Of a stretch of DNA of 64,000 nucleotides, positions 1-64,000 are shown one piece after another. Made by a program: the position numbers and the translations under genes. A model generated the notes under the pieces. The model was not told the DNA's origin. It did no database searches and saw only the letters and a list, made by a program, of their open reading frames with translations. The stretch is from a virus, in the IMG/VR virus record IMGVR_UViG_3300024255_000017, positions 1-64,000 of that record. One strand, written 5' to 3'. Positions within the stretch are counted from its first letter, which is position 1. The number at the start of each line of letters is the position of its first letter.

Positions 1-520
1 TAAACTAAACGAACATGCAAAACCATCCAAACCACTACAGCCAGCAAAATGCTCAAATCTATTGGAATGATGAATGGAATTTAAACTCTAAGTAATCTAC
101 CAGCTTTTCATAAAATACTATATAAAAGGCAAGAACCCTAGATACCTCTAAGTCTCAAACAATTCAAATACCTATATAGTAATCAACGGTACTATCGCAA
201 TACTATTAATAATCGCGTATACCAGTACTAGCATAGAATAGTCGTATCCAGAGTAGTTATCATTGGACTATCAGTTTATCCGTACCGGAGGTCTGATTGC
301 TAATATCTGGTTACTGGTACTACGATCCAGAGGAGTCTAATATATACTAGCCATTTTTTACCGTTTTCTACCGTATTACCGCTATTTTCACTCAAAGTAC
401 TCAAAGTAATCAACTGACAAGACCCTTAGTAACCCAATGTTACCAGGTCTGAACCAAATCCGGCTGTGAAGCGTGACACCTGTAACCATACCTGAAATCA
501 GAGCTCGCAGTATCTAGTAA

Positions 521-582
521 ATAGTGGATGTACAGTCTACTATAGTGGATGTACAGTCAATAGGAATATCCTTGTAGTGGAT
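521..582. repeat. 17-bp direct repeat ATAGTGGATGTACAGTC x2 plus partial third copy
   Basis: Exact copies at 521-537 and 542-558; TAGTGGAT again at 575-582. Confidence 0.85.
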
Positions 583-597
583 AAAGGGTAACTACCA

Positions 598-680
598 AAT
601 TGTTAATAACTTTTAGAAAATAACTGCCTAAGTATGGCCACAATCGCGAAAAATTGATTATATTTATATTATAATAAAAA
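598..680 (+). promoter_or_regulatory. Early-type promoter copy 1 (GTTAATAAC-N48-TATATTT)
   Basis: GTTAATAAC 602-610, ATTGATTATATTTATA ~653-668; same architecture at three other sites. Confidence 0.75.
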
Positions 681-697
681 CCGTAAAACTATACACT

Positions 698-874
698 ATG
701 GCATATCCTTACAAAAACAAACAAGACCGCTATCCAAACGGATTCCTACCAAAGATCCAATACTGGAGTCAGGTACTATCCGAAGCTTGCGAAGCGAATG
801 ATACCGAAGCGGCTGAGTACGCGAAGTCTAAACTAGATTACTTCTGTGATCGTCACGCTAACCTACAAGGCTAA
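698..874 (+). CDS. Small hypothetical protein, 58 aa (MAYPYKNKQDRYPNG...)
   Basis: Read by hand; ATG directly downstream of the conserved promoter, A-rich leader; below the ORF-track cutoff. Confidence 0.7.
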   Translation: MAYPYKNKQDRYPNGFLPKIQYWSQVLSEACEANDTEAAEYAKSKLDYFCDRHANLQG

Positions 875-901
875 CGGGATGGCCTAGGTTGTTAACATGG
901 G

Positions 902-1001
902 ATTGTTAATAACTTCTTGAAAAAAGTCTAGGAAAAGTTTTCAAATCCCAACAAAATTGATTATATTTATATTATAATAAAAATTAAAAAAACGGAAAAA
1001 A
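902..1001 (+). promoter_or_regulatory. Early-type promoter copy 2
   Basis: GTTAATAAC 905-913, TTTCA, TATATTT 962-968, AAACGG leader before ATG 1002. Confidence 0.8.
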
Positions 1002-1178
1002 ATGGTAGAAACTACAAAACAATTCAAAGTGGAACTCCAAGGAGATTTACTAATGGTCAAGGACCTCAACAACAATTTGCTAAAAGGTATGGCGGTACCT
1101 GCATGGGACGCTGTTAACCGATTTAAGGCAATGGTATTAAAAGTAAAAGAAGTTGAATCTAAAAACCAATCTAAGTAA
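1002..1178 (+). CDS. Small hypothetical protein, 58 aa (MVETTKQFKVELQGD...)
   Basis: Read by hand; follows the promoter, stop TAA 1 nt before the ATG at 1180. Confidence 0.75.
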   Translation: MVETTKQFKVELQGDLLMVKDLNNNLLKGMAVPAWDAVNRFKAMVLKVKEVESKNQSK

Positions 1179-1179
1179 T

Positions 1180-2040
1180 ATGGGAGTATCTAAACTAAAC
1201 AACAGGCTAACAAAGATTAGCAACGTCAAATTCGCAAAAGGACTATTTGACGCACACAAAACAAACACTCCATTAGACGGTCTATTTAGTATCGACGGCG
1301 GTGTACCTAAAGCTACTAACTGGATGGTAGTAGGAGATCCAGGAGTTGGTAAATCAACGGTTACTCTAGATATTATTGCTAACGCAGAAAGGACTGGTTC
1401 TAAGGTACTATTTATATCAGCAGAAATGAGCCCGGTGGATCTAAAACTATATGTTGACCGATACCCTAAATTTGGAGACCTGGATATATTCTTTCCACAA
1501 GAAATCGCTGATGATGAATCTCCAAAAGCTATATTAGAAGAAGTACTAAATGAAGGTTACGATATTGTATTGATTGACTCCTTTATTGAACTACAAGCTA
1601 CTATCCAAGAATCTGATAGAATGACAAGGAATAGAGCTGAGAAATGGTTATTGGATTTAATGTATCAACAAAACCTTGGACAGAATAAAGGTAAGAACTA
1701 TACTTCCTTCCTTAATATACAACAGGTAAATAAAGGTGGTACATTCGTTGGATCTAATAAACTAAAGCATATGACAACCGGTATGATGGAGATTAGATTC
1801 GTGGATACGCTATCACAAGATGAAAGGTATGTTGTATTTAGCAAAAACCGTCGAGGTCATGTTGGAAAACAAATGTTCTTTAATCTTGCTGCAACCGGAG
1901 ATGTTACTTACGATACTGAAAGGTTCAAAAAATCTGAATCTTTAAAACAACTGAAAAAGAAAGAAAAGGAAATGGTCAAAAAGGATGGCCTTGAATTTGA
2001 TAAGCTATTCGGATTAAAGGATGAGGTAACAACTGAATAA
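1180..2040 (+). CDS. RadA/Sms-like RecA-fold ATPase (core only)
   Basis: Walker A GDPGVGKST, ISAEM, Walker B VLIDS, LKHM and SKNRRG (cf. RadA KNRFG); ATG 1180 preferred over TTG 1153. Confidence 0.8.
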   Translation: MGVSKLNNRLTKISNVKFAKGLFDAHKTNTPLDGLFSIDGGVPKATNWMVVGDPGVGKSTVTLDIIANAERTGSKVLFISAEMSPVDLKLYVDRYPKFGDLDIFFPQEIADDESPKAILEEVLNEGYDIVLIDSFIELQATIQESDRMTRNRAEKWLLDLMYQQNLGQNKGKNYTSFLNIQQVNKGGTFVGSNKLKHMTTGMMEIRFVDTLSQDERYVVFSKNRRGHVGKQMFFNLAATGDVTYDTERFKKSESLKQLKKKEKEMVKKDGLEFDKLFGLKDEVTTE

Positions 2041-2052
2041 ATAAAGAAAGGG

Positions 2053-2156
2053 AATTGTTAATAACTTTATGAAAAAAAGCATAGATTTATTTTCAATTCC
2101 CAACTATATTGATTATATTTATATTATATAAAAACAATTAAAAAACGGTAAAAATT
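2053..2156 (+). promoter_or_regulatory. Early-type promoter copy 3
   Basis: GTTAATAAC 2057-2065, TTTCAATTCCCAA, TATATTT 2114-2120, AAACGG leader. Confidence 0.8.
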
Positions 2157-3314
2157 ATGCAAAGTTTAACAACACTAAGTCAATCTGCCTTCGACGTTAA
2201 AAAGGCTGAAGCAATTAACAATCAGTTAATGCGAAAAGAAATTACTCTATCTGAGTTCAATGTAATAGACAACAACCATATTGATGTGGATGGTGTTAAA
2301 ATTGAAGTAACGGATAAAGCATTCGGTAAACTATTAGGAAGGTTAAGAATTCCTAAGGCGTTTGCTAAAAGGTTTTCTGATGGATTCGGTAATGATGGTC
2401 TACGTCAATTAATCCAAATGATGAAAACTGCTAAATCAAGTCGTAACGAACAAACTGTTACTCTATTAGTGGATCCTAATTCCAGAAAGATAATGGATAT
2501 ACTGCCTGCAGGATATGCCTCTATTAGTAATGAGAATTTTATTGATTTTGCTTCAAGGTATATTGATCAATATAATTTAGGAGTTACTCATATGGGATCT
2601 AGCCAATATGGTGGAACTCAAATTAACTGTGTATCTCCACAAGGTATGTTTAATGTACCAGGAATGACAAACGAAGTATTTAATACTGGTGTAACATTCA
2701 GAAATACTCCAACTCGCGGTTTAGAAGTATCGCCTTATTTGGAACGCCTAATCTGTGCAAACGGTATGACATCCACCGCATTCGCTGAAAACTATGGTTT
2801 ACATAACCTCAACGATAAAAACATCAATGAGTTTAATGAACATATGATCCGAATGGCATCTACTAACTTCCAACCAGTAGGATTAGCCGACAATATCAAA
2901 AAGGCTAATAGTACAGATGCCAGTTTAGCGGAAATGCAAAGAGCTGCCTCTAGTATACTATCCTTAGATAAAGCTGTAGATTATGAATATGTACAGAAAT
3001 ACATTCCGGTAGAAAGAGCATTCAAGGCGTATAGCCAATTAGGTGCTGATCCAAATACCTTTACAAAGGCTCAAATGAAAAATGCTAAATCTGGTATGTC
3101 TGTTTGGGATCTAGTAAATGGTATGACCAATTTTGCCTCTAACGATACTAAGTTCGGTATTAACGAAGGTAAAATGGGGAATCTAATGGTAACAGCCGGT
3201 AACATACTCTGTAAAAAGCAATATGATACTGAAGGAGTATTGGATATCAATCCTTTTGCTACCAGAGATCTACTAACTTCTTCTGAATCGGCAAGAGTCC
3301 GAGGAGAAGCATAA
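2157..3314 (+). CDS. DUF932-like phage/plasmid protein
   Basis: Motifs GLEVSPYLERLICANGM and SVWDLVNGMTNFA resemble the DUF932 family (recognised by eye). Confidence 0.6.
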   Translation: MQSLTTLSQSAFDVKKAEAINNQLMRKEITLSEFNVIDNNHIDVDGVKIEVTDKAFGKLLGRLRIPKAFAKRFSDGFGNDGLRQLIQMMKTAKSSRNEQTVTLLVDPNSRKIMDILPAGYASISNENFIDFASRYIDQYNLGVTHMGSSQYGGTQINCVSPQGMFNVPGMTNEVFNTGVTFRNTPTRGLEVSPYLERLICANGMTSTAFAENYGLHNLNDKNINEFNEHMIRMASTNFQPVGLADNIKKANSTDASLAEMQRAASSILSLDKAVDYEYVQKYIPVERAFKAYSQLGADPNTFTKAQMKNAKSGMSVWDLVNGMTNFASNDTKFGINEGKMGNLMVTAGNILCKKQYDTEGVLDINPFATRDLLTSSESARVRGEA

Positions 3315-3420
3315 TATCAATTGCAATATTGCCTTAGGTGGTTTTACCCGTTCCATCGGGCAGTATTGCAATTACTATTGATTATGAAATAAACCACCGG
3401 GTTTTAAATTTCCGTTTTTC
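3311..3420 (+). ncRNA. Candidate structured 3' RNA element (15-bp stem, possible pseudoknot)
   Basis: AATTGCAATATTGCC 3319-3333 pairs GGCAGTATTGCAATT 3359-3373; loop GGTGGTTT 3337-3344 complementary to AAACCACC 3391-3398. Confidence 0.45.
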
Positions 3421-3432
3421 TCCCTTGGTTAT

Positions 3433-3475
3433 AGGGCAGCCACAAATCTGTATTTCAGACTAGGCTGCCCTTTTT
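3433..3475 (+). terminator. Intrinsic terminator
   Basis: AGGGCAGCC...GGCTGCCCT stem followed by a T-run. Confidence 0.8.
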
Positions 3476-3489
3476 AGTGCTTAAAACTC

Positions 3490-4210
3490 ACACATTCTAG
3501 AGGGCCTTCTAGAGCAGCCAAGTAAATATGCCTATTTTATGATGATTTTTACCCACATTTAGGGCATTATATCTCGGTCCTGCTAGCCATAGCCTCTAGA
3601 ACGGCCCTCTAGAGCCCATATATAGCCCATATATAGCCCATTATTTCACATATATACACACAAATAGCACTCTAGAGCACCTTCTAGACACATAATATAG
3701 CCTATATGGTGATATATCGGCCCTACAGGAGATAGTCCTCCACAGAGCAGCTAATAAGCAGCATTGTCAAAAACCCTAAAACCAGTCCACAGCTTGCTAC
3801 AACCACCATTAGGGCATAATCTATTAGAATATCGCTGTAGACGGTAATAGGGTATATACAAGCTATATCCGCCCTAGAGCAGCCCTAGCAGGTACTAGAG
3901 CTAGTAGTACATGGTAGTACATGGTAGTGGTAGTAGTACATGGTTAGTCAATGGTGGTCTATCTGGTCTGGTATGGTCTATTGCCATGGTGGTAGCTAGT
4001 ATTGTCCTTGCTAGTCATTGATTGCTATTGTGGTAGTCATAGTACCCTTAGAGAATTATACCCTTGAATACTATTATTCGCTTGATGCTTTTTAGGTCAA
4101 ACTGGCTCATGAGTTTGGGCCCACACAAAAATTCTAGCCAGAAAATTTGCTAGTATCTAGAATGTGAGTCTAAGAAAGATGTCTAGTAATGCCAAGTCTA
4201 GTCCAGAAAT
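3490..4210. repeat. Non-coding CTAG/TCTAGA-rich repeat region, candidate replication origin
   Basis: TCTAGA doublets at 3496/3508, 3595/3608, 3671/3683; AGCCCATATAT tandem 3613-3641; TAGTACATGG tandem 3905-3924; local C-rich to G-rich switch near 3890. Confidence 0.55.
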
Positions 4211-4245
4211 TTTTTCATCCTGTAAAAAAAGAGCTCTTTAAAAAC

Positions 4246-4275
4246 TTTCAGATACTTCTAGTACTTGTTATATTT
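4246..4275 (+). promoter_or_regulatory. Early-type core promoter TTTCA-N18-TATATTT without the upstream palindrome
   Basis: Same core spacing as the long early promoters and as 10745-10774. Confidence 0.6.
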
Positions 4276-4304
4276 TAATTATAATAACAATAACAAATTT
4301 ACCT

Positions 4305-4469
4305 ATGAACGAATTCTTAAATAATCATACTGACCAGGCAGATGCTCTAGCATCCATTGCGGAGTCCTTATCCGCAATCAGTACAAGTGCTACTCTACTT
4401 GTGGTACTCATGGCTAGTCTAGTAATACTCAAAGGACTAAAGGAACTTCGTAATTACCTCTATTCGTAA
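4305..4469 (+). CDS. Small membrane protein, 54 aa
   Basis: Read by hand; hydrophobic segment TLLVVLMASLVIL; downstream of the promoter. Confidence 0.65.
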   Translation: MNEFLNNHTDQADALASIAESLSAISTSATLLVVLMASLVILKGLKELRNYLYS

Positions 4470-4472
4470 ACC

Positions 4473-4865
4473 ATGAAGCTACTCTACTGTAATACCTGCA
4501 AGGATACTTTCAGTCTATCGTATACTACCAAGACCTGCCATTGCGGCGAGTCTGGTGGTCATTACGAGGCTGATGGACTAAACGCGAAATACTACGGTAA
4601 CTCGACGCCACTCGGATTTACTAATGATACTTTTAAATTCGCGAGGGAACGACAACCAGAATGGGGTAACGGATTTGAGTTTACCGCGTTCGTTATTCCA
4701 AAGGTTTGTCCTACTATGGTCCATATAGATTATTCAGAGTATATTCCAGTTGCTGATAGTACTTATGATGATGGATACGATTATTTAGAGGAAGATGTGG
4801 CTAAGATAAAGGCAGAAAAAAAATTAGGTAATGCATTTAAACAAACTGATAGTGATGCTATATAA
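4473..4865 (+). CDS. Cys-rich hypothetical protein (possible Zn-binding)
   Basis: CxxC...CxC at the N-terminus. Confidence 0.75.
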   Translation: MKLLYCNTCKDTFSLSYTTKTCHCGESGGHYEADGLNAKYYGNSTPLGFTNDTFKFARERQPEWGNGFEFTAFVIPKVCPTMVHIDYSEYIPVADSTYDDGYDYLEEDVAKIKAEKKLGNAFKQTDSDAI

Positions 4866-4882
4866 TAATAACAAATGGAACG

Positions 4883-5047
4883 ATGAATATGAAGACTAAA
4901 AAAATTAAAAGAACTGCTGAACTCTGTCTATGGTGTTTAGGCAACGGCGCAATCGGACTACTATTACTAACTCTTCTCTTCGCGTTTACGGTGGCGTTCT
5001 GTCATATATTTGGATTGGAAACCTCCTGGGCTAACAATATACTCTAA
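4883..5047 (+). CDS. Small membrane protein, 54 aa
   Basis: Read by hand; basic N-terminus plus hydrophobic stretch GLLLLTLLFAFTVAF. Confidence 0.6.
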   Translation: MNMKTKKIKRTAELCLWCLGNGAIGLLLLTLLFAFTVAFCHIFGLETSWANNIL

Positions 5048-5054
5048 GGGAACT

Positions 5055-5103
5055 ATGTGCGACTATGCAGAATGTGCGACCGCCATTTGAATAATGTGCC
5101 GAC
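5055..5103. repeat. Three spaced copies of ATGTGC(C)GAC
   Basis: 5055-5063, 5072-5080, 5094-5103 in an intergenic gap. Confidence 0.7.
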
Positions 5104-5162
5104 CATCTAAGAACTCAGAAAACAACTCTACATTTTTATATAAACTTTTTTAATTAGAAACC

Positions 5163-5387
5163 ATGTCAAGAAACATTAAAGACTGGACGATCAAAGAACC
5201 TGTTAAGGGTAACCATTACAAATTGTGGCGCCTCCTCCCTGGCTCCGTGTTTACTATCTCTACACCAACTGGAACTGATACCCTTTTGGTGAACAAACAA
5301 AAAGGTAGTTTAACTCATTGTCAGATATTTGACGGTGGAGAGTTTACCGCGATAGACTCTTCTGTTATAGTAACCGCTATAGGTTAA
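5163..5387 (+). CDS. Hypothetical protein
   Basis: ORF track, A-rich leader. Confidence 0.7.
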   Translation: MSRNIKDWTIKEPVKGNHYKLWRLLPGSVFTISTPTGTDTLLVNKQKGSLTHCQIFDGGEFTAIDSSVIVTAIG

Positions 5388-5395
5388 CTAAACAT

Positions 5396-5474
5396 CGGCC
5401 GGTATCTCCTCAAGCTTATACCTTGTAGAAAGAGTAATTGGTTACATGAGAGTTCAAATCTCTCTCGGCCGACC
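5396..5474 (+). tRNA. Non-canonical tRNA-like RNA with UAU (Ile) anticodon-like loop and rearranged arms
   Basis: 7-bp acceptor CGGCCGG/TCGGCCG + A-CC; T arm GAGAG-TTCAAAT-CTCTC; CAAG-CTTATAC-CTTG arm precedes a D-like GTAA-TTGG-TTAC hairpin. Confidence 0.6.
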
Positions 5475-5476
5475 GT

Positions 5477-5503
5477 AAACAAAATACATATTTGCAATAT
5501 AAT
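5477..5503 (+). promoter_or_regulatory. Middle-type promoter AAAC-N17-TATAAT (representative)
   Basis: Same spacing at 7814, 9364, 10026, 13172, 15019, 24223, 32963; N18 at 61743. Confidence 0.7.
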
Positions 5504-5518
5504 AATAAACATAGTAAC

Positions 5519-5824
5519 ATGCTCAAGAAAAAATACCTAAGGAAGAAAGACGATTTAATTAATTCATTAAACAATATTGAAAGGCGAACCATAGTTCTAA
5601 GTATTGAAGTAATTGAAACTTCTAAAATTAAAGATCACCTCATCTATGAATGTGACTATTTAGATAATGGTACTCAAAAGCAAATTAATATTATAGCAAA
5701 GGACATTACTGAAGCTATGCAAAAACTTGAGCCTTATGTAGGAAAGGGAATCCCTGATACTACAACTAATCTAATACTAGGAAGCCAATTGTACCAAGCA
5801 GTACATTTAGATCCGCCTGTATAA
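5519..5824 (+). CDS. Hypothetical protein
   Basis: ORF track; ATG 5519 lies downstream of the promoter, unlike TTG 5492. Confidence 0.7.
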   Translation: MLKKKYLRKKDDLINSLNNIERRTIVLSIEVIETSKIKDHLIYECDYLDNGTQKQINIIAKDITEAMQKLEPYVGKGIPDTTTNLILGSQLYQAVHLDPPV

Positions 5825-5846
5825 ATAAAGAAATAAAAAACTTATT

Positions 5847-6128
5847 ATGACTAAAGAAGATTTAAAAGGACCTAAAGTATTAGTAGACTTTTGGGCATCA
5901 TGGTGTGGACCGTGTAAAGTAATGAAACCTAAACTTGAGAAATTTGCTACTGACAATCCAGATATAGAAGTTATCTTTTGTAATGTAGATGAAGAATCAG
6001 ATCTTGCTAAAGAATACGGTATTAGAAGTATTCCTACACTTATCTATTTTGAAGATGGCGAGATTAAAGGTAAAAAGATTGGAATGGTAGAAGATAAACA
6101 AATCAAAGAAATGATTGATGCTAACTAA
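5847..6128 (+). CDS. trxA: Thioredoxin
   Basis: VDFWASWCGPCK active site, IRSIPT cis-Pro motif. Confidence 0.95.
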   Translation: MTKEDLKGPKVLVDFWASWCGPCKVMKPKLEKFATDNPDIEVIFCNVDEESDLAKEYGIRSIPTLIYFEDGEIKGKKIGMVEDKQIKEMIDAN

Positions 6129-6303
6129 CTGGTTACTTATTTATATGGGAATAGGTATAGTGTGTGGGTTATGCTTTGATATACTCTTTGATAGATTAGA
6201 CATGGAACCTCCTACTAACTTTGAAAGATTATTTTGGTTTGTAGCATGGCCTTTCTTTTTAGTTATATTTCTGTGGGGAATTTACAGTGATGATGAAGAA
6301 TAA
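6115..6303 (+). CDS. Small two-TM membrane protein
   Basis: Two hydrophobic segments; overlaps the trx stop. Confidence 0.7.
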   Translation: MMLTNWLLIYMGIGIVCGLCFDILFDRLDMEPPTNFERLFWFVAWPFFLVIFLWGIYSDDEE

Positions 6304-6376
6304 AAAAGTTTTTTAATAAACACTTTCAGAATCCTTTCTAACCTATTATAATTATACTATAAACAATATAACAAAT

Positions 6377-6604
6377 ATGAATAAAATTACCGCACCCTTC
6401 GCATTCGCCTTTTTACTTATACTAGGCCTTGTGATTTTGGCATTGATATTAGCATGGCCTACACAATGGCTCTGGAATGCATGCCTCGTACCGGCTATAG
6501 ATGCTGTTAATCCTATTGGATTCTGGCAAGCCTTCGGATTAAATGTATTATTTTCAATTATGTTTAATAAGAGCACAGTAAACCATAAGAATAAGAAGAA
6601 GTAA
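6377..6604 (+). CDS. Small phage membrane protein
   Basis: Hydrophobic; WLWN...IGFWQAFGL pattern. Confidence 0.75.
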   Translation: MNKITAPFAFAFLLILGLVILALILAWPTQWLWNACLVPAIDAVNPIGFWQAFGLNVLFSIMFNKSTVNHKNKKK

Positions 6605-6612
6605 AAACGAAT

Positions 6613-6697
6613 GCCGTTGTGATGGAATTGGTAGACATGACAGACTTAAAATCTGTTGGGCTGAAAGCCCGTGGCGGTTCGATTCCGCCCAGCGGTA
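6613..6697 (+). tRNA. tRNA-Leu(TAA)
   Basis: Cloverleaf, ACAGA-CTTAAAA-TCTGT anticodon arm, long variable arm GGGCTGAAAGCCC, GGTTCGATTCC; CCA not encoded. Confidence 0.95.
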
Positions 6698-6718
6698 CTA
6701 ATCTTTAAATAAATAAAA

Positions 6719-6988
6719 ATGACAAAAGTAGAATTAAACGTAGGAGACAAAGTTTCGTGGATCAGGCCAATGACATGTGTACCACATCCTGAAGGTAAAA
6801 CTGATCGTGATGGTAATGTACTTCCAGTGTTCAGAGACAAACTTGAAAAGGGAAGAGTTATTGGAACTAATGCAAACGGTTATTCAATCCGACCAGACTG
6901 GGCTGAACAATACAAAGATGCTATCTGTGGCGAAAGGTATTATGACAAGACCGTTAGTATCAAAGACGAAACATTAAAGAAACTATAA
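6719..6988 (+). CDS. Hypothetical protein
   Basis: ORF track, A-rich leader. Confidence 0.75.
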   Translation: MTKVELNVGDKVSWIRPMTCVPHPEGKTDRDGNVLPVFRDKLEKGRVIGTNANGYSIRPDWAEQYKDAICGERYYDKTVSIKDETLKKL

Positions 6989-6990
6989 TC

Positions 6991-7218
6991 ATGGAAAATA
7001 CTATTGATGTAAAAAGTAAAGATGAAGTATGGTGGGCAACCACTAATGAATACGATCTTGAAGTAAACGGAGAAAACTTATCAGTAAGAATTGCTGAAAC
7101 ACCAAAGAGTACAGAATTCTTTATATGGAATGAATCTACTGGATGGGAAGAAGCTGATACTGATACAGGTATTATGGAAATAGTTCATGACGCATGGAGT
7201 AACGGAGAATTAGAATAA
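6991..7218 (+). CDS. Acidic hypothetical protein
   Basis: ORF track, tightly packed. Confidence 0.75.
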   Translation: MENTIDVKSKDEVWWATTNEYDLEVNGENLSVRIAETPKSTEFFIWNESTGWEEADTDTGIMEIVHDAWSNGELE

Positions 7219-7229
7219 AACAATAACAT

Positions 7230-7303
7230 GGACTCGTAGCTCAGCTGGATAGAGCATCGCCCTTCTAAGGCGACGGTCATAGGTTCGAATCCTATCGGGT
7301 TCA
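7230..7303 (+). tRNA. tRNA-Arg(TCT)
   Basis: GCTCAGCTGGATAGAGC D arm, TCGCC-CTTCTAA-GGCGA anticodon arm, GGTTCGAATCC. Confidence 0.95.
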
Positions 7304-7322
7304 CTCTTAGCAAAATAAAGAT

Positions 7323-7811
7323 ATGGTAGAATATAAAAATAGATACGGAGACGTATATACGTTTACAAAACAAGAAGATGGTTCAGTCCTATGGGAAGGT
7401 TCTTTTGAACACTGTAGATTTGGAAGCTCTAATGATTATAAATTAGCATATCAGAATTACTGTAAAGATAGTTCAGGGATGGGAATTCACCCAATGCATA
7501 TTGAAGATTTTAAAGAAGCGATTCATGAAAGTGTATATGACGAAAACGATCATTATGTAGGACCTAGCGTTATTGGAAAACAATACCAAAACCTTGTGAA
7601 ATCAAATCCATGGATTAGTATGGTAGATCCAAGCGGAGGCCCTTACATTAACGAACATTCTAAACTAGATATTTTTGGTAAAGAACTAAAAGGATTATGT
7701 GTTAGGAGTTTTGAGGTGATTGAAACAGGATATAAGATTAACACATACAATGAGTTTGACCATTTAGCTGATACTAAAATCATTGGTGGTATAATTAATA
7801 CTTCTGAATAG
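7323..7811 (+). CDS. Hypothetical phage protein
   Basis: ORF track; YKNRYGD and MVDPSGGPYI motifs. Confidence 0.8.
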   Translation: MVEYKNRYGDVYTFTKQEDGSVLWEGSFEHCRFGSSNDYKLAYQNYCKDSSGMGIHPMHIEDFKEAIHESVYDENDHYVGPSVIGKQYQNLVKSNPWISMVDPSGGPYINEHSKLDIFGKELKGLCVRSFEVIETGYKINTYNEFDHLADTKIIGGIINTSE

Positions 7812-7878
7812 TGAAACTATTTTTAAACTAAGTATATAATAATAAATTCAAACGAATTAATACGTTCTTTAAAATTAT

Positions 7879-8307
7879 GGGAAGGCACAGAACGGAAAAC
7901 TTTAGGTAGCTCCTAGATGATTATTCCAATTATGTGTAGATGCGTTGCTGAAAAATTCCTGAGCAAAAGGGAATAAGGCACTAAGCTAGAACGATGGTTC
8001 ACTGATATCTCAAATGAGAAATTCAGAATTGGTTAATCACCAGAGCATTAGGTTTAACGCATTAAAAATCTAACAGAGATTTTGCAAAGACTTCCAGGTA
8101 AGCATACCGCTGAACCCTGGTTAATGACTGAACAACGCAAAGAGTATGTGGCGTAAGGTACACTTGAAGATTATGATAATCAATTACGATGATTAAGCCT
8201 CGGCCGGTTTAATTAAGTAATAGGACGGCAGTCCAAAGAGTGGTAGTCTATCATAAAGCAGCTTTCGTTAATAAAGGTATTCTCAAATCCTTTCGCATCG
8301 TCTTCCC
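7879..8307 (+). ncRNA. Large (~430 nt) structured ncRNA, possibly GOLLD/ROOL-class
   Basis: ORF-free gap with its own promoter (7814-7840); closing stems GGGAAGGC/GTCTTCCC and GATGCG/CGCATC; several internal hairpins including GGAC-GGCA-GTCC (GNRA); T-run after; lies within the tRNA cluster. Confidence 0.7.
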
Positions 8308-8328
8308 TTTTTTATTAAATCAATCAAT

Positions 8329-8880
8329 ATGGCAAAAGTAAAAACAATTACACTAAACGGTAAAGCTACCGAGTATGATGTTCAATACACTAAAGCGTAT
8401 GTGGCAAAAATCATCTCAGCTCAATCAGACTTGTACCAAGAATTAAACGCAGTATCACTTCCATACAATACAGTAAAAGAAATTTATGTTGATGGGCATT
8501 TAACTGCTGAGTTGGTAGGTACTAGTTTATTATATGTTAAGGAAAAACCTAAACATGATCCTTATGTAGATCGCCATGAACCACCAAATGCAGGTATGGG
8601 TAGATATAAAGGTCATACAGTTCCAGAAGTTCCAGAAGAGTTTGATGAATCACATGCATTAGACATGGTTTTAAATGACATGATTGAATCTATGACCGAT
8701 GAAGAATTAGAGGAATTTTATAAAAACGAAAATCCACCTGAACCGTTTGCTACCGATGTAGAGTTAGCGGAGATGAAAAATGAATCCAAAGGTATTTACT
8801 TACAGAGTGTTTCTTCACCTCCACCTTACTGGGTAACTGATACTACGGCTGGAAATGTAGATATAACCTACACTAACTAA
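8329..8880 (+). CDS. Acidic hypothetical protein
   Basis: ORF track. Confidence 0.75.
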   Translation: MAKVKTITLNGKATEYDVQYTKAYVAKIISAQSDLYQELNAVSLPYNTVKEIYVDGHLTAELVGTSLLYVKEKPKHDPYVDRHEPPNAGMGRYKGHTVPEVPEEFDESHALDMVLNDMIESMTDEELEEFYKNENPPEPFATDVELAEMKNESKGIYLQSVSSPPPYWVTDTTAGNVDITYTN

Positions 8881-8905
8881 ATATATAAAAAAATCAACTA
8901 GAAAT

Positions 8906-9358
8906 ATGTTAAACGTTTATTATACACCAGGTGATAATTGGTATCAAAAAATTGTATCTTTGATGCCTAAAAACTCTTATCAATTATTTGATAAAGATAG
9001 CTATCCACAAGCAGGTGATGCTGATTGGGTTATTGCCTTAGACTCTGGAGATGATAGGTTATCAGTTATGAATACTGAATTAGGTGGAGCTTCTATGAAT
9101 ACATTTTTTAAAGGCTGCAATAATTTAGACGATGTAACAGTTGGAAAAGGATTAACTGTTGGATGCTGTTCTTTAATTAGACCAGGTTCTATTATAGGTG
9201 ACCAGGTTTATATTGGGGCAGGTACTATTATTGATATTAACTGTACAATTGAAGATGGTGTAACTATTGGAGATAATGTAACAATTCATGAAGGTGTATT
9301 TGTACCGGCAAACACAGACATACCTTCAGGTTCGGTAGTTCAGATAGATAATGACTAA
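8906..9358 (+). CDS. Hexapeptide-repeat (LbH) acyltransferase-like protein
   Basis: Repeated [IV]G-x-x-[VCT]-x hexads (IGDQVYIGAGTII, IEDGVTIGDNVTI). Confidence 0.75.
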   Translation: MLNVYYTPGDNWYQKIVSLMPKNSYQLFDKDSYPQAGDADWVIALDSGDDRLSVMNTELGGASMNTFFKGCNNLDDVTVGKGLTVGCCSLIRPGSIIGDQVYIGAGTIIDINCTIEDGVTIGDNVTIHEGVFVPANTDIPSGSVVQIDND

Positions 9359-9549
9359 TTCTGAAACAATTTTATTTAATGCTATATAATTAGTATAACA
9401 AAAAAATTAGAAAAACTATGAACACTTCTGTTCATGGCCACTCACTTAAAAATTTATGGAAATTCAATTACTAGATTCATTCTCATTGTATTTAAGTGTT
9501 TTAAAAAGTGACAATAATTAATTAATAATAACAAAAACAAATTTTAAAA

Positions 9550-9966
9550 ATGAAAAATTTTATTTTAACACTCGCTCTAATAGCACTAGTAAGCATTGGC
9601 GCAAACGCACAGAACACAAAAGGAGATTGGTATGTAGGTACTAGTGATTTTACTAACACTGCATGGACTGAATTATCAATCCAACCAACAATCGGATACG
9701 CATTCTCTGATAAGTACATGGTCGGTATGAGTCTTTCTCAAGCTGATTCAACAGAGGACATGACATTAGGTCTAGAAGGAAGATATTTCCACAAAGGATT
9801 TTTTGGATATGTTGCACTAAATGATTTTGATTTTGATCAAGCTCAATTAGGTGTAGGTAGAATGTTTGAATTCCACAAAGGATCTATGTTTGTAGATCCT
9901 AAGATCGTTTATGATCTAGGAATGGAAACAACTAACTTACAGATTGGATTTGGATTAAAATTCTAA
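9550..9966 (+). CDS. Bacteroidetes-type small outer-membrane beta-barrel protein
   Basis: Signal peptide ...ANA|QN, AQxxKGDWYVG start, alternating beta strands, C-terminal GFGLKF BAM signal. Confidence 0.8.
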   Translation: MKNFILTLALIALVSIGANAQNTKGDWYVGTSDFTNTAWTELSIQPTIGYAFSDKYMVGMSLSQADSTEDMTLGLEGRYFHKGFFGYVALNDFDFDQAQLGVGRMFEFHKGSMFVDPKIVYDLGMETTNLQIGFGLKF

Positions 9967-9986
9967 ACTAACTTTATATTAATATC

Positions 9987-10019
9987 AAAACCCAGGATTC
10001 TAGGACCCTGGGTTTTTTT
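9987..10019 (+). terminator. Intrinsic terminator
   Basis: AAAACCCAGG...CCTGGGTTTTTTT. Confidence 0.85.
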
Positions 10020-10095
10020 GTGCTTAAACTATTCATCATTTAGGTATATAATAATAAATAAGGAATGAACTTTATTTTGTAAAAAAAACAAACAA

Positions 10096-10440
10096 ATGGA
10101 AATATTTTATTACACTTTAGGTATACTATCGGTTCTTGTAGTCATTGGGATTTTTGGTATGGTTAAGGTTTGGAACAAAATTTCAGAAATTGAATTTTCT
10201 GGAGAAGACATGGAAGAATACATTGGCGATACTGCTGATGATTTTTCTGGTGAGTTAGAAAAATTACAATACCACTTTGAGGCAGAGGTTGAAAGATTAG
10301 AAAGAAACTTTGGAGATGAATCTGAAGGCTTAAGTAGATTGATTGATTCAAGAATTGATAACCTTCACAATACCCTCATTAAAAAAATTGAAAATTTAGA
10401 AGGCACTATAGCTAGGCTAATTGTAAAAGACAATAGGTAA
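10096..10440 (+). CDS. Membrane-anchored coiled-coil protein
   Basis: N-terminal TM, heptad-like acidic C-terminus. Confidence 0.75.
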   Translation: MEIFYYTLGILSVLVVIGIFGMVKVWNKISEIEFSGEDMEEYIGDTADDFSGELEKLQYHFEAEVERLERNFGDESEGLSRLIDSRIDNLHNTLIKKIENLEGTIARLIVKDNR

Positions 10441-10450
10441 GTAATTACCA

Positions 10451-10523
10451 TGTGCTGTGGTGTAACTGGCAACACGTCTGTTTTTGGTACAGAAGAGTCG
10501 GGGTTCGAGCCCCTGCGGCACAA
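10451..10523 (+). tRNA. tRNA-Gln(TTG)
   Basis: TGTGCTG/CGGCACA acceptor, TCTGT-TTTTGGT-ACAGA anticodon arm, GGTTCGAGCC. Confidence 0.9.
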
Positions 10524-10538
10524 CAAAATATATACTAT

Positions 10539-10739
10539 ATGATAATCATAAAACGTAATGAAAAAGAATCTATTGATAGAATGCTTAAGAGGTATAAGAT
10601 AAAGCAAAAAAGAACTAAGCTAAGATCTCAACTTAAGGATAGAAAACATTTTACAAAACTTTCCCAGGTTAGAAGACTACAAAAACAAAAGGCTATTTAT
10701 ATACAGAGCCTTAGATCTGATGAAGAAAAAAGATCTTAA
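10539..10739 (+). CDS. rpsU: Ribosomal protein bS21 (Bacteroidetes type)
   Basis: MIIIKRNEKESIDRMLKRYK...LKDRKHFTKLSQVRR...KAIYIQ; true start ATG 10539 (the track's extension overlaps tRNA-Gln). Confidence 0.9.
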   Translation: MIIIKRNEKESIDRMLKRYKIKQKRTKLRSQLKDRKHFTKLSQVRRLQKQKAIYIQSLRSDEEKRS

Positions 10740-10791
10740 AAAACTTTCACTTTACAGGTAGATTTGTTATATTTAAATAAATTAATAAATT

Positions 10792-11301
10792 ATGGAAATT
10801 AAATTAGACATCAACGAATTTGAATTAGACGGTACAGCTAATACTGTTATCTTTGATTTGGATGGTACTTTGGCTGACATTGAAGAAAGACGACAATTGT
10901 CTACAAAGGAAGACGGTAAAATGGATTGGGATAAATTCTTTGATCCTAATAACATTAGTTTAGATAAACCTAACTGGCCAGTTATTCACATGGCTAAAAT
11001 ACTTAAAGATGCCGGTCATCAGATTGTAATTTTCAGTGGGAGAAGTAAAGCTACTAAAGATACTACTAAGGAATGGCTAAATAAATTTGGTGTTCCTTTC
11101 GATGTATTAAAAATGAGACCAACCGGCCATCCATTTAAGTGGATGCCAGATGATAAGCTAAAGAAGCACTGGTTAGATTTATTATTTGAAGGCGAAAAGA
11201 AAGATGATATTCTTTGTGTCTTTGATGATAGAGAAAAGGTAGTTAAGATGTGGAGAGAAAACGGACTTGATTGTTTTCAGGTTGCTGAAGGCAAATTTTA
11301 A
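10792..11301 (+). CDS. HAD-family polynucleotide 3'-phosphatase domain (T4 PseT C-terminal-like)
   Basis: FDLDGTLA, FSGR, LKMR...DDKLK, VFDDREKVVKMWRENGLDCFQVAEG. Confidence 0.85.
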   Translation: MEIKLDINEFELDGTANTVIFDLDGTLADIEERRQLSTKEDGKMDWDKFFDPNNISLDKPNWPVIHMAKILKDAGHQIVIFSGRSKATKDTTKEWLNKFGVPFDVLKMRPTGHPFKWMPDDKLKKHWLDLLFEGEKKDDILCVFDDREKVVKMWRENGLDCFQVAEGKF

Positions 11302-11311
11302 AAATAAACAT

Positions 11312-11482
11312 ATGACAAATAAACTATATAGAATAAATGGATACATCGGTGGTGTATGCCAAGGGTTAGGCGAATGGTCAGGGATACCCTCAATCTTATG
11401 GAGAATTTTATTCCTCTTTTTTATACCTGCAGCATTTTGGGTATACTTAGGTTTGTGGATATTTTTATCTAAAGAATCATGA
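11312..11482 (+). CDS. PspC-domain protein
   Basis: KLYR...IGGVCQGLGEWSGI...LWRILF...YLGLWIFL; start ATG 11312. Confidence 0.85.
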   Translation: MTNKLYRINGYIGGVCQGLGEWSGIPSILWRILFLFFIPAAFWVYLGLWIFLSKES

Positions 11483-11571
11483 AAAGATTTTTAACTAAAT
11501 TAGAATCAATAGATATTTTTCTAATTATAGCATTAGGGTATTTTACTTTAATGCTTATTTGTTTAACTTAA
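11479..11571 (+). CDS. Tiny single-TM peptide, 30 aa
   Basis: Read by hand; ATGA overlap with the pspC stop; fills the gap to the next gene. Confidence 0.5.
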   Translation: MKRFLTKLESIDIFLIIALGYFTLMLICLT

Positions 11572-11580
11572 AAAAAGTAT

Positions 11581-12156
11581 ATGATATTTCAATACGACAA
11601 GGATCAATTAAAGTATAGCCGAGTATGTATAAAGACTTGGGTTCTTTATCTTTTATCAATTTTATTATTAATTTCTATTATTGGATTTTCTATTGGTAGA
11701 GGTACAGCAAAGGAAGTTATTATTGAGAATCTACAAGAAGGGGAAACTCAAATTTTTATTGCTCAAGTAGATACTTTCTCTCAAGACAAATTAATATCGA
11801 TGTTAACCGATCTTAATGTTGACTACCCACACATAGTAATGGCACAATCTATTTTAGAAACTGGTCATTTTAAAAGTGATATCTTTTTAGAGAACCGTAA
11901 TCTATTTGGTATGAAACAAGCAAGGCGTAGAATTACAACAGCAGAAGGTACTAATAGGAATCATGCTTATTATAATCATTGGAGAGAATCGGTATATGAT
12001 TATGCTTTTTATCAGTGTAGGTATTTAAGTAAGCTAGATTCTGAAGAAGATTATTTTGAATACTTAGGTGCAAGTTATGCAGAAGCAACAAACTATGTTA
12101 AGATGCTTAAACAGGTAATTAAGAAAAATGACCTTGAAAAATTATTTACTAAGTAG
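11581..12156 (+). CDS. Membrane-anchored glucosaminidase-domain (GH73-like) peptidoglycan hydrolase
   Basis: AQSILETG, NLFGMK, YxxWRESVxDY, YAE...Y motifs; N-terminal TM. Confidence 0.85.
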   Translation: MIFQYDKDQLKYSRVCIKTWVLYLLSILLLISIIGFSIGRGTAKEVIIENLQEGETQIFIAQVDTFSQDKLISMLTDLNVDYPHIVMAQSILETGHFKSDIFLENRNLFGMKQARRRITTAEGTNRNHAYYNHWRESVYDYAFYQCRYLSKLDSEEDYFEYLGASYAEATNYVKMLKQVIKKNDLEKLFTK

Positions 12157-12159
12157 ATT

Positions 12160-12531
12160 ATGAAATTAGCATTAATAGCACACGATGGTAAGAAGGCAGA
12201 TATGGTTGCCTTTGTTATGAAGAGATTAGATTTCTTTAAAAGAAAAGGAGTTTCTTTAGTAGGAACTGGAACTACTGGTACAATGATCAAGCATGCTGGG
12301 TTAGAAGTTCAGTTAGTAGCCAGTGGTCCAATGGGTGGTGATGCCGAGATTGGAGCTATGGTAACCCGAGGTGAAATAGATGGGGTTATATTTTTTAGAG
12401 ATCCATTAGATAAGCACCCACACGATGTTGATATTGCAATGTTAATGAGGCTATGCGATGTACACCAAATACCCTTAGCAACTAATTATAAGTCAGGCCA
12501 TATATTAGTAAAATACTTTAAAAATAAATAA
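12160..12531 (+). CDS. mgsA: Methylglyoxal synthase
   Basis: ALIAHDGKK, TGTTG, SGPMGGD, FFRDPL..HPHDVD...LMRLCDV..IPLATN. Confidence 0.95.
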   Translation: MKLALIAHDGKKADMVAFVMKRLDFFKRKGVSLVGTGTTGTMIKHAGLEVQLVASGPMGGDAEIGAMVTRGEIDGVIFFRDPLDKHPHDVDIAMLMRLCDVHQIPLATNYKSGHILVKYFKNK

Positions 12532-12534
12532 ACT

Positions 12535-13131
12535 ATGATAGCTGTATTTGACAATTTTATAAAAGACCAGTCCTTATTAGATGAAATAAAAAATGATGAT
12601 ACCTTTTTTAGTGATCCAGGCATATATAGGTATTGGAAGGGATGGTGGGAAAAAGAGCCATGTAATATTAAACAAAAATTAGCAAATTACATTTTTAATG
12701 ATAACCTTCCTTTAAGAATAAATTTAGAATTAGATGGTTTTGAATATTGGACTGGTTTACAAGAAGCTAAAGGTAATCATAGTGATGATGTAGTTTTTAA
12801 AGATAATTTAGAAATGCACTATGATGATGATGTTGCTTATAGAAAAGAAAACAAGGATTACGATGGCATACCTCTTAAGCCGGTTTTAGGTTGTGTATAT
12901 TACCCTGAAGGTTTTGATTTTACTGGTGGTGATCTTTTGATTTATACCGAAGGAGAAGATAAAACACCTGAGGTAATAAAAACTAAACCTAACCGATTAG
13001 TAATATTTAATCCTGGTGATGTCGCACACTGTGTGTCACCTGTAACTGCAGGTAGAAGAGGTGCTATTGCAATTAACCTTTGGGCCGAAGAACCTTGGTC
13101 AGTTGCCAATGGGTTTATTGAATTACAATAA
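12535..13131 (+). CDS. 2OG-Fe(II) oxygenase
   Basis: HYD, GGDL, KPNRLVIF, HCV..V..G.R motifs. Confidence 0.85.
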   Translation: MIAVFDNFIKDQSLLDEIKNDDTFFSDPGIYRYWKGWWEKEPCNIKQKLANYIFNDNLPLRINLELDGFEYWTGLQEAKGNHSDDVVFKDNLEMHYDDDVAYRKENKDYDGIPLKPVLGCVYYPEGFDFTGGDLLIYTEGEDKTPEVIKTKPNRLVIFNPGDVAHCVSPVTAGRRGAIAINLWAEEPWSVANGFIELQ

Positions 13132-13213
13132 ACAATTCTTTGAATGTGTAAGGTTCTTGAGAGTTGAACCTAAACAAAAATTAAACTCTCCATATAATTA
13201 AATAAAAATAAAG

Positions 13214-13738
13214 ATGAAGAAGATTTTAATGATGGTAATGGTTTCGCTTGGCCTACAATTACAAGCACAAACGTTATGTGATTCAAATATGACTTACACA
13301 ACAGGTTCACAGTATCAATTAGAAATAGCAATTCCACAAACTGGAAATAGTTTACCAACAATGGCTCCACTATATGCTGTAACTTATGGCGGTCAAACAG
13401 TGTTGGGTCAAGACAGTTGTTTTGCTGGTCCTTGTACACATACAGTATACAATTACAATCCAACTACAGGAATGCCGTATGATACGATTACAACATGTAT
13501 TAGTTATACCTTAACAGATTCGTTAGGTTATGTTGATACGCTAAACTGTTGCTTTAATCAAGTATGGGACGGGCAAGCTTGGATGAGAATGACTATGGGT
13601 ACTGTTGGTATAGAAGAATTAAATCCTACTATGATTGGTGATAATAAAATCTATGATGTTTATGGAAGAGAATTACTTACTGCACCTATTGGTCAGATGT
13701 ATATTCAGAATAGAAAGAAGTATATCAAACTAAGATAA
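13214..13738 (+). CDS. Secreted Cys-containing protein with T9SS-like C-terminal domain
   Basis: Signal peptide ...LQA|Q; C-terminal VGIEEL...KIYDVYGREL...GQMYI...KKYIK. Confidence 0.7.
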   Translation: MKKILMMVMVSLGLQLQAQTLCDSNMTYTTGSQYQLEIAIPQTGNSLPTMAPLYAVTYGGQTVLGQDSCFAGPCTHTVYNYNPTTGMPYDTITTCISYTLTDSLGYVDTLNCCFNQVWDGQAWMRMTMGTVGIEELNPTMIGDNKIYDVYGRELLTAPIGQMYIQNRKKYIKLR

Positions 13739-13752
13739 TAAAAAGCTATAAG

Positions 13753-13787
13753 ACTAAAAGGCCACTCATAGAGTGGTCTTTTTTAGT
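13753..13787. terminator. Bidirectional intrinsic terminator between convergent genes
   Basis: ACTAAAAGGCCACTC-ATA-GAGTGGTCTTTTTTAGT. Confidence 0.85.
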
Positions 13788-13804
13788 TTGTATGTAAATA
13801 GAAA

Positions 13805-14236
13805 TTACCTTTCCATTCTAATTGCTATTCTCATTAGATTACCTAATGCATTTTTTAAGATTCTTACTTCTCTAGGATTTAACTTTTTAAATAACTTATG
13901 GTCTTTCATAGCAGGTTCTATATCCTTGTAGTTCATAATAGTATACTTAGGATCATCAAGACCTATCTCTAAATCTAAATCTCTATAAATTTCCATTCCT
14001 TCATCACCTAAACCATCGGTAGTTTTTCTACCTTCAGTTACATTTGAAGTTTCCCAATGTTTACTATCATTAGCACCACGAGTTGGATGTACATCATTAA
14101 AGCCTTGGTATTCTGGAGTACCGAATGCATTAGTTTCAGTTCCAGCCATTTCATCCCAGTAATTTTTAAAATCTTTTACCGTACCTTTATAATGGCGGAT
14201 TTTGCTTAAGTCTTCTCTTTCTTGGTTATTTTCCAT
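13805..14236 (-). CDS. Hypothetical protein (possible virion internal protein)
   Basis: Third gene of a tightly packed minus-strand operon. Confidence 0.75.
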   Translation of the reverse strand: MENNQEREDLSKIRHYKGTVKDFKNYWDEMAGTETNAFGTPEYQGFNDVHPTRGANDSKHWETSNVTEGRKTTDGLGDEGMEIYRDLDLEIGLDDPKYTIMNYKDIEPAMKDHKLFKKLNPREVRILKNALGNLMRIAIRMER

Positions 14237-14481
14237 TACTTTCCATTCTTTTGTTTTAACTGGTGAATTGCGGTTTGTACCTTTAACCCTTCGAGGTCAA
14301 TTTTATCCATCTTAATTTTTAGTTCATATAATTCAATTGCATAATTATCTCCTCTATCTTGAGCAGCTCTATATCTTTGGATGTTTTCTTTTTCTCTATC
14401 CTTTAATCTCCTTGCAGCTTCATTAGGATTAAATTCATAATCAGAAGCTTCATTTAAATAGTTTTCAAATTTAGGTATCAT
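14236..14481 (-). CDS. Hypothetical protein (possible virion internal protein)
   Basis: N-terminus MIPKFENYLNE. Confidence 0.75.
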   Translation of the reverse strand: MIPKFENYLNEASDYEFNPNEAARRLKDREKENIQRYRAAQDRGDNYAIELYELKIKMDKIDLEGLKVQTAIHQLKQKNGK

Positions 14482-14482
14482 A

Positions 14483-14989
14483 TTATACTTTATAGTTTTT
14501 AAGAAGGTCCTTTAATTCTACAATATCAGCAGGATTTAACTGAACATAATTTCTTCCTATGTTTATTTGCATGCATTTTCTACCTAAGCCAAATGATTCA
14601 ACATCCTTAGGTCCAGCAAAAGTAGTTACTAATGCATTTGTATCTCCTTTAATTCCAGCTTGATTCCATGAACTAATATCAGTCCCTTCATTAACCGCTG
14701 ATTCCTCCATAGCCCCAGCTGCATAGTTTTCGCATGCTTCGTCTATCTTATCGTTTATATGTTTCTTTGCTTCTTTAATATATGCTTCTGCTGTATGTTC
14801 AGCATTATCATTTGATTCATAACTGTTAGCTTGTTCAGCTACATGGTTAGAACATTGTTCAACTGGACCAACTATAGCATTCATATCATAACCAGTTTCT
14901 TTGTAGCCACCACCTAAACCATAGTTAGCTGCATTACTTCCTCCAAACCCTACTGGGATGAAATCTTCGAATAAAGGTACCTTTTTCAT
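14483..14989 (-). CDS. Hypothetical protein (possible virion internal protein)
   Basis: N-terminus MKKVPLFEDF; late-type GAATATATA upstream on the minus strand (~15007-15015). Confidence 0.8.
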   Translation of the reverse strand: MKKVPLFEDFIPVGFGGSNAANYGLGGGYKETGYDMNAIVGPVEQCSNHVAEQANSYESNDNAEHTAEAYIKEAKKHINDKIDEACENYAAGAMEESAVNEGTDISSWNQAGIKGDTNALVTTFAGPKDVESFGLGRKCMQINIGRNYVQLNPADIVELKDLLKNYKV

Positions 14990-15060
14990 ATTGTTGTTAT
15001 TTTGATTATATATTCATAAAACTAAGTCGCATTTTTGCATATAAAAATAAACAACTTATT

Positions 15061-15246
15061 ATGTCAGAATTTTTAAGAACAGGTATTGGTCGTAAATTAT
15101 TGGAAAAGGATATTCCAAAACTAACATCAGTACTAGAAAGAATTGCTAATCAATTAGAAATAGCAAACAAATTAGATGAAAAGAAATATGTATTGGAAGA
15201 AAGGATCCACAAGATTACAATAAAAGAAGCAAACCAAAATGGCTGA
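15061..15246 (+). CDS. Hypothetical protein
   Basis: Follows the middle-type promoter 15019-15045. Confidence 0.75.
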   Translation: MSEFLRTGIGRKLLEKDIPKLTSVLERIANQLEIANKLDEKKYVLEERIHKITIKEANQNG

Positions 15247-15505
15247 TAAAGACATTACATATAAACAATTTATTGCTCACATGGATAAAGGAAATAAAGT
15301 TTATATGAAAAAACCTAAGTCATGGCAAAAGGTATGGTTTTGGTGGGAGAGTAAAAAAGAGAAGTGGTTTTTAAATAAAGCGTTTGATAAAAGAGAAGAT
15401 GGTATCGTAAAACCAGAACCTTCTGTATGGATAACAGCAAAGCAAATGGAATCTCACATGGACCACATGGTTAGGATGGGTTATAAATATTATATAAATG
15501 AATAA
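15239..15505 (+). CDS. Hypothetical Trp/Lys-rich protein
   Basis: Overlapping operon gene. Confidence 0.75.
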   Translation: MADKDITYKQFIAHMDKGNKVYMKKPKSWQKVWFWWESKKEKWFLNKAFDKREDGIVKPEPSVWITAKQMESHMDHMVRMGYKYYINE

Positions 15506-15842
15506 GTTAATTTTAGCATTTTTTTTGTTCTTCTTAGGGCAATCAGCAATATGGTTTCAAACTAATGGTCAATTTGTATGGCCTTGGTTTAAAAAGAATC
15601 CTTTTATAGTATCATTAACATTTGGAACTATAATAAGTTACATTTTAATTTTTGGTACAAGATTTATAGTAGAGTACTATGATGGTCTTTTATGGCCAGG
15701 AAGATTCATTGCATTTGGATCAGGAATTATTTCATTTACTTTTTTAACATGGTATTTTCTTGGAGAAGGTATTACCACAAAAACAATAGTATCATTATGC
15801 CTGGCTTGTAGTCTTATAGGCATACAGTTATTTTGGAAATGA
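15498..15842 (+). CDS. Four-TM small membrane protein (SMR/DMT-like size and topology)
   Basis: Four hydrophobic segments, xxGEGITTKT loop. Confidence 0.7.
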   Translation: MNKLILAFFLFFLGQSAIWFQTNGQFVWPWFKKNPFIVSLTFGTIISYILIFGTRFIVEYYDGLLWPGRFIAFGSGIISFTFLTWYFLGEGITTKTIVSLCLACSLIGIQLFWK

Positions 15843-16663
15843 AAGACCCATATCAATCATTAGGTGTAAATAAAGGAGCCACTGAAAATGAGGTGAAGAA
15901 GGCGTACCGAAAGTTAGCCAAAGAATATCACCCAGACAAATCTTCAGGCAATGAAGAGAAGTTTAAGGAAATAGCAGATGCATACGAAACACTTAGTGAT
16001 CCTAAAAAGAAAGCACAATACGATCAAATAACTAATGATCCATTTAGAGGTGGATTTAATGAAGGGTACTTTGATGACTTTATTAGAACAGGAGGATTTA
16101 ACAATCCAGGATATGGTGGTGGCTTTAGAGGTAATTCTGGATTTAGCACAAGAGGTGCAAACGTTGATTCTAAAATACATATTACTTTACATGATGCTTA
16201 TTATGGGTGTGTTAAAGAAATTAGGTTAGGTACGAGAACAATTAATATTGACATTAAGCCTGGTGTAAAACATGGCCAAAGAATGAGGCTAAAAGGATTA
16301 GGTCAACGCGGAATGACAGAAGATCAAAATGGCGATCTTATTTTAACCATTCTTTTACAAGATGACCCTAACTTTTATTTAGATAAAAAAGGTTTACATA
16401 CGATACGACATATTGATATGTATGATGCTCTTTTAGGAGGTAAAGGTACTATAGATGTTTTTGATAAAAAGATTACATATACAATTCCTAAATGTGTAAG
16501 GAATGGTACAATGTTAAGAATACGAGGAAAAGGATTCCCTGCATATAATAATCCAAATGTACTTGGGGATTTTTATATAAATATATTTGTTGATTTACCT
16601 GAATCTCTTACTGATGAGCAGGAGGATTTAATTAAAAAAATGAAGGAAATAGAAAATGGATAA
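15839..16663 (+). CDS. DnaJ/CbpA-type co-chaperone
   Basis: J domain with HPD, G/F-rich linker, C-terminal DnaJ_C, no Zn finger. Confidence 0.92.
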   Translation: MKDPYQSLGVNKGATENEVKKAYRKLAKEYHPDKSSGNEEKFKEIADAYETLSDPKKKAQYDQITNDPFRGGFNEGYFDDFIRTGGFNNPGYGGGFRGNSGFSTRGANVDSKIHITLHDAYYGCVKEIRLGTRTINIDIKPGVKHGQRMRLKGLGQRGMTEDQNGDLILTILLQDDPNFYLDKKGLHTIRHIDMYDALLGGKGTIDVFDKKITYTIPKCVRNGTMLRIRGKGFPAYNNPNVLGDFYINIFVDLPESLTDEQEDLIKKMKEIENG

Positions 16664-16907
16664 CGGTGAAGAGGAATTTATGAAGAGACTCCTGGATAGT
16701 TTGGAGCATACGAGCTGGGATGAGTATATGAATTTATGTTATACGGTAATAGCAATGTTTCCTGATCAAGTTTTAAGGTATGATGAAAAAACTGCCAAAC
16801 ATAGAATACATAGTTTAGATGCTATCCTATTACATTTTGAAGAAAAGGAGGATTATGAAAAATGCGCCAAGCTTAAAGCTATACAGGATCAGTTAAAAAA
16901 TTGTTAA
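16656..16907 (+). CDS. UVR-motif-like small protein
   Basis: C-terminal EDYEKCAKLKAIQD. Confidence 0.7.
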   Translation: MDNGEEEFMKRLLDSLEHTSWDEYMNLCYTVIAMFPDQVLRYDEKTAKHRIHSLDAILLHFEEKEDYEKCAKLKAIQDQLKNC

Positions 16908-16990
16908 TAACTTTTTGAAAAAAGTCTCCCAAAAATTTTCAATTCCCAATTAAATTGATTATATTTATAATATAATTAAATAAACGGAAT
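16899..16990 (+). promoter_or_regulatory. Early-type promoter copy 4 (ligase)
   Basis: GTTAATAAC 16903-16911, TTTCAATTCCCAA, TATATTT 16960-16966, AAACGG leader. Confidence 0.8.
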
Positions 16991-18313
16991 ATGACTGAAT
17001 ACACAAACCTTACTTATCTACAATCCTTCTTGGATGAAATGCGATCTTCCTCTTCAGGAAATCATAAAATTGCAACTCTTAAAAAGTATGCTGATAACTC
17101 TGATGAAAATTCTGATAGAGAATTCTTACAGAAAGTTTTCTTCTATACTTACAATCCTTATTTCAAATATAATGTAACTCCTAGGAATTGCAAAAAGAAT
17201 TCAGATTTACTAGGTCACCCAAATACATACGGTAGTATCTTTACCTTATTGGATGATTTAAGAAATAGGGTATGTACCGGTCATACGGCAATTGCAAATG
17301 TAAATAGATTCGTCCTAGAGAATAAACAATGGGAAGATATTATTTACTATATGCTAAACCGAGACCTTAATATGGGATGTGGTACTACTTCTATTAATAA
17401 GGCAATCCACTCAGATTTAATTCCAACCTTTAAGGTCGCTTTAGCAAATGCATATAATCCTAAGAGAGTGGATTTTAAAAGTGGAGAATGGTACGGATCC
17501 AGAAAATTGGATGGAGTAAGATGTATCTGTAGAAAAGAAATGAATACTGTAACATTCTTTTCAAGGAACGGTAAAGAATTTACTACTTTAGGTAATTTGG
17601 AAAATGAAATTTCTAAGATAGGTGGAGACTTTATATTAGACGGAGAAATCTGTATGGTGGATAAAGATGGTAATGAAGACTTCCAAGGAATTATGAAACA
17701 GATTCGAAAGAAGGACCATCAAATTGAAAATCCTAAATTCTTTGTATTTGATTATTTAACTTTAGAGGAATTTGATAACAAGACTGGAACTACACCGCTT
17801 ACTGAAAGACTTAAGAATGGTTATGATATTTTACCAGAAGGAATTAACTCTTCTATGTTGGAATTCTTAAAACAAGAACAGTTAACTACTGAGGAAAGAT
17901 TTACTGAAATTAAAATAGCTGCTGAGGATGCAGGATTTGAAGGAATCATGGTTAGAAAGAATATCGGCTATGAAGGTAAAAGAAGCCATAATCTTCTAAA
18001 GGTTAAAAAATTCCATGATGCTGAATACACGGTATTAGAATGTGTTAACGGAACAATGAGATGGACAGAAAATGGTAAACAAGTTGAAAAGGAAGGATTA
18101 AGTAATATTATAATTGAACATAAAGGTAACCGTGTAAGTGTAGGATCTGGATTCTCTAAAGATCAAAGAGAACATTACCTCAACAATCATAATGAATTAG
18201 TCGGTAAAACCGTAACCGTTCAATATTTTGAAGAAAGTCAAAATCAGAATGGTGGATATTCACTAAGGTTCCCGGTAGTGAAACACATATATGAGAATGG
18301 AAGAAATTGTTAA
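16991..18313 (+). CDS. ATP-dependent DNA ligase
   Basis: KLDGVR, LDGEI, FVFDYL, EGIMVR, LLKVK, SLRFP motifs. Confidence 0.95.
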   Translation: MTEYTNLTYLQSFLDEMRSSSSGNHKIATLKKYADNSDENSDREFLQKVFFYTYNPYFKYNVTPRNCKKNSDLLGHPNTYGSIFTLLDDLRNRVCTGHTAIANVNRFVLENKQWEDIIYYMLNRDLNMGCGTTSINKAIHSDLIPTFKVALANAYNPKRVDFKSGEWYGSRKLDGVRCICRKEMNTVTFFSRNGKEFTTLGNLENEISKIGGDFILDGEICMVDKDGNEDFQGIMKQIRKKDHQIENPKFFVFDYLTLEEFDNKTGTTPLTERLKNGYDILPEGINSSMLEFLKQEQLTTEERFTEIKIAAEDAGFEGIMVRKNIGYEGKRSHNLLKVKKFHDAEYTVLECVNGTMRWTENGKQVEKEGLSNIIIEHKGNRVSVGSGFSKDQREHYLNNHNELVGKTVTVQYFEESQNQNGGYSLRFPVVKHIYENGRNC

Positions 18314-18372
18314 TGTATCCATTTCATATCTCACCTGTGGTGAAGCAACAGAAATTAACCGATATATATTGT

Positions 18373-18963
18373 ATGGAATTATTTGAAAAGTATAGAAAAT
18401 GGGGGAAGGACATAACTGTCTTTGACGTTGACGATACTTTGATTGTAACCAAAAGTAAAATTAGAGTATTTAATCCAAAAACAGGATATGAGATTGATCT
18501 TACTCCACAAGAATTTAATACATTTAAAACTAAGCCTCATGATGAGTTTGATTTTAATGACTTTAGAGATTTAGAAATTCTTAAGGCTGGTAAAATAATT
18601 GATTGGGTTTTTAGGATACTCAAAAGAACAATTGCAAAAGGTACCGCTGTAGGTATTATTACTGCAAGAGATGATTCAAAACTTATCTATGATTTTCTAA
18701 TGCATAACGGTGTTGATGTTAATCCTGATTTTATCTTTGCAATCAATGATCCTAATTTAGGATTCACTGGCTCTACTGCACAAAAGAAAAAAGACGCCTT
18801 TATGAAATTTGTGCAAATGGGATTTAGGAATTTTCAATTCTTTGATGATGATAAAGAAAATATAAGAATTGCAAATAGCCTCAATAAAGAATTACCTGAG
18901 GTAAAAATGAAAGCTACTTTAATTAAACAAAAATGGATCCCAAACTTCAGCGACTTCAAATAA
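18373..18963 (+). CDS. HAD-superfamily phosphatase-like protein
   Basis: FDVDDTL, ITAR, FFDDDKENI; start probably ATG 18373. Confidence 0.75.
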   Translation: MELFEKYRKWGKDITVFDVDDTLIVTKSKIRVFNPKTGYEIDLTPQEFNTFKTKPHDEFDFNDFRDLEILKAGKIIDWVFRILKRTIAKGTAVGIITARDDSKLIYDFLMHNGVDVNPDFIFAINDPNLGFTGSTAQKKKDAFMKFVQMGFRNFQFFDDDKENIRIANSLNKELPEVKMKATLIKQKWIPNFSDFK

Positions 18964-19406
18964 AGCTAAAAGCATTCACTAATATTTTATTAAGTATTAG
19001 AGATCTTTCAAATTCTTCTACTACTAAGGTTGGTTGTATGGCAATAAAGAAAGACTTTAGTAAAATAGCAAGCTTCGGATATAATGGCTCTTATAGTGGA
19101 GCTGAAACGAATAGTAATACTGGAACTGAAGAAGATTCTTTAACACCAGGAGAAAGTGGATTTATTCACGCTGAGGTAAATATGATTGCTAAGTTTCAAG
19201 AATACGATCCACAAAATTATATAATACTCTTAACACTTTCTCCGTGTAAAATGTGCACCAAGATTCTGGTTAATGCCGGATTTAAGCATGTTTATTGGAT
19301 GCAAAATTATCGTGATACTTCTCACCTTGAGATTTTTAATGAATGTAATGTGACACACGGTAAAATTTTCAACCTATTAAATGACTACCGCATAATAAAG
19401 GACTGA
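18933..19406 (+). CDS. dCMP deaminase
   Basis: VGC, GYNG, HAE, SPCKMC Zn motifs. Confidence 0.88.
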   Translation: MDPKLQRLQIKLKAFTNILLSIRDLSNSSTTKVGCMAIKKDFSKIASFGYNGSYSGAETNSNTGTEEDSLTPGESGFIHAEVNMIAKFQEYDPQNYIILLTLSPCKMCTKILVNAGFKHVYWMQNYRDTSHLEIFNECNVTHGKIFNLLNDYRIIKD

Positions 19407-19423
19407 ATATATACTAAAAATAG
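19403..19423 (+). promoter_or_regulatory. Late-type promoter (CTGAATATATACTAAAAATAG, identical at 26422-26442)
   Basis: 21-bp identity; core AATA(T/A)ATA precedes many structural genes (20009, 30309, 32633, 34235, 36462, 49058, 60284). Confidence 0.7.
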
Positions 19424-19432
19424 CAAGTCCTC

Positions 19433-20014
19433 TTGGTTGTAGAAGCACTAACATTTAAACTTTCCTTAGACTTTTTTGTTTACTTAAAAAAGTACAAGAT
19501 AGCAGTGTCAAAAATCCGTATTGGGTTTTTTGATGTTGCTGAAAATAAATCAACATACACTGATTTTAGTAGCATTGATGAAATGGAATTATTTTACCAG
19601 AGTAATTATGTACCATTTGATCCATGTTTTGTTGGAGACTTAGCATCTATACAGGTATTTATAGGTGAAAGCAGTCTATATGATTTTACTACAGAATACC
19701 GAGCGGAGAATATTACAAAGGTTTTTAAGCTTACTCCTGGTTCATCATTTGATATACAAAGAAATAAGCAGAGAGAAATTTTAATTAATAGACAAGTTGG
19801 GTTTATAAACAGAGCAGTTGAAGATTATAGAAAATTCTGGAATGAAATTAATAGAATATATACAACAGGCATTTATTCTATATGCTATGCACAACCAGGA
19901 TGGTCAGAAGGTACTTGGTATTTAGATCAACTAAGATTAGCATTTACAGAAAAAGATGATGTGGCGGAATTCCCATATGATGATGTAAATATTATTCCTG
20001 AACCACCTGAATAA
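19433..20014 (+). CDS. Hypothetical late protein
   Basis: TTG start after the late-type promoter. Confidence 0.7.
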   Translation: MVVEALTFKLSLDFFVYLKKYKIAVSKIRIGFFDVAENKSTYTDFSSIDEMELFYQSNYVPFDPCFVGDLASIQVFIGESSLYDFTTEYRAENITKVFKLTPGSSFDIQRNKQREILINRQVGFINRAVEDYRKFWNEINRIYTTGIYSICYAQPGWSEGTWYLDQLRLAFTEKDDVAEFPYDDVNIIPEPPE

Positions 20015-20034
20015 ATAAAAAAAGAATAGGTTAA

Positions 20035-23000
20035 ATGGCATTCAATCTAAAAGAATATATCATCTACAGAAATGAAATTAAAAGGGAACTTTTTAATGGT
20101 GAGGTAGATGAAAATTTTAAAGCAGTAGCTAATCCGTGGGTAGACAATAGAACATATGACACTGGGCATATTGTATATCACCCAGTAGAAGTATTAGAAC
20201 CTACCGGTGTTACCAGTGTGGTAACAGAAACTCTAGTTTGGTGGAGAGCAAATAGACGAACTACACAAGGTGTGTTTGTAACAGCTGAGTGGGATATCAT
20301 TGGTGGTATTGGAACTGGCGACGTGACAGTAGGCTCAGCAAATGGTTATGGTAAAATAGTTGTTAATTATACAGGTGCTACACCTTTATTAGCAGCAGCA
20401 AATGATTTTACTTTAAATTCTACAATTGCAAACGATACATTTAGATTAATAGCCGGAGATGGTGTTCAATTACAATATGATAGTACTGTTAATGCAATTA
20501 AATTAATTAACTCTTCTGCTGGTGGTGAAATAAATCAAGGATTAAATATAGGTATAGGCGTAGGTGTACAGAATGTGTTCGGCGGAATGAGTGGTACTAC
20601 TTTAACCTTTAGAGGACTTAATGCATCTAATACATATAGTTCATTAGGTGAACCTTTAGCATTAGCTTTAAATTCACCTAACCAATCTGTTGTTTATAAT
20701 TTTGATTCTTCTTTAATTGACTTAGCAACTCTTAATAATAACAATACCGATATTAATAGCCTAGGAAATGTTAATGCATCTGCAGCAGGAACTTCTGAAT
20801 TTTTACAATATGATGGTAACAATTGGGTAAACGTAACGGCAGCTGCTGCTGGTTTGCTTGGAAGTCAAGGTGTAACCGGGTCCCAAGGTTTACAAGGTTT
20901 ACAAGGTAATGATGGTTTCGGCTTACAGGGTACTATAGGTGCACAAGGTATACAGGGAACTCAAGGTTTACAAGGTTTACAAGGTAATGATGGTTTCGGC
21001 TTACAAGGTACGCAAGGTGTACAAGGAGAAGCATCAACTATATCAGGACCTCCTGGTACACAAGGTGCACAAGGTGTAGGATTGCAAGGTGCTAGCGGTG
21101 GTACTGGTTTACAAGGATTTGTAGGTACTCAAGGAACCAAAGGAGATCAAGGTGGTTTTGGTGGTGCTTCTTTTGATTATAATTTCAATATACAAACATC
21201 TGTGGCTGATCCAGGCTTTAGTTATGTTTCTGTAAATAATACAGATCAATATTTAGCTAACATAATGGCCATTAACGACTTTGGTGTTACAGGAAATAAT
21301 ATATCAACCTTTTTAGAAACTATAAGAAGTTCCACATCAATACCTAAAGGTCATGTAAGGATTACATCACAAAGCGATGCTAATGAATTTATACTTTGGC
21401 AAATAACAGAAGTGTATGATAGACCTTCTTCTGGTGGAACATGGTGGGAATTAGATGTTGTACCAGTTGCTTATACGGAAAATGCTCCATTTATAATGGA
21501 TGAAGATGTTCTAGTATCATTTGTTGTAACAGGTGATAGAGGAGCTCAAGGTACTGAAGGAAGTGGTACACAAGGAACAACAGGTTTACAAGGAACTCAA
21601 GGTTTACAAGGAACTTTAGGTACTCAAGGTATTCAAGGTTTACAAGGCGTCCAAGGTTTACAAGGAACTGATGGTTTACAAGGAACACAAGGTTTACAAG
21701 GAACTGATGGTTTACAAGGAACGGATGGAACACAAGGTGTACAAGGTTCAGGTTCTCAAGGAACTCAAGGTTTACAAGGTTTACAAGGAACTCAAGGTTT
21801 ACAAGGTTTACAAGGTTCAGGTACTCAAGGAACTCAAGGTTTACAAGGTTTACAAGGTTCAGGTTCTCAAGGTGTACAAGGTTTATCCGGTTCTATAAGT
21901 GGATCCGTTGCATACGGTTCTATGCTATTAGATAGTACAGCACCAGGAATAACATTAACAAATTCTTATGTAGGTTTACTATTATCTTCTGGTGAAATAA
22001 ATCAAATGACATACGTTGCTTCAGGTGGAAGCCCGCAAGGTAATGTACTAAGTATTGATGCTAATGAAGCCGGCAATTATGAAATTAACTTTACTCTTAG
22101 TGGAGTAGCCGCATCAACTGTTGGTATTTTTGCTGAAATATTTGTTAATGGTACTCCATACGGTGTAAGTGGTGCTACTGAAATCCGATCAACTTTTAAT
22201 GCAAACGATTATAATAGCATGTCTACTGTAGATATATTGGATCTTAATGGCGGTGATCAAGTTGAGGTTAGAATTAAGGACACAGCAGGTACTTTTGTAA
22301 ATTTCGCAACAGCAAATATTTCACTTACATTAGTTAAACTTGTTGGTAATGGAGATCCTGGTACACAAGGAACACAAGGTTTACAAGGTATTTCTGGTTC
22401 AGGTAGCCAAGGTACATTAGGAGCCCAGGGAATAGATGGTTCGCAAGGAATTCAAGGATTAGACGGTTCACAAGGAACTCAAGGATTACAAGGTTTACAA
22501 GGTTTACAAGGAACCGATGGTTCTCAAGGTTTACAAGGAACTGATGGTTCTCAAGGTATTCAAGGTTTACAAGGTTTACAAGGAACTGATGGAACACAAG
22601 GAGCCCAAGGTTTACAAGGTTTACAAGGTATACTCGGCGCACAAGGTATACAAGGCTTACAAGGAGCTGTAGGAAACACCGGTTCACAAGGAACTATAGG
22701 AATTAACGGCTTAGGTTCTGGTTGTATTGCCGGTGGTACATTTGGCTGGTCAACCGTTGCCAATACTTTAAATCCCGGCAATCCAAATGTCATTTCGATG
22801 AATGCCCAGACTACAGGTGGTGTTACTATAATTTATATAGGTAGTAATATTATTCATCCAGTTGCCCTTAATGTAGGTGACACTATTTCATTTAACATAT
22901 CACAAAATGGAATTAATGCATTATATACGGTAAACAGTATTACCGGTAATGTTGGATATGATGCTCTAGGTGTTACATTCCAAACTGGAAATTATACTAT

Positions 23001-24213
23001 ATTACCTGCGTCCACCCCTGGATTATTTGATGACTATACATATTGTATATACCCTGCAGTTGTGGCAGGATCTCAAGGAACTCAAGGAACTAATGGTTTA
23101 CAAGGAACTAATGGTTTACAAGGAGCTAATGGAGCTAATGGTGCATGCGTTGAAATACCAGGAGCAAACTATATCTCACAGCTTCCATTAAATTCTGGTT
23201 CTCTTGCTTCTTTTGAAGTAGCAGTTAATGTAGCATCCGGTGGAATCACTAGTAATATTACCGAAATATTTTTAGGACTTGCTAGTGGAGCTCTACAACC
23301 GAGCACGGGTTTACCTCCAGGTAGTACAATAACATTATCAATATCACCTGCAAATACTACCACATCAATATTTACTGTAAACAGTTCTACTATTGTTGGT
23401 GTAACCGGAATTGTTTATGATGTTACTTACGTTAGTGGTTTAGATTTTAGTACCACCGGTCAGGACCATCGATTATGTACTTCAACCGCAGGTGTACAAG
23501 GTGTACTCGGTTTACAAGGTATACTCGGTGTACAAGGTGTACTCGGTTTACAAGGTGTACAGGGTGCAGGTGGAGGAAGTGGAACCGAATTAAGAAGAGA
23601 AATAGTAAAATCATCGTTTAGATCTCCTACAGGTTTACCTGCTTATATAAGTGGTGATCCAGGAACTAGTTCATTTAGAATAGGTTCTCCTAGTGATAGT
23701 AATTTAACTGATGGTGGTGGATGGAATGCTGCGTATTGGAGTTCTACCACTACTGGTGGAATACTAACTGGTGTTAATGGAACTCAAGACCAATTCTTGT
23801 TAATGGGTAATGGTATTCCTTTAACAAAGAGTTATGATATTAATGATCAGATATCCTTTAGAGGAGTGGTCGTTGGCCAAAAAGCAAGTGGTGCATATAC
23901 GTCATCTTCAAAAATTGCAATTAATTTATATAAACTAAAATGTGGTATACTTGGCGATGGAACTAATGAATGGGAAACTGTATCATCTACTGTTGTATTG
24001 TCCAGTAACGTTGTAACCGAAACTAATATTGACGGTGAAGGTAGAGGTAGGATTTGTATTAATGGCGCATTTACACTTGATCAACCTGTTAATAGATTTG
24101 TTGAATATTTAGCGGTAGGTTTTGCTACAACTGTTGATGGTGATGAAAGTTTCGGTGGAAATGACATTATTGCATCTTATGTATTATATGAAGGTACTGA
24201 CCCACAGCCTTAA
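20035..24213 (+). CDS. Collagen-like (G-X-Q) fibre protein
   Basis: Several GLQ/GTQ triple-helix blocks separated by globular beta-rich domains. Confidence 0.85.
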   Translation: MAFNLKEYIIYRNEIKRELFNGEVDENFKAVANPWVDNRTYDTGHIVYHPVEVLEPTGVTSVVTETLVWWRANRRTTQGVFVTAEWDIIGGIGTGDVTVGSANGYGKIVVNYTGATPLLAAANDFTLNSTIANDTFRLIAGDGVQLQYDSTVNAIKLINSSAGGEINQGLNIGIGVGVQNVFGGMSGTTLTFRGLNASNTYSSLGEPLALALNSPNQSVVYNFDSSLIDLATLNNNNTDINSLGNVNASAAGTSEFLQYDGNNWVNVTAAAAGLLGSQGVTGSQGLQGLQGNDGFGLQGTIGAQGIQGTQGLQGLQGNDGFGLQGTQGVQGEASTISGPPGTQGAQGVGLQGASGGTGLQGFVGTQGTKGDQGGFGGASFDYNFNIQTSVADPGFSYVSVNNTDQYLANIMAINDFGVTGNNISTFLETIRSSTSIPKGHVRITSQSDANEFILWQITEVYDRPSSGGTWWELDVVPVAYTENAPFIMDEDVLVSFVVTGDRGAQGTEGSGTQGTTGLQGTQGLQGTLGTQGIQGLQGVQGLQGTDGLQGTQGLQGTDGLQGTDGTQGVQGSGSQGTQGLQGLQGTQGLQGLQGSGTQGTQGLQGLQGSGSQGVQGLSGSISGSVAYGSMLLDSTAPGITLTNSYVGLLLSSGEINQMTYVASGGSPQGNVLSIDANEAGNYEINFTLSGVAASTVGIFAEIFVNGTPYGVSGATEIRSTFNANDYNSMSTVDILDLNGGDQVEVRIKDTAGTFVNFATANISLTLVKLVGNGDPGTQGTQGLQGISGSGSQGTLGAQGIDGSQGIQGLDGSQGTQGLQGLQGLQGTDGSQGLQGTDGSQGIQGLQGLQGTDGTQGAQGLQGLQGILGAQGIQGLQGAVGNTGSQGTIGINGLGSGCIAGGTFGWSTVANTLNPGNPNVISMNAQTTGGVTIIYIGSNIIHPVALNVGDTISFNISQNGINALYTVNSITGNVGYDALGVTFQTGNYTILPASTPGLFDDYTYCIYPAVVAGSQGTQGTNGLQGTNGLQGANGANGACVEIPGANYISQLPLNSGSLASFEVAVNVASGGITSNITEIFLGLASGALQPSTGLPPGSTITLSISPANTTTSIFTVNSSTIVGVTGIVYDVTYVSGLDFSTTGQDHRLCTSTAGVQGVLGLQGILGVQGVLGLQGVQGAGGGSGTELRREIVKSSFRSPTGLPAYISGDPGTSSFRIGSPSDSNLTDGGGWNAAYWSSTTTGGILTGVNGTQDQFLLMGNGIPLTKSYDINDQISFRGVVVGQKASGAYTSSSKIAINLYKLKCGILGDGTNEWETVSSTVVLSSNVVTETNIDGEGRGRICINGAFTLDQPVNRFVEYLAVGFATTVDGDESFGGNDIIASYVLYEGTDPQP
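21544..21885. repeat. 9-bp period CAAGGTTTA-type coding repeats (also ~20870-21150 and 22360-22700)
   Basis: Encode G-X-Q collagen triplets. Confidence 0.9.
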
Positions 24214-24269
24214 CATTTAATTAAACAATTTTCTTTTTCCAAGTATAATAATTATAAAATGATACAAGT

Positions 24270-24761
24270 ATGGAAAATACAGAAGAAGTAAACCTACAGT
24301 GGATAAAGGGAGATAAGTTCGGTTCAGTAGAAACAGTTGAAAGTACTGAAGGTGAATGGACGATATTTAAAAACGGTGGTAGGATAGCAACAAATTTACT
24401 TAGCGAATTTTTAGAACCAATAGATGGTGAACCTTTAGATTTTAATCCGCCTAACCCAGCATTAATACAAGCAGCCGAGGTATATAAAGAAAAGGTACCA
24501 CCACAAAAGGCTATTACATCTCCAATAAGAACACTCTTTGATAAACAGAAAAAGAATGATAAAGTAAAACTGAATCTTTCATTTCCAATAGACGTTCCTA
24601 AAAAGGCTATATATGAAATTATTAGTTCTTCATTTGATAGTGAAGAAGTAAATGATGAATTAGAAGTCTTTATTAAAAATCAAATATCCGAAGACTTAAT
24701 TTTAAATAGTCTTTTTGATAGCATTAAAGAATTAATTAAAACTAGATACGGTATTGACTAG
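24270..24761 (+). CDS. Hypothetical protein
   Basis: Follows the middle-type promoter 24223-24249. Confidence 0.8.
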   Translation: MENTEEVNLQWIKGDKFGSVETVESTEGEWTIFKNGGRIATNLLSEFLEPIDGEPLDFNPPNPALIQAAEVYKEKVPPQKAITSPIRTLFDKQKKNDKVKLNLSFPIDVPKKAIYEIISSSFDSEEVNDELEVFIKNQISEDLILNSLFDSIKELIKTRYGID

Positions 24762-24797
24762 GCAATTTAACTTATAATATATAATAAAATCAATCAT

Positions 24798-25172
24798 ATG
24801 ACACAAGCACCAAATAGAAGACAGAGAAGATTAGCGATGAAGTACCAAGGACTTCTTAAAGCAAAGAGTAAATTACCATTTCATAAGTGGATGGAAGTTA
24901 CTATGCAAAATATTAAACAGGGAAAGGAGTTACATGCTGCAACTGTTGATGCTCAAGATAAAAGACTAACAGAGCAATTAGAAAGTATGGAAGAAAGAAA
25001 GATAGAAGCATGGAAGGATACCGGGTATAATGATAAGGAGATTGAAATGTTAAGAGAAGCTAATGCTATCTTATCCGTTAAAGATAAGGAGACTTGGCAT
25101 ACTGATAAGAAGGTCGCTAGAAAATTAATGAAAGAAGCTAGAGAATCTTTAAATAAAAGACTAAATGATTAA
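24798..25172 (+). CDS. Basic hypothetical protein
   Basis: N-terminal NRRQRR motif. Confidence 0.8.
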   Translation: MTQAPNRRQRRLAMKYQGLLKAKSKLPFHKWMEVTMQNIKQGKELHAATVDAQDKRLTEQLESMEERKIEAWKDTGYNDKEIEMLREANAILSVKDKETWHTDKKVARKLMKEARESLNKRLND

Positions 25173-25494
25173 AATTGTTTTAGAGCCTGCCAGAAATGGA
25201 GTAATAAAAAGAGTGATTAATGATAATCATGGTGGTGGGAAAGAACAGTGGACCTCAACCGATGTATTTGAATCCAATGAAGATCATAGGAATAAGTTTG
25301 AATATATCATGAGATTCTTTTATGAGCTTGCTGACGATTTAAGTTTAGAGTGCGGTAATAAATTTGAAAAACAAGTTTTAACAATTGGCACTGAATGGGG
25401 AACTCATTATGAACCTAATCAAAAAGAAGTAGAAAGTAAAATAAAAGAACTCCAAGCTGAGATCGATTTATTATCTGAATGGAAACAAACATAG
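25165..25494 (+). CDS. Hypothetical protein
   Basis: Overlapping operon gene. Confidence 0.8.
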   Translation: MIKIVLEPARNGVIKRVINDNHGGGKEQWTSTDVFESNEDHRNKFEYIMRFFYELADDLSLECGNKFEKQVLTIGTEWGTHYEPNQKEVESKIKELQAEIDLLSEWKQT

Positions 25495-25865
25495 AATTTA
25501 ATTTCATATATTCAAAAGACGCAGTAAAAGTAAAATCGTTTTTAGGAAATGTACCAAGAAATATTGAGTGTATCAATTATATGGACATTTTTAATAAGCT
25601 AACGAAAAATGACTTTTATCAATTTGAACCATCTGATGCTGTTGTATCTTCCTACTTAATGAAGCAACTGCAAACGGTATTTGATAGGAATGCTGTGTCT
25701 ATTTTTTATGTGTTAGGTAATTTAAATGAGCCTACTGTTACAGGAATAAAAACTTATGTGGAATCTTTAACTAATAATGAAATCACATATAACATATATC
25801 ATTCACCTGACATTAATGTAAATGGTAGCGCTAAGCTATTTGAAAATGTCATTGAGTTTGAATGA
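25479..25865 (+). CDS. Hypothetical protein
   Basis: Overlapping operon gene. Confidence 0.8.
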   Translation: METNIEFNFIYSKDAVKVKSFLGNVPRNIECINYMDIFNKLTKNDFYQFEPSDAVVSSYLMKQLQTVFDRNAVSIFYVLGNLNEPTVTGIKTYVESLTNNEITYNIYHSPDINVNGSAKLFENVIEFE

Positions 25866-26425
25866 AAGCACACAGAATATTTACCAAAGGACAAATCGTA
25901 TATTGCCTACTATCCTCTTTTAGTAGGCCTAATGTTTTGTTGCCAGTAAAAGGACTTATTGTAGATACACAATGGGATCCTATTAATCCTCTTTATCAAA
26001 TTCGTATTATTAAGATGTATGATAATATGAAATATCTTAAGTCTCATTTTTTTGATATGAACTTTAAATATGAGTTTAACAATAGGGCTAGAAAAATGCC
26101 TATTAAAAAAGAAGACTTTAAAAATGTAAAATCATTAGAAGATAGATTTGACGAAAGTGATAGAGATAGGCTATATGTAATTGTAGAATCTGTTATGTGT
26201 AAGAAAACTAAAAATGATTTACAAGGTTTATTTGAAAAAGTTCAATTTTATATAATATCAAAAAACCTAAAAGAAATAAGAGATATATCATCAAGGCCGT
26301 TTTTTAAAGGTTCTCTTTCTACTGATAGCTCACAAGAGTTTAATGTTAGGTTTAAAAAAGGGTGGGTGGATAAATTCCAAAAAGGAGATATTGACATTGA
26401 TAAGTATCTCAACAGCTTAGGCTGA
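25862..26425 (+). CDS. Hypothetical protein
   Basis: ATGA overlap. Confidence 0.8.
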   Translation: MKAHRIFTKGQIVYCLLSSFSRPNVLLPVKGLIVDTQWDPINPLYQIRIIKMYDNMKYLKSHFFDMNFKYEFNNRARKMPIKKEDFKNVKSLEDRFDESDRDRLYVIVESVMCKKTKNDLQGLFEKVQFYIISKNLKEIRDISSRPFFKGSLSTDSSQEFNVRFKKGWVDKFQKGDIDIDKYLNSLG

Positions 26426-26451
26426 ATATATACTAAAAATAGTCTATCTAT

Positions 26452-28239
26452 ATGTCCACAACAACAACAGGAAGTAACAGCAGTGTAAATAATAACATGG
26501 CACCTAATCCTAATTCACCATCGCCTAATAGGCTAGGTGTTTTTGGTGGTGAATCCACGGGTTTTGCTCATGGTGTTGAAACTGAGATGGCTAAATCATT
26601 TTATTCTAATGGAGCAGTGCCAGATCAATTTGGTGTAGCTACAGGTATGAAAGCAGTTGTACCTAGATCCATATTTAACAGATATGCTTTATTTAATTTT
26701 AGAGGTTTACATGGTGGACTAACCGGCGGAAAACCTTTTACTGATTTTAAGGATAGTCCTGATAATGCTACTATGGGTGGCTCGGATTCAAAGAATGTTT
26801 CCATCGCCAAACTTATAGATTATTTTAATACCAATTATCCTAGGATATCATATACTGCGCAAGATTTCTTATATTGTAAATATTATAAACAAATACCAGT
26901 GAATCACCTTATTACATTAAGGCGTTTCCCAACACCAGTAAATGATAACATATTTGATTTAAAAATGGATATAGCAGGAAAGGATCCTGATACGCCTAGA
27001 GCTGCAGAAAATGTAGATGCTACACAAACTGCCGGTGTTACTGCCATTACATATTTAGGTGAAAAGGCAGGAAATAAATTAGATGACATATTAACAATGT
27101 CTTATGGTTTAAACTATAAGGAAGTTAAATCTGAAATGGAAGATATTAGCAGTGGTGACGGTGGTTATACTTCTCAACCTTTCTATTCTAAAATGGGCGG
27201 TGTAGGTAAAGCAACTGCTGATGCATTTAAAGGAATTAGCTCAAGACAAAAATTTGCCAAACAAAATATGTCTACTGGTGATCAGCTAGGAACTACTTAT
27301 GCTAACTTTGTAATAGGACCTGTTAATGTTATTGATTCTACTCAGATTAGAGATCGTGGTATGAAATTTTCAAATGACTTAAAACTTAATTTTGAATATG
27401 AACTAAAATCTCTTAATTATGTTAATCCTAAAATTGCAATGATTGACATTATTAGTAATATGTTAACAATGACTTATAATAATGGACAATTTTTTGGTGG
27501 TGGTCAAAGGTACTATGGTAGTGCTGGTGCCGTTGCTAGTCAATTTGGAGATATTAATAAATTAAAACAAGGAGACTTTAGTGGTTATATAGGAAGTGTA
27601 GTTACCGATGTTGAAACCGGATTTAAAAGTGTATTTGGTGATTCTAATGGTAATGTAAATGCTGAGAGTGGAATTGAAGGATTACTTAAGGTTGGTAAAA
27701 CTCTGTTAGGTAATATGCTAGGTGGATTCTTAAGTGATAACGTTGGGGCCGTTTCAGGTACCCAGGCATCTAAAGCTTTGATAAGTGCAGAGCCTACCGG
27801 TGATTGGCATGTAACTGTAGGTAATCCACTTAACCCAATTGTTACAATGGGTAATATGTATTGTGATAATTCAACAATGACTTTAGGTCATGGTTTAGGG
27901 TATGATGATTTTCCAATGGAGGTTAAATTTGAAATTGATCTAAAACATGGTAAGCCTAGAGATAAAGGCGATATAGAAAATATGTTTAATGCCGGTCGTG
28001 GTAGAATTTACGCGTCAGCACAAGGCGAAGAAGATATTTTAAATTTAGCAGGTTTAGATGTTGCAACTTATGGAGCAGTTAAAGCAGGAAAAAGTCAAAC
28101 AGAAGCTACACAAGGTGCACGTGCTGGTAATACTAAAAGTAGTCAAATATCCAATATAAAAGATAATCCAAATAAACAAGCAACTAGCGATAGTGCCGAG
28201 TATATTTCTAATACGGTAAGTATGTTTATTGATTCTTAA
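26452..28239 (+). CDS. Putative tail/baseplate structural protein
   Basis: First gene of the late baseplate cluster; tube-like C-terminal DFPMEVKFEIDLK. Confidence 0.55.
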   Translation: MSTTTTGSNSSVNNNMAPNPNSPSPNRLGVFGGESTGFAHGVETEMAKSFYSNGAVPDQFGVATGMKAVVPRSIFNRYALFNFRGLHGGLTGGKPFTDFKDSPDNATMGGSDSKNVSIAKLIDYFNTNYPRISYTAQDFLYCKYYKQIPVNHLITLRRFPTPVNDNIFDLKMDIAGKDPDTPRAAENVDATQTAGVTAITYLGEKAGNKLDDILTMSYGLNYKEVKSEMEDISSGDGGYTSQPFYSKMGGVGKATADAFKGISSRQKFAKQNMSTGDQLGTTYANFVIGPVNVIDSTQIRDRGMKFSNDLKLNFEYELKSLNYVNPKIAMIDIISNMLTMTYNNGQFFGGGQRYYGSAGAVASQFGDINKLKQGDFSGYIGSVVTDVETGFKSVFGDSNGNVNAESGIEGLLKVGKTLLGNMLGGFLSDNVGAVSGTQASKALISAEPTGDWHVTVGNPLNPIVTMGNMYCDNSTMTLGHGLGYDDFPMEVKFEIDLKHGKPRDKGDIENMFNAGRGRIYASAQGEEDILNLAGLDVATYGAVKAGKSQTEATQGARAGNTKSSQISNIKDNPNKQATSDSAEYISNTVSMFIDS

Positions 28240-28253
28240 TATAATTATTAAAT

Positions 28254-28805
28254 ATGAATGTAAAATCATTAACTTTAAAAAATAAATTAACATTAGATAG
28301 AACAGGTGAAGGTTATTGGGACCTTACTGCGCCTTCGTTTATTTATGATGCTGATCTTGGTGTTAGGGCATTGCATTATGTTACACAAGATCAGATAGGT
28401 AGAATAGATAAGATATCAGAGGTGTATTTTGGTAGTGGTGAATTTATAGATGCTATCTGTGTAGTTAATAATATCTTTAATCCTTTTAGTGTTAATGAAG
28501 GTGATGTTTTAATAATACCTAATTTAAAGAGAAAGGATATAGTTTATAAGAAACCTAACCCAGCAGTAACTCCGTCCGCGCCACAACAGGCTTATGTAGA
28601 TACAGGCAGACAGAGTGAAAAGGATCAAGGAAGAATGCAAAGATTAATAGAAAAGGCAAAGAGTAGTGAAGCTGGCGTAAAACAACCAATGCCACCTAAT
28701 ATGCTACAGCCAGGCCAAGAATCAAAAACCTATAGCGGTGGTAAAATACAACTAGGAACTAATTTAAAAAGTAAAAGTACTTTAAAGAAATCACAAACTA
28801 ATTAA
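28254..28805 (+). CDS. LysM-like baseplate protein (gp53/tail X-like)
   Basis: HYVTQDQIGRIDKISEVYFG...ICVVNNIFNPFSVNEGDVLIIP. Confidence 0.7.
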   Translation: MNVKSLTLKNKLTLDRTGEGYWDLTAPSFIYDADLGVRALHYVTQDQIGRIDKISEVYFGSGEFIDAICVVNNIFNPFSVNEGDVLIIPNLKRKDIVYKKPNPAVTPSAPQQAYVDTGRQSEKDQGRMQRLIEKAKSSEAGVKQPMPPNMLQPGQESKTYSGGKIQLGTNLKSKSTLKKSQTN

Positions 28806-28807
28806 AT

Positions 28808-30307
28808 ATGTCTGCAGTAGAAAGAAATATATTAACTGTGGTAGAACCTACCATTGTACTTGATGAATTAGAAATGACTGATGTTGAGAGTGGTACTGAA
28901 AACTCGGATGGTGAAACTATGAAAGAAAAACCATCAAAGTTTTCTACGATGATACCGCTTATTAAGATTAACAATTATGAAGTACAGGGTGATAGATTGG
29001 AAATGTTTGAGCTTGAGTGTACAGGATTTTATCCTACATGTAGATTTAGTTTCTTTGATAGGGATGGTATGTTTACTGCTAGATTTTTTCCTAAAGATGG
29101 AGACTTAATTCAGTTATACATTAGATCACAAGGTGATGAAACTACATTTAAGCCAATAAGAATTGATTTTACTATTGAAAATATTAAACCGCTAGGTGGT
29201 GGTGGTGCAACAAATACCTCATCACAATTAATGGTTGAAGGCAGAATGAATGTACCTAACTTATTTACAGAGAAGGTACAGTTTCAGGATAACACAAGTT
29301 GGAATTCTTTACTTGCAATAGCAGAAGGATTAAAATTAGGGTATGCTTCAAATGTAGAAGATACTGCAGATCAGCAAGTTTGGACTAACCCATACGATAC
29401 TTCTGAAAAATTCATACAAGATATTACTTCAAATTCATACTTAAATGATGAGTCATTTTTTACTGCTTACATTGATCCTTACTATTACTTAACCTTTGTT
29501 GATGCTAATAAATTTTTTGGACAAGACGGTGATTTAGAAGTTAGTCAAATGTTTCAGCAGAATGCAATGGATACTATGGGTAGTGGAGATCAAGCTGAAA
29601 CTGATAATGAGTTTCCAAATATGCTAAGTAATCAGTTAGATTTTCAAGGAACTGCCAGATACATATCTAAATATCAACAAGTAAATAATAGTGGTAAGAT
29701 TAGTAAAAATAATGGCTATAAAAGATTTACACAATATTGGGACTTAAATGCAAAAGAATTTGTAAGTGAATTTGTAGATCCCTTAACTACTGATACAGAA
29801 GGAATGGTACCAGTCACTAAAGGTAGAGTAACACCAGAAGGTGAAGTAGAAGGTCCTAGAGAAGAACAAGTTAAGTTTAAATTTTTAGGTACACAAGGGG
29901 ATAATGTACACGAGAATTATTATTATGCATCTATACAAAATTTTCAAAACCTCGCAGAAATTAATAAGCTAGGTATGACTATTGAATTAGATACAGTTAA
30001 TCCTGCTATATTAAGGTATAGTAGAATTTATTGTCATATGATGGAAACTGCTCAGATGGTAAAGGGTGTTTTAACTGCTACTGAAAATGATGAGAATGCA
30101 CCAACTGATACACAAAGAAGAAAGGAGACACCTGATAATGCAGGTAGTGATACTTCAAATGAATTTGGGGTTATTAACGAATACCTTTCTGGTTTTTATG
30201 TTATCACAGGTATAGAATATTTTATGACAAAAGGTCCTCAGGCAGGTGGAGCAGGAATGAGACAGAGATTACATTTACGTAGAAGAGAGGTTACTCCTAC
30301 AACATAA
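28808..30307 (+). CDS. Putative baseplate hub protein (gp27/late-control-D-like)
   Basis: Synteny; C-terminal LSGFYVITGIEY...QRLHLRRR. Confidence 0.6.
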   Translation: MSAVERNILTVVEPTIVLDELEMTDVESGTENSDGETMKEKPSKFSTMIPLIKINNYEVQGDRLEMFELECTGFYPTCRFSFFDRDGMFTARFFPKDGDLIQLYIRSQGDETTFKPIRIDFTIENIKPLGGGGATNTSSQLMVEGRMNVPNLFTEKVQFQDNTSWNSLLAIAEGLKLGYASNVEDTADQQVWTNPYDTSEKFIQDITSNSYLNDESFFTAYIDPYYYLTFVDANKFFGQDGDLEVSQMFQQNAMDTMGSGDQAETDNEFPNMLSNQLDFQGTARYISKYQQVNNSGKISKNNGYKRFTQYWDLNAKEFVSEFVDPLTTDTEGMVPVTKGRVTPEGEVEGPREEQVKFKFLGTQGDNVHENYYYASIQNFQNLAEINKLGMTIELDTVNPAILRYSRIYCHMMETAQMVKGVLTATENDENAPTDTQRRKETPDNAGSDTSNEFGVINEYLSGFYVITGIEYFMTKGPQAGGAGMRQRLHLRRREVTPTT

Positions 30308-30329
30308 AGAATAAATAAAAAAAATTTAT

Positions 30330-31721
30330 ATGCCTAAACTCGAGTTATATAATCCGTTAGACCCTAAGGGAGTTCCTGAAGATTACCTAAATGCTGATAA
30401 GCTAGGTAATTTGACAGGTCAGTTTCCAAGTTCTTATGATTTTGCAAAATCATTTGTCACACCAAGCTTTAGCGCGCTAGGTGGAGGGAATGGTGTTACT
30501 GCTTTAGACGATCCAACTTATTTAGGATTTAATATTAGATTTGATATTATGAGTCCTTTATTTAATGGGGGAACAACAGGTGCACCACAGCAACCTAGAC
30601 CAGGTGGTAGTGATGCTGTTGCAGCTGAGCCTAATACTCATTCAGGTACGCCTACTCATCCAGGTGGAGAATCTGCTGTTGGGTATTTAGAATCTATTGG
30701 GCAAACCACTAGAGCTAGTTATTTGAAAGCATTCATTCAAGGCATAAGAGAAATAGAAATAAAAAGACCTTATTATTTTCAGACCATCGAAGGTGTAACG
30801 GAAGCATACAATAAAACAATGGATATGACTCCTTATGGTGGATCTGCCGAAGGTGAAGGTATTACCGTAGGATTATTAGAAGCTATTGATTTAAAAATGT
30901 CTGCATTATTTAGTTTATATAAAGCTGCGTGTTATGATGTTAAGTATAGAAGAAACATTATTCCAATTAATTTAAGATATTTTAATTGTTATGTTGATAT
31001 ACTAGAAATTAGAAAATTTAAATCTGTTGCAAAAGCGACAACTGCAGGTAATCCTAACTCACCAGAAAATGACATAACCAGGCTAGTAAACAACAATACC
31101 TCGACTATTACATTTAGATTTGAGGAATGTATTTTTGATCCTACTGCAAGTGGCCAGGTATTTGCAAATGTTGCAAACGATGGAAGTAGTTCATGGGCAA
31201 CATCACAAATGAAATGGAGTTATGGAAGATGTGAAATGGAATCTCAATTTTCTGGATATGATTCAGCTATAAAAGATCAAGCTAGATTACAACCATCTTC
31301 GATAAATGGTGAAACTAATTTACAGAATAGGATATTAGATAAACAGACATTTAGTGAACAGCTTGCAGGTAAGGCTGATGCATTTAAAGATGGCCTTGTA
31401 AAAGGGGCTACTAATCTTGCGGAGAGAACTATTAACTCCTTTACACAAGGTTTGGTATTTGGTAATGTATTTGGTATAAGAAATAATTTAGTAGGAGCTA
31501 TTAATAATCCACAAGGTTTAATTAATTCTTTAGCTGGTGCAGCAGTACAGGAATTGGCAGGTAACGCGGCTCGAGGTATAAATCAAAGTATAGATGATAA
31601 TATATTTTCTGGTCAAATACCTTCTGCTAGTGGAGATAATTTAAGTGGAACAGAAAACATATTTGGGCCTGGACCATCAGGACCAGGTGGTAATTTTAGT
31701 GGTGGTAATATTTTTGAATAA
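30330..31721 (+). CDS. Putative tail-tube-like baseplate protein
   Basis: Synteny; tube-fold-like YYFQTIEG...TFRFEECIF. Confidence 0.45.
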   Translation: MPKLELYNPLDPKGVPEDYLNADKLGNLTGQFPSSYDFAKSFVTPSFSALGGGNGVTALDDPTYLGFNIRFDIMSPLFNGGTTGAPQQPRPGGSDAVAAEPNTHSGTPTHPGGESAVGYLESIGQTTRASYLKAFIQGIREIEIKRPYYFQTIEGVTEAYNKTMDMTPYGGSAEGEGITVGLLEAIDLKMSALFSLYKAACYDVKYRRNIIPINLRYFNCYVDILEIRKFKSVAKATTAGNPNSPENDITRLVNNNTSTITFRFEECIFDPTASGQVFANVANDGSSSWATSQMKWSYGRCEMESQFSGYDSAIKDQARLQPSSINGETNLQNRILDKQTFSEQLAGKADAFKDGLVKGATNLAERTINSFTQGLVFGNVFGIRNNLVGAINNPQGLINSLAGAAVQELAGNAARGINQSIDDNIFSGQIPSASGDNLSGTENIFGPGPSGPGGNFSGGNIFE

Positions 31722-32635
31722 TGGGAAAACTAACAACAAAAGATTTAAAAGATGATAATCTTAAAGGTACTCAATGGATAGGAATTGTTGAAGATACCGA
31801 GGATGATTTATTTGAAGGTAGATGTAGAGTTAGAGTCTACGGAAAAATGGATCAAAGAGAAGATCCTGAAGATCCTGCAAGTGCATACCTTATGCCTACT
31901 GAATCTTTGCCGTGGTCAAGACCATCGGTATCATCTTCAGGCGGAAGCAATACTGGGAGCGGTACATTTTCAGTACCTAAACTTGGTACTATATTAAGAA
32001 TGAGTTTTGATAATGGTAATTATTATTCACCAGTATACCACGAATCTCTATACCCTTCTGATGAGACTAAGGCGGAGATAGAAGCAGCGTACCCTAATTC
32101 ACATGTATTAATATATGATACAGCATTTGGGTTATCTGGTGATCTACAATCCGGTAGTGCAGAGGTAACAAACGAAAGGGAAGGTGAACATATTAAAGTT
32201 TTCTTTACAGAGGAAAAAGGTTTAATGATGGACTATACTACAACCGAAGGACCAACCACGGTTAATATAAAGCCTGATAACTCAGTTGAAATAATAAATG
32301 CAAACGGAGATTCTATTGTAATGCTTAATGATGGTAATATAACATTTACACATTCTGCTCAGTTTACAATTAATAGTGGAGCTGACACTGTAATTAACGC
32401 TACAACAGATACACTTATTAACTGTGTTAATGCAGTAGTAACTGCAACAGGTGAAACACATATTAATTCACCAAGAATTAAATTAGGAGAAGCGGCTGCT
32501 GAGGCTGTTATTAAAGGTGATACATTTGCAGGTATATTTGATTCACATTATCATATTGGTAATTTAGGTGCTCCTACTAGCCCACCTAATAAAGTAACCG
32601 CGCCTGCTTTAAGTAAGAAGAATACAACCGACTAA
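31721..32635 (+). CDS. Baseplate central spike (gp5/gpV/VgrG OB-fold)
   Basis: GIVED.ED....GRCRVRV, LPW.RP, SVPKLG, beta-helix repeats, C-terminal HxH...GAPTSPP. Confidence 0.85.
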   Translation: MGKLTTKDLKDDNLKGTQWIGIVEDTEDDLFEGRCRVRVYGKMDQREDPEDPASAYLMPTESLPWSRPSVSSSGGSNTGSGTFSVPKLGTILRMSFDNGNYYSPVYHESLYPSDETKAEIEAAYPNSHVLIYDTAFGLSGDLQSGSAEVTNEREGEHIKVFFTEEKGLMMDYTTTEGPTTVNIKPDNSVEIINANGDSIVMLNDGNITFTHSAQFTINSGADTVINATTDTLINCVNAVVTATGETHINSPRIKLGEAAAEAVIKGDTFAGIFDSHYHIGNLGAPTSPPNKVTAPALSKKNTTD

Positions 32636-32664
32636 TATATAAACTATAAATAAAACAATAAATT

Positions 32665-32958
32665 ATGCCTTTAGTACCACCAGTAATTATATCAGGAATG
32701 GATGCTGCCTTTGTTGCAGGGATGAATGCCATGAACGCATTTTCAACCGGAGCGGAGGGTACTCAGCAAAATGATCCAGGCGCTGTGATTGCTGCCGGGG
32801 CTGCTGCCTTTGCTGCTGTAGCTGGACCATCAATAGATGCTTACATAAGATCACAAGTTATAATTTTGCCACCTGGGCAAGCCGTTGCAACCGCAGGATC
32901 ACCTGCAGCACAGGTTGGGGCAACAACTGCACCTTCACCACCAGCTATTATTGCATAA
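32665..32958 (+). CDS. Small Ala/Pro-rich spike-associated protein
   Basis: Directly after the spike; VATAGSPAAQVG. Confidence 0.6.
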   Translation: MPLVPPVIISGMDAAFVAGMNAMNAFSTGAEGTQQNDPGAVIAAGAAAFAAVAGPSIDAYIRSQVIILPPGQAVATAGSPAAQVGATTAPSPPAIIA

Positions 32959-33045
32959 TCTTAAACTATTAGATATTCTAAGGTATAATAATTAAATCTA
33001 AGACAGGTAATATATAATCTATAATAACACTTTAATAAAAAAATA

Positions 33046-34218
33046 ATGATTGAACAAGAAATCACAGTTATGAATGGTGATGATCCATTTGATACTACAA
33101 CGATAAAAGTAATGGTTCCTAAAGGTACTAAATTAATGAGTACTGAAGCTTATGCTGCTGATGTAATGGCAATGTATGATTTATCAGAGATTGATGAAAA
33201 GAGGCTAAGGATGTCCGAGGAGAGTACCAATTATATTACACAAGGTGAAATTGTTTATATTAAAACTGAGATTCAAAATATAGATGGTGAAGATACTGAA
33301 GTTAAAAAAGAAGCTCTAGTAGAAATATCAAGAAAGAATACAGCTATATGTAATCTTTTAAAAGAACCTAAAGAAATTGTTGACCAATTAGAAAAAGGTA
33401 TGATTGTTGATATTAAAGTCAAAGATCATAAACAAGGAACAATGTATGCTTCTATCGGTGATGCAATGGATGAAGTTAAACGTAATGAAATTTACAATGC
33501 CATTGGAAATAAGTCAATCGGTTTTACTGGTAAAGTTAAAGAATTAATCCATGGAGGATATTGGGTTGAAGTTGGTGGAGTTCAATGTTTTATGCCAGGT
33601 TCGTTAGGTGGATTAAATAAGCTACATAATTTTGAAGCTATAGTAGGAAAAGAATTAATCGTTATGCCTATTACATATTCAAATGAAAAACAAACCATTG
33701 TCGTTTCACATAGGGAGTATTTAAGAACTATGATCCCAACAGCAGTAGAAAATCTTAGAGAAAATATTAAAGAACCTATTATAGGAATAGTAACCGGTAC
33801 AACTAAGTTTGGTGTATTTGCTGAATTTAATGAATCCTTAACTGGACTTATACCTAAAAATGAATTGGATGAATCTACTTTACAATTATTCGATAATAGA
33901 AGTATAAAGCCAGGTGATGAGATTAATTTCTGGACAAAGGAAATTATTTCAGAAAGAAAAATTATTTTAAGCCAAGCCGGTCCTAAAATTGATTTATGGG
34001 ATGGGGCTGATGAAAAATATAAACCTATGATGATCACAGAAGGTAAAGTTACTAAGGTTACGAAGTATGGTGCATTTGTAGAATTGGAAAAAGGTATCAG
34101 TGGACTTATTCATAAAACTAAGCTAAAGGATACTGAAGTTTCAAAAGGTGATGTTGTTAATGTTAAAATCGGCAGTGTTAATACTAGTGATCGTAAGATT
34201 ACTATGAACTTAGTATAA
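33046..34218 (+). CDS. Ribosomal protein S1-like multi-S1-domain protein
   Basis: Repeated S1 motifs GGYWVEVGGVQCFMPGS, NIVVS-like TIVVSHR, KFGVFAEF...TGLI, KYGAFVELEKGISGLIH. Confidence 0.85.
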   Translation: MIEQEITVMNGDDPFDTTTIKVMVPKGTKLMSTEAYAADVMAMYDLSEIDEKRLRMSEESTNYITQGEIVYIKTEIQNIDGEDTEVKKEALVEISRKNTAICNLLKEPKEIVDQLEKGMIVDIKVKDHKQGTMYASIGDAMDEVKRNEIYNAIGNKSIGFTGKVKELIHGGYWVEVGGVQCFMPGSLGGLNKLHNFEAIVGKELIVMPITYSNEKQTIVVSHREYLRTMIPTAVENLRENIKEPIIGIVTGTTKFGVFAEFNESLTGLIPKNELDESTLQLFDNRSIKPGDEINFWTKEIISERKIILSQAGPKIDLWDGADEKYKPMMITEGKVTKVTKYGAFVELEKGISGLIHKTKLKDTEVSKGDVVNVKIGSVNTSDRKITMNLV

Positions 34219-34220
34219 CC

Positions 34221-34259
34221 TTTATCCTGGTTTGGAATATATAAACAAATCAGGATAAA
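34221..34259 (+). promoter_or_regulatory. Hairpin occluding the start of the amidoligase gene, with a late-type promoter in its loop
   Basis: TTTATCCTGGTTTG / CAAATCAGGATAAA 14-bp stem (one G-U); loop GAATATATAAA; ATG at 34261. Confidence 0.75.
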
Positions 34260-34260
34260 T

Positions 34261-35559
34261 ATGTATTCTAACGAACAACTTAATGCTATACATTCTTCAA
34301 AGATAGGTTTTGAATTTGAGTTTTTTTCAAATGAAAATTTAGACCTTACTAAAGAAGGCTTAGCACAAACCTTAAACAAGGCAATTAGAGTAGAAGAAAA
34401 AGCTCATAGTGACTTTACACCTACTCAAGATATCTTTAAATTAGAACCAGATAATTCCGGTGGTACTGGAATGATTGAACTGGTAACCGGGCCTCTGCCT
34501 TTTGTTGAAGCTAAGATAATTATGGCTAAAACTTTAAAATGGATTAGAGAAAATGGAAAGACTAATGAAAGATGTTCAATCCATGTTAATATTGCATTTG
34601 ATGGAAAAAAGCTAGGACCTATTGTTAATATGTCTAAATTAGATGTAGGTAAATTTGTACTTAACTTTGATGAAAACAAAGTATATGAAGCCTTTCCAAA
34701 TAGAAGAGATTCTGTTTATGCAAAATCTATAAAGTTTATTGTACCTCTAAGTGGTATGACCCAACCATCACCAGAAAAAAATCTTTGGAAAAACTATATG
34801 TTTGTCAAAGAGAAGTATTATGGTATTAATTTTGAAAAGTTACAAAAGGGTTATATTGAATTTAGGTATCTTGGTGGTGCCGATTATGAAAAGAGGTATT
34901 CTACAATACTTTCAATGACCGAACATTTTATTACTTCATTGTATGAAACTTTGGTTAATCCACAATACAATGAATCTGACTTAAAAGTTTTAGATAAGAT
35001 TTTAGAAAAACATAAAACTGTTGTTGAATCTTACAGAACCTATTCTTCATTTAAAGAAAAATTTCCGAAAGTTCATTTAATGATTGATCTAAAAACGTAT
35101 GATCAAATTGTTGAAATGTATTACCCTAAAATTAGAGAAAAGATTTTTGATTTAATTACTAGGGCTGATATGAATGAAGGATTAATTAATTATGATAGTG
35201 ATACTGGAAGAATACAGATTAAAGATGCTAAGCTAATGAGATGTTTTGAAATAAGCGGTGTTGATATTGTTGATTCAGTTATTCAAGGAAATATAGTTAA
35301 TTGTGATATCTTTGGATGTGACCTTAAGAATTCATCAGTATTTGAATCTAACTTATTTGGCGCGACTGTAGCAGAAGACTGTAAAATAGAAGAATCGTAT
35401 GTTAGTAGAAATGTAATAGTCGAGAAAAGTTATGTATTTGGAAAAAGAGGAGTATTCAGCGGAGAAATGGTTGGAGGTATTTTTAGACAAGGTAGAGCAA
35501 CCCCTCTTGCAAGATTTGGTGATAATACTGAAGTAATAGAAATAGAAAAAATTAAGTAA
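34261..35559 (+). CDS. Putative amidoligase (COOH-NH2 ligase/GCS fold)
   Basis: IGFEFEF, IELVTGPL, CSIHVN, KYYGIN, IEFRYLGG; C-terminal short beta repeats. Confidence 0.8.
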   Translation: MYSNEQLNAIHSSKIGFEFEFFSNENLDLTKEGLAQTLNKAIRVEEKAHSDFTPTQDIFKLEPDNSGGTGMIELVTGPLPFVEAKIIMAKTLKWIRENGKTNERCSIHVNIAFDGKKLGPIVNMSKLDVGKFVLNFDENKVYEAFPNRRDSVYAKSIKFIVPLSGMTQPSPEKNLWKNYMFVKEKYYGINFEKLQKGYIEFRYLGGADYEKRYSTILSMTEHFITSLYETLVNPQYNESDLKVLDKILEKHKTVVESYRTYSSFKEKFPKVHLMIDLKTYDQIVEMYYPKIREKIFDLITRADMNEGLINYDSDTGRIQIKDAKLMRCFEISGVDIVDSVIQGNIVNCDIFGCDLKNSSVFESNLFGATVAEDCKIEESYVSRNVIVEKSYVFGKRGVFSGEMVGGIFRQGRATPLARFGDNTEVIEIEKIK

Positions 35560-35563
35560 GAAT

Positions 35564-36430
35564 ATGGCTAGGAATAAAAGCTGGTGTAACCCAGATAACC
35601 AAGAATGTTTAGACGCACTCATAAAGGAAATTAATGATGATTTAACTGTAGGTTGTCAAATACCTTTTACTGTGCCTAAGAAAGAGTTGGCTCATATTAT
35701 AACTAGAGCTAAAGATTATTTTTATAAAATATATGAAGATAGTGTAGAAGAAATGTTTATTGCATTACCGAGATCTGCCTGGGGTGAAGCTGAGTTTAGA
35801 CAAGGTATTAGTCATAACAGTACAACTGGAGCTAATCCTAATAAGTTAACAGAGAAGGATGTGAATAATCCTAGAGGTGTTGTAAAAATGCCTTCTACTG
35901 TTTGGGCAGTTAATAATGTATTCCAAATAAATGGATTCTCTGGTGAGGATGGTGGATTTGGAGATAGTTCATTTTCCGCAGGTGATCCTGACTTTTCATT
36001 AGATAAATTTATATACTCTGATGTATATGGAGCTGGGATTGGTTCAGAGGATTTAATGTACTATGTAATTAATTCAAAATTTATAGATAATGCAAGGCAG
36101 GTTTTACAAGCTCAGATATCATATAACTATAATAGGTTAACTAAGAAGTTTAGATTTATGGGGGAGTTACCTAAAAATGGCGCATGTATATTTCAGGTTT
36201 ATAATACTATTCCTGATTGTGATCTTTTTCAAGATGAAGCATTTATAAGATACTGCTGTGGTATGGCTAAGATTCAATTAGCTAGAATCGTAGGAACCTT
36301 TCAATTTAACCTACCAGGTAATATTACTATTAATTATGATTTAATTTCTGGTGAAGGGAGAGAAGAAGTTGATAGAATAGTAGAAGAGATAAAAGGTGAT
36401 GAAGGCGTGGATTACTTTTTCACTGGATAA
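35564..36430 (+). CDS. Neck/head-completion protein (T4 gp13-like)
   Basis: YNYNRLTKK, RYCCGMAKIQLAR..G.F...LPGNITIN...ISGEGREE. Confidence 0.75.
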   Translation: MARNKSWCNPDNQECLDALIKEINDDLTVGCQIPFTVPKKELAHIITRAKDYFYKIYEDSVEEMFIALPRSAWGEAEFRQGISHNSTTGANPNKLTEKDVNNPRGVVKMPSTVWAVNNVFQINGFSGEDGGFGDSSFSAGDPDFSLDKFIYSDVYGAGIGSEDLMYYVINSKFIDNARQVLQAQISYNYNRLTKKFRFMGELPKNGACIFQVYNTIPDCDLFQDEAFIRYCCGMAKIQLARIVGTFQFNLPGNITINYDLISGEGREEVDRIVEEIKGDEGVDYFFTG

Positions 36431-36487
36431 AATATAATCTAAGACCCTCAAAAAATGTAGAGAATATATAATAAAAGAATATTCTCA

Positions 36488-36853
36488 ATGATAAAAGAAA
36501 TATACAGTAGAGACATAGATGCACCGAAGTACAATGATGATGTAATCGAGGTGACAGATCAATTACAACAGCTTATTCTTAAGATTGAGAATTGTTTGTT
36601 TACAAGACAAGGTGATGTTTTAGGTTCTCCTAACATGGGATGTAATTTAGATGATCTTGTCTTTTCTTTGGTATTAAACGAATCGGTTATTTCCCAAAGG
36701 ATTAGTAACCAAATTCAGTCATATTGCTTAAACAGTAGTAGTTCTGCTTTTGGGTTAGATGTAAGAGTACAATTTTACAGCACAGTAGATAGAAACGGTT
36801 GTTTAGTTGATATTTATATAAATGAAGAGAGAGTCATTGGGGCTTTATTTTAA
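36488..36853 (+). CDS. Baseplate wedge gp25-like protein
   Basis: IENCLFTRQGDVLGSPNMGCNLDDLVF. Confidence 0.8.
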   Translation: MIKEIYSRDIDAPKYNDDVIEVTDQLQQLILKIENCLFTRQGDVLGSPNMGCNLDDLVFSLVLNESVISQRISNQIQSYCLNSSSSAFGLDVRVQFYSTVDRNGCLVDIYINEERVIGALF

Positions 36854-36867
36854 AAATAAAATAGTTA

Positions 36868-38724
36868 ATGTCATTTTTTAGTAAAACAAGAATAAAGGCA
36901 ACAGAGTTATTCTTTGATGCATTTCAATATTTACAACGTCAGTATGACCAAGCTGGTGAGGTGTTTACTCCTGCTTCTCCATTTGGACAAATACTTACAG
37001 TGGTTGCAAACCTAGGTGAGTTAATTTTATTTTATATTGAAGCAGTAGCAACTGAGCTTAATATTAGTAGAGCTAGAAATATTGAATCAATATATGGATT
37101 ATCAAGATTAACTGGTCATGATCCTACTAGAGGTATATCTTCACAAGGTATAATTGGATTAAGATTAAACACATCTGCTGCAACTCTTGTTGAAGGGGAT
37201 TTTGTTCAAATACTAAATTACGTAGAATTAGAAGTTGGTCAAAACAACCTATCTTACTTTTTAAAATTTGATAGTGATTATATTAGATTAGAAAAAACTA
37301 CAAGATCATTTGTAAATGTACAATTAATTCAAGGTGAAAGAGAAGATCAAAAATTTACTGGTACTGGCTTAGATTTACAGAGTTACAATTTAACTACCAA
37401 AGATCCAACTGACCAATATATGGTTAGCATACATGTTGATGGTAAGCTATGGAAAAATGTAAATTCATTATATGACATGAATAACGGTGAGGAAGCTGTT
37501 ATGGTAAAAACAAGTGTAAATGGTGGAATAACAATTTTCTTTGGTAATAAGCAATTTGGAGAACCGCCTGCTTTAGGATCTATTATAAAAGTTACATATG
37601 TAAAAACTAGAGGATCTGCTGGTAATATAGGTGGTAAAAATATAGATTTAAAATTTAAAGATCCTGGTACGGATTCACAAGGGAACGAGGTTAATTTAGA
37701 TGAAGTACTATCATTAAATATTGTAAGAAATCCTATGTTCGGTTCTGATAGTGAAGATCCACAGTTTACAAGATTGATTGCACCGTATCAAAGTAATTCA
37801 TTTGTTTTAGCCAATCCTAATAATTACATTTACTATTTAAGTAAGTATGACTTCTTTTCTTTCGTAGATGCATATAATACTAAAGATGACCAGTATTTGG
37901 ATGATGACAATATTATATACTTATTTTTAATACCTGATATTGCTAAAAAGATAACAAGTGATAGAGATTATTTTAATGTTCCTGTTGAAGAGTTCACATT
38001 AACAGCAGATGAAAAAGAAATGGTATATGAAATTTTAAATGAGAGCGGTAGACAAATAGTTACAGCTGAAGTTAGAATTAATGATCCTGTAGTTAAAAGA
38101 TATGCAATGAATATTGTTATAAGATATGTGGAAGGTTTTGATAAAGACGAAATACATGCATCTATAAGAGAGCAACTTAGTACATATTTTATATACATAA
38201 ACAGAAGAGATAGAATTCCTAGATCAGATATTATTTCAATTATTGAAAATGTAGATGGTGTAGATTCTGTAAATGTATTCTTTATTTCTGAAGAGAACGA
38301 AAAAGCAATAAGAGATGGTTTTTATGAAGTACCGGTTTATGGTACAGATCCAGTAACCGATCAAAGAGTATTAATAGAAACTAATAAAATTACCATTAGA
38401 GGTGATGAAGATCCACAGTTAGGATTAGATGAGTTTGGTGATGTTGTTATTGGACCTGAGGATTTAGCAATCATAAGAGGTGGTTGGGATGATAGGAATG
38501 GATCATTCTATGAAGCAACACCTAACAAGAATGCACTAAGTTCACTTAACATATTCTTTAAAGGTACCATACCTAATAACCTTTATAATAAAACTCAGCA
38601 AGCTAAGTTTAATGATCTTAAGAGAAGTAGAGGAACTACGATTGCAACGGGAGGTAACTCAAGAAGCACTAACACTGGAAGATTACAAGATAATCCTACA
38701 TTAAAAGCAATAAGAGGAAAATAA
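36868..38724 (+). CDS. Baseplate wedge gp6/J-like protein
   Basis: ARNIESIYGLSRLTGH, ITIFFGNKQFG, YVKTRGSAGN, GSDSED. Confidence 0.8.
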   Translation: MSFFSKTRIKATELFFDAFQYLQRQYDQAGEVFTPASPFGQILTVVANLGELILFYIEAVATELNISRARNIESIYGLSRLTGHDPTRGISSQGIIGLRLNTSAATLVEGDFVQILNYVELEVGQNNLSYFLKFDSDYIRLEKTTRSFVNVQLIQGEREDQKFTGTGLDLQSYNLTTKDPTDQYMVSIHVDGKLWKNVNSLYDMNNGEEAVMVKTSVNGGITIFFGNKQFGEPPALGSIIKVTYVKTRGSAGNIGGKNIDLKFKDPGTDSQGNEVNLDEVLSLNIVRNPMFGSDSEDPQFTRLIAPYQSNSFVLANPNNYIYYLSKYDFFSFVDAYNTKDDQYLDDDNIIYLFLIPDIAKKITSDRDYFNVPVEEFTLTADEKEMVYEILNESGRQIVTAEVRINDPVVKRYAMNIVIRYVEGFDKDEIHASIREQLSTYFIYINRRDRIPRSDIISIIENVDGVDSVNVFFISEENEKAIRDGFYEVPVYGTDPVTDQRVLIETNKITIRGDEDPQLGLDEFGDVVIGPEDLAIIRGGWDDRNGSFYEATPNKNALSSLNIFFKGTIPNNLYNKTQQAKFNDLKRSRGTTIATGGNSRSTNTGRLQDNPTLKAIRGK

Positions 38725-38725
38725 T

Positions 38726-38995
38726 ATGAATATAGCCACAGAGAAAAGAACCGGTATGCCTAGTGTCTACAAAGCTACCTATGAAGAAGGCTGGGAGTTA
38801 AAAAACCTAGGTAATGACTATAATGAAAATTTAATGAGAAATTCATTTTCAAATTATATGTTTAGGAATGAAAGACTTTCAACCTTTTTAGATTCTTACT
38901 TAAAGCCTATTATGACATTTTGGATTAATAAAGTAAAATACCTTAGAATCTATTATAACTTTGGCGTGCCTAAAGATTACCAAAAAATAAATTAA
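38726..38995 (+). CDS. Hypothetical baseplate-region protein
   Basis: Tightly packed ORF. Confidence 0.75.
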   Translation: MNIATEKRTGMPSVYKATYEEGWELKNLGNDYNENLMRNSFSNYMFRNERLSTFLDSYLKPIMTFWINKVKYLRIYYNFGVPKDYQKIN

Positions 38996-38996
38996 G

Positions 38997-41900
38997 ATGG
39001 TTAATAACTGGAAACATTTAAATTTCTTTGATAAAGGTGGTAAGTATCTTAATTTTGATTATGACCCATCCGAAGATAGATGGTCAGGTACTATGTACTT
39101 ACCTGAAGTGTCTATAGGTTTATTTGAAGTTGGTCAAATTTTTATATTAGAAGAGTTTGTAAATAGAAATACTAATCTAAAGGAGTTTGGCTTTCCTCAT
39201 GGTGTTGAGGTTGCAACAGGTACTACTGGGTCTACTGGTGGAGTTTGTGAATGGACCGCTGAATGGGAAACAACAGATCCTAATGAAATATTCTTATTTC
39301 AATTTGACATGGATTTTAATACAGGTACACAGACCTCTTTAGAGATGGAAGCTGATGGTCCACCTTTAGAAATTATAACAGAATTAGAAATATCATTAAA
39401 TTCAGATCCTACTGAAACTATTGATCCTCAAGGGTATACCGTTACTGATGTAATTAACGCTGAGGCATTACAGCTCAATGTTGCAATAAGGTCAGAAAAA
39501 GAAAATACATTTAAAAGAACATTACTTATAAAGGATAGCTGCACAGATAAAATTATTGCAGAAATATTAATATATGGAGAGACTACTGGTGAAGACGAAA
39601 GATTAAGAGTTATGACTCAGAATATGGGTTATAATATTTTAGAATCAGATAGTGAAATATTTAGAAATACAAATATAAAAGAACTGCTGCCTGACTTTGA
39701 TGAGGTTAATTTGAAGAGAAAGGAAATTATGATGGAAGGTTATAATATCTATCCATTCATCGGTTCTTATAAAGGTTTAATAAATGCAATAAAGTTTTTT
39801 GGATATGATACTTTAAAAGTTAGAGAGTTCTGGAAAAACGTTGATGCTAATTCACCGATGTTTGGCAAATACATTATGAGTAATGATATTGATGTTTTTG
39901 AACCAACGGTTCAACTAAATGATAAAAAAATAACTTTACCTAATAAAAGGTTTAGAAAAACTAGTTTGTTTAGTTTAGTTTATAGAATTAATAACATTGT
40001 GCCTAATAGATTTGATGAAGAGTCATTACCTATAACTGAAGAGAATTATGATTTTACTATTGAAGAAATTTTAATTAAGTTATTTGGATTAAAGAAAAAA
40101 TTAGAAAATGAATTTTTACCACTTAATGCTAGAATTAAAGATATAACAGGTGAGGCTGATTTTTTCGGATTACTTGAAGTTGTTAATACATTAAGTAGAA
40201 ATGATAAAAGAGAAATTGTAGCAGGTATAGATACCAACTTTAAATTGTCAACTGAAGATTGTATATACATGGAGGACCTAAGATCATTTAGTTCATTCTG
40301 TCTAGCATCAGAAGGGATAGTTGATGAAGCTATTGTTAATTTTTGTAATGCTTATATTGCACCACTCTCACCGGTTAATGCAATAGGTAGAAATTTATTG
40401 TTAGGTCCAACTACACCAGGACAGGTTTACCCACCATCACCAATAGGACCGGATTTTAATGGACCTATGGGAATCCCATATGATGGAAGTAATGTTACAA
40501 TAGCAGGATTAGCTGATGCATTTTTAGCATACTTTACTAGATATGCACCAGATTTAAATAAGGTTGGAGCGTGGCCTGATGGGGAGTCTTCATACTATCT
40601 TCCAGATAAACCAGGTATACCAGTTGGTGCAATGACAATTTTAGAAAACGATTCTTTTAATAATATAACTTGGGATAATGTTGATTCTACTTGGGACCAG
40701 TTAAATGATGCCAATAAATTCTTTACATTTGATATAGATCCACAGGGTGTTGCTGCAGGCGATGTATTTACAATTAATGACCCAGACACTAACACAGGAG
40801 CTACATATACTGCTGTTCTTGGTGATACTGATACTGATGTAAGAAATGCTTTATATAATCAACTTATAGCATTGAGTAATTTATTTAACCAACCGTGGAT
40901 ATGGTGGGATATTACAAAAGAGACTGGTGTAACCGGGGATGTTCTTAGATTATTTGGTCAAAATGTAGATAGATTAAAAGTAACATGCCAATCATCATTT
41001 GGGTCTGCTTTGCTATTTAACCAATTACCAGGTGAAACGTTATTTACTTGGGATGGTATTGAACGTGGAAATTTTGAAGAAATAGAATGGACAATTTATA
41101 AGGAAGAGACTGATATTTCTCCATCATACTACAAGGTATTTAGAGGACCTCTATCACAGTATAATAAATTGCCAATAATATTACCGTATGTTGGAACATA
41201 TAGTGTAGAGATGAAGCTATTTGATCTGTATAACAATATATCATCTAATGTAAAGACTGATTTTATTTGTGTAGAAAATAGAGAGGTTGAATATTCAGGT
41301 TGGTACCAAGCAAGGAAAGCTAACTATAGCTGGAACAGCGAGGCTAAAGAAGTTTGGAATAATTATGGCTCATTATGGAATTTACCTATTACACCTAGTG
41401 TTACATGGGATGAAGAAAGTCCTAGCTTATATGAATCACTTGATAGGGTTAATGCTATTCTTAATAACTTTGGTTTAGGTGCTTCACCAGACTTTCAATT
41501 ATTGAATTACCAAGATGATGGTAAAGCTAGTTTTAGTGGCCCATACAGATGGGATAATTTAACAACGGGTGGTTGGAACGATACTTATCATTTATGGTGG
41601 GATATGACTAGTACATCTGGTGATACTCCTGCATTCTTTCAGTTTAAAGAAGTTCAACCAGAAACATATTTAAAAATTACAGCATTAAACGGAGATACAG
41701 CAGAACATTATTTTGACTCTTCTATAACTACATTAGCTGAAGCAGCCGCTGATTTAAATGTAAGTACTAATACTATTATTAATAAGTATGTATATAATGT
41801 TGTATATGACGCATCTAATAATCAGATGTTTGTACAAGCAGTTTGTAGATATTTTGGGTTACATGGAGATTTTAAAAATGTGGATATAGTATATGCAGAC

Positions 41901-42284
41901 GGTGATAATGTTTGCCCATCTACTGGAACCGGTTCACCGTGGCCAACTGGAGATGACAATTGTCCTAGTTTAATTTATAGAAAAGGACAAAGTGTAGCAA
42001 GCAACCCGACATGGAACACTGCTAAGTTTATAAATAATGGAAAGACTTTACCAAAAATGACTTGGCTTATGTTTGTTTATGATAAATGTAAGATACCTGG
42101 TAAAGGTAAGCCTAGATGGATAATTAAGAATACAACTAACTCCAGCATGGCTGATATATATTTTGAGAGTAAATACTTAACTTATTTGTTTAAGAATTCA
42201 GGGAAATATGAAATCACCCTTGAACTTACTGATACGAATGGGAATAAATATAAAAAGAATAGAAATATTCTAGTAATTAAATAA
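38997..42284 (+). CDS. Large baseplate wedge protein (gp7/gpI-like) with PKD-like C-terminus
   Basis: IGSYKGLINAIKFFGY motif; YLFKNSGKYEITLELTD. Confidence 0.6.
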   Translation: MVNNWKHLNFFDKGGKYLNFDYDPSEDRWSGTMYLPEVSIGLFEVGQIFILEEFVNRNTNLKEFGFPHGVEVATGTTGSTGGVCEWTAEWETTDPNEIFLFQFDMDFNTGTQTSLEMEADGPPLEIITELEISLNSDPTETIDPQGYTVTDVINAEALQLNVAIRSEKENTFKRTLLIKDSCTDKIIAEILIYGETTGEDERLRVMTQNMGYNILESDSEIFRNTNIKELLPDFDEVNLKRKEIMMEGYNIYPFIGSYKGLINAIKFFGYDTLKVREFWKNVDANSPMFGKYIMSNDIDVFEPTVQLNDKKITLPNKRFRKTSLFSLVYRINNIVPNRFDEESLPITEENYDFTIEEILIKLFGLKKKLENEFLPLNARIKDITGEADFFGLLEVVNTLSRNDKREIVAGIDTNFKLSTEDCIYMEDLRSFSSFCLASEGIVDEAIVNFCNAYIAPLSPVNAIGRNLLLGPTTPGQVYPPSPIGPDFNGPMGIPYDGSNVTIAGLADAFLAYFTRYAPDLNKVGAWPDGESSYYLPDKPGIPVGAMTILENDSFNNITWDNVDSTWDQLNDANKFFTFDIDPQGVAAGDVFTINDPDTNTGATYTAVLGDTDTDVRNALYNQLIALSNLFNQPWIWWDITKETGVTGDVLRLFGQNVDRLKVTCQSSFGSALLFNQLPGETLFTWDGIERGNFEEIEWTIYKEETDISPSYYKVFRGPLSQYNKLPIILPYVGTYSVEMKLFDLYNNISSNVKTDFICVENREVEYSGWYQARKANYSWNSEAKEVWNNYGSLWNLPITPSVTWDEESPSLYESLDRVNAILNNFGLGASPDFQLLNYQDDGKASFSGPYRWDNLTTGGWNDTYHLWWDMTSTSGDTPAFFQFKEVQPETYLKITALNGDTAEHYFDSSITTLAEAAADLNVSTNTIINKYVYNVVYDASNNQMFVQAVCRYFGLHGDFKNVDIVYADGDNVCPSTGTGSPWPTGDDNCPSLIYRKGQSVASNPTWNTAKFINNGKTLPKMTWLMFVYDKCKIPGKGKPRWIIKNTTNSSMADIYFESKYLTYLFKNSGKYEITLELTDTNGNKYKKNRNILVIK

Positions 42285-42293
42285 AGAAAAGAA

Positions 42294-42938
42294 ATGGCAA
42301 TTAGCGTAACAGAAATTCTTGGAACAGATTCGTTATCCGGATCCAGACTGGTATTGAATGATAACTTCAATATCTTGACCAGTGAAATTAATGCAATGGA
42401 GGTTTATTTTAATCCTACCGCAGGAACACTCAGTAATCTACAAAACGTGCAAACAGAAGCACTAAGAGTAGGTTTAAGTACTGTTCTATTAGACATTAAT
42501 GCTTCTACATTTGATGTATTAACAAATGTTAATATGACAGGTAATCTTAACCTTAATGGTGGAGGATTATTTAGAAATGATGTAGATCCACAAACATTAA
42601 ACGATGGTTTTGCAACAGGGTTACCTGGTGTAATTACTGTTGGTACAAGTACAGCAATACCACCATATACAGTGGAGAGAGTTGGAAATAGTACCGGTAC
42701 TGTAGTAACTATACAGCTTAATGATGGTGCAATTGGTCAAGAATTATTTTTTGTATACTCCGAAGCACAAACAGGATTGATCACTATCCAAGGTGCATCT
42801 ACTCCATTAGTACTACCAGGTGGTACTAAAATTGATTTAGATGCGCAAGGTAAAACTGCTCACCTACTTTGTGTAGACGATGGTACAGGAAATGGGGTTT
42901 GGTTCTTAGTAGGTGGAACTGGTTATACAATAAGTTAA
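42294..42938 (+). CDS. Short fibre/baseplate-attached protein
   Basis: N-terminal DSLSGSRLVLNDNF attachment-like motif. Confidence 0.6.
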   Translation: MAISVTEILGTDSLSGSRLVLNDNFNILTSEINAMEVYFNPTAGTLSNLQNVQTEALRVGLSTVLLDINASTFDVLTNVNMTGNLNLNGGGLFRNDVDPQTLNDGFATGLPGVITVGTSTAIPPYTVERVGNSTGTVVTIQLNDGAIGQELFFVYSEAQTGLITIQGASTPLVLPGGTKIDLDAQGKTAHLLCVDDGTGNGVWFLVGGTGYTIS

Positions 42939-42956
42939 TAAAAAGAAAAACGATAC

Positions 42957-45074
42957 ATGGCAACGACGCCTTTAATTAAAACGCCGCAGGCTGATGGGGG
43001 TACATTTTATACCTTCTCTTCATCTGCACGAGATCTCTCAAAGACCCTTAACAATGATGAGCTTAAGTTGGTCTTTTCTAAGTTTGTGCTTTTAAATATA
43101 CCGGATTTTGATAGACTAAATCCAGTAAGTTTTGATAGTTATGAAAACTATATGCAATTTGATACTATAGATGGTATGATTGCAAGTGGTGGTTTAAAGG
43201 GTGATCCTAATGTTAACTTTACCGAAAGTCTTCAGAATTACGCGCTGAACTTAGAGGAGTTAATCATTAGTGATTCATCATATGATAATACAACACAGAG
43301 ATCTGTAGCTGAAAGAGTATTCTTTAAATGGATGAAAGAAACAGGTGCAATGAGATTTAGACCTGCTACTAATTTAGAGAAAAATCCTGGAGTAACACGA
43401 CCTCTATTTGTAGAAGAAGATACAATGGAGACTGGTGATTATCAGTACAGGAGAGTTGTAAAATATGTAGGTGATATAGATATTGTAAATAATGTAGATA
43501 AAGCAGGTGAGGCTTATACTGAACTTTATATTAATGTACCGACTGAAGTAGGTGGTACTCCAACTATTTTATTTGATTCTATTTCAGATGCAAACTATCA
43601 ACCTAGTTTAAGAATACAAGGTAAAGATGAATTTATTTTAGGTCGTGGCCCAAGCACAGTACAACCACAAGGTTTAAGTATTAATGCATTTTATGATTAT
43701 GATGATCCACTACAGGGTGATCCTGCAAATGGAGGTTATACAGATCCTAATGCTAACTGGATGTTAGAACCTAATCCACCTACATCTAAAGAATCTTATT
43801 TTACTGAACCTAATACATTTACTAATACTGCTAATATTAATATAAGAAAATATCCTGCTGATTATGGTAATCCTCCAGGGTTTAACGGTTCTGCTTATGT
43901 TAGGAATCAACTAGATGGAATTTCTGTAGATTTTACACCTAATGATTATGAGCAGATTATAACAGATCCAACAATTGCAACAATACCCCAATTTAATGGA
44001 ACTGATTTAGCAAGTACATTTGAATTTAATGCCGTGTTAGTTTATTATGACATGGTAGATACTAGTAACACTGCAAATACTGTTACTAATCTTTATGGTA
44101 TTTTATTAGTGGATAATATTACACCAACAACAGATGGTGGCTATATTCAAAGATACCCTAAATATAAACCTAATAAAGTAACAGGACAGAACGGAAACAG
44201 TTATGGATTTAAAATTAATTTACGATTTGATGCTTCACCAGGAACGGCCGGTATCGACACAATCGTTAATGACTATAATACATTTTCAATGCAGCTCTTC
44301 AGTGAAGCGACTGCACAACTACAAGAATCAGCTAAAATATTCCAATCTCAACAATTAGAAATATCTGAATTAGATCAAAAGGTTCAAACTTTAGAAAATC
44401 AAATAACTAACGTAGCAGATGTCACTTCTCTACAAGCACAGATCACAAGTGTACAAAATCAATTAGATAATGCTAACTTGGCATTTGCCAACGATACTGT
44501 TTTATTAGATCTTATTGCTAAAAATTCTGATGAGATACAAGGTTTAGCAAATGGAAATGTACCGGTATCTTTACAATATAATACAGACGTGGTAAGACAG
44601 GGTACTGGTATAAGTGTAGATACTAATACACCTAATTTAATAACTGTATCATTAGCTACACAGGAATACTCGTTTGTGATTCCTTTTAATTCAAGTGAAA
44701 CTGTTATAGATACATTAAATCCATTAAATCTAAACACCGCTTTACCACAAGTGTTTACTGAATTGGTAACCTATACAAATATGTTAAGGTTGGATACGGT
44801 TAATGAAGCAGGTGGTGATTTAAATATTTACATAGATGATACTATGATACAATGGAAAACTGGTCAAACTTTTAGATTAGCATTTAATAATAATTTAAAT
44901 ATAGGATCAAGAAATATAAGACTATGGACCGATGCACCTAGTAGACTTAATACTGGTTCGTTTGGTATTTCAATGGGAGTGATTCCAAATTCTGAAATTT
45001 CCACAAAACCTATAATAGAATTTATATGTACAGAGCAAGGTATTTTAAATTTCGTGTTTGATATCATTAAATAA
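42957..45074 (+). CDS. Putative virion structural protein with coiled coil
   Basis: Structural module; heptads LQESAK...LDN. Confidence 0.6.
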   Translation: MATTPLIKTPQADGGTFYTFSSSARDLSKTLNNDELKLVFSKFVLLNIPDFDRLNPVSFDSYENYMQFDTIDGMIASGGLKGDPNVNFTESLQNYALNLEELIISDSSYDNTTQRSVAERVFFKWMKETGAMRFRPATNLEKNPGVTRPLFVEEDTMETGDYQYRRVVKYVGDIDIVNNVDKAGEAYTELYINVPTEVGGTPTILFDSISDANYQPSLRIQGKDEFILGRGPSTVQPQGLSINAFYDYDDPLQGDPANGGYTDPNANWMLEPNPPTSKESYFTEPNTFTNTANINIRKYPADYGNPPGFNGSAYVRNQLDGISVDFTPNDYEQIITDPTIATIPQFNGTDLASTFEFNAVLVYYDMVDTSNTANTVTNLYGILLVDNITPTTDGGYIQRYPKYKPNKVTGQNGNSYGFKINLRFDASPGTAGIDTIVNDYNTFSMQLFSEATAQLQESAKIFQSQQLEISELDQKVQTLENQITNVADVTSLQAQITSVQNQLDNANLAFANDTVLLDLIAKNSDEIQGLANGNVPVSLQYNTDVVRQGTGISVDTNTPNLITVSLATQEYSFVIPFNSSETVIDTLNPLNLNTALPQVFTELVTYTNMLRLDTVNEAGGDLNIYIDDTMIQWKTGQTFRLAFNNNLNIGSRNIRLWTDAPSRLNTGSFGISMGVIPNSEISTKPIIEFICTEQGILNFVFDIIK

Positions 45075-45099
45075 ATAATAAAAGAAAGAAGAAAAATAA

Positions 45100-48000
45100 A
45101 TGGCTGAAAATAATTCAATATCAACAATGCTTCCGGAGCTTCTTAGACTTTTTAATAATTCTTTAGAAAGTTTTGAGAAAGTTAATCAGGCCATAACTTC
45201 TAGTAATGAGTCGGTAACTATTAATATTCAAAACAATGACGGAACAAATTCAAGAGTAACTATTCCTAGTTTTGGTTTTCTAAAAAATTCAGTAGATAGG
45301 CTACAGAATAATATTGATACTATTACAAATGTTGGTGGTCAAAACAGTTCTATTAGATTATCTGATGGTACCTTTAGAAAATTAGTATTAGCTAAACTAC
45401 CAACAGAAGCAATAGACTTAACTTCGATTAATTCAATTGAGAATTTTAATATTAAACCTAATTGGTTTTTTGAAGAATTAATTAATCCTCTTCTTTACGT
45501 ATCATTTGATTTAACTGGGCAGGTTCCTATAGACACAGAAAGAGCAATAATCCAAAGATACATATTAAATACAAATACCCAGAGTAAGATTAACTTTTTT
45601 AATAATACTTATAACGGTAGAGCAGATATAAGTTATGATGAATTTTTACAACAAATAGTTGAACGAAATATTTCATATGTATTAGATGAGGATGTTGTAG
45701 ATTTACCACCAAGAGTTAAAAGATATACTGGAAAGTTTAGTGTACTTAGAATATCAGATGTTACTTCTACTGATGTAATAAATGGAGCTAGTGTAACAAC
45801 ACAACGCAAACAATATAAATTAAATAAGATTTTTTATACTGATGTAGAGGCTGACTTTGATGACACAGTACAGCTTTCAGTAGGAGATAGTCTTGAGGTT
45901 CTTTCTAATCCAATAAGCACAAGATATAAAGTAACTAATGTTGACTCTAGTACAAACACAGTTATTGTAGAATTAGTTGAAGGATCGGATCCAATTAGAA
46001 TAGGCGCGGATCAGTTAAAAATTGCATCTTCATTAGAAGATAATGTTCAAGTTGATGTTACAGTAGGATTCAATGAGAGGTGTATTACTTTTGTAAAACC
46101 TATTGATCCTGATTCAAAAATACCTGCAGTAAATTGGTCACCAGGTAGTGGATATTATACTAATACATTGACAACCATTAATGCTGATGGTGTTAAACAA
46201 ACATTAGCAGAGTATTACCAACAGAGTGCAATTGATTTTGGATCAATGTTACTTTCTTTTGCTGATGATAAGATACCAACAACTAGAGAAGGTATTAAAC
46301 CTAACTCTCCTATTTTAAATGATAGTGATTTTTCAGTTAAATTAATTAATGCTCAAGTGAGTGATTCATCTTCGATAGTTGAACTTACTGATCTTAATAA
46401 CCAGAAAAATACGATAGAAGCTACATTAAAAGAATTGGATGGTGCAATTGCACAAAGCAGAACTAAAATTCAAACCACTAATTATAAAACTGAAGTAGAA
46501 AGAGATGCTGATAAGAATGCATTACAAGGTTTAATTACCGAGAGATCTTCGCAAGCTGAATTATATGCATCGGTTGTTAAAGAGATTGATGCTAAAGCAA
46601 AAGATAATTCAGTATCTAGTATTACACCTAAATATAGAGCTCGTGGTTTTTGGGCGATGCCAGAAGAAAAATCTACACCGGCAACTGGTCTACAGTCAAT
46701 AGTTAAATTTAAGACTAGGTATAGATACTTATCCAGCGACGGCGCAGCAAACCCAGTTGATCAATTTACATTTAAGGATGGTTCAGGTGATACACAAGGT
46801 GCGTTTTCAAATTATAATATTGTAGAAAGTACACTAAGACCTAGAGCAAAGAGTTCTCTAACTGGTGTATACCAGTGGGTTGATATAAATACTGATAATG
46901 CAGATGCTGTTAATATTAATCAATTAGATATCCCAATAAGAAAAGGTGAGCAAGTAGAGGTTCAAGTAAAATCTATATCCGAGGCAGGATGGCCATCTAA
47001 TCCATTAGAAAGCGATTGGTCTAATTCTATAATTCTTACATTCCCAGCAGATCTTAGTTCAGATAATGCAACAGAGGCTATCATAAATCAAAATCAGCAA
47101 GATTTAGCAAAAGTAGCATTAGAACAAGATTTAAATGAAATGGGAATACAGGAACATTTAAGTTCTTCCTTTGTTGCTAATGAAACTTATTTTGCTCATT
47201 CTAGTCCGGTAATTGCATCAGGATTTTTATCGGAAAACCAAACGCCTATTGACTTATTTACAAAGTTATCACAGATGCAATCCCAATTGGATTTATTCCA
47301 AGAGTTACTTGCACAGGCACAGGGTAATTTGGTGGTTACTATAATTGATGATCAGGGTAATGTACAAAATCTAAAAAGAAATTCAGTAACAAAAATATTT
47401 GCTGGTTTCTATGCACAGGAGGTTACTAATCTTGATGATCCAAGAGGGGCTATTATATCCAAAACATTCTTTATTAACTTAGCTAATAACGAACAAACTG
47501 GTTTAAGGTTAATTTCTAGAATATCTGGTAATAGAAGCCGAATGGTTAAGCAATCAGAAAATCCTAATTATGTTGGTAATATTAGCTCTATTACAGGTGG
47601 TACTACAATATTACCTGCAACATATTCATGGTTAGATAATAGCCAAGCAAACCAAAGCAACAATCAACCAACGTTTAAATCTGATGATGCAGATTATAAT
47701 ACAGTAAGAAAATATGATCTTACTCCTATTATATTATCTAACCCTGATGTAACAGCTCAGACTAAGTATGGGCAAACTACATCATTATCACCTTTTCAAT
47801 CAACACAGAATAAAAACCAATTTATAAATAGTAGGTTTAGTGATGTTTCATCTGAAAATGATTTTTACAGTTATAGCAGACCTGGTGATGGTAAATTTAC
47901 ATTTAATTTAGATACTGCTGAAAACTTTTATGGAAGACAAAATGGAACAATGGGTACAACTTCTGGTCAGTTTATTTGGGGTGGTGGTTTTAATGAAGAT

Positions 48001-49029
48001 GGTACGCCATTCACTGCAGGAAGTTACCCGGTTGCAGCAACACCTGATGATATATTAGAAATCCAAATAACTCACCCTTATGTAACTAGCTACGCTACTT
48101 ATAAGAAGGCATATGAAAATATGACAGGAGATACTAGTAATACCACATTACCGTCAACAATACCGCCTCTTGGGATTGATTGTACAACTGGTGGAAATGG
48201 TACTGCAAATATTCTATTTAGACAATCTAGATTTATAACTTTGACATCGGATGCGCAATTAGGTAAATCTCAAGCCATCTACTTAAATGAAAATGCTGTT
48301 GATTTAACTGCATTAAGTAGTAGTACAGATTTTAATGGAATCGTATGGCCTAATGGTCAACAATTACAGGCTAGCCCATCTATTACTGCTATTGGTCCAT
48401 TAGGACAAGCAGGGGATCCTAATTTAGTAGACGGCGGGTCAGGTTATAGTAGAAATGTTAAAGGTGCATTTGAAAACTTTGATCAATATACACTAGGACA
48501 ACAGGGATGTGGATCATATCTCTTTGTGTCGTCTGATGACCACTTAAATTTACAGACAGGTGGAGATTCAGCACAATCTTCAAAATTAATACAATTCGGT
48601 CAACAAAATTCAATAAACATACCTATGGTATTTCAATATAGAATGACTGATTACTTTGGTACTGGTTCAGGTGCTGATGGTGGTATAGGTAATATTGGTG
48701 GAGATTCTACTGGTGCTACTACAAATATAACTTATGCAAAGAAAATAGGATTTGATATTTATCCTAATAACTCAGAGCCTTACCAATATGATGTTGAAAT
48801 ATTTGCAAAATACCGATCAAACAAATTAAATATAAATGTGTTCCCAACTAAAACAGTAACCAAAGGGTTAAATGATTTAGAAAAGGTATTAACGAAACTA
48901 AGCCCAACAGTTACTTCAACTAGAGTTAACAGAATAGTTAACGAAGGTGGCGTAGGTGGCGGTCGTGGTGGTGGAATTAACAGAGGTTTATTTACTGAGG
49001 ATAGTGGCCCTGGTAACAATGTACTGTAA
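45100..49029 (+). CDS. Large putative virion structural protein
   Basis: 1309 aa, coiled coil and FN3-like EVQVKSISEAGW...SDWS. Confidence 0.6.
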   Translation: MAENNSISTMLPELLRLFNNSLESFEKVNQAITSSNESVTINIQNNDGTNSRVTIPSFGFLKNSVDRLQNNIDTITNVGGQNSSIRLSDGTFRKLVLAKLPTEAIDLTSINSIENFNIKPNWFFEELINPLLYVSFDLTGQVPIDTERAIIQRYILNTNTQSKINFFNNTYNGRADISYDEFLQQIVERNISYVLDEDVVDLPPRVKRYTGKFSVLRISDVTSTDVINGASVTTQRKQYKLNKIFYTDVEADFDDTVQLSVGDSLEVLSNPISTRYKVTNVDSSTNTVIVELVEGSDPIRIGADQLKIASSLEDNVQVDVTVGFNERCITFVKPIDPDSKIPAVNWSPGSGYYTNTLTTINADGVKQTLAEYYQQSAIDFGSMLLSFADDKIPTTREGIKPNSPILNDSDFSVKLINAQVSDSSSIVELTDLNNQKNTIEATLKELDGAIAQSRTKIQTTNYKTEVERDADKNALQGLITERSSQAELYASVVKEIDAKAKDNSVSSITPKYRARGFWAMPEEKSTPATGLQSIVKFKTRYRYLSSDGAANPVDQFTFKDGSGDTQGAFSNYNIVESTLRPRAKSSLTGVYQWVDINTDNADAVNINQLDIPIRKGEQVEVQVKSISEAGWPSNPLESDWSNSIILTFPADLSSDNATEAIINQNQQDLAKVALEQDLNEMGIQEHLSSSFVANETYFAHSSPVIASGFLSENQTPIDLFTKLSQMQSQLDLFQELLAQAQGNLVVTIIDDQGNVQNLKRNSVTKIFAGFYAQEVTNLDDPRGAIISKTFFINLANNEQTGLRLISRISGNRSRMVKQSENPNYVGNISSITGGTTILPATYSWLDNSQANQSNNQPTFKSDDADYNTVRKYDLTPIILSNPDVTAQTKYGQTTSLSPFQSTQNKNQFINSRFSDVSSENDFYSYSRPGDGKFTFNLDTAENFYGRQNGTMGTTSGQFIWGGGFNEDGTPFTAGSYPVAATPDDILEIQITHPYVTSYATYKKAYENMTGDTSNTTLPSTIPPLGIDCTTGGNGTANILFRQSRFITLTSDAQLGKSQAIYLNENAVDLTALSSSTDFNGIVWPNGQQLQASPSITAIGPLGQAGDPNLVDGGSGYSRNVKGAFENFDQYTLGQQGCGSYLFVSSDDHLNLQTGGDSAQSSKLIQFGQQNSINIPMVFQYRMTDYFGTGSGADGGIGNIGGDSTGATTNITYAKKIGFDIYPNNSEPYQYDVEIFAKYRSNKLNINVFPTKTVTKGLNDLEKVLTKLSPTVTSTRVNRIVNEGGVGGGRGGGINRGLFTEDSGPGNNVL

Positions 49030-49083
49030 ACATTTAATTTTTCACTAATCGTTTGGTGAATAAATAAAAAAAGTGAAAATTAA

Positions 49084-52000
49084 ATGGCCGAAAAATTATT
49101 TGATAAAGCATCCTATAGTATAGCTAGAACTAATCCTAAGTTAACAGGTAATGTTAAACTTGTTAGTGATGGTAGTAATTTGTATCTAGAATCATTTAGT
49201 GCTAATACTGAACTGTCATCTTCTACATTTAAAGCATTTAAAATAAGTGGTAAAGATACTTATGATAGAGATGTTTGGAAATTCTTTCAAGGTGGAAAGT
49301 TCCCAGCACAATTAGCATATGAGGTATTCCAAGAATACCAAGATGTATCAGTATTATCCCAATATCAAAACCAGTATGAAATGTTTTATTCAGCTGGTAC
49401 TAGATCAGTCTCGTCCAATTCATATTCTCAAGAGTTAGGAATGCTCGCGCCTTTATGGTTAAACGAACAAATTCCTGAAAAATTTGTAATATTTAGAATA
49501 GACAATCCTGCTGCTGTTAATAATATAATGGCAACAGTACAAAACACCAATTCTGATTTAGCACAAACATCAGCTGCATTTACTAAAAATGTTTTGGAGA
49601 ATTGTACTGCCGTTAAAACTTTTGATTTAACAACAAATAGTTTACTAGGATCTTATATTAGAAACTATAGATCACAAGAATCCTTTCCTGCATCACCGCT
49701 AAATATTTCATGGAGAAAGGATGAAGCAATGCAATGGGCAGGAATTAATTACAGTAAAGGTGGATTCACATCGGCTGGTAGTTTTTCATATGATGGGATA
49801 GTCACAGAAGATGCTACTATTATACAAAATGAATTCTTTTTTACTGAAGGGTTTGAAAGAAATAATGTTTTATTAGCTAATCTAATTAACATGGAATTTT
49901 TATTTACTGATGAAACTGCTTCTGATTATTCGGTAAACAGATACTTTGGTTTATATGTAAATGAAGTAGAGGAAGGTCGTTTTGATTTATCAGGAGAAGG
50001 GTTTTATAAAAATATTGAAAAAACACAATTACCTAAAATAACCACCATCACTGAAGTATCGGAACAATTAAATACACCGTTTGAAATTTCTAACAGTCAA
50101 GGTGTTTTACTTTATATTGATCCAGCTAAAACAGAAACTATTACAGGTGTACCAACTCCTAGTAGAGTAAATGAAGTTGAGTCAATCTTTTATGTTAAAG
50201 ATAAAGAAGAAAATTTTCATACTGTTAAGAAAGGATCTAAATGGGGTACTAATCAAATAAGAATTTTTGATACGGCTGTTGATGTATCAAAATTTGCTGG
50301 TTTTAAAAGCCCTGATACTTTTGCAGATGCAAAAATTATTAATAGAAAAGGTAAAGCTACATGTTCTTTTAAAATTGCAAATGAATTATTAAACGGGTTA
50401 AGTATTACGTTTTATGATGGAATAGATTTAATAGGAGAAGTTGCAGCTACTTCAATAGAGGCACCTGTACCAGGATCCAATAAACAGCAATTCTTTAATC
50501 CTAATGGAACTAATCAAGAAATAGCTAAAGCAATAACTAATGCAATAAATCAAGGCATATCACCAGAGAAAAGATTTTTTGTAGCTTCTTATAATGATGA
50601 TACCGTTTATGTTCAGTCAAGATTTGGTGGGAGCAGATTTAATAGACTTAACTTTAAGATTAATTATTCAGCATACCCTTTACAGATAGATAATTTAGTA
50701 ACCTATCCACTTGCTACAATAGTAGATGATAATAAAAACTTTGTTGGTGGTAATGATGTAAATTCATCTTTATTAAGAGTTGCTAATGGCGACCAAGATA
50801 GATTTGTATTAGGTAATTGGATTCAGTCAAAAAATGGTTACGCTGAAATAGGTAACTGGGTTCCTTACTTAGAAAATCCAGTAGAAGACAACACAGGAAC
50901 TGTTACAAGCTATAAAGAAATCGATGAGTATGTTATTATAACTTTAAATGATAATCAGATACAAGTTACTAATAGTGGACAAGTTGCACTGTACTCTGAC
51001 TATAAACCTTCGTTTGGTAGATTTTCAATATTTCCTATGAAGGATTTTGATTATGACTTCTTTAGTACTATGTATAGTCAAATGGGTGAATTAGATTATG
51101 AGTATGATCAATATAACGTAGGCAGCGGCGGTGTATATTACAATATTAGTGCTAATCCTAATGTTAGAGATTTTTATGATTCTGGTGGATTTTTTAAATT
51201 AGTGGGGTTATTAAGAGAGGCAGACCCGGACAAAGATTTTGATTCAGTCATTTCTTCAGAGTATGACAGATTAGAAGAAAACTTTTTAAGGCAGCAATCA
51301 GTAGCATCTAGAGTTATTCCATATATTAATAAATGGTCTTGGGTAAACGAAGGTAAGAATGTTAGAAACCTTCCATATAGTTTAAATGTTAATGAAGCAT
51401 TTAGCCAAAATAATTTTTCACCTTCTAAATATACAACAGGACAAAATGCAGAAGGGTTTACTCATGAATGGTATTACTTATGTGAATTTCCAGATTACTT
51501 TAATAATTCAGCAGCAATAAAAAGTTCATGGAGTTATATTGATAAGGCACCTGTTGATACTATAGAAACAAATCCTTTAACTGGTGCGGTATACACACCA
51601 GGTACTTTTCAAAAGGTTGATAGAGATTATTTTAATGATTATTTTATAGTAGATAAATTTACAACCGGTGGTGTTGTTAATTTAATTGACAGACAATTAA
51701 GATATGGTAGATTTAGCGGTGGTGATGAAAAGAATTTTGCAGAATCATTTTTGCGCGGTGTTAGGATTATTGCAAAAACTAAAGCGGATGTTTTAGCTAA
51801 ACCTAATTTTAATGCAAGGTCACAAAAATATGTTAGTGACGGTAGATTTAATGATTATAGATTTTCAGTAATGTTAATTCCTAATGCACCAGATAAACCT
51901 GAAACTCAGGTGAAGTTTGTAAAAAATGATAAATGGAAAACTGTTGTTATGATGGTATTCTTAGCATTAGAAAATGACTGTATAAATGGTATAGGTGACC

Positions 52001-53688
52001 AGAGTATTGACCGAACAACATTGTATTCATATGAAAGTCATTTTGTAGGAAGTCCTGTAATAGGTGAATCATGTAAACCGTTTATAAATCCACTAGGGGA
52101 TTATGAATATTTAGATGGCCCTCTACAAGGAGCAATTAATTTTAGTGCATCTGGTTGGAATGGAGCAGCTGATGCATTCTTAATACAGGGTACTATGGAT
52201 TCTAATGGAAATTTAACTAGATTTTTACGTGATGTTTCTATAGGTTCTAGTGGTAACTTTAATTCAATAGAAATGGTGATAGGTTCAGATGTCTATGAGA
52301 TTAACGATATTGTTAAAGTTATAAGTGATGATAGATTATTTGCTAAAACTATATTAAAGAATGGTAGCAGTTTTGTACCTGGTGGATTATCACCATCTAT
52401 AAATGATGCGAAGAGTGCCGATTATAAGGTAATCGGTGGTGGCTTTAATACATATTCATCCAGATTAAATGATACTGGTTTTGCAACATTATTTAGATTT
52501 ATTAATGAAGGTGCACCTGGTATTATTTATGAAACTATTGACGAGGATGGAAATAGAGTGCTATCACCTGATGGTTCTATTGCTGAAACCTTCTCTATAG
52601 AACTTAGAGCACAAGAAGATATTTTAAAATCAGTTTACATAGGGAGGTTACCAGATCCTGCTAAACCGACTAAGTTTAATCTTACCGATGTTATAGGCTA
52701 TGATTTATCACTTCAGACAAAACCTAGAATAACACCAATTGGAAGACATGCTGGAACATATCAACCTACTACCAAGAACTTATTTTATTTCAGAGATCCT
52801 TATATAGACCTTTTAGTTATAACTGGTGATGATGCAGTGTATAAAGAAAAGGTAAAAGATTTATGTAGGTATTCAAATACTCAGTTTAATTCTAGTGATA
52901 CTCAAAATTTTGGTCAATTAAGAAATCTGTTTTATCATAAAGTAAACGAAGAAGATCCATCCACTATATTAGAGCTTTCAACAGAGGATGCATTCTTAAG
53001 TCTATATCCACTCATAAATGAAATTGGTATAGCAAAAAGAGACTTCTATATATTTTCTTCTAACTGGGAACCTTCTTATTTTAGAAAGAGTATAGATAAA
53101 TCTGAAGTTGAATCCATCATAGGCACACGATCCATGACAGAGAAAAAATCCTTCCTAGGTTCTAAATATTTAAAGGTTCCACATGAAATTAAACTAGAAA
53201 CATTTTTACATGAGCCTGTTGCAGTTAAAGCTGCGATAAAACAACCTAGCTTAATAAAAGGTACATTTATGACCAGGGAGAATGACACTTCTGTATTATT
53301 CTATATGTTTATACAAAAAAGATTAATTCAATTTTTATTCGAACCTATTAAGGAACAGTTTAAAAAATACATTAAGCCTGAATTTGGTTTTGGTGATATT
53401 GATACATTAGATGATGATGTTGAGAGATACATAACTCAAAATATTTTACATCTATATAAGTTAGATAGTATTGACTTTTATGTTAAAAGTACCAGAGTTG
53501 ATGCACCGTTGGATTATTCTACTGCTCAGTTAAATAATGCTGATAAAGTAGAAAATGGTTTAACTGTTAATACTTCAATAGGATCAAAAATATTAAATAC
53601 AAATCCATTTGATCTTAGCCTAATATATAACAAAAGAAAGGGTTTTACTGAATCATTTGGATTTAGCATTACTATAGTTAAAAAATAA
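49084..53688 (+). CDS. Large putative virion structural protein
   Basis: 1534 aa in the late module. Confidence 0.6.
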   Translation: MAEKLFDKASYSIARTNPKLTGNVKLVSDGSNLYLESFSANTELSSSTFKAFKISGKDTYDRDVWKFFQGGKFPAQLAYEVFQEYQDVSVLSQYQNQYEMFYSAGTRSVSSNSYSQELGMLAPLWLNEQIPEKFVIFRIDNPAAVNNIMATVQNTNSDLAQTSAAFTKNVLENCTAVKTFDLTTNSLLGSYIRNYRSQESFPASPLNISWRKDEAMQWAGINYSKGGFTSAGSFSYDGIVTEDATIIQNEFFFTEGFERNNVLLANLINMEFLFTDETASDYSVNRYFGLYVNEVEEGRFDLSGEGFYKNIEKTQLPKITTITEVSEQLNTPFEISNSQGVLLYIDPAKTETITGVPTPSRVNEVESIFYVKDKEENFHTVKKGSKWGTNQIRIFDTAVDVSKFAGFKSPDTFADAKIINRKGKATCSFKIANELLNGLSITFYDGIDLIGEVAATSIEAPVPGSNKQQFFNPNGTNQEIAKAITNAINQGISPEKRFFVASYNDDTVYVQSRFGGSRFNRLNFKINYSAYPLQIDNLVTYPLATIVDDNKNFVGGNDVNSSLLRVANGDQDRFVLGNWIQSKNGYAEIGNWVPYLENPVEDNTGTVTSYKEIDEYVIITLNDNQIQVTNSGQVALYSDYKPSFGRFSIFPMKDFDYDFFSTMYSQMGELDYEYDQYNVGSGGVYYNISANPNVRDFYDSGGFFKLVGLLREADPDKDFDSVISSEYDRLEENFLRQQSVASRVIPYINKWSWVNEGKNVRNLPYSLNVNEAFSQNNFSPSKYTTGQNAEGFTHEWYYLCEFPDYFNNSAAIKSSWSYIDKAPVDTIETNPLTGAVYTPGTFQKVDRDYFNDYFIVDKFTTGGVVNLIDRQLRYGRFSGGDEKNFAESFLRGVRIIAKTKADVLAKPNFNARSQKYVSDGRFNDYRFSVMLIPNAPDKPETQVKFVKNDKWKTVVMMVFLALENDCINGIGDQSIDRTTLYSYESHFVGSPVIGESCKPFINPLGDYEYLDGPLQGAINFSASGWNGAADAFLIQGTMDSNGNLTRFLRDVSIGSSGNFNSIEMVIGSDVYEINDIVKVISDDRLFAKTILKNGSSFVPGGLSPSINDAKSADYKVIGGGFNTYSSRLNDTGFATLFRFINEGAPGIIYETIDEDGNRVLSPDGSIAETFSIELRAQEDILKSVYIGRLPDPAKPTKFNLTDVIGYDLSLQTKPRITPIGRHAGTYQPTTKNLFYFRDPYIDLLVITGDDAVYKEKVKDLCRYSNTQFNSSDTQNFGQLRNLFYHKVNEEDPSTILELSTEDAFLSLYPLINEIGIAKRDFYIFSSNWEPSYFRKSIDKSEVESIIGTRSMTEKKSFLGSKYLKVPHEIKLETFLHEPVAVKAAIKQPSLIKGTFMTRENDTSVLFYMFIQKRLIQFLFEPIKEQFKKYIKPEFGFGDIDTLDDDVERYITQNILHLYKLDSIDFYVKSTRVDAPLDYSTAQLNNADKVENGLTVNTSIGSKILNTNPFDLSLIYNKRKGFTESFGFSITIVKK

Positions 53689-53695
53689 TAATAAA

Positions 53696-56266
53696 ATGGC
53701 GATAACCATACAAGAATTAATTGCATCAGATACTGTTTCACAGGCTGTAGATAAGATTAATTTTAATTTTGATCAACTGATACTTAATGGCGGTGGTCCT
53801 TTAGGCCCGTCAGGTCCACAAGGCCCGGCAGGTCCAATTGGTGGTAGAGGAGAACGTGGTACAGAGTGGTATGAAGATGACTCAGTAACCGGACCAGGTA
53901 AAGACCCAAATGCCTTCCCACCAACTTTGCTTCCATTAAAGGCAGATTACTATCTACAATTTGATGGACAAGTTTGGGAATATAATGGTAGCTTATGGGA
54001 AGAGACGGAGGTTAATCTTACAGGACCGCAAGGCCCTACTGGTGCATCGGTTGGATTATCACAATTTGGTAATTCACCTAATCCTGGTAACCCAGGTGGC
54101 GTTGCACCAAATAATTATGCACAGAACGCTAAGAACGTAGGGTACCCTTCATTAATGGCAGCAGGATCACAGACTATTTCTACTGACAATCAAGGTGTAC
54201 CTACCTTTGCTGTTGGTATTGCAGGACCTAATGATATTGCAACATATCCTAATGGTGTATCTGTAACACAAGACTTTAGATTACTAGAAGAGTTTGCAGG
54301 AACACTTGATTCAACTAATACAAGTTTTCTATTACATCAGAAAAACAGCGGTGCTACTGCGTTGCGTTTTATGGGCGGTATTCAAGCAGGTGAAAATTTT
54401 GAGCAGCTAGATTATAGTAAGTTATCACAAATAAAGTTATCTTCTGATGACACTTTAAATATATCAGTACCTAAATCACCTACTGCTATAAATAACATAA
54501 ATGATACTATTGGTTTTAATATAGAAACTGCCGAAAGAGGTCAGACTTATAGATCTGGTGCTGGGTTTAAGTTTGTTACTGGAACAAAAGGTGGGTCTGG
54601 GTCACCGTTCTTTAATTCTAATTTTGAAGCAACGGTTTCTACATTTAATCCACTAGGTAGCTCTGAAAAGGGTAAATTTGATTTAAACACCACTGGTACT
54701 GGTGCTATTACTAGGCTACAGATGGGTGGTGATGATATAACAATACCTACCACGACATCAGCTACTGGGTTTTTAGTAGCGGAGGCTAGGAATATAGATC
54801 TTGTGTCTTCAAGCCAAATTGAACTTAATGCAGGATCTGATGCTTATATAAAATCCCAAGGAGCTACTTTAACCGTTGATGGTAATATTCAATTAAGTAC
54901 AGTAGCAACAGGTGAAATTAATCTTACTTCTAATGGTAGTGGAGATGTAATTTTAAAATCAGATGGAGGAGGTATTACTGGAATATATAGTAATCTTTCT
55001 ATAGGTTTAGCTGCTGGTTCACTATCTGAAACTTTCTTTGACCTTGACACAGTAGGTGGTGCCTTTCTTAAAACACAGGTAGTTAATAATAATATTATAC
55101 TTGATGCATCAGGAACGAGCAATAGTATTGAATTAAAAGCTAGAGAAAATATTGAACTGCGAACTACTTCTGCTGATTCTAATATCTTCCCTAATGTTAA
55201 AGCTTTATTTGATGGTGTAACTAATCCATCTATTTCATATAGAGGTAAATCAACATGGGGAGCATCTTTAGCACAGGTACCTAATTCGCTTATAAATGCA
55301 CCGGTATATAAACATGAATGGACAAACCTAGCGGCAGCAGATGCTCCTATACTTGGTGGTTCAGTAGTAAGGCAAATGGGTAGTCAATCTTATATGACTA
55401 ATTCAGGTGTACAATACCAACAATATAATGATGGGTTTACTGCTATGATGATTGGTAAACCTGCCTATAATAGCGGTGTGCTAGGTGGTGATAGATTAGG
55501 ATTATTTGTCAACAATCTAGCCAGTACAGTACCGCCACAATTTAGTAATTCTGGGACAGTAAAGGAAAATCCGGCAATGGAGCAAGTTAGAATAGATTCC
55601 ACGACTACTAAAATTAGTAATAATTTTTGTTTAGGTGGTGAAAACGGGAATGAAGTATTAAATCTTGACCCGCTATGGGACACTACAGATATTGACGGGA
55701 GGACTATTGAAATTACCCCTGGTACCCCATATTTACAAGTTAACATAGGTACATTTACACCAGTGAATAGTCAAATAGCAATTAATAGTATGCCTTTTGG
55801 AAATCGTACACAGGCATGGGAATGTGATTTAATATTAAAATTTAACCCATCCAATATGTATCATGGGGCGCAGTTTATTATTGAAATATATAACATGCCA
55901 TCTAAGTTTGCATGGAGTGGAAACTATAACAGTAGCTATGCTACACAGTATGGAAAAATAAATGTATTTTATGAAAATTTAGATAATGCAGGTACTGTTA
56001 CTACAAAGTCAGCAGGATCAATTGAGACTGATGCTAATGATATCTCAGGTTTTGGTAGTGGTACAACTACATATACAGCTAAAGTTGGCCTGTATAAATT
56101 TGGTTTTAGTAACATGGGTGTTAAAACTTTTTATAATGGAAACGGTGTGGGTGCCGCCGGTGGATTAAATTTACAAAAAGGGTGGACATTACATCAATCT
56201 ATCTTTACTACGTTCCAAGAAGAAAATAATACCTCATACAGTATGCAGGCACCGGCTAATTCATAA
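53696..56266 (+). CDS. Tail fibre protein with short collagen segments
   Basis: N-terminal DTVSQAVDKINFNFDQL, GPxGPQGP repeats, beta-rich shaft. Confidence 0.75.
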   Translation: MAITIQELIASDTVSQAVDKINFNFDQLILNGGGPLGPSGPQGPAGPIGGRGERGTEWYEDDSVTGPGKDPNAFPPTLLPLKADYYLQFDGQVWEYNGSLWEETEVNLTGPQGPTGASVGLSQFGNSPNPGNPGGVAPNNYAQNAKNVGYPSLMAAGSQTISTDNQGVPTFAVGIAGPNDIATYPNGVSVTQDFRLLEEFAGTLDSTNTSFLLHQKNSGATALRFMGGIQAGENFEQLDYSKLSQIKLSSDDTLNISVPKSPTAINNINDTIGFNIETAERGQTYRSGAGFKFVTGTKGGSGSPFFNSNFEATVSTFNPLGSSEKGKFDLNTTGTGAITRLQMGGDDITIPTTTSATGFLVAEARNIDLVSSSQIELNAGSDAYIKSQGATLTVDGNIQLSTVATGEINLTSNGSGDVILKSDGGGITGIYSNLSIGLAAGSLSETFFDLDTVGGAFLKTQVVNNNIILDASGTSNSIELKARENIELRTTSADSNIFPNVKALFDGVTNPSISYRGKSTWGASLAQVPNSLINAPVYKHEWTNLAAADAPILGGSVVRQMGSQSYMTNSGVQYQQYNDGFTAMMIGKPAYNSGVLGGDRLGLFVNNLASTVPPQFSNSGTVKENPAMEQVRIDSTTTKISNNFCLGGENGNEVLNLDPLWDTTDIDGRTIEITPGTPYLQVNIGTFTPVNSQIAINSMPFGNRTQAWECDLILKFNPSNMYHGAQFIIEIYNMPSKFAWSGNYNSSYATQYGKINVFYENLDNAGTVTTKSAGSIETDANDISGFGSGTTTYTAKVGLYKFGFSNMGVKTFYNGNGVGAAGGLNLQKGWTLHQSIFTTFQEENNTSYSMQAPANS

Positions 56267-56295
56267 TTAGAAGATTAATATTTAAATAAATAAAA

Positions 56296-56538
56296 ATGAC
56301 AAAAAAGGAAAAAAAGGAATTAACTAGTTTTGTAGATAGATATAAACAAATAGAAACTTCTATTGATCTAATGCAAAAAAGTATTTTAAGTTTAGCTGAT
56401 AAAAGAGATAAACTTTTTGATGAATTAGATACCATGAAAAGTCAAGAAAAAACTTTTATGGAAAAGCTTATTAAAAAATATGGAGAAAGTAATGTTACTC
56501 CTTATAAGTTAATGAAAATTTACGAGGAAGGTATATGA
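56296..56538 (+). CDS. Small coiled-coil protein
   Basis: ORF track. Confidence 0.75.
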   Translation: MTKKEKKELTSFVDRYKQIETSIDLMQKSILSLADKRDKLFDELDTMKSQEKTFMEKLIKKYGESNVTPYKLMKIYEEGI

Positions 56539-57305
56539 TAATTTTAAAAAACATAATAGCGATAATCACTGATCCTAAAAATACAAGAATGTTTTTATTA
56601 GGTGGTATTGTAGTGTTGTGTTTTTTATTGTTTAGACAGTGCGAACAAACTAATATAGCAAAGAGTGAAGCTACTAAGATTAGTAATAATTGGAAAGCTT
56701 CGTTAGATACAATTGAAAACTATATTGACAAAAATGGAAATGCTGCCGCTGAAATAAGAGCTCTTAATTTAACATTAGAAGAAATTGAAGATGAGCTAGA
56801 GTTTGAGAAAGATAAACCGCCGTTGACTATTATTAAAACTGAAACGGTAATAAAGGAAGTTATTGTAGAGGTACCGGTAAATGTTATTGATACTATATTA
56901 GGTAATTTTAATTCAGCATTAACAGTTTCCGATTCTGCTACCTGGGGTAAAAGTTTTAGAGATATTGGAGTTTTTGTTCCTTATGAAATTGATGGTACTT
57001 TAATAAATTTTGGTAATGCTACTATTGATCTAAAACAAAATATATTTTTATCTGCCTCATTAACAAGAGACAATAAAACAAAAGAATTATTTGTAAATCT
57101 TTTAACTGATTATCCTGGTACTACTTTTAATAGTGCAGAAGGTATATTAATTGACCAAAGGAGTAGCGCGTTTAAAAGCTTACAATATGAAAACAGAAAA
57201 ACATTAGGACTAGGATTACAACTAGGTGTCGGTTTCAGCGGTAACGGAGTTGCACCTTATGTTGGTATAGGTTTAAACTATACCCCTAAGTTTTTACAAT
57301 GGTAA
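56535..57305 (+). CDS. Membrane-anchored protein with C-terminal beta strands (spanin-like candidate)
   Basis: N-terminal TM, coiled coil, C-terminal GLGLQLGVG...PYVGIGLNY. Confidence 0.5.
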   Translation: MIILKNIIAIITDPKNTRMFLLGGIVVLCFLLFRQCEQTNIAKSEATKISNNWKASLDTIENYIDKNGNAAAEIRALNLTLEEIEDELEFEKDKPPLTIIKTETVIKEVIVEVPVNVIDTILGNFNSALTVSDSATWGKSFRDIGVFVPYEIDGTLINFGNATIDLKQNIFLSASLTRDNKTKELFVNLLTDYPGTTFNSAEGILIDQRSSAFKSLQYENRKTLGLGLQLGVGFSGNGVAPYVGIGLNYTPKFLQW

Positions 57306-57317
57306 ATAAATAAAATA

Positions 57318-58697
57318 ATGGAATCATCTAAATTTTTACAATTATCAGAAGGAATATTATTAGAGTATATTTACACTAGTCAATCTGAACCAACTGAACT
57401 TAACACTGCTGACTATCCGATAGACATAATGCGAGACGGTCATACCGGTGGTAGCTATCTATTTAATACAAGTGATGTTTCGGCTGAAATGGGTAACTAT
57501 ACAGATATCTCTGCTGCTGCTATTAATGTAAATAAAACTCAGTACGCATATTTAGATACTGATATAGGAGTACCTTATAATGATTTTGATCCATTATTGA
57601 CTAACACGGTAGACCTCCTACAGACGTTCTCCCCTCAGCTAAATATAGCATATGATAAAATAAGAGTACATTTTATCTCAGGCTTTTCATTTACAGGATT
57701 TGATGGTATTATATTTGAAACCTTAGTACCTCGTAGGGATGGTGTATTATTAAACCTATCTTCAATAAACTTTTTAAAGACTGATACTCCGGTATTTAAT
57801 CCAGATCCAGTTTTAATAAATGATAATCTTTATGCCAGTTTTATTGAATGGAGAGTACCATCTCTTTACTTCATGAATAACAGCTTTAATGCTGCTGATT
57901 CTAATGGCCTAGGATTTAAGTTAACTGAAGGTAAAGGATTTTTAAGTACTCCTACAATTACATTTAAGGCTACAGGTATTTATGAAACTATAGTTGAAAA
58001 TAGTTATAGCTATTATAATGTAGAAGAAATAAATTCAGTTACATTACCAAGTAGGGATATTTATGATAATCTTTATGCTAGTGTTACAGAGGCGGAAGGT
58101 GGTGATTATTTTGAATTAACAGGTTTGGTAACAGGTTCAACATTTTCTAATTTTATAAGTCAGCTAAACGCCACGTCAGGTGGAGCAAACAATATAGTAT
58201 TTCATGAAATTAATGTGAGTGAGCAAATAGATACTTCATTTGTTAAGACTAGCACACAGGTATTTACACAGACTAACAGTTTTGATAATCCTATTCTATT
58301 TAGACCAATTATTTTAAATAGTGCTATTGCCGCTTCTTTTACAATTAATTATATGCTAAGAATTTATAACCGAGCTGATAATACTCAGATAATTAAGCAA
58401 GCTAAATTAACTTCATTTGATGTAAAGAAATACGGAAGGCGATTAATGAAAATAAATTTAGGAGTAGTTCCAACTGTGGCTAATGTATACAATCAAATTG
58501 CACCGAATGATGGAAACAATATTATTGTAAACAATGGTGGAAATGGAGGAGCTGGACAAACAACAGAAAAAATAGTAGAACAACTGGTAGTGAAAACTAA
58601 GTATGTAACTTCATTTAGAGATAAATTACATGTGAAGGCGTCAATATCTCCAGCTAAAATACAAACAATAACAGAAACCGATGGATCAACAGAATAA
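57318..58697 (+). CDS. Putative structural protein
   Basis: Late module. Confidence 0.6.
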   Translation: MESSKFLQLSEGILLEYIYTSQSEPTELNTADYPIDIMRDGHTGGSYLFNTSDVSAEMGNYTDISAAAINVNKTQYAYLDTDIGVPYNDFDPLLTNTVDLLQTFSPQLNIAYDKIRVHFISGFSFTGFDGIIFETLVPRRDGVLLNLSSINFLKTDTPVFNPDPVLINDNLYASFIEWRVPSLYFMNNSFNAADSNGLGFKLTEGKGFLSTPTITFKATGIYETIVENSYSYYNVEEINSVTLPSRDIYDNLYASVTEAEGGDYFELTGLVTGSTFSNFISQLNATSGGANNIVFHEINVSEQIDTSFVKTSTQVFTQTNSFDNPILFRPIILNSAIAASFTINYMLRIYNRADNTQIIKQAKLTSFDVKKYGRRLMKINLGVVPTVANVYNQIAPNDGNNIIVNNGGNGGAGQTTEKIVEQLVVKTKYVTSFRDKLHVKASISPAKIQTITETDGSTE

Positions 58698-59721
58698 CAA
58701 AGAAGAACGCGTTAGTGCATTTACAAAACCATTAGCTTCTTTACCTTTAGTATCAACGGCTCCTATTGGAGTTTCAACTAATGTAGCTACAACTAAACCT
58801 TACCAAGAATATTTTCAAAGGTTTGTAGTATTAGATCCGGATGCTAGAACTTTACCTAACGGCGATGGGGTTATAAGAATATCACCATTTGATGATTATG
58901 TTATTTTTACAATATATGATGACACTATAGGATCTGTTCCAGTTGATCCAGCAAATCAGAAAAAAGCAAATCCTAATGAAGCGGCCGCCGCTGTTAATAC
59001 AGCTGAAAAGCCAATTGATCTTAGTAACGTAGGAACTATTACTTTAGTTTTTGTTGGTGAGAACGATGAAATTAGAATACCTAATTGGACACAGGTACAA
59101 ACCGTGGATCTTTCACAAGGTCAGGTATTATTTAGAATAGACAAAGAAAGCTCAAAAAAGATATTAGCATTAGATAATAATAACTTTTATATCTCTACAA
59201 GAATGGAGGACATTAATGGTACTAGTGATGAAAGCGTATTATATACCGGTACCTTTTTAGGATTGGTTGATGCAGCCAAAGAAACTATGACAGCTAAAAT
59301 GGAGGCACAGGTTGCCTTATATTCAGACGAGCTTGCGAGATTGCAATTACTGATAGCGAATTATAAATCTAATGAAGCTGAATACCAATCTACTATAGTA
59401 GAACTAAATGATACTGTTGAAGTATTAGAAAATTCTAATCTTAAGTTAACGGATGAAGTAGCTACTTTATCTAAGGAATTAGGAAGTACAGAATCTGAGT
59501 TAGCAATTGAAGAAGCTAGAAATGCTCAATTAAGAGCTAATCTTGCTAAGAAAAGAAAAATTCAGGTAATGGGATTAAAGGTGTTGGCTGATCAAGCTAG
59601 ATCAAAAGCAGTTAAACGAAGATACTTTAGACAATCAGCTAAATCTAATCAAAGCTTTAGTACTACAAACAATGCAATAAGTGTACCAAGAAGACCGAGT
59701 AGTTTTAGACAGGTTTCATAA
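58681..59721 (+). CDS. Hypothetical protein with C-terminal coiled coil
   Basis: ORF track. Confidence 0.7.
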   Translation: MDQQNNKEERVSAFTKPLASLPLVSTAPIGVSTNVATTKPYQEYFQRFVVLDPDARTLPNGDGVIRISPFDDYVIFTIYDDTIGSVPVDPANQKKANPNEAAAAVNTAEKPIDLSNVGTITLVFVGENDEIRIPNWTQVQTVDLSQGQVLFRIDKESSKKILALDNNNFYISTRMEDINGTSDESVLYTGTFLGLVDAAKETMTAKMEAQVALYSDELARLQLLIANYKSNEAEYQSTIVELNDTVEVLENSNLKLTDEVATLSKELGSTESELAIEEARNAQLRANLAKKRKIQVMGLKVLADQARSKAVKRRYFRQSAKSNQSFSTTNNAISVPRRPSSFRQVS

Positions 59722-59731
59722 TAGATAAGAT

Positions 59732-60286
59732 ATGATATTAAGCGCAAGAAATAACCAGTTTAAATTTGAATTTCCTAGAAATTTTATTCCTAAGGAAATA
59801 TCAGATAAGTATAAGCCATACTTAAATAGAATGCCAGGTGCTATGATTAAAGAACCTATCGATTATTTTAATTATGGAATACAATCAATGAATTTACCTG
59901 GACCTTCATTTGATCCAGTAACACAAAATGACTTTCCTGGAAATACTAGAAGATTTAGAACAAGTCTACCTAAGCAAGAACTGTTTGATAAAGATCTAAC
60001 TATTACGATGCAAGCATTTGATGGTTGGGTTAATTATTGGATGGCTATCGAAGTATTTGATTACTATTATAAACAGAGTGGAAAAAATCCGTTTGTACCA
60101 GAAGGTATTGGATTGCAAATGATTGATGGTGATGGAAATATTTTTGTTACTTGTCAATTAAAAGATATGATAATGACTGGTGTTAGCGCATTAGATTTAA
60201 ATTTCTCAAGCAACACGATAGAATTTCAAACATTTGATATTAATTTTACATATAACATTTTAGAAACTAAAGTTAATCTTGTCTAA
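59732..60286 (+). CDS. Tail-tube terminator/tube-fold protein (T4 gp3-like)
   Basis: IQSMNLPG, FDKDLTITM..D...NYW, SALDLNFS...FDINFTY. Confidence 0.65.
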   Translation: MILSARNNQFKFEFPRNFIPKEISDKYKPYLNRMPGAMIKEPIDYFNYGIQSMNLPGPSFDPVTQNDFPGNTRRFRTSLPKQELFDKDLTITMQAFDGWVNYWMAIEVFDYYYKQSGKNPFVPEGIGLQMIDGDGNIFVTCQLKDMIMTGVSALDLNFSSNTIEFQTFDINFTYNILETKVNLV

Positions 60287-60309
60287 TATATAAACAAATA
60301 GAAAGAGCA

Positions 60310-60666
60310 ATGAAAACATTTAAAGATTACCTTACTGAAAGTCATGATGATTCTATAGATATACAAAATCTAATAAATGAATCTTATGATTTAACAGAAG
60401 AACAAGAAACTGCAATAGATAATGCAGTTGATAGAATTATGGAAGAACATAATAACGGAAAAGATTTAGAAGTTATTATGGAAGAAATAATTAATGAAGG
60501 TATATTAGGATCTGTTTTAGGTGGTCTTACTGGTTTTGCTTTAGGTAAATCTGTAGGAAAGGCTATCGCAAAGGTACTAGGTATTCAAAAAGGAGCCTTG
60601 TATGATTTATTAACCAGTCGATTAATTGGTGCTGCATTAGGTGCAGTATTAGGTAAAAGACTTTAA
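60310..60666 (+). CDS. Putative virion internal protein with glycine-zipper C-terminus
   Basis: MKTFKDYLTE N-terminus; LINE/IINE sites; GSVLGGLTGFALG. Confidence 0.65.
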   Translation: MKTFKDYLTESHDDSIDIQNLINESYDLTEEQETAIDNAVDRIMEEHNNGKDLEVIMEEIINEGILGSVLGGLTGFALGKSVGKAIAKVLGIQKGALYDLLTSRLIGAALGAVLGKRL

Positions 60667-60676
60667 TCCAATATAA

Positions 60677-61351
60677 TTGATTTACTCAGGTATAGATTTT
60701 TCTCTCAATAGTCCAGGTACATGTACACAGGACCATAAAGGCAAATACACATTTATTACATTCTTTAATTACGGTAATAGAATATGGGATGAAGAAGGTA
60801 GAAAGATACCAAAGTCCTTTTCGGTTCATAAAGAACTAATGGATAGCAAAACAATATTAGGATTTCCTTATTATAGACAAGTAAAGGATAAGGACTTTTT
60901 ACTCAGGGAACGAGAAAAACTCACAGATGGCCAAAACATAGCCGAATTAATGTCAAATATTTTAATAACCTTATATGGAACAAAAAACCATAAGATTGCA
61001 TTAGAAGGGTTCTCCTATGGTTCAAAAGGAAATTCATTCATTGACATTGTTCAGTATAATACATTTTTAAGAAATGAAATAGTTAATGCTTGGGGTGTAG
61101 AAAATATCTCAATTTACCAACCATCCCATGTTAAGAAATTAGCAGGTAAAGGTAATGCAAACAAACATTACATGGTTAAGGCATTCCAAGACGACGTTTT
61201 TAATGATAAAGATTTAAGGAAAACAGATTTATGGAAATGGACTCAAGGTAAAGACTTTACAGAAAAGATCCCTAAACCAATAGATGACTTAGTAGATGCG
61301 TACTTTATACTAAATGCTAATAAAGAAAAAGGGTGGTCATTAAATACTTAA
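60677..61351 (+). CDS. RuvC-like Holliday junction resolvase
   Basis: GIDFSLNSPG, IALEGFSYGS, PSHVKKLAGKGNANK, DDLVDAY. Confidence 0.85.
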   Translation: MIYSGIDFSLNSPGTCTQDHKGKYTFITFFNYGNRIWDEEGRKIPKSFSVHKELMDSKTILGFPYYRQVKDKDFLLREREKLTDGQNIAELMSNILITLYGTKNHKIALEGFSYGSKGNSFIDIVQYNTFLRNEIVNAWGVENISIYQPSHVKKLAGKGNANKHYMVKAFQDDVFNDKDLRKTDLWKWTQGKDFTEKIPKPIDDLVDAYFILNANKEKGWSLNT

Positions 61352-61456
61352 TACATAGAAAACCACTAAATACATTGAGTCTAGTAATTACATACTTCTC
61401 TTTCTTTAATTAGTTATATTTTATATATAGCAACTAGAACTTAGTTTCAGAATATT

Positions 61457-61723
61457 ATGATAAAAGCAATAAAAAATAGAATATTTATTAAAAAAGATGA
61501 ATTACCAGAAAAAATTGGTAGTATATATGTACCTAAAACCGAAGGTCAGTATGCTCCACCTTATTCAGGTACAATCATATCTGTAGGTGGTGGCATAGAG
61601 GATTCAGATTACAAAATAGGTTCACGAGTACTATTTCACGACTTAGCAGGTACAGAGTTTAAATATAATGGCGATACTATATTCAGCATCAGAGAAAACG
61701 ATGTAACCGCTATTATGCAATAA
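61457..61723 (+). CDS. groES: GroES-like co-chaperonin
   Basis: KAIKNRIFIK, GSIYVP, GTIISVG, KIGSRVLF...GTE, IRENDV.A. Confidence 0.85.
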   Translation: MIKAIKNRIFIKKDELPEKIGSIYVPKTEGQYAPPYSGTIISVGGGIEDSDYKIGSRVLFHDLAGTEFKYNGDTIFSIRENDVTAIMQ

Positions 61724-61808
61724 AAAAGTTCTATTTAGACTGAAACTAAATAGAGATATGAATATATAATAAACAAAGGAATCAATATTATATTGGTACT
61801 TTTTAAAT

Positions 61809-61926
61809 GGCATATAACAAGGCAAAGTATATCGGCAATACCCGGGCAAATTAAAGATAGGCAATGTTTTGTTATGGCTTAAATTAAATAAATAACAAAC
61901 AAATAAAAAAGGCAATTAAAATGGCA
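61809..61926 (+). repeat. GGCA(A) repeats in the SSB leader
   Basis: GGCA at 61809, 61821, 61834, 61845, 61860, 61911, 61923. Confidence 0.7.
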
Positions 61927-62844
61927 AATGAATTCGACATTTTCAGTGTTAGCGTCAAGGACCTAGACACTGGAGACAGACCGCAAACAACAAGCGATCT
62001 TTACACACCAAAACCTGATCAAGGTTCAGACGGTACTTACCGTTCACTAATTAGGTTTCTACCTAATGTAAAAAATCCACGCAAACCTTTCGTTCGTAAA
62101 TATGTCTACTGGTTAGAAGACAGAGATGGCAATGGTTTTTACGCAGACTCACCTTCAACGGTTGGAGACAAATGTGCTGTACAGGACATGTTCTTTAAAC
62201 TTAGAAACTCTGAATCTGCTGTAGACAAAAAGATGTCAGAGGGACTTAAGCGTAGAGAAGTATTTTATGCATTAGTACAAATCGTAAAGGATCCACAAAA
62301 CAGAGATCTTGAAGGTCAAATTAAAGTAATGAAATTTGGTTATAAGATCAAGACAAAAATTGATGAGGAGTTAAATCCACAATTTGATGAACCAACACAA
62401 GTATTCGATCCGTTTGAAGGAAAGAATTTTGAATTGGTAATTTCAAAGAAAGGTGGATATCCAAACTACGATTCATGTAAATTCCAAGGGAGTAGATCTC
62501 CAATGTCAATTAAAGGTGATGATGTAACCGCAGATGATGCAGGAAGAACTGCAATTCTCGATTATATTAAAGATGCACCGGATTTAGGCAACTTTGACTA
62601 CAGACCATGGACTGACGATCAAAGAAACAAAGTAATGGGCGTACTTTCACAATTTAGTAACCCAGGTTCTTCTATTGATACTGTTACTGCAAGACAAGCT
62701 CCGGCTGCTCCTGCTGCAACTAAAGCAGCGGCTGCTAAGGTAACAGAAACTTCTGCACCTGCTGAAACTGCTACTGCAACTAAAACTGAAGATTCTTCTA
62801 AAGGAGATGATTTTGATGATTTCATTAATGGTTTAGATCTTTAA
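61921..62844 (+). CDS. Single-stranded DNA-binding protein (T4 gp32-like)
   Basis: LIRFLP, FGYKI..KI, VFDPFEGKNF, YPNYD...F, acidic tail DDFDDFINGLDL. Confidence 0.9.
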   Translation: MANEFDIFSVSVKDLDTGDRPQTTSDLYTPKPDQGSDGTYRSLIRFLPNVKNPRKPFVRKYVYWLEDRDGNGFYADSPSTVGDKCAVQDMFFKLRNSESAVDKKMSEGLKRREVFYALVQIVKDPQNRDLEGQIKVMKFGYKIKTKIDEELNPQFDEPTQVFDPFEGKNFELVISKKGGYPNYDSCKFQGSRSPMSIKGDDVTADDAGRTAILDYIKDAPDLGNFDYRPWTDDQRNKVMGVLSQFSNPGSSIDTVTARQAPAAPAATKAAAAKVTETSAPAETATATKTEDSSKGDDFDDFINGLDL

Positions 62845-62848
62845 TGAT

Positions 62849-63922
62849 ATGGGAACAGAAGTATTAATATCTTCTGAAATGAAAGCTCGGATCATCGATA
62901 AGGTGGTCCGAGTTCTTCACCTTAATCATTCTCACCCAGAAAAAAGGAGAATGTTAGAAAGTAAGGAACGATTAAATTTTGCATGTCCTTACTGTGGAGA
63001 CTCAACAGATTCAGTAAGAAAAAAGAGAGGTAATCTTTATTGGAAAAATTTACAATTCCACTGTTACAATTGTTCAGCTCACGAGAGTTTAGATGTTTTC
63101 TTAAAGGATCATAATTTAAACTTTGAAGGCGAAGACCGTATAGATGTAATTAATTTCATTAAGGAAAATAGAAAAAACTTTTCTTTAGGTGAAACTTTAG
63201 AATTTCATTTATTTGATAAGGCAAATAAATTAGCATTATCATTTGATGAAGTTGCATTAGGTTTTAATGTATATCCTATTAATTCATTAACATACCGAGC
63301 ATACCCATATCTTAAAAGTAGATTACTCCATCACAAAACTGAAAAATTCGGTTATGACCCAAGGAGAAAAGAGCTTTATGTTTTTAACTTAAATAAAAAT
63401 AAAAAGATAATAGGATTCCAGGTTAGAGCATTAGAAGATACGAGTGGCCCTAAATATAAAACTTGGAATATAGAAAGAATATATGATAGGCTAAAAAAAC
63501 AATTGAATGTATCTGAGGATGAACTTGATTCTTTAAATAAAATATCAATGATATTCGGAATCTTAACAGTTGACTTAGGTAGAGGATTTACGATATTTGA
63601 AGGACCTATAGATTCTTTCTTTATGTCAAACACATTAGGCTTAACTGGTGTTAAAAAGCAAATTTTAGATTTTGATGAAATACCAACAGCAAGATATATG
63701 TTTGATAATGATTATGAAGGTAAAGCTAAAATGATTCAGAAACTAAAGAAAGGGCAAACAGTTTTTATGTGGGATAAATATTTAAAGGATTTTGGAATAC
63801 CTAAGAAAAAGGTAAAGGATTTAAATGACCTAGTTAAATATGAATTTAAAAATAGGACTGGGTGTTTAAATGAGTTGGATAAATATTTTACAAACAATCA
63901 TTTAGATTTAATTTTCTTATGA
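62849..63922 (+). CDS. DNA primase (T4 gp61-like)
   Basis: NFACPYCGDS...HCYNC Zn finger; TOPRIM FEGPIDS, FDND; KDLND. Confidence 0.9.
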   Translation: MGTEVLISSEMKARIIDKVVRVLHLNHSHPEKRRMLESKERLNFACPYCGDSTDSVRKKRGNLYWKNLQFHCYNCSAHESLDVFLKDHNLNFEGEDRIDVINFIKENRKNFSLGETLEFHLFDKANKLALSFDEVALGFNVYPINSLTYRAYPYLKSRLLHHKTEKFGYDPRRKELYVFNLNKNKKIIGFQVRALEDTSGPKYKTWNIERIYDRLKKQLNVSEDELDSLNKISMIFGILTVDLGRGFTIFEGPIDSFFMSNTLGLTGVKKQILDFDEIPTARYMFDNDYEGKAKMIQKLKKGQTVFMWDKYLKDFGIPKKKVKDLNDLVKYEFKNRTGCLNELDKYFTNNHLDLIFL

Positions 63923-64000
63923 TAAAAAAATATAATGAATTTGTGGTTGAACAGTTCGAAGATTTTTATAATGACTTAGAAACTTCTAAGAAAAAGCTTA
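63919..64000 (+). CDS. Partial ORF running off the window (MIKKYNEFVVEQ...)
   Basis: ATGA overlap with the primase stop; open to the end of the window. Confidence 0.65.
   Translation, partial: MIKKYNEFVVEQFEDFYNDLETSKKKL

Follow-up and report, generated by a model that had tools for sequence, protein, structure and literature searches.

A phage gene family with isoleucine anticodons and a putative D stem divided around the anticodon arm

INTRODUCTION

To our knowledge, all tRNAs of the bacterial and cytoplasmic translation machinery have been assumed to share the cloverleaf order of strands, and the known exceptions are shrunken mitochondrial tRNAs. In the circularly permuted tRNA genes of the red alga Cyanidioschyzon merolae the two halves stand in exchanged order, and a normal cloverleaf is regained on processing. 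For isoleucine, A73 and A37 are identity elements of bacterial IleRS, and A37 is the t6A site.

According to passages of PMC4013460 and PMC7609411, mitochondrial tRNAs that lack a D arm are aminoacylated and bind EF-Tu, and therefore a cloverleaf is not strictly required; the same passages describe these forms as shortened and flexible, with the contact between D-loop and T-loop lost. Passages of PMC5389517 (Mukai et al.) place UAU among the predominant anticodons of allo-tRNAs, in which the split between acceptor and T stems is altered, the cloverleaf order is kept and the variable arms are long and of serine type. The tRNA-Ile(UAU) of Mycoplasma mobile (PMC3575796) is an example of the rarer UAU isoacceptor.

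Here we analyse a gene in a 64,000-nt stretch of viral DNA (IMG/VR record IMGVR_UViG_3300024255_000017, positions 1 to 64,000), which is called the window below. Our full-text search, with subscription journals and supplements (e.g. of PMC5389517) outside its scope, found no description of the layout of this gene, and the layout is not described in the passages of PMC7609411, PMC5389517, PMC13092985 and PMC4013460 that bear on it. We consider it probable that 5396-5472 is an elongator tRNA-Ile(UAU) with a non-cloverleaf core, by which the phage decodes the AUA codons that abound in its genes.

MATERIALS AND METHODS

Two pattern scans of IMG/VR gave at least 115 and at least 120 loci. From 142 distinct sequences, 10 were dropped before alignment, nine because their ends were wrongly set, with lengths of 73-75 or 82 (L006, L008, L017, L031, L075, L092, L125, L185 and L218), and L145 as a chance match; the remaining 132 homologues form alignment A1. 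Part of the apparent conservation is forced by the search patterns, which demand the G and AAA of the linker and, in part, C32, U33, A35, U36 and A37. The shuffles and the Fisher test ignore relatedness, and the source scans consist of the matches listed. In the search of jumbo-phage relatives, the gene was recovered in all three control records (3/3).

RESULTS

A tRNA-like gene overlooked by standard tools

The sequence-only reading had described a tRNA-like gene at 5396-5474 (+), and the sequence there agrees with that description exactly. The gene proper has 77 bases (5396-5472, +), and its parts are as follows.

5396..5402, +: 5' strand of the acceptor stem, positions 1-7 (CGGCCGG), pairing with 5465-5471
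5403..5404, +: U8 and A9, each invariant in A1, with no D hairpin 3' of them
5405..5408, +: U and CUC, the putative D-stem strand that is continuous with the anticodon stem; CUC pairs with GAG at 5432-5434
5409..5410, +: C (26-like), paired with G5428, and U (27), opposite U5426
5411..5425, +: anticodon hairpin CAAG-CUUAUAC-CUUG, with anticodon UAU at 5417-5419, U33 and A37
5426..5431, +: linker U-A-G-AAA from the anticodon stem to the second D-stem strand; G and AAA are invariant in A1, although both search patterns demand them
5432..5435, +: GAG and U, putative second strand of the D stem at the site of positions 10-13, pairing with 5406-5408; the D-loop lies directly 3', as for the ordinary strand 10-13
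5436..5444, +: putative D-loop A14 A15 U U G18 G19 U U A21, of which A14, G18 and G19 are invariant in A1
5445..5447, +: C-A-U link to the T stem, with U5447 in the place of Y48; the R15 and Y48 columns covary
5448..5464, +: T arm GAGAG-UUCAAAU-CUCUC, a 5-bp stem and a 7-nt loop with U54 U55 C56 and A58
5465..5472, +: 3' strand of the acceptor stem, 66-72, and discriminator A73; the stem covaries in the 132 homologues
5473..5474, +: CC 3' of the discriminator, as read from the sequence

The acceptor helix CGGCCGG/UCGGCCG has seven pairs, including one G7-U66, and the stretch between GAG and the T arm reads UAAUUGGUUAC-AU. The gene carries the marks of an elongator tRNA-Ile, namely the Ile-box anticodon UAU, A73 and A37. 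Because 5405..5408 runs continuously into the anticodon stem, it would take the place of strand 22-25 of an ordinary tRNA, and the linker 5426..5431 may have a role in the groove of the D stem. Two features count against a working tRNA: the anticodon stem has just four Watson-Crick pairs plus U27.U43, and, since the base after CC is G, A76 is not encoded and the CCA is incomplete.

As had been anticipated from the sequence, the gene escapes standard scanners. The tRNAs that ARAGORN reports in the window are Leu(taa), Arg(tct) and Gln(ttg) alone, and Rfam at gathering scores returns the same three tRNAs. With relaxed thresholds, RF00005 gives the gene 26.5 bits against a gathering score of 29; the acceptor, T arm and anticodon arm agree with the model, the D-arm hairpin 9-26 is missing, 4 nt stand in the place of the 15-nt D arm and an 18-nt insert falls in the variable region. 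The homologue in Streptomyces phage Jay2Jay reaches 30.8 bits with RF00005. A covariance model built from homologues scores the gene at 95.2 bits (E 2.9e-21), far beyond chance, and the runner-up in the window is the ordinary tRNA-Gln with 19.7 bits. ARAGORN reports no tmRNA in the window, and the anticodon arm of the gene is intact. A scan around the gene for promoters and terminators gave 15 promoter-like sites, with 11.0 +/- 3.2 expected, and zero terminators.

Covariation supports a rewired core

In A1, 98.6% of helix cells are paired, compared with 70.6% in shuffled alignments, none of 500 of which reaches 98.6% (0/500), and with 39-45% (about 41%) when partners are slid. All seven acceptor pairs change on both sides (98.1% of cells paired), as do all four pairs of the anticodon stem and four of the five pairs of the T stem (98% of cells paired), where G53-C61, U55 and C56 are invariant. 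The long-range 3-bp helix of CUC and GAG is paired in 100% of cells, with pair types CG/AU/UA and CG/UA/AU/GC/UG. The 26-like pair C5409-G5428 is C-G in 132/132 rows, and at 27-43 the alignment reads U opposite U or C. Invariance of C32, U33, A35, U36 and A37 is partly forced by the patterns, and U8-A14 (5436) is uninformative because it is U-A in 132/132 rows. The sequence-only reading had proposed a non-cloverleaf tRNA-like gene that keeps an isoleucine anticodon and the G18 G19 needed for the elbow, and had named covariation among homologues as its own test; the gene is conserved, the covariation is strong, G18 G19 are invariant in A1, and the proposal is upheld.

The tertiary level of the fold is addressed by column 42 (R15) and column 53, the base before the T stem, which read A-U in 105 rows, G-C in 22, G-U in 2 and other combinations in 3. 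In the 76 rows whose columns were left free by the pattern, the counts are A-U 49, G-C 22, A-C 2, G-U 2 and G-G 1 (Fisher 1.4e-14, uncorrected for relatedness), and rows from the pattern that leaves the D-loop stretch free still read UA-R-YY-GG-U. Moreover, L209 and L219 have the same acceptor stem, yet one has A-U and the other G-C at 15-48. A divergent subfamily that played no part in forming the idea has A-U in 6 and G-C in 5 of its 11 distinct genes, with zero exceptions. In these alignments R15 and the base before the T stem covary in the manner of a Levitt pair. We had taken the second subfamily for a different wiring; since its base 3' of AGGUA covaries with the one that precedes the T stem, we now read it as wired in the same way, with a D-loop that is shorter.

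The gene had at first been drawn as a working tRNA-Ile of another shape, without a D arm, with an extended anticodon stem and with a hairpin GUAA-UUGG-UUAC in the position of the variable arm. The minimum-energy fold of the single sequence (-21.1 kcal/mol, z -2.21, equalled by 5/200 shuffles) does predict the GUAA/UUAC hairpin, which takes the last G of GAG, and Rfam aligns the gene as a tRNA with a deleted D arm and a long variable insert. The homologues contradict this drawing, since none of the four hairpin pairs (0/4) shows compensatory change on both sides in the 132 homologues, pair 41-49 is broken in 58/127 rows, each of the 22 rows in which a change at column 39 preserves its pair with column 11 has lost pair 39-51, and column 42 covaries with column 53 and not with its hairpin partner. 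We judge the hairpin fold very unlikely, and in the homologues GUAA-UUGG-UUAC behaves as a single-stranded D-loop. The U-A pair 5410-5427 with a bulged U, also part of the first drawing, is present in 96 rows, unpaired in 35 and without compensatory change in any; it is kept as optional.

A related claim, that the D and anticodon arms have exchanged places, was not upheld as such. No D hairpin follows U8-A9; the arms are, however, not simply swapped, because one D-stem strand follows U8-A9 while the other strand and the D-loop follow the anticodon arm, so that the D stem is split around the anticodon arm.

The family also contains a degenerate copy (L243:912-987, 39.6 bits) that has lost G18 G19, and together with scores below the thresholds of standard tRNA finders this would fit a sequence with no function of its own, be it a tRNA pseudogene in decay, the scar of a rearrangement or a remnant of a phage attachment site. 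Such an origin is already contradicted by covariation, as hundreds of copies in unrelated phage groups keep each helix by compensatory change. In addition, the gene is 97-99% identical in nine sister contigs against 66-95% for the flanks, and one of its two changes there turns G7-U66 into G7-C66, a pattern that is suggestive of purifying selection on the gene. We find a functionless remnant scarcely credible.

Distribution of the family and restriction to isoleucine

The two IMG/VR scans hold at least 215 instances, with the acceptor stem 7/7 paired in 164 and 6/7 paired in 44 among the matches listed. Distinct family sequences number at least 147; among the matches listed, 125 of them are 77 nt long, 133/147 have discriminator A73, 15/147 encode CCA and most have C at position 74. 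ARAGORN predictions overlap 3/213 of the rewired copies among the matches listed. Family members occur in crAss-like phages, in 77 records of cultured Streptomyces phages and in tRNA arrays on MAG contigs, and the layout is common to hundreds of phages. The Streptomyces phage records listed have no annotated feature under the match, except for EGole (two records), where it is labelled tRNA-Leu. In Streptomyces phages a small nucleotidyltransferase, whose match to RlaP is borderline (PF10127, 23.1 bits against a cut-off of 23), lies just upstream of the rewired gene.

The covariance model gave 47 strong matches in 46/99 of the loci found by the DNA pattern; all loci with strong matches among L229-L308 are MAG or uncultured assemblies, and 9 of the 47 strong matches lie in L309-L327. 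The genomes of bacterial isolates picked up by the DNA pattern (Halobacillus, Pedobacter, Altibacter, Kangiella, Pontibacter, Pseudomonas thermotolerans, Chitinophaga and Desertivirga) had no model match and are chance matches. Megablast of 4800-6100 of the window against cultured phages gave zero matches, and a copy is absent from five cultured jumbo-phage relatives (Tenacibaculum PTm1 and pT24, Sphingomonas PAU, Flavobacterium MaF61 and Chryseobacterium MA9V-1), which counts against a working tRNA.

The anticodon is NAU in 66/66 real, distinct genes from the loop-free pattern among the matches listed. Across the family it is UAU, GAU or, in a few members, CAU, and always in the Ile box; the conservation expected from the sequence-only reading thus applies to the box, which is constant, and not to UAU itself, which varies. 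Two further IMG/VR scans looked for members of the layout outside isoleucine: the first, which excluded A at position 35, gave 6 loci that are all one unrelated coding sequence and have zero model matches, and the second, which required A35 and excluded T at position 36, gave 0 loci, so these 6 chance matches were the whole yield. A rewired gene with anticodon UAU may bypass TilS.

Placement in tRNA arrays

The rewired gene fills Ile slots in phage tRNA arrays. Other tRNAs are present in 190/210 viral loci among the matches listed, and in the 210 viral loci listed the rewired UAU gene stands beside an ordinary UAU gene in 0 cases and beside an ordinary GAU gene in 18, with no ordinary Ile gene in 142. 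Kehishuvirus tikkala (OQ198717.1), a phage of Bacteroides cellulosilyticus, has a rewired GAU gene (95577-95653) inside an array of 24 tRNAs whose sole ordinary Ile gene is UAU, and in two Actinomycetota MAG arrays a rewired UAU gene directly follows an ordinary Ile(gat).

Some phages, however, hold the rewired gene redundantly, which counts against a working tRNA. The BE-cluster phage Jay2Jay (NC_029098.1) carries a rewired GAU gene (75237-75313) in addition to ordinary genes for Ile(GAU) and Ile(UAU), and a rewired GAU gene and an ordinary GAU gene occur together in 7 viral loci among the matches listed; the rewired gene is therefore not always needed for decoding. This coexistence would suit a tRNA mimic that folds like tRNA-Ile and stays outside translation, where it would absorb or divert a host factor directed at tRNA-Ile, e.g. 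an anticodon nuclease or an acetylating toxin, or otherwise protect the tRNA-Ile of the host. The nucleotidyltransferase just upstream in Streptomyces phages, a borderline match to the RNA-repair family RlaP, points the same way, and it is well established that phage tRNAs can counteract defences aimed at tRNA (PMC10264068, PMC11464382). A decoy, though, would have no need for an intact 7/5 acceptor-T helix, A73, U33 and A37 plus all three Ile anticodons, nor does it account for the avoidance of ordinary UAU genes (0 loci, against 18 with ordinary GAU, among the matches listed) or for the Ile slot that the rewired gene holds in arrays with one gene per anticodon; a nuclease specific for tRNA-Ile was not identified. 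The evidence favours a decoy less than a working tRNA-Ile, and we regard a decoy as unlikely.

Codon usage and RNA libraries

The window has a G+C content of 33.2%. In its 47 ORFs ATA makes up 504/1222 Ile codons, in agreement with the earlier remark that ATA is frequent in this phage. The four tRNAs of the window (Leu-UAA, Arg-UCU, Gln-UUG and the rewired Ile) all read heavily used A-ending codons, with TTA at 45.5, AGA at 23.9, CAA at 30.6 and ATA at 28.8 per 1000 codons. No ordinary tRNA-Ile was found in the 81-kb record.

The stretch is present in 9 RNA-labelled seawater runs. Logan contigs of X1, X2, X4 and X6 have low and roughly even depth across ORFs and tRNAs, a kind of data in which ends, CCA and strand are invisible and DNA carry-over is possible. 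Depth in X4 rises to 30.9 over 5409-5495, compared with 1.6 and 5.2 alongside; this peak is no sign of expression, because the contig carries A5458G and is the copy of a relative.

DISCUSSION

Evidence for a working tRNA-Ile(UAU) comes from the sequence itself, from a family that keeps its helices, from bases 15 and 48 that covary, from anticodons confined to Ile and from genes that lie in tRNA arrays. The acceptor stem (7 bp), the T arm (5 bp) and the anticodon hairpin are standard, and according to our model the D stem would be formed by CUC after U8-A9 together with GAG after the anticodon arm. The second D-stem strand would lead into an ordinary D-loop (A14 R15 YY G18 G19) and then through a 3-nt link ending in Y48 to the T stem, so that the chain would pass from 9 to 22-25, the anticodon arm, the linker, 10-13, the D-loop, 48 and the T arm. 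The usual contacts U8-A14, R15-Y48, G18-U55 and G19-C56 could then build the L shape, and the anticodon limb may consist of ten stacked layers (U.U, 3 bp, C-G, U.U, 4 bp), as in an ordinary tRNA. After transcription and processing, the CCA would be completed by the host enzyme, host IleRS would charge the RNA by way of A73, A37 and the NAU anticodon, and the charged RNA would bind EF-Tu and decode AUA.

Why such a core should exist is a matter for more tentative suggestions. The rewired core may be an adaptation that keeps the surfaces read by IleRS, EF-Tu and the ribosome and removes the surface of the ordinary D arm and variable loop by which a host factor, perhaps a tRNase, an acetylating toxin or an enzyme of tRNA modification, recognises tRNA-Ile. 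Horizontal transfer would then have carried a tRNA-Ile that is proof against defence to phages whose hosts include Bacteroidota and Actinomycetota. As a variant, the 4-bp anticodon stem might alter wobble reading of AUN codons. We think this proposal possible and rather doubtful. If adaptation or wobble reading were true, no natural, cytoplasmic tRNA of full size with strands in a non-cloverleaf order would have preceded this gene.

If a full-length family rebuilds the L-shaped core from reordered strands, this would show that the machinery reads the fold and not the connectivity. With carriers among hundreds of phage contigs plus cultured Streptomyces and Bacteroides phages, it offers a case from nature in which to test how tRNAs fold, how IleRS, RNase P, the CCA enzyme and modification enzymes recognise them and how permuted tRNAs can be engineered. 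Phage tRNA inventories and analyses of codon compensation miss one Ile tRNA, and our results raise the question of why the layout is confined to isoleucine tRNAs.

Ordinary elongator tRNA-Ile of bacteria and phages (RF00005; GAU, lysidine-CAU and the rarer UAU) is one of the closest known counterparts. It shares with the rewired gene the 7-bp acceptor stem, A73, the 5-bp T stem with a UUCRANY loop, the 7-nt anticodon loop with U33 and A37, the NAU anticodons and a length of about 77 nt. The rewired D-loop resembles that of ordinary tRNA-Ile, e.g. AGUUGGUUA in L239:2362-2435, and where a contig has both kinds, the rewired anticodon loops resemble the ordinary Ile ones. Unlike ordinary tRNA-Ile, the rewired gene has no D hairpin at 9-26 and no ordinary variable loop, its D stem would be a long-range helix around the anticodon arm with the D-loop after it, and 27/43 is a pyrimidine mismatch.

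Mitochondrial tRNAs that lack the D arm (metazoan mitochondrial tRNA-Ser(AGY)), as the passages cited above present them, likewise have no D hairpin after the acceptor stem. The rewired gene differs from them in its full length of 77 nt, in keeping A14, R15, G18 and G19 and in the 15-48 covariation, and, if it works, it would use the bacterial cytoplasmic machinery. Allo-tRNAs (8/4 or 9/3), in the passages of PMC5389517, are also non-standard tRNAs from metagenomes and phages; in contrast to them, the rewired gene has the 7/5 split and a changed strand order in the core. The permuted tRNA genes of Cyanidioschyzon merolae and the rewired gene both have a non-standard order of tRNA parts. The acceptor strands of the rewired gene lie at its two ends, as in other tRNA genes, and the reordering is confined to the core strands; hence the mature RNA itself would be non-cloverleaf.

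Results

The gene at window 5396-5474 (+) is tRNA-like, carries the anticodon UAU and joins its D-stem strands in non-cloverleaf order; below, it and its homologues are called rewired. Read-back of the sequence gave CGGCCGG-UA-UCUC-CU-CAAG-CUUAUAC-CUUG-U-AG-AAA-GAG-UAAUUGGUUAC-AU-GAGAG-UUCAAAU-CUCUC-UCGGCCG-A-CC, and the letters quoted in the sequence-only reading were correct. That reading had also expected standard scanners to miss the gene, and indeed neither ARAGORN nor Rfam at gathering score, run over the whole window, made a call at 5396-5474. The Rfam tRNA model picked the gene up once thresholds were relaxed, at 26.5 bits where the gathering score is 29; its alignment has 4 nt in place of the 15-nt D arm and 18 nt inserted in the variable region. 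The single-sequence fold beat shuffles only moderately (z -2.21). RNA-library contigs span the gene's region, but contigs cannot reveal transcripts. In X1, an RNA-labelled seawater sequencing run, one RNA-library contig joins window 7304 (end of tRNA-Arg), via 13 other letters, to 5402 in the rewired gene body; the junction letters match the acceptor of a homologue at locus L125, which points to a related phage with another gene order and not to processed RNA. The small ORFs flanking the gene (5163-5387 and 5492-5824) matched no PHROG family.

Other features of the window
5847-6128, thioredoxin-domain protein (phrog_22)
6613, ordinary tRNA Leu-taa (ARAGORN; also Rfam at gathering score)
7230, ordinary tRNA Arg-tct (ARAGORN; also Rfam at gathering score)
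10451, ordinary tRNA Gln-ttg (ARAGORN; also Rfam at gathering score)
16991-18313, ATP-dependent DNA ligase (phrog_114)
20035-24213, collagen-like tail fibre protein, 1392 aa

Covariation and fold

Pairs were counted under two fold models in an alignment of 132 distinct members (10 of 142 were dropped), in which part of the apparent conservation is forced by the search patterns. The rewired model comprises the acceptor stem, the T stem, a 4-bp anticodon stem with a C-G pair above it, a 3-bp helix that joins the strand after U8-A9 to the one beyond the anticodon arm, U8-A14, and pairing of the D-loop's second base with the base preceding the T stem. Under this model 98.6% of cells were paired, compared with 70.6% in shuffles (0 of 500 reached it) and 39-45% with slid partners, both controls ignoring relatedness. 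The covariation check on homologues that the sequence-only reading had proposed came out positive, with both-sided changes in 18 of 22 pairs. The long-range 3-bp helix was 100% paired (types CG/AU/UA and CG/UA/AU/GC/UG). The second model was that of the sequence-only reading, with swapped arms and a GUAA-UUGG-UUAC hairpin in the variable-arm position; none of the four GUAA/UUAC pairs showed compensatory change in the 132 homologues and they were often broken, making the fold as drawn there very improbable.

In rows whose pattern left it unfixed, the stretch after the second D-stem strand is U-A-R-Y-Y-G-G-U-Y-R-C-A-Y, which reads as the D-loop A14 R15 Y16 Y17 G18 G19 and then three bases. In ordinary tRNAs the Levitt pair 15-48 covaries as G-C or A-U. 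R15 and the last base before the T stem were A-U in 105 rows, G-C in 22, G-U in 2 and other in 3; in the 76 rows not forced by pattern, the counts were A-U 49 and G-C 22, with 5 exceptions. By these counts the two bases evidently behave as the Levitt pair. Moreover, loci L209 and L219 have a common acceptor stem and different 15-48 pairs, hence the pair change is not a single inherited event.

The strand after U8-A9 runs directly into the anticodon stem and thus occupies the place of cloverleaf strand 22-25, and the strand past the anticodon arm, directly preceding the D-loop, occupies that of 10-13. The chain order would then be 9, 22-25, 26, anticodon arm, linker (N-G-AAA), 10-13, D-loop, three bases ending in 48, T stem. 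Stacked layers counted from sequence (U.U, 3 bp, C-G, U.U, 4 bp) number ten, as do the D stem, 26.44 and anticodon stem of ordinary tRNA, and the rewired RNA is predicted to fold into an L shape. In genes of class-1, the main subfamily, a pyrimidine-pyrimidine mismatch at 27/43 tops the anticodon stem, leaving four Watson-Crick pairs. A 2026 paper (PMC13092985) links bacterial anticodon stems of 4 bp to relaxed wobble.

Weaker model hits beside strong ones in three MAG contigs revealed a second subfamily (14 instances, 11 distinct), whose sequences were not used to form the wiring hypothesis and serve as an independent replicate. All carry the loop CUGAUAC (GAU), and their acceptor, anticodon and T stems covary. 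The layout, UA-ACC-NN-arm-ANNNA-GGU-A14-R15-N-GG-UUGARAA-Y48, is most plausibly the wiring described above, with the anticodon stem at 5 bp and the D-loop shortened. R15/Y48 were A-U in 6 and G-C in 5 of the 11 distinct genes, without exception. In the three Saprospiraceae-labelled MAG contigs a class-1 UAU gene follows this gene 178-390 nt downstream.

Rewired genes and tRNA arrays at other loci
L235:7210-7286, L311:4506-4582 and L264:4553-4629, second-subfamily genes, Saprospiraceae-labelled MAG contigs
L348-L358, second-subfamily genes, viral
L341:1495-1571 (NC_029098.1 75237-75313), rewired Ile(GAU), Jay2Jay
L342:295-371, rewired Ile(GAU), EGole
L288:1450-4200 and L241:478-2600, Actinomycetota MAG tRNA arrays, one of the contigs being 712 kb

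Distribution of the family

The rewired tRNA family is real and widespread. A sensitive blastn search of cultured and deposited phages gave three homologues. One is in a 462-kb uncultured phage and another in the crAss-like cr130_1; the third, in the cultured crAss-like phage Kehishuvirus tikkala, lies unannotated with tRNA-Trp on one side and tRNA-Met on the other. Pattern scans of IMG/VR from two different anchor regions of the molecule found at least 115 and at least 120 loci, and at least 215 instances when pooled, with acceptor pairs 7/7 in 164 and 6/7 in 44. Among the matches listed there were 147 distinct sequences, 125 of them exactly 77 nt and 133 with discriminator A; CCA was encoded in only 15 of the 147. 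The base after A73 is nevertheless C in most of these genes.

With two other family members as queries, blastn matched 77 records of cultured Streptomyces phages (Samistivirus/BE-cluster type), all with a GAU anticodon in the rewired gene. In EGole these 77 nt are labelled 'tRNA-Leu', and in every other row listed no annotated feature lies under the match. R1, a covariance model built from homologues, gave 94.9 bits for the Jay2Jay and EGole copies. A gene for a 173-aa nucleotidyltransferase immediately precedes the rewired gene in the Streptomyces phages, and an FtsK-like gene follows it; the nucleotidyltransferase matches RlaP (PF10127), an RNA-repair family, at a borderline score (23.1 bits). 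Among prokaryotes, with each species represented by one genome, the pattern matched 99 times, with 47 strong model hits in 46 loci, all on MAG or uncultured contigs among the titles listed. Isolate prokaryote genomes matching the DNA pattern had no model hit and are not members.

Viral contig L130 holds two rewired genes 13 nt apart (9881-9957 and 9971-10047), one GAU and one UAU, a pairing seen at one further locus. At L243:912-987 a degenerate look-alike (39.6 bits) lies about 110 nt from the intact rewired gene at L243:727-803; G18 G19 and part of the T arm are missing, and the copy probably arose by duplication and then decayed.

The closest matches of a 595-aa window protein were the 462-kb uncultured phage and Bacteroidota jumbo phages (Tenacibaculum PTm1 and pT24, Flavobacterium MaF61, Chryseobacterium MA9V). 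The rewired gene was absent from the five cultured relatives examined. The sequencing runs in which the stretch occurs carry seawater or marine metagenome labels. The gene is 97-99% identical across nine sister contigs of the phage, against 66-95% for its flanks, and one of two differences in the gene restores a G-C pair.

Discussion

The first IMG/VR pattern left the anticodon loop free, and all 66 real, distinct genes among its listed matches have the anticodon NAU, one further match being due to chance. Their loops are CUUAUAC (40), CUGAUAA (17), CUUAUAU (4), CUUAUAA (2), CUCAUAA (2) and CUGAUAC (1). The UAU assignment of the sequence-only reading holds for the gene in the window, and the family as a whole also uses GAU and CAU. 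Layout-specific scans gave no true member when A35 was excluded (6 chance matches) and no match when U36 was excluded. Within reach of those patterns, the layout is confined to isoleucine anticodons. This is most simply explained if the layout arose once, from a tRNA-Ile, and its anticodon then changed only in ways that IleRS tolerates, which would argue that the RNA is charged.

Codon use and gene content bear on the role of this RNA. The window has a G+C content of 33.2%. Of its 1222 Ile codons, 504 are ATA, a codon described as frequent from sequence alone. Each of the phage's four tRNAs (Leu-UAA, Arg-UCU, Gln-UUG and rewired UAU) matches a heavily used A-ending codon, and the 81-kb record (CheckV about 31% complete) contains one rewired copy and no ordinary tRNA-Ile. 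Among the 210 viral loci listed (mean 8.9 kb), rewired UAU occurs with ordinary UAU 0 times, with ordinary GAU 18 times and without ordinary Ile 142 times; for rewired GAU the counts are 12 with ordinary UAU and 7 with ordinary GAU. At these loci ARAGORN calls overlap 3 of 213 rewired genes, and other tRNAs are present at 190 of 210. Kehishuvirus covers Ile jointly with a rewired GAU and an ordinary UAU gene in a 24-tRNA array. The rewired UAU gene directly follows ordinary Ile(gat) in two arrays of 19-23 tRNAs on high-G+C Actinomycetota MAG contigs.

Taken on sequence, the family most likely functions as tRNA-Ile, with a rewired core. Jay2Jay keeps ordinary GAU and UAU genes alongside its rewired copy, which counts against a purely decoding role and favours a decoy; such a role for the rewired RNA is nonetheless unlikely.

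No description of the rewired layout was found in the accessible parts of the full-text literature searched. The nearest known systems to this probable tRNA-Ile are ordinary tRNA-Ile, D-arm-lacking mitochondrial tRNAs and allo-tRNAs. The rewired gene differs from the ordinary cloverleaf in its D arm, and from D-arm-lacking mitochondrial tRNAs and allo-tRNAs in a defining feature of each.

What the first reader, a model, noticed from the sequence alone, without database searches (positions are those of the whole stretch)
7814..8313. ~430-nt ornate non-coding RNA with its own promoter and a boxA-like leader
Seen: an ORF-free gap with a middle-type promoter and GTTCTTTAAAA (7864-7874, boxA-like). 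The RNA is closed by GGGAAGGC/GTCTTCCC and GATGCG/CGCATC, with internal hairpins (CTGA..TCTC-AAAT-GAGA..TCAG, TTAG..TTAA-CGCA-TTAA..CTAA, CCAGG..CCTGG, GGAC-GGCA-GTCC, AAAGG-TATTCTCAAAT-CCTTT) and a T-run. It lacks RNase P and tmRNA hallmarks. Established: GOLLD and ROOL are large structured RNAs often found near phage tRNA genes. Inference: a compact relative of these or a new class, transcribed with rRNA-style antitermination.
Basis: partly seen in the sequence, partly recalled or inferred. Interest (0 to 1): 0.75.

Follow-up and report, generated by a model that had tools for sequence, protein, structure and literature searches.

The report
Fused double manA-like phage RNA
The flagged gap in this uncultured marine phage holds a real, abundant, roughly 440-base folded RNA made of two interlocked copies of the known "manA" RNA, a motif recently reported to build RNA-only cages; its role in infection is still unknown.

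Summary
The ORF-free gap is real and holds a structured RNA on the + strand, about 7873-8312. It is 86-97% identical in relatives whose downstream protein is only 52-81% identical. My 128-pair model is 96.8% canonical over 18 distinct sequences. 46 pairs show two-sided changes, against 5-8 in slid controls.

It is neither GOLLD nor ROOL. Each half matches Rfam manA (RF01745) below threshold: half I at 25.6 and 29.6 bits, half II at 14 and 29.0 bits. Each half has a CUGAA/UAAGG module, a three-hairpin junction and a GGUA...AAUCC hairpin. The "long hairpin" strands are swapped between the halves (P3, P4), and shared helices P1 and P0 wrap both.

Metatranscriptome contigs cover it at far higher depth than the flanking DNA (2386 against 5-13 in one run). 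One contig is circularly permuted, joining 8312 to 7873.

What follows the RNA varies: geneB, a tRNA, or a tmRNA-like gene. This favours a free-standing RNA over a gene switch.

This scan has reported double manA-like RNAs before on other DNA. I found no paper describing one. Function is untested.

The parts
7825..7847 (+). Conserved promoter-like block (AAACTAAGTATATAATAATAAAT)
   Evidence: Nearly invariant (one variable column) in 8 aligned relatives. Unique in the window at up to 3 mismatches. A looser copy lies at 10026-10059, upstream of ORF 10096. Function as a promoter is inferred; the sigma-70 scan is not above chance.
7846..7859 (+). Small leader hairpin AATTC-AAAC-GAATT
   Evidence: It covaries (AATCC..GGATT) in relatives. 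L101 and L194 carry larger, different hairpins at this spot. It is absent from three of the four RNA-run contigs laid. Probably a processed leader (inference).
7861..7878 (+).
   Evidence: The motif varies among relatives. RNA-run contigs begin at 7863 (X18) and 7873 (X16 joint).
7873..8312 (+). The accumulated RNA, about 440 nt
   Evidence: The X16 contig closes on itself, joining 8312 to 7873 (unit 440). The X18 contig covers 7863-8258 at depth 2386. The X17 contig covers 7889-8296.
7879..7886 (+). P0, 5' strand (pairs with 8300-8307)
   Evidence: 103/108 cells canonical over the six outer pairs (7879-7884 with 8302-8307). There is a G-C to G-U change, and L093 has AAGGAC/GTTCCTT.
7885..7937 (+). 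5' hairpin (P0a-c)
   Evidence: Shortened in L194 and replaced by a different hairpin in L093.
7939..7944 (+). P1, 5' strand (pairs with 8294-8299); encloses both halves
   Evidence: 108/108 cells canonical; 3 pairs show two-sided changes.
7947..7979 (+). Half I module M1: GCU-GAAAAA-[hairpin]-UAA-GGC
   Evidence: Aligned to the manA CUGAAUAA...UAAGG module by cmscan. The stem covaries in L093.
7981..8051 (+). Half I junction: closing helix P2 with hairpins H1 (loop GAUG), H2 (loop AAAU) and H3 (loop UUAAUCA)
   Evidence: P2 has 5 pairs with two-sided changes. The same loop motifs occur in the same order in short manA-like RNAs.
8054..8060 (+). P3 strand a1 (pairs with b2, 8265-8271): long-range swapped helix
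   Evidence: UUAACG/CGUUAA becomes UCAAUGC/GCAUUGA (L101) and UUAACGU/ACGUUAA (L152). 6 of 7 pairs show two-sided changes.
8066..8082 (+). P3a inner hairpin of half I
   Evidence: No covariation; L093 has a different hairpin there.
8088..8092 (+). P4 strand b1 (pairs with a2, 8245-8249): second swapped helix
   Evidence: AGACU/AGUCU becomes AGACA/UGUCU in L093. The unswapped alternative loses a pair wherever the sequence varies.
8094..8120 (+). P5: GGUA hairpin of half I
   Evidence: CCAGG/CCUGG becomes CUAGG/CCUAG and UUAGG/CCUAA. Aligned to the manA GGGUA hairpin.
8127..8159 (+). Half II module M2: ACU-GAACAA-[hairpin]-UAA-GGU
   Evidence: The same module, with a freely covarying hairpin, occurs in about 30 short manA-like RNAs. 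The M2 stem changes CGC/GCG to CAC/GUG in L152 and L146.
8161..8242 (+). Half II junction: closing helix P6 with H1', H2' (invariant loop UCGGCC, 8200-8205) and H3' (loop GGCA)
   Evidence: H1', H2' and H3' all covary. The loop UCGGCC is identical in every row shown.
8254..8263 (+). Invariant unpaired UAAAGCAGCU between a2 and b2
   Evidence: Invariant in the viral set, including L093 and L101. The metagenome rows were selected with this motif, so their invariance is not independent.
8273..8293 (+). P7: GGUA...AAUCC hairpin of half II
   Evidence: AAAGG/CCUUU becomes GAAGG/CCUUC. Aligned to the manA terminal hairpin in L093.
8308..8313 (+). U-run abutting P0; 3' end
   Evidence: A U-run follows the RNA in 38 of 40 distinct contexts. 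The X16 contig joint places the end at 8312.

Best explanation
A stand-alone phage RNA gene. Its product is an abundant, roughly 440-nt RNA (about 7873-8312, + strand) made of two manA-like cores fused into one chain.

Each half has a CUGAA.../UAAGG internal-loop module, a helix-closed junction of three hairpins, and a GGUA...AAUCC hairpin. The two strands that form the 'long hairpin' of an ordinary manA RNA are exchanged between the halves (P3 is a1-b2, P4 is b1-a2). Two shared helices (P1, P0) clamp the whole fold and bring the 5' and 3' ends together next to a U-run.

Shown here: conservation, covariation, manA likeness of both halves, high depth in RNA libraries, and variable downstream neighbours.

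Inferred: it arose by tandem duplication of a manA-like RNA. It acts in trans as a structural RNA. Like single manA RNAs in vitro, it probably uses exposed invariant loops (for example the self-complementary UCGGCC) to bind further copies. It does not switch the gene behind it.
For: Conservation: the RNA is 86-97% identical in relatives, while geneB is 52-81% and geneA 77-90% identical at the protein level.

Covariation: 128 pairs, 96.8% canonical, 46 pairs with two-sided changes against 5-8 in slid controls. The swapped helices are kept by compensatory changes, while the unswapped alternative breaks.

Rfam manA hits on both halves in different homologues:
- window half I, 25.6 bits, E 2e-4
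- L101 half I, 29.6 bits
- L093 half II, 29.0 bits, E 4.8e-6
- window half II, 14 bits, E 0.14

Short RNAs sharing the half II module score 39.5 bits against manA.

RNA-run contigs: depth 2386 against 5-13 for flanking contigs in X18, and 97.5 against 0-4 in X16.

Downstream neighbour: of 40 distinct contexts, 28 have geneB directly. The other 12 have tRNA-Gly, another ORF, tRNA-Gln or a tmRNA-like gene first.

Self-assembly of manA RNAs was shown in vitro by cryo-EM in preprint 10.64898/2026.07.01.735769 (sections 5, 7 and 8 read).
Against: - No half reaches the manA gathering score (55.2 bits), and the window's half II alone is not significant.
- Depth comes from contigs of runs that were chosen because they hold this stretch. 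The tool itself warns that this is a poor measure of expression.
- One RNA-run contig (X9) runs through both flanks.
- geneB follows directly in 28 of 40 contexts and is never seen without the RNA upstream where upstream DNA is held (17 of 17 loci). A cis role is therefore not excluded.
- Self-assembly of this RNA is untested, and no in vivo role is known even for single manA RNAs.
Confidence: 0.6

Rival explanations
1. It is a cis-acting leader: a tandem-aptamer riboswitch or attenuator. Ligand-dependent formation of P0 next to the U-run would terminate transcription ahead of geneB.
For: manA was proposed as a riboswitch candidate in 5' UTRs (PMC2864571, section 'manA and wcaG motifs' read). 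The short relatives sit directly before a Shine-Dalgarno sequence and an ATG. geneB starts 16-25 nt after the RNA in 28 of 40 contexts. P0 abuts a U-run.
Against: The RNA is kept where geneB is absent or displaced: tRNA-Gly at +6/7, another ORF with geneB at +711, tRNA-Gln at +99, or a tmRNA-like gene. It lies in a tRNA island. No alternative anti-terminator pairing was found. No ligand is known for manA in 16 years (inference).
Confidence: 0.22
2. It is a new RNA class unrelated to manA. The likeness would come from convergent use of common tertiary motifs, namely a UAA/GAN-type internal loop (name recalled) and GGUA loops.
For: All manA scores are below the gathering threshold. The best-conserved shared piece is one short module.
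Against: Full-length model alignments place the module, junction, long hairpin and terminal hairpin in the same order in both halves. Intermediate short forms score 39.5 bits. They share the GAUG, AAAU and UAAUCA motifs in the same order.
Confidence: 0.08
3. One reading: a compact GOLLD/ROOL relative transcribed with boxA-dependent, rRNA-style antitermination.
For: Its size, ornate fold and tRNA-rich phage context resemble what is described for GOLLD and ROOL (recalled). GTTCTTTAAAA looks like boxA.
Against: There is no GOLLD or ROOL match at E <= 10. The motif varies in relatives and lies at or outside the 5' end of the RNA contigs.
Confidence: 0.03

Closest known systems
manA RNA motif (Rfam RF01745; Weinberg et al. 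2010, PMC2864571; cryo-EM assemblies in preprint 10.64898/2026.07.01.735769)
   Same: Both are from marine phages and metagenomes. The elements come in the same order: a CUGAA.../UAAGG module, a helix-closed three-hairpin junction, a long hairpin, a GGUA...AAUCC hairpin and an outer closing helix. Both halves are recognised by the Rfam model at E of 1e-3 to 5e-6.
   Different: This RNA has two cores in one 440-nt chain. The long-hairpin strands are swapped between the cores, and shared outer helices enclose both. There is an extra 5' hairpin. Scores are below the gathering threshold. It lies in a tRNA island, is followed by a U-run, and its downstream neighbours vary. It is not reliably a 5' UTR.
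Short sub-threshold manA-like RNAs of other IMG/VR phages (L051, L057, L058, L077, L079, L092 types)
   Same: The module is nearly identical to half II (UGACUGAACAAC-hairpin-GUAAGGUACAC). The GAUG, AAAU and UAAUCA motifs occur in the same order as the loops of half I.
   Different: They are single cores of about 190 nt, with reduced junction hairpins, lying directly before a Shine-Dalgarno sequence and an ATG.
GOLLD, ROOL and OLE large ornate RNAs (Kretsch et al. 2025, PMC12286853; search listing and start of abstract seen)
   Same: They are large bacterial or phage-associated RNAs of unknown function that form RNA-only homo-oligomers. The association of GOLLD and ROOL with tRNA-rich phage regions is recalled, not checked here.
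   Different: There is no sequence or structure match. This RNA is smaller and is built from manA-like cores.
Tandem glycine riboswitch (recalled; not checked here)
   Same: Two homologous RNA domains in one chain that contact each other.
   Different: There, each aptamer keeps its own helices and a ligand is known. Here the helix strands are exchanged between the halves and no ligand is known.

Membership tests
manA RNA (RF01745) | Score at or above the Rfam gathering threshold (55.2 bits) | tested here: not met
   Window half I 25.6 bits, half II 14 bits; L101 half I 29.6 bits; L093 half II 29.0 bits.
manA RNA (RF01745) | CUGAAUAA...[hairpin]...UAAGG internal-loop module | tested here: met
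   Present twice, at 7947-7979 and 8127-8159. Aligned to the model. The stems covary.
manA RNA (RF01745) | Helix-closed junction carrying three hairpins after the module | tested here: met
   P2 with H1-H3, and P6 with H1'-H3'. All covary except H1.
manA RNA (RF01745) | Local long hairpin between the junction and the terminal hairpin | tested here: inconclusive
   The strands are present but pair across the halves (P3, P4) in the window-type and L101-type sequences. In L093, b2 also fits a2.
manA RNA (RF01745) | Terminal hairpin with a GGUA...AAUCC loop | tested here: met
   P7 (GGUAUUCUCAAAUCC) and P5 (GGUAAGC...AACCC).
manA RNA (RF01745) | Outer helix enclosing the core (the [[[[[ ]]]]] pairs in the model's structure line) | tested here: met
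   P1 (7939-7944/8294-8299) covaries, but it encloses both halves. Reading those brackets as nested pairs rests on recalled notation.
manA RNA (RF01745) | Position in the 5' UTR of a gene | tested here: inconclusive
   geneB follows directly in 28 of 40 contexts. A tRNA, another ORF or a tmRNA-like gene follows in the rest.
manA RNA (RF01745) | Self-assembly into pentamer-based closed oligomers | not testable with these tools
   Known only from in vitro cryo-EM of single manA RNAs.
GOLLD / ROOL | Match to the Rfam covariance models | tested here: not met
   Neither family matched at E <= 10 in the 901-nt scan, nor at gathering score in the window.
boxA antitermination leader | A conserved boxA sequence inside the transcript, upstream of the structured RNA | tested here: not met
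   The motif varies and lies at or before the 5' ends of the RNA contigs. NusB/NusE binding is not testable here.

The most novel reading that the evidence does not exclude
The RNA is a natural covalent, strand-swapped dimer of the cage-forming manA fold. In infected cells it would assemble into RNA-only oligomers or shells. It may even be closed into a circle: its two ends meet at helix P0, and one metatranscriptome contig joins 8312 to 7873. That would make it a phage-made RNA nano-compartment or scaffold in the ocean.
Probability: 0.2. Interest if true: 0.85.

Novelty: new variant of a known kind. Interest (0 to 1): 0.6.

Why it matters
manA was an orphan 'riboswitch candidate' for 16 years. 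In 2026 it was reported to self-assemble in vitro into decamers and a 60-subunit cage, with no known biology.

A natural version exists in which two cores are fused and interlocked. It is kept under strong selection, is abundant in ocean RNA libraries, and sits among tRNA genes instead of in a fixed 5' UTR. This argues that core-to-core contact of manA RNAs matters in nature, and that these RNAs are products in their own right.

It also gives structural biologists a defined construct (7873-8312) for testing how fusion changes the assembly geometry.

Tried and rejected
- GenBank phage records: no blastn or tblastn match for the gap, for either flanking protein, or for a short-type RNA.
- geneA relatives: 13 of the 26 loci from the geneA search hold no copy of the RNA. 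For 10 of them (L029, L035-L039, L043-L045, L047) there is also no manA hit. One, L029, has 87% identical geneA.
- Bacterial and archaeal genomes: 48 pattern matches, none of which holds the RNA by nhmmer, so they are chance matches. The same pattern in metagenomes gave 118 or more stretches, of which 45 loci are real.
- The genome search with RF01745 on the phage's own record found nothing. The controls rang nowhere, so this result is uninformative.
- RNA ligase search, prompted by the circular joint: no RtcB. There is a weak PF09414 match (23.9 bits, below cut-off) inside a 445-aa ORF that is probably the DNA ligase. The record is only about 31% of the genome.
- geneA and geneB: no Pfam or PHROG family. 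The geneB AlphaFold model has mean pLDDT 58.9. Foldseek against the PDB gave no hit at E <= 0.001.
- Short-type alignment: RNAalifold gave a poor consensus because I trimmed off the last hairpin. I built no covariance model from it.
- mafft-qinsi is not installed. I therefore realigned the H2/H3 block with regular expressions.
- Loop-loop contacts: I looked by eye for contacts within the RNA and found nothing convincing.
- Host: not tested. The Bacteroidota guess comes only from first-stage notes.
- Supplementary files of PMC2864571 and of the preprint could not be seen. They may list tandem manA examples.

Full report
**What is there.** The window belongs to an 81-kb IMG/VR virus record estimated to be 31% complete. 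Positions 7812-8328 hold no ORF above 33 aa. They lie between two + strand genes of unknown family: geneA (7323-7811) and geneB (8329-8880). The region is a tRNA island, with tRNA-Leu at 6613, tRNA-Arg at 7230 and tRNA-Gln at 10451. At gathering thresholds Rfam finds only the tRNAs. The + strand folds better than shuffled sequence (z = -1.99). The - strand does not (z = +0.11).

**Conservation.** Searching IMG/VR with the two flanking proteins gave 46 loci. nhmmer found the gap sequence in 30 of them, which reduce to 12 distinct sequences plus the window's own. These are 86-97% identical to the window at the nucleotide level. geneB is only 52-81% identical at the protein level, and geneA 77-90%. 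A non-coding stretch better conserved than the neighbouring proteins is under its own selection.

**Wider family.** A pattern built on the most invariant module returned 52 loci:
- the known relatives;
- one divergent full-length homologue (L093);
- about 30 short RNAs of roughly 190 nt that share UGACUGAACAAC-[hairpin]-GUAAGGUACAC, where the hairpin covaries freely;
- three apparent chance hits in coding DNA (L062, L069, L088).

Two further patterns added L101 and 45 metagenome loci. None of the 48 matches in bacterial and archaeal genomes was real.

**Structure.** I built a curated alignment of 19 rows, 18 of them distinct. On it I scored a model of 25 helices and 128 pairs.
- 96.8% of cells are canonical pairs.
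- 46 pairs show a change on both sides.
- Sliding the 3' partner by 1-3 columns gives 34-48% canonical cells and 5-8 such pairs.
- Caveats: the 5' part of L093 is not alignable, which adds some noise to P0 and P0a-c. The metagenome rows were selected with two short motifs.

The hairpin TTAG..TTAA-CGCA-TTAA..CTAA is not supported: it breaks in most variants. Instead:
- UUAACG (8054-8059) pairs with CGUUAA (8266-8271). This changes to UCAAUGC/GCAUUGA in L101 and UUAACGU/ACGUUAA in L152 and L146.
- AGACU (8088-8092) pairs with AGUCU (8245-8249). This changes to AGACA/UGUCU in L093.

**Identity.** A permissive Rfam scan matched 7927-8125 to manA (RF01745) over the full model: 25.6 bits, E 2e-4, against a gathering score of 55.2. 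The 3' half alone (8111-8298) gave 14 bits, E 0.14. Different homologues show different halves:
- L101: half I, 29.6 bits.
- L093: half II, 29.0 bits, E 6e-4 in 27 kb and E 4.8e-6 in 216 nt.
- Short RNA L051: 39.5 bits, E 7.7e-9.

Element by element, each half has:
- a CUGAA.../UAAGG module (the name UAA/GAN-type internal loop is recalled);
- a helix-closed junction of three hairpins;
- a GGUA...AAUCC hairpin.

The loop motifs of half I (GAUG, AAAU, UAAUCA) recur in the same order in the short forms. The strands that make one local 'long hairpin' in manA here pair across the halves (P3 is a1-b2, P4 is b1-a2). A tandem duplication allows exactly this, because a1 resembles a2 and b1 resembles b2. 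Helix P1 corresponds to the outer helix of manA but encloses both halves. P0 and a 5' hairpin are extra. GOLLD and ROOL did not match at E <= 10.

**Expression.** Twenty public runs hold the stretch, and six are recorded as RNA. I laid contigs of four metatranscriptomes:

| Run | Contig cover | Contig depth | Flanking depth |
|---|---|---|---|
| X18 | 7863-8258 | 2386 | 5-13 |
| X16 | 470 nt, permuted: 8096-8312 joined to 7873-8125 | 97.5 | 0-4 |
| X17 | 7889-8296 | 12 | none |
| X9 | 7569-8586, into both genes | 169 | not compared |

In X16 the 30-nt overlap between the contig's ends means it forms a closed cycle of 440 nt.

The tool warns that contig depth, in runs chosen for holding this stretch, is a poor measure of expression. 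I therefore treat this as suggestive. The 8312|7873 joint places the ends in the U-run and in the A/U-rich linker. It could reflect a real circle, or template switching or ligation of an abundant RNA whose ends lie side by side at P0. Only one of the four runs shows it.

**Leader and promoter.** The block 7825-7847 is nearly invariant in relatives (one variable column). A looser copy lies before ORF 10096. Between that block and the RNA sits a small hairpin that covaries. In L101 and L194 a larger, different hairpin replaces it. This suggests a transcribed leader that is trimmed off (inference). The 'boxA-like' motif varies, and it lies at or before the 5' ends seen in RNA contigs.

**Context.** There are 40 distinct combinations of the RNA with its 200 nt of downstream sequence:
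- 28: geneB within 30 nt.
- 4: tRNA-Gly at +6/7, then geneB.
- 4: another ORF, with geneB at +711.
- 1: a geneB-like ORF at +150.
- 1: tRNA-Gln at +99 and no geneB (L101).
- 2: neither. L093 has a 117-nt tmRNA-like gene (Rfam 54.9 bits; ARAGORN finds none). L146 holds only 228 nt of downstream DNA.

A U-run follows the RNA in 38 of the 40. geneB gave no fold match.

**Mechanism.** Most likely this is a free-standing structural RNA, a covalent interlocked manA dimer. A 2026 preprint shows that single manA RNAs form pentamer-based decamers and a 60-mer cage through kissing loops. It does not mention tandem forms, tRNA or any in vivo role. The invariant self-complementary loop UCGGCC and other invariant loops are candidate contact points (inference). 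A cis-regulatory role for geneB remains possible (about 0.2).

**Novelty.** Library searches for manA RNA, manA motif, RF01745 and tandem manA found no description of a fused form. Supplements could not be read. This scan's earlier notes describe double manA-like RNAs in other phage windows, including one that shares 36 of 81 words with this RNA. I reached the same reading before consulting them.

Noticed in passing
L093 4806-4922 (same element in L201): Directly after the divergent double-manA RNA lies a 117-nt element that matches Rfam tmRNA (54.9 bits, model 1-374), although ARAGORN calls nothing. It may be a miniature tmRNA-like gene with a very short message part.
   Followed up: partly
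window 7873-8312 (run X16): One metatranscriptome contig is a closed 440-nt cycle joining 8312 to 7873. It is either circular RNA or a template-switch or ligation artefact of an abundant RNA whose ends meet at P0.
   Followed up: partly
L051, L057, L058, L077, L079, L092 and about 25 other IMG/VR loci: These are short manA-like RNAs of about 190 nt that Rfam misses at its gathering score (L051 scores 39.5 bits). They lie directly before a Shine-Dalgarno sequence and a start codon, so the manA model under-covers the family.
   Followed up: partly
L054 (192-kb IMG/VR contig), - strand around 7516-7684: A manA-like RNA sits inside a cluster of nine tRNA genes. A second GUGACUGAAAAG...GGUAAUC stretch lies just downstream and could be another copy.
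   Followed up: no
window 10000-10060: A second copy of the promoter-like block (TAAACTATT...GGTATATAATAATAAAT) follows a T-run and precedes ORF 10096-10440.
   Followed up: partly
L127, L142, L163, L167: In these relatives a tRNA-Gly gene lies 6-7 nt after the RNA's U-run, between the RNA and geneB.
   Followed up: partly
L101 and L194, about 100 nt between the RNA and tRNA-Gln: In this lineage the U-run is missing. A spacer with its own hairpins (GGCCACC...GGTG) and a later T-run links the RNA to tRNA-Gln, which suggests co-transcription and processing.
   Followed up: no
window 8329-8880 (geneB): The protein has a conserved N-terminal beta-alpha-beta domain (residues 1-75, pLDDT about 80), a variable acidic linker, and an invariant C-terminal IYLQSV..PPYWV.DTT motif. 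It has no known family or fold match.
   Followed up: partly
L029 3001-3794: In a contig with 87% identical geneA, a different small ORF follows geneA directly and the RNA is not at that position. The RNA is thus an insertion or deletion difference between close relatives.
   Followed up: no
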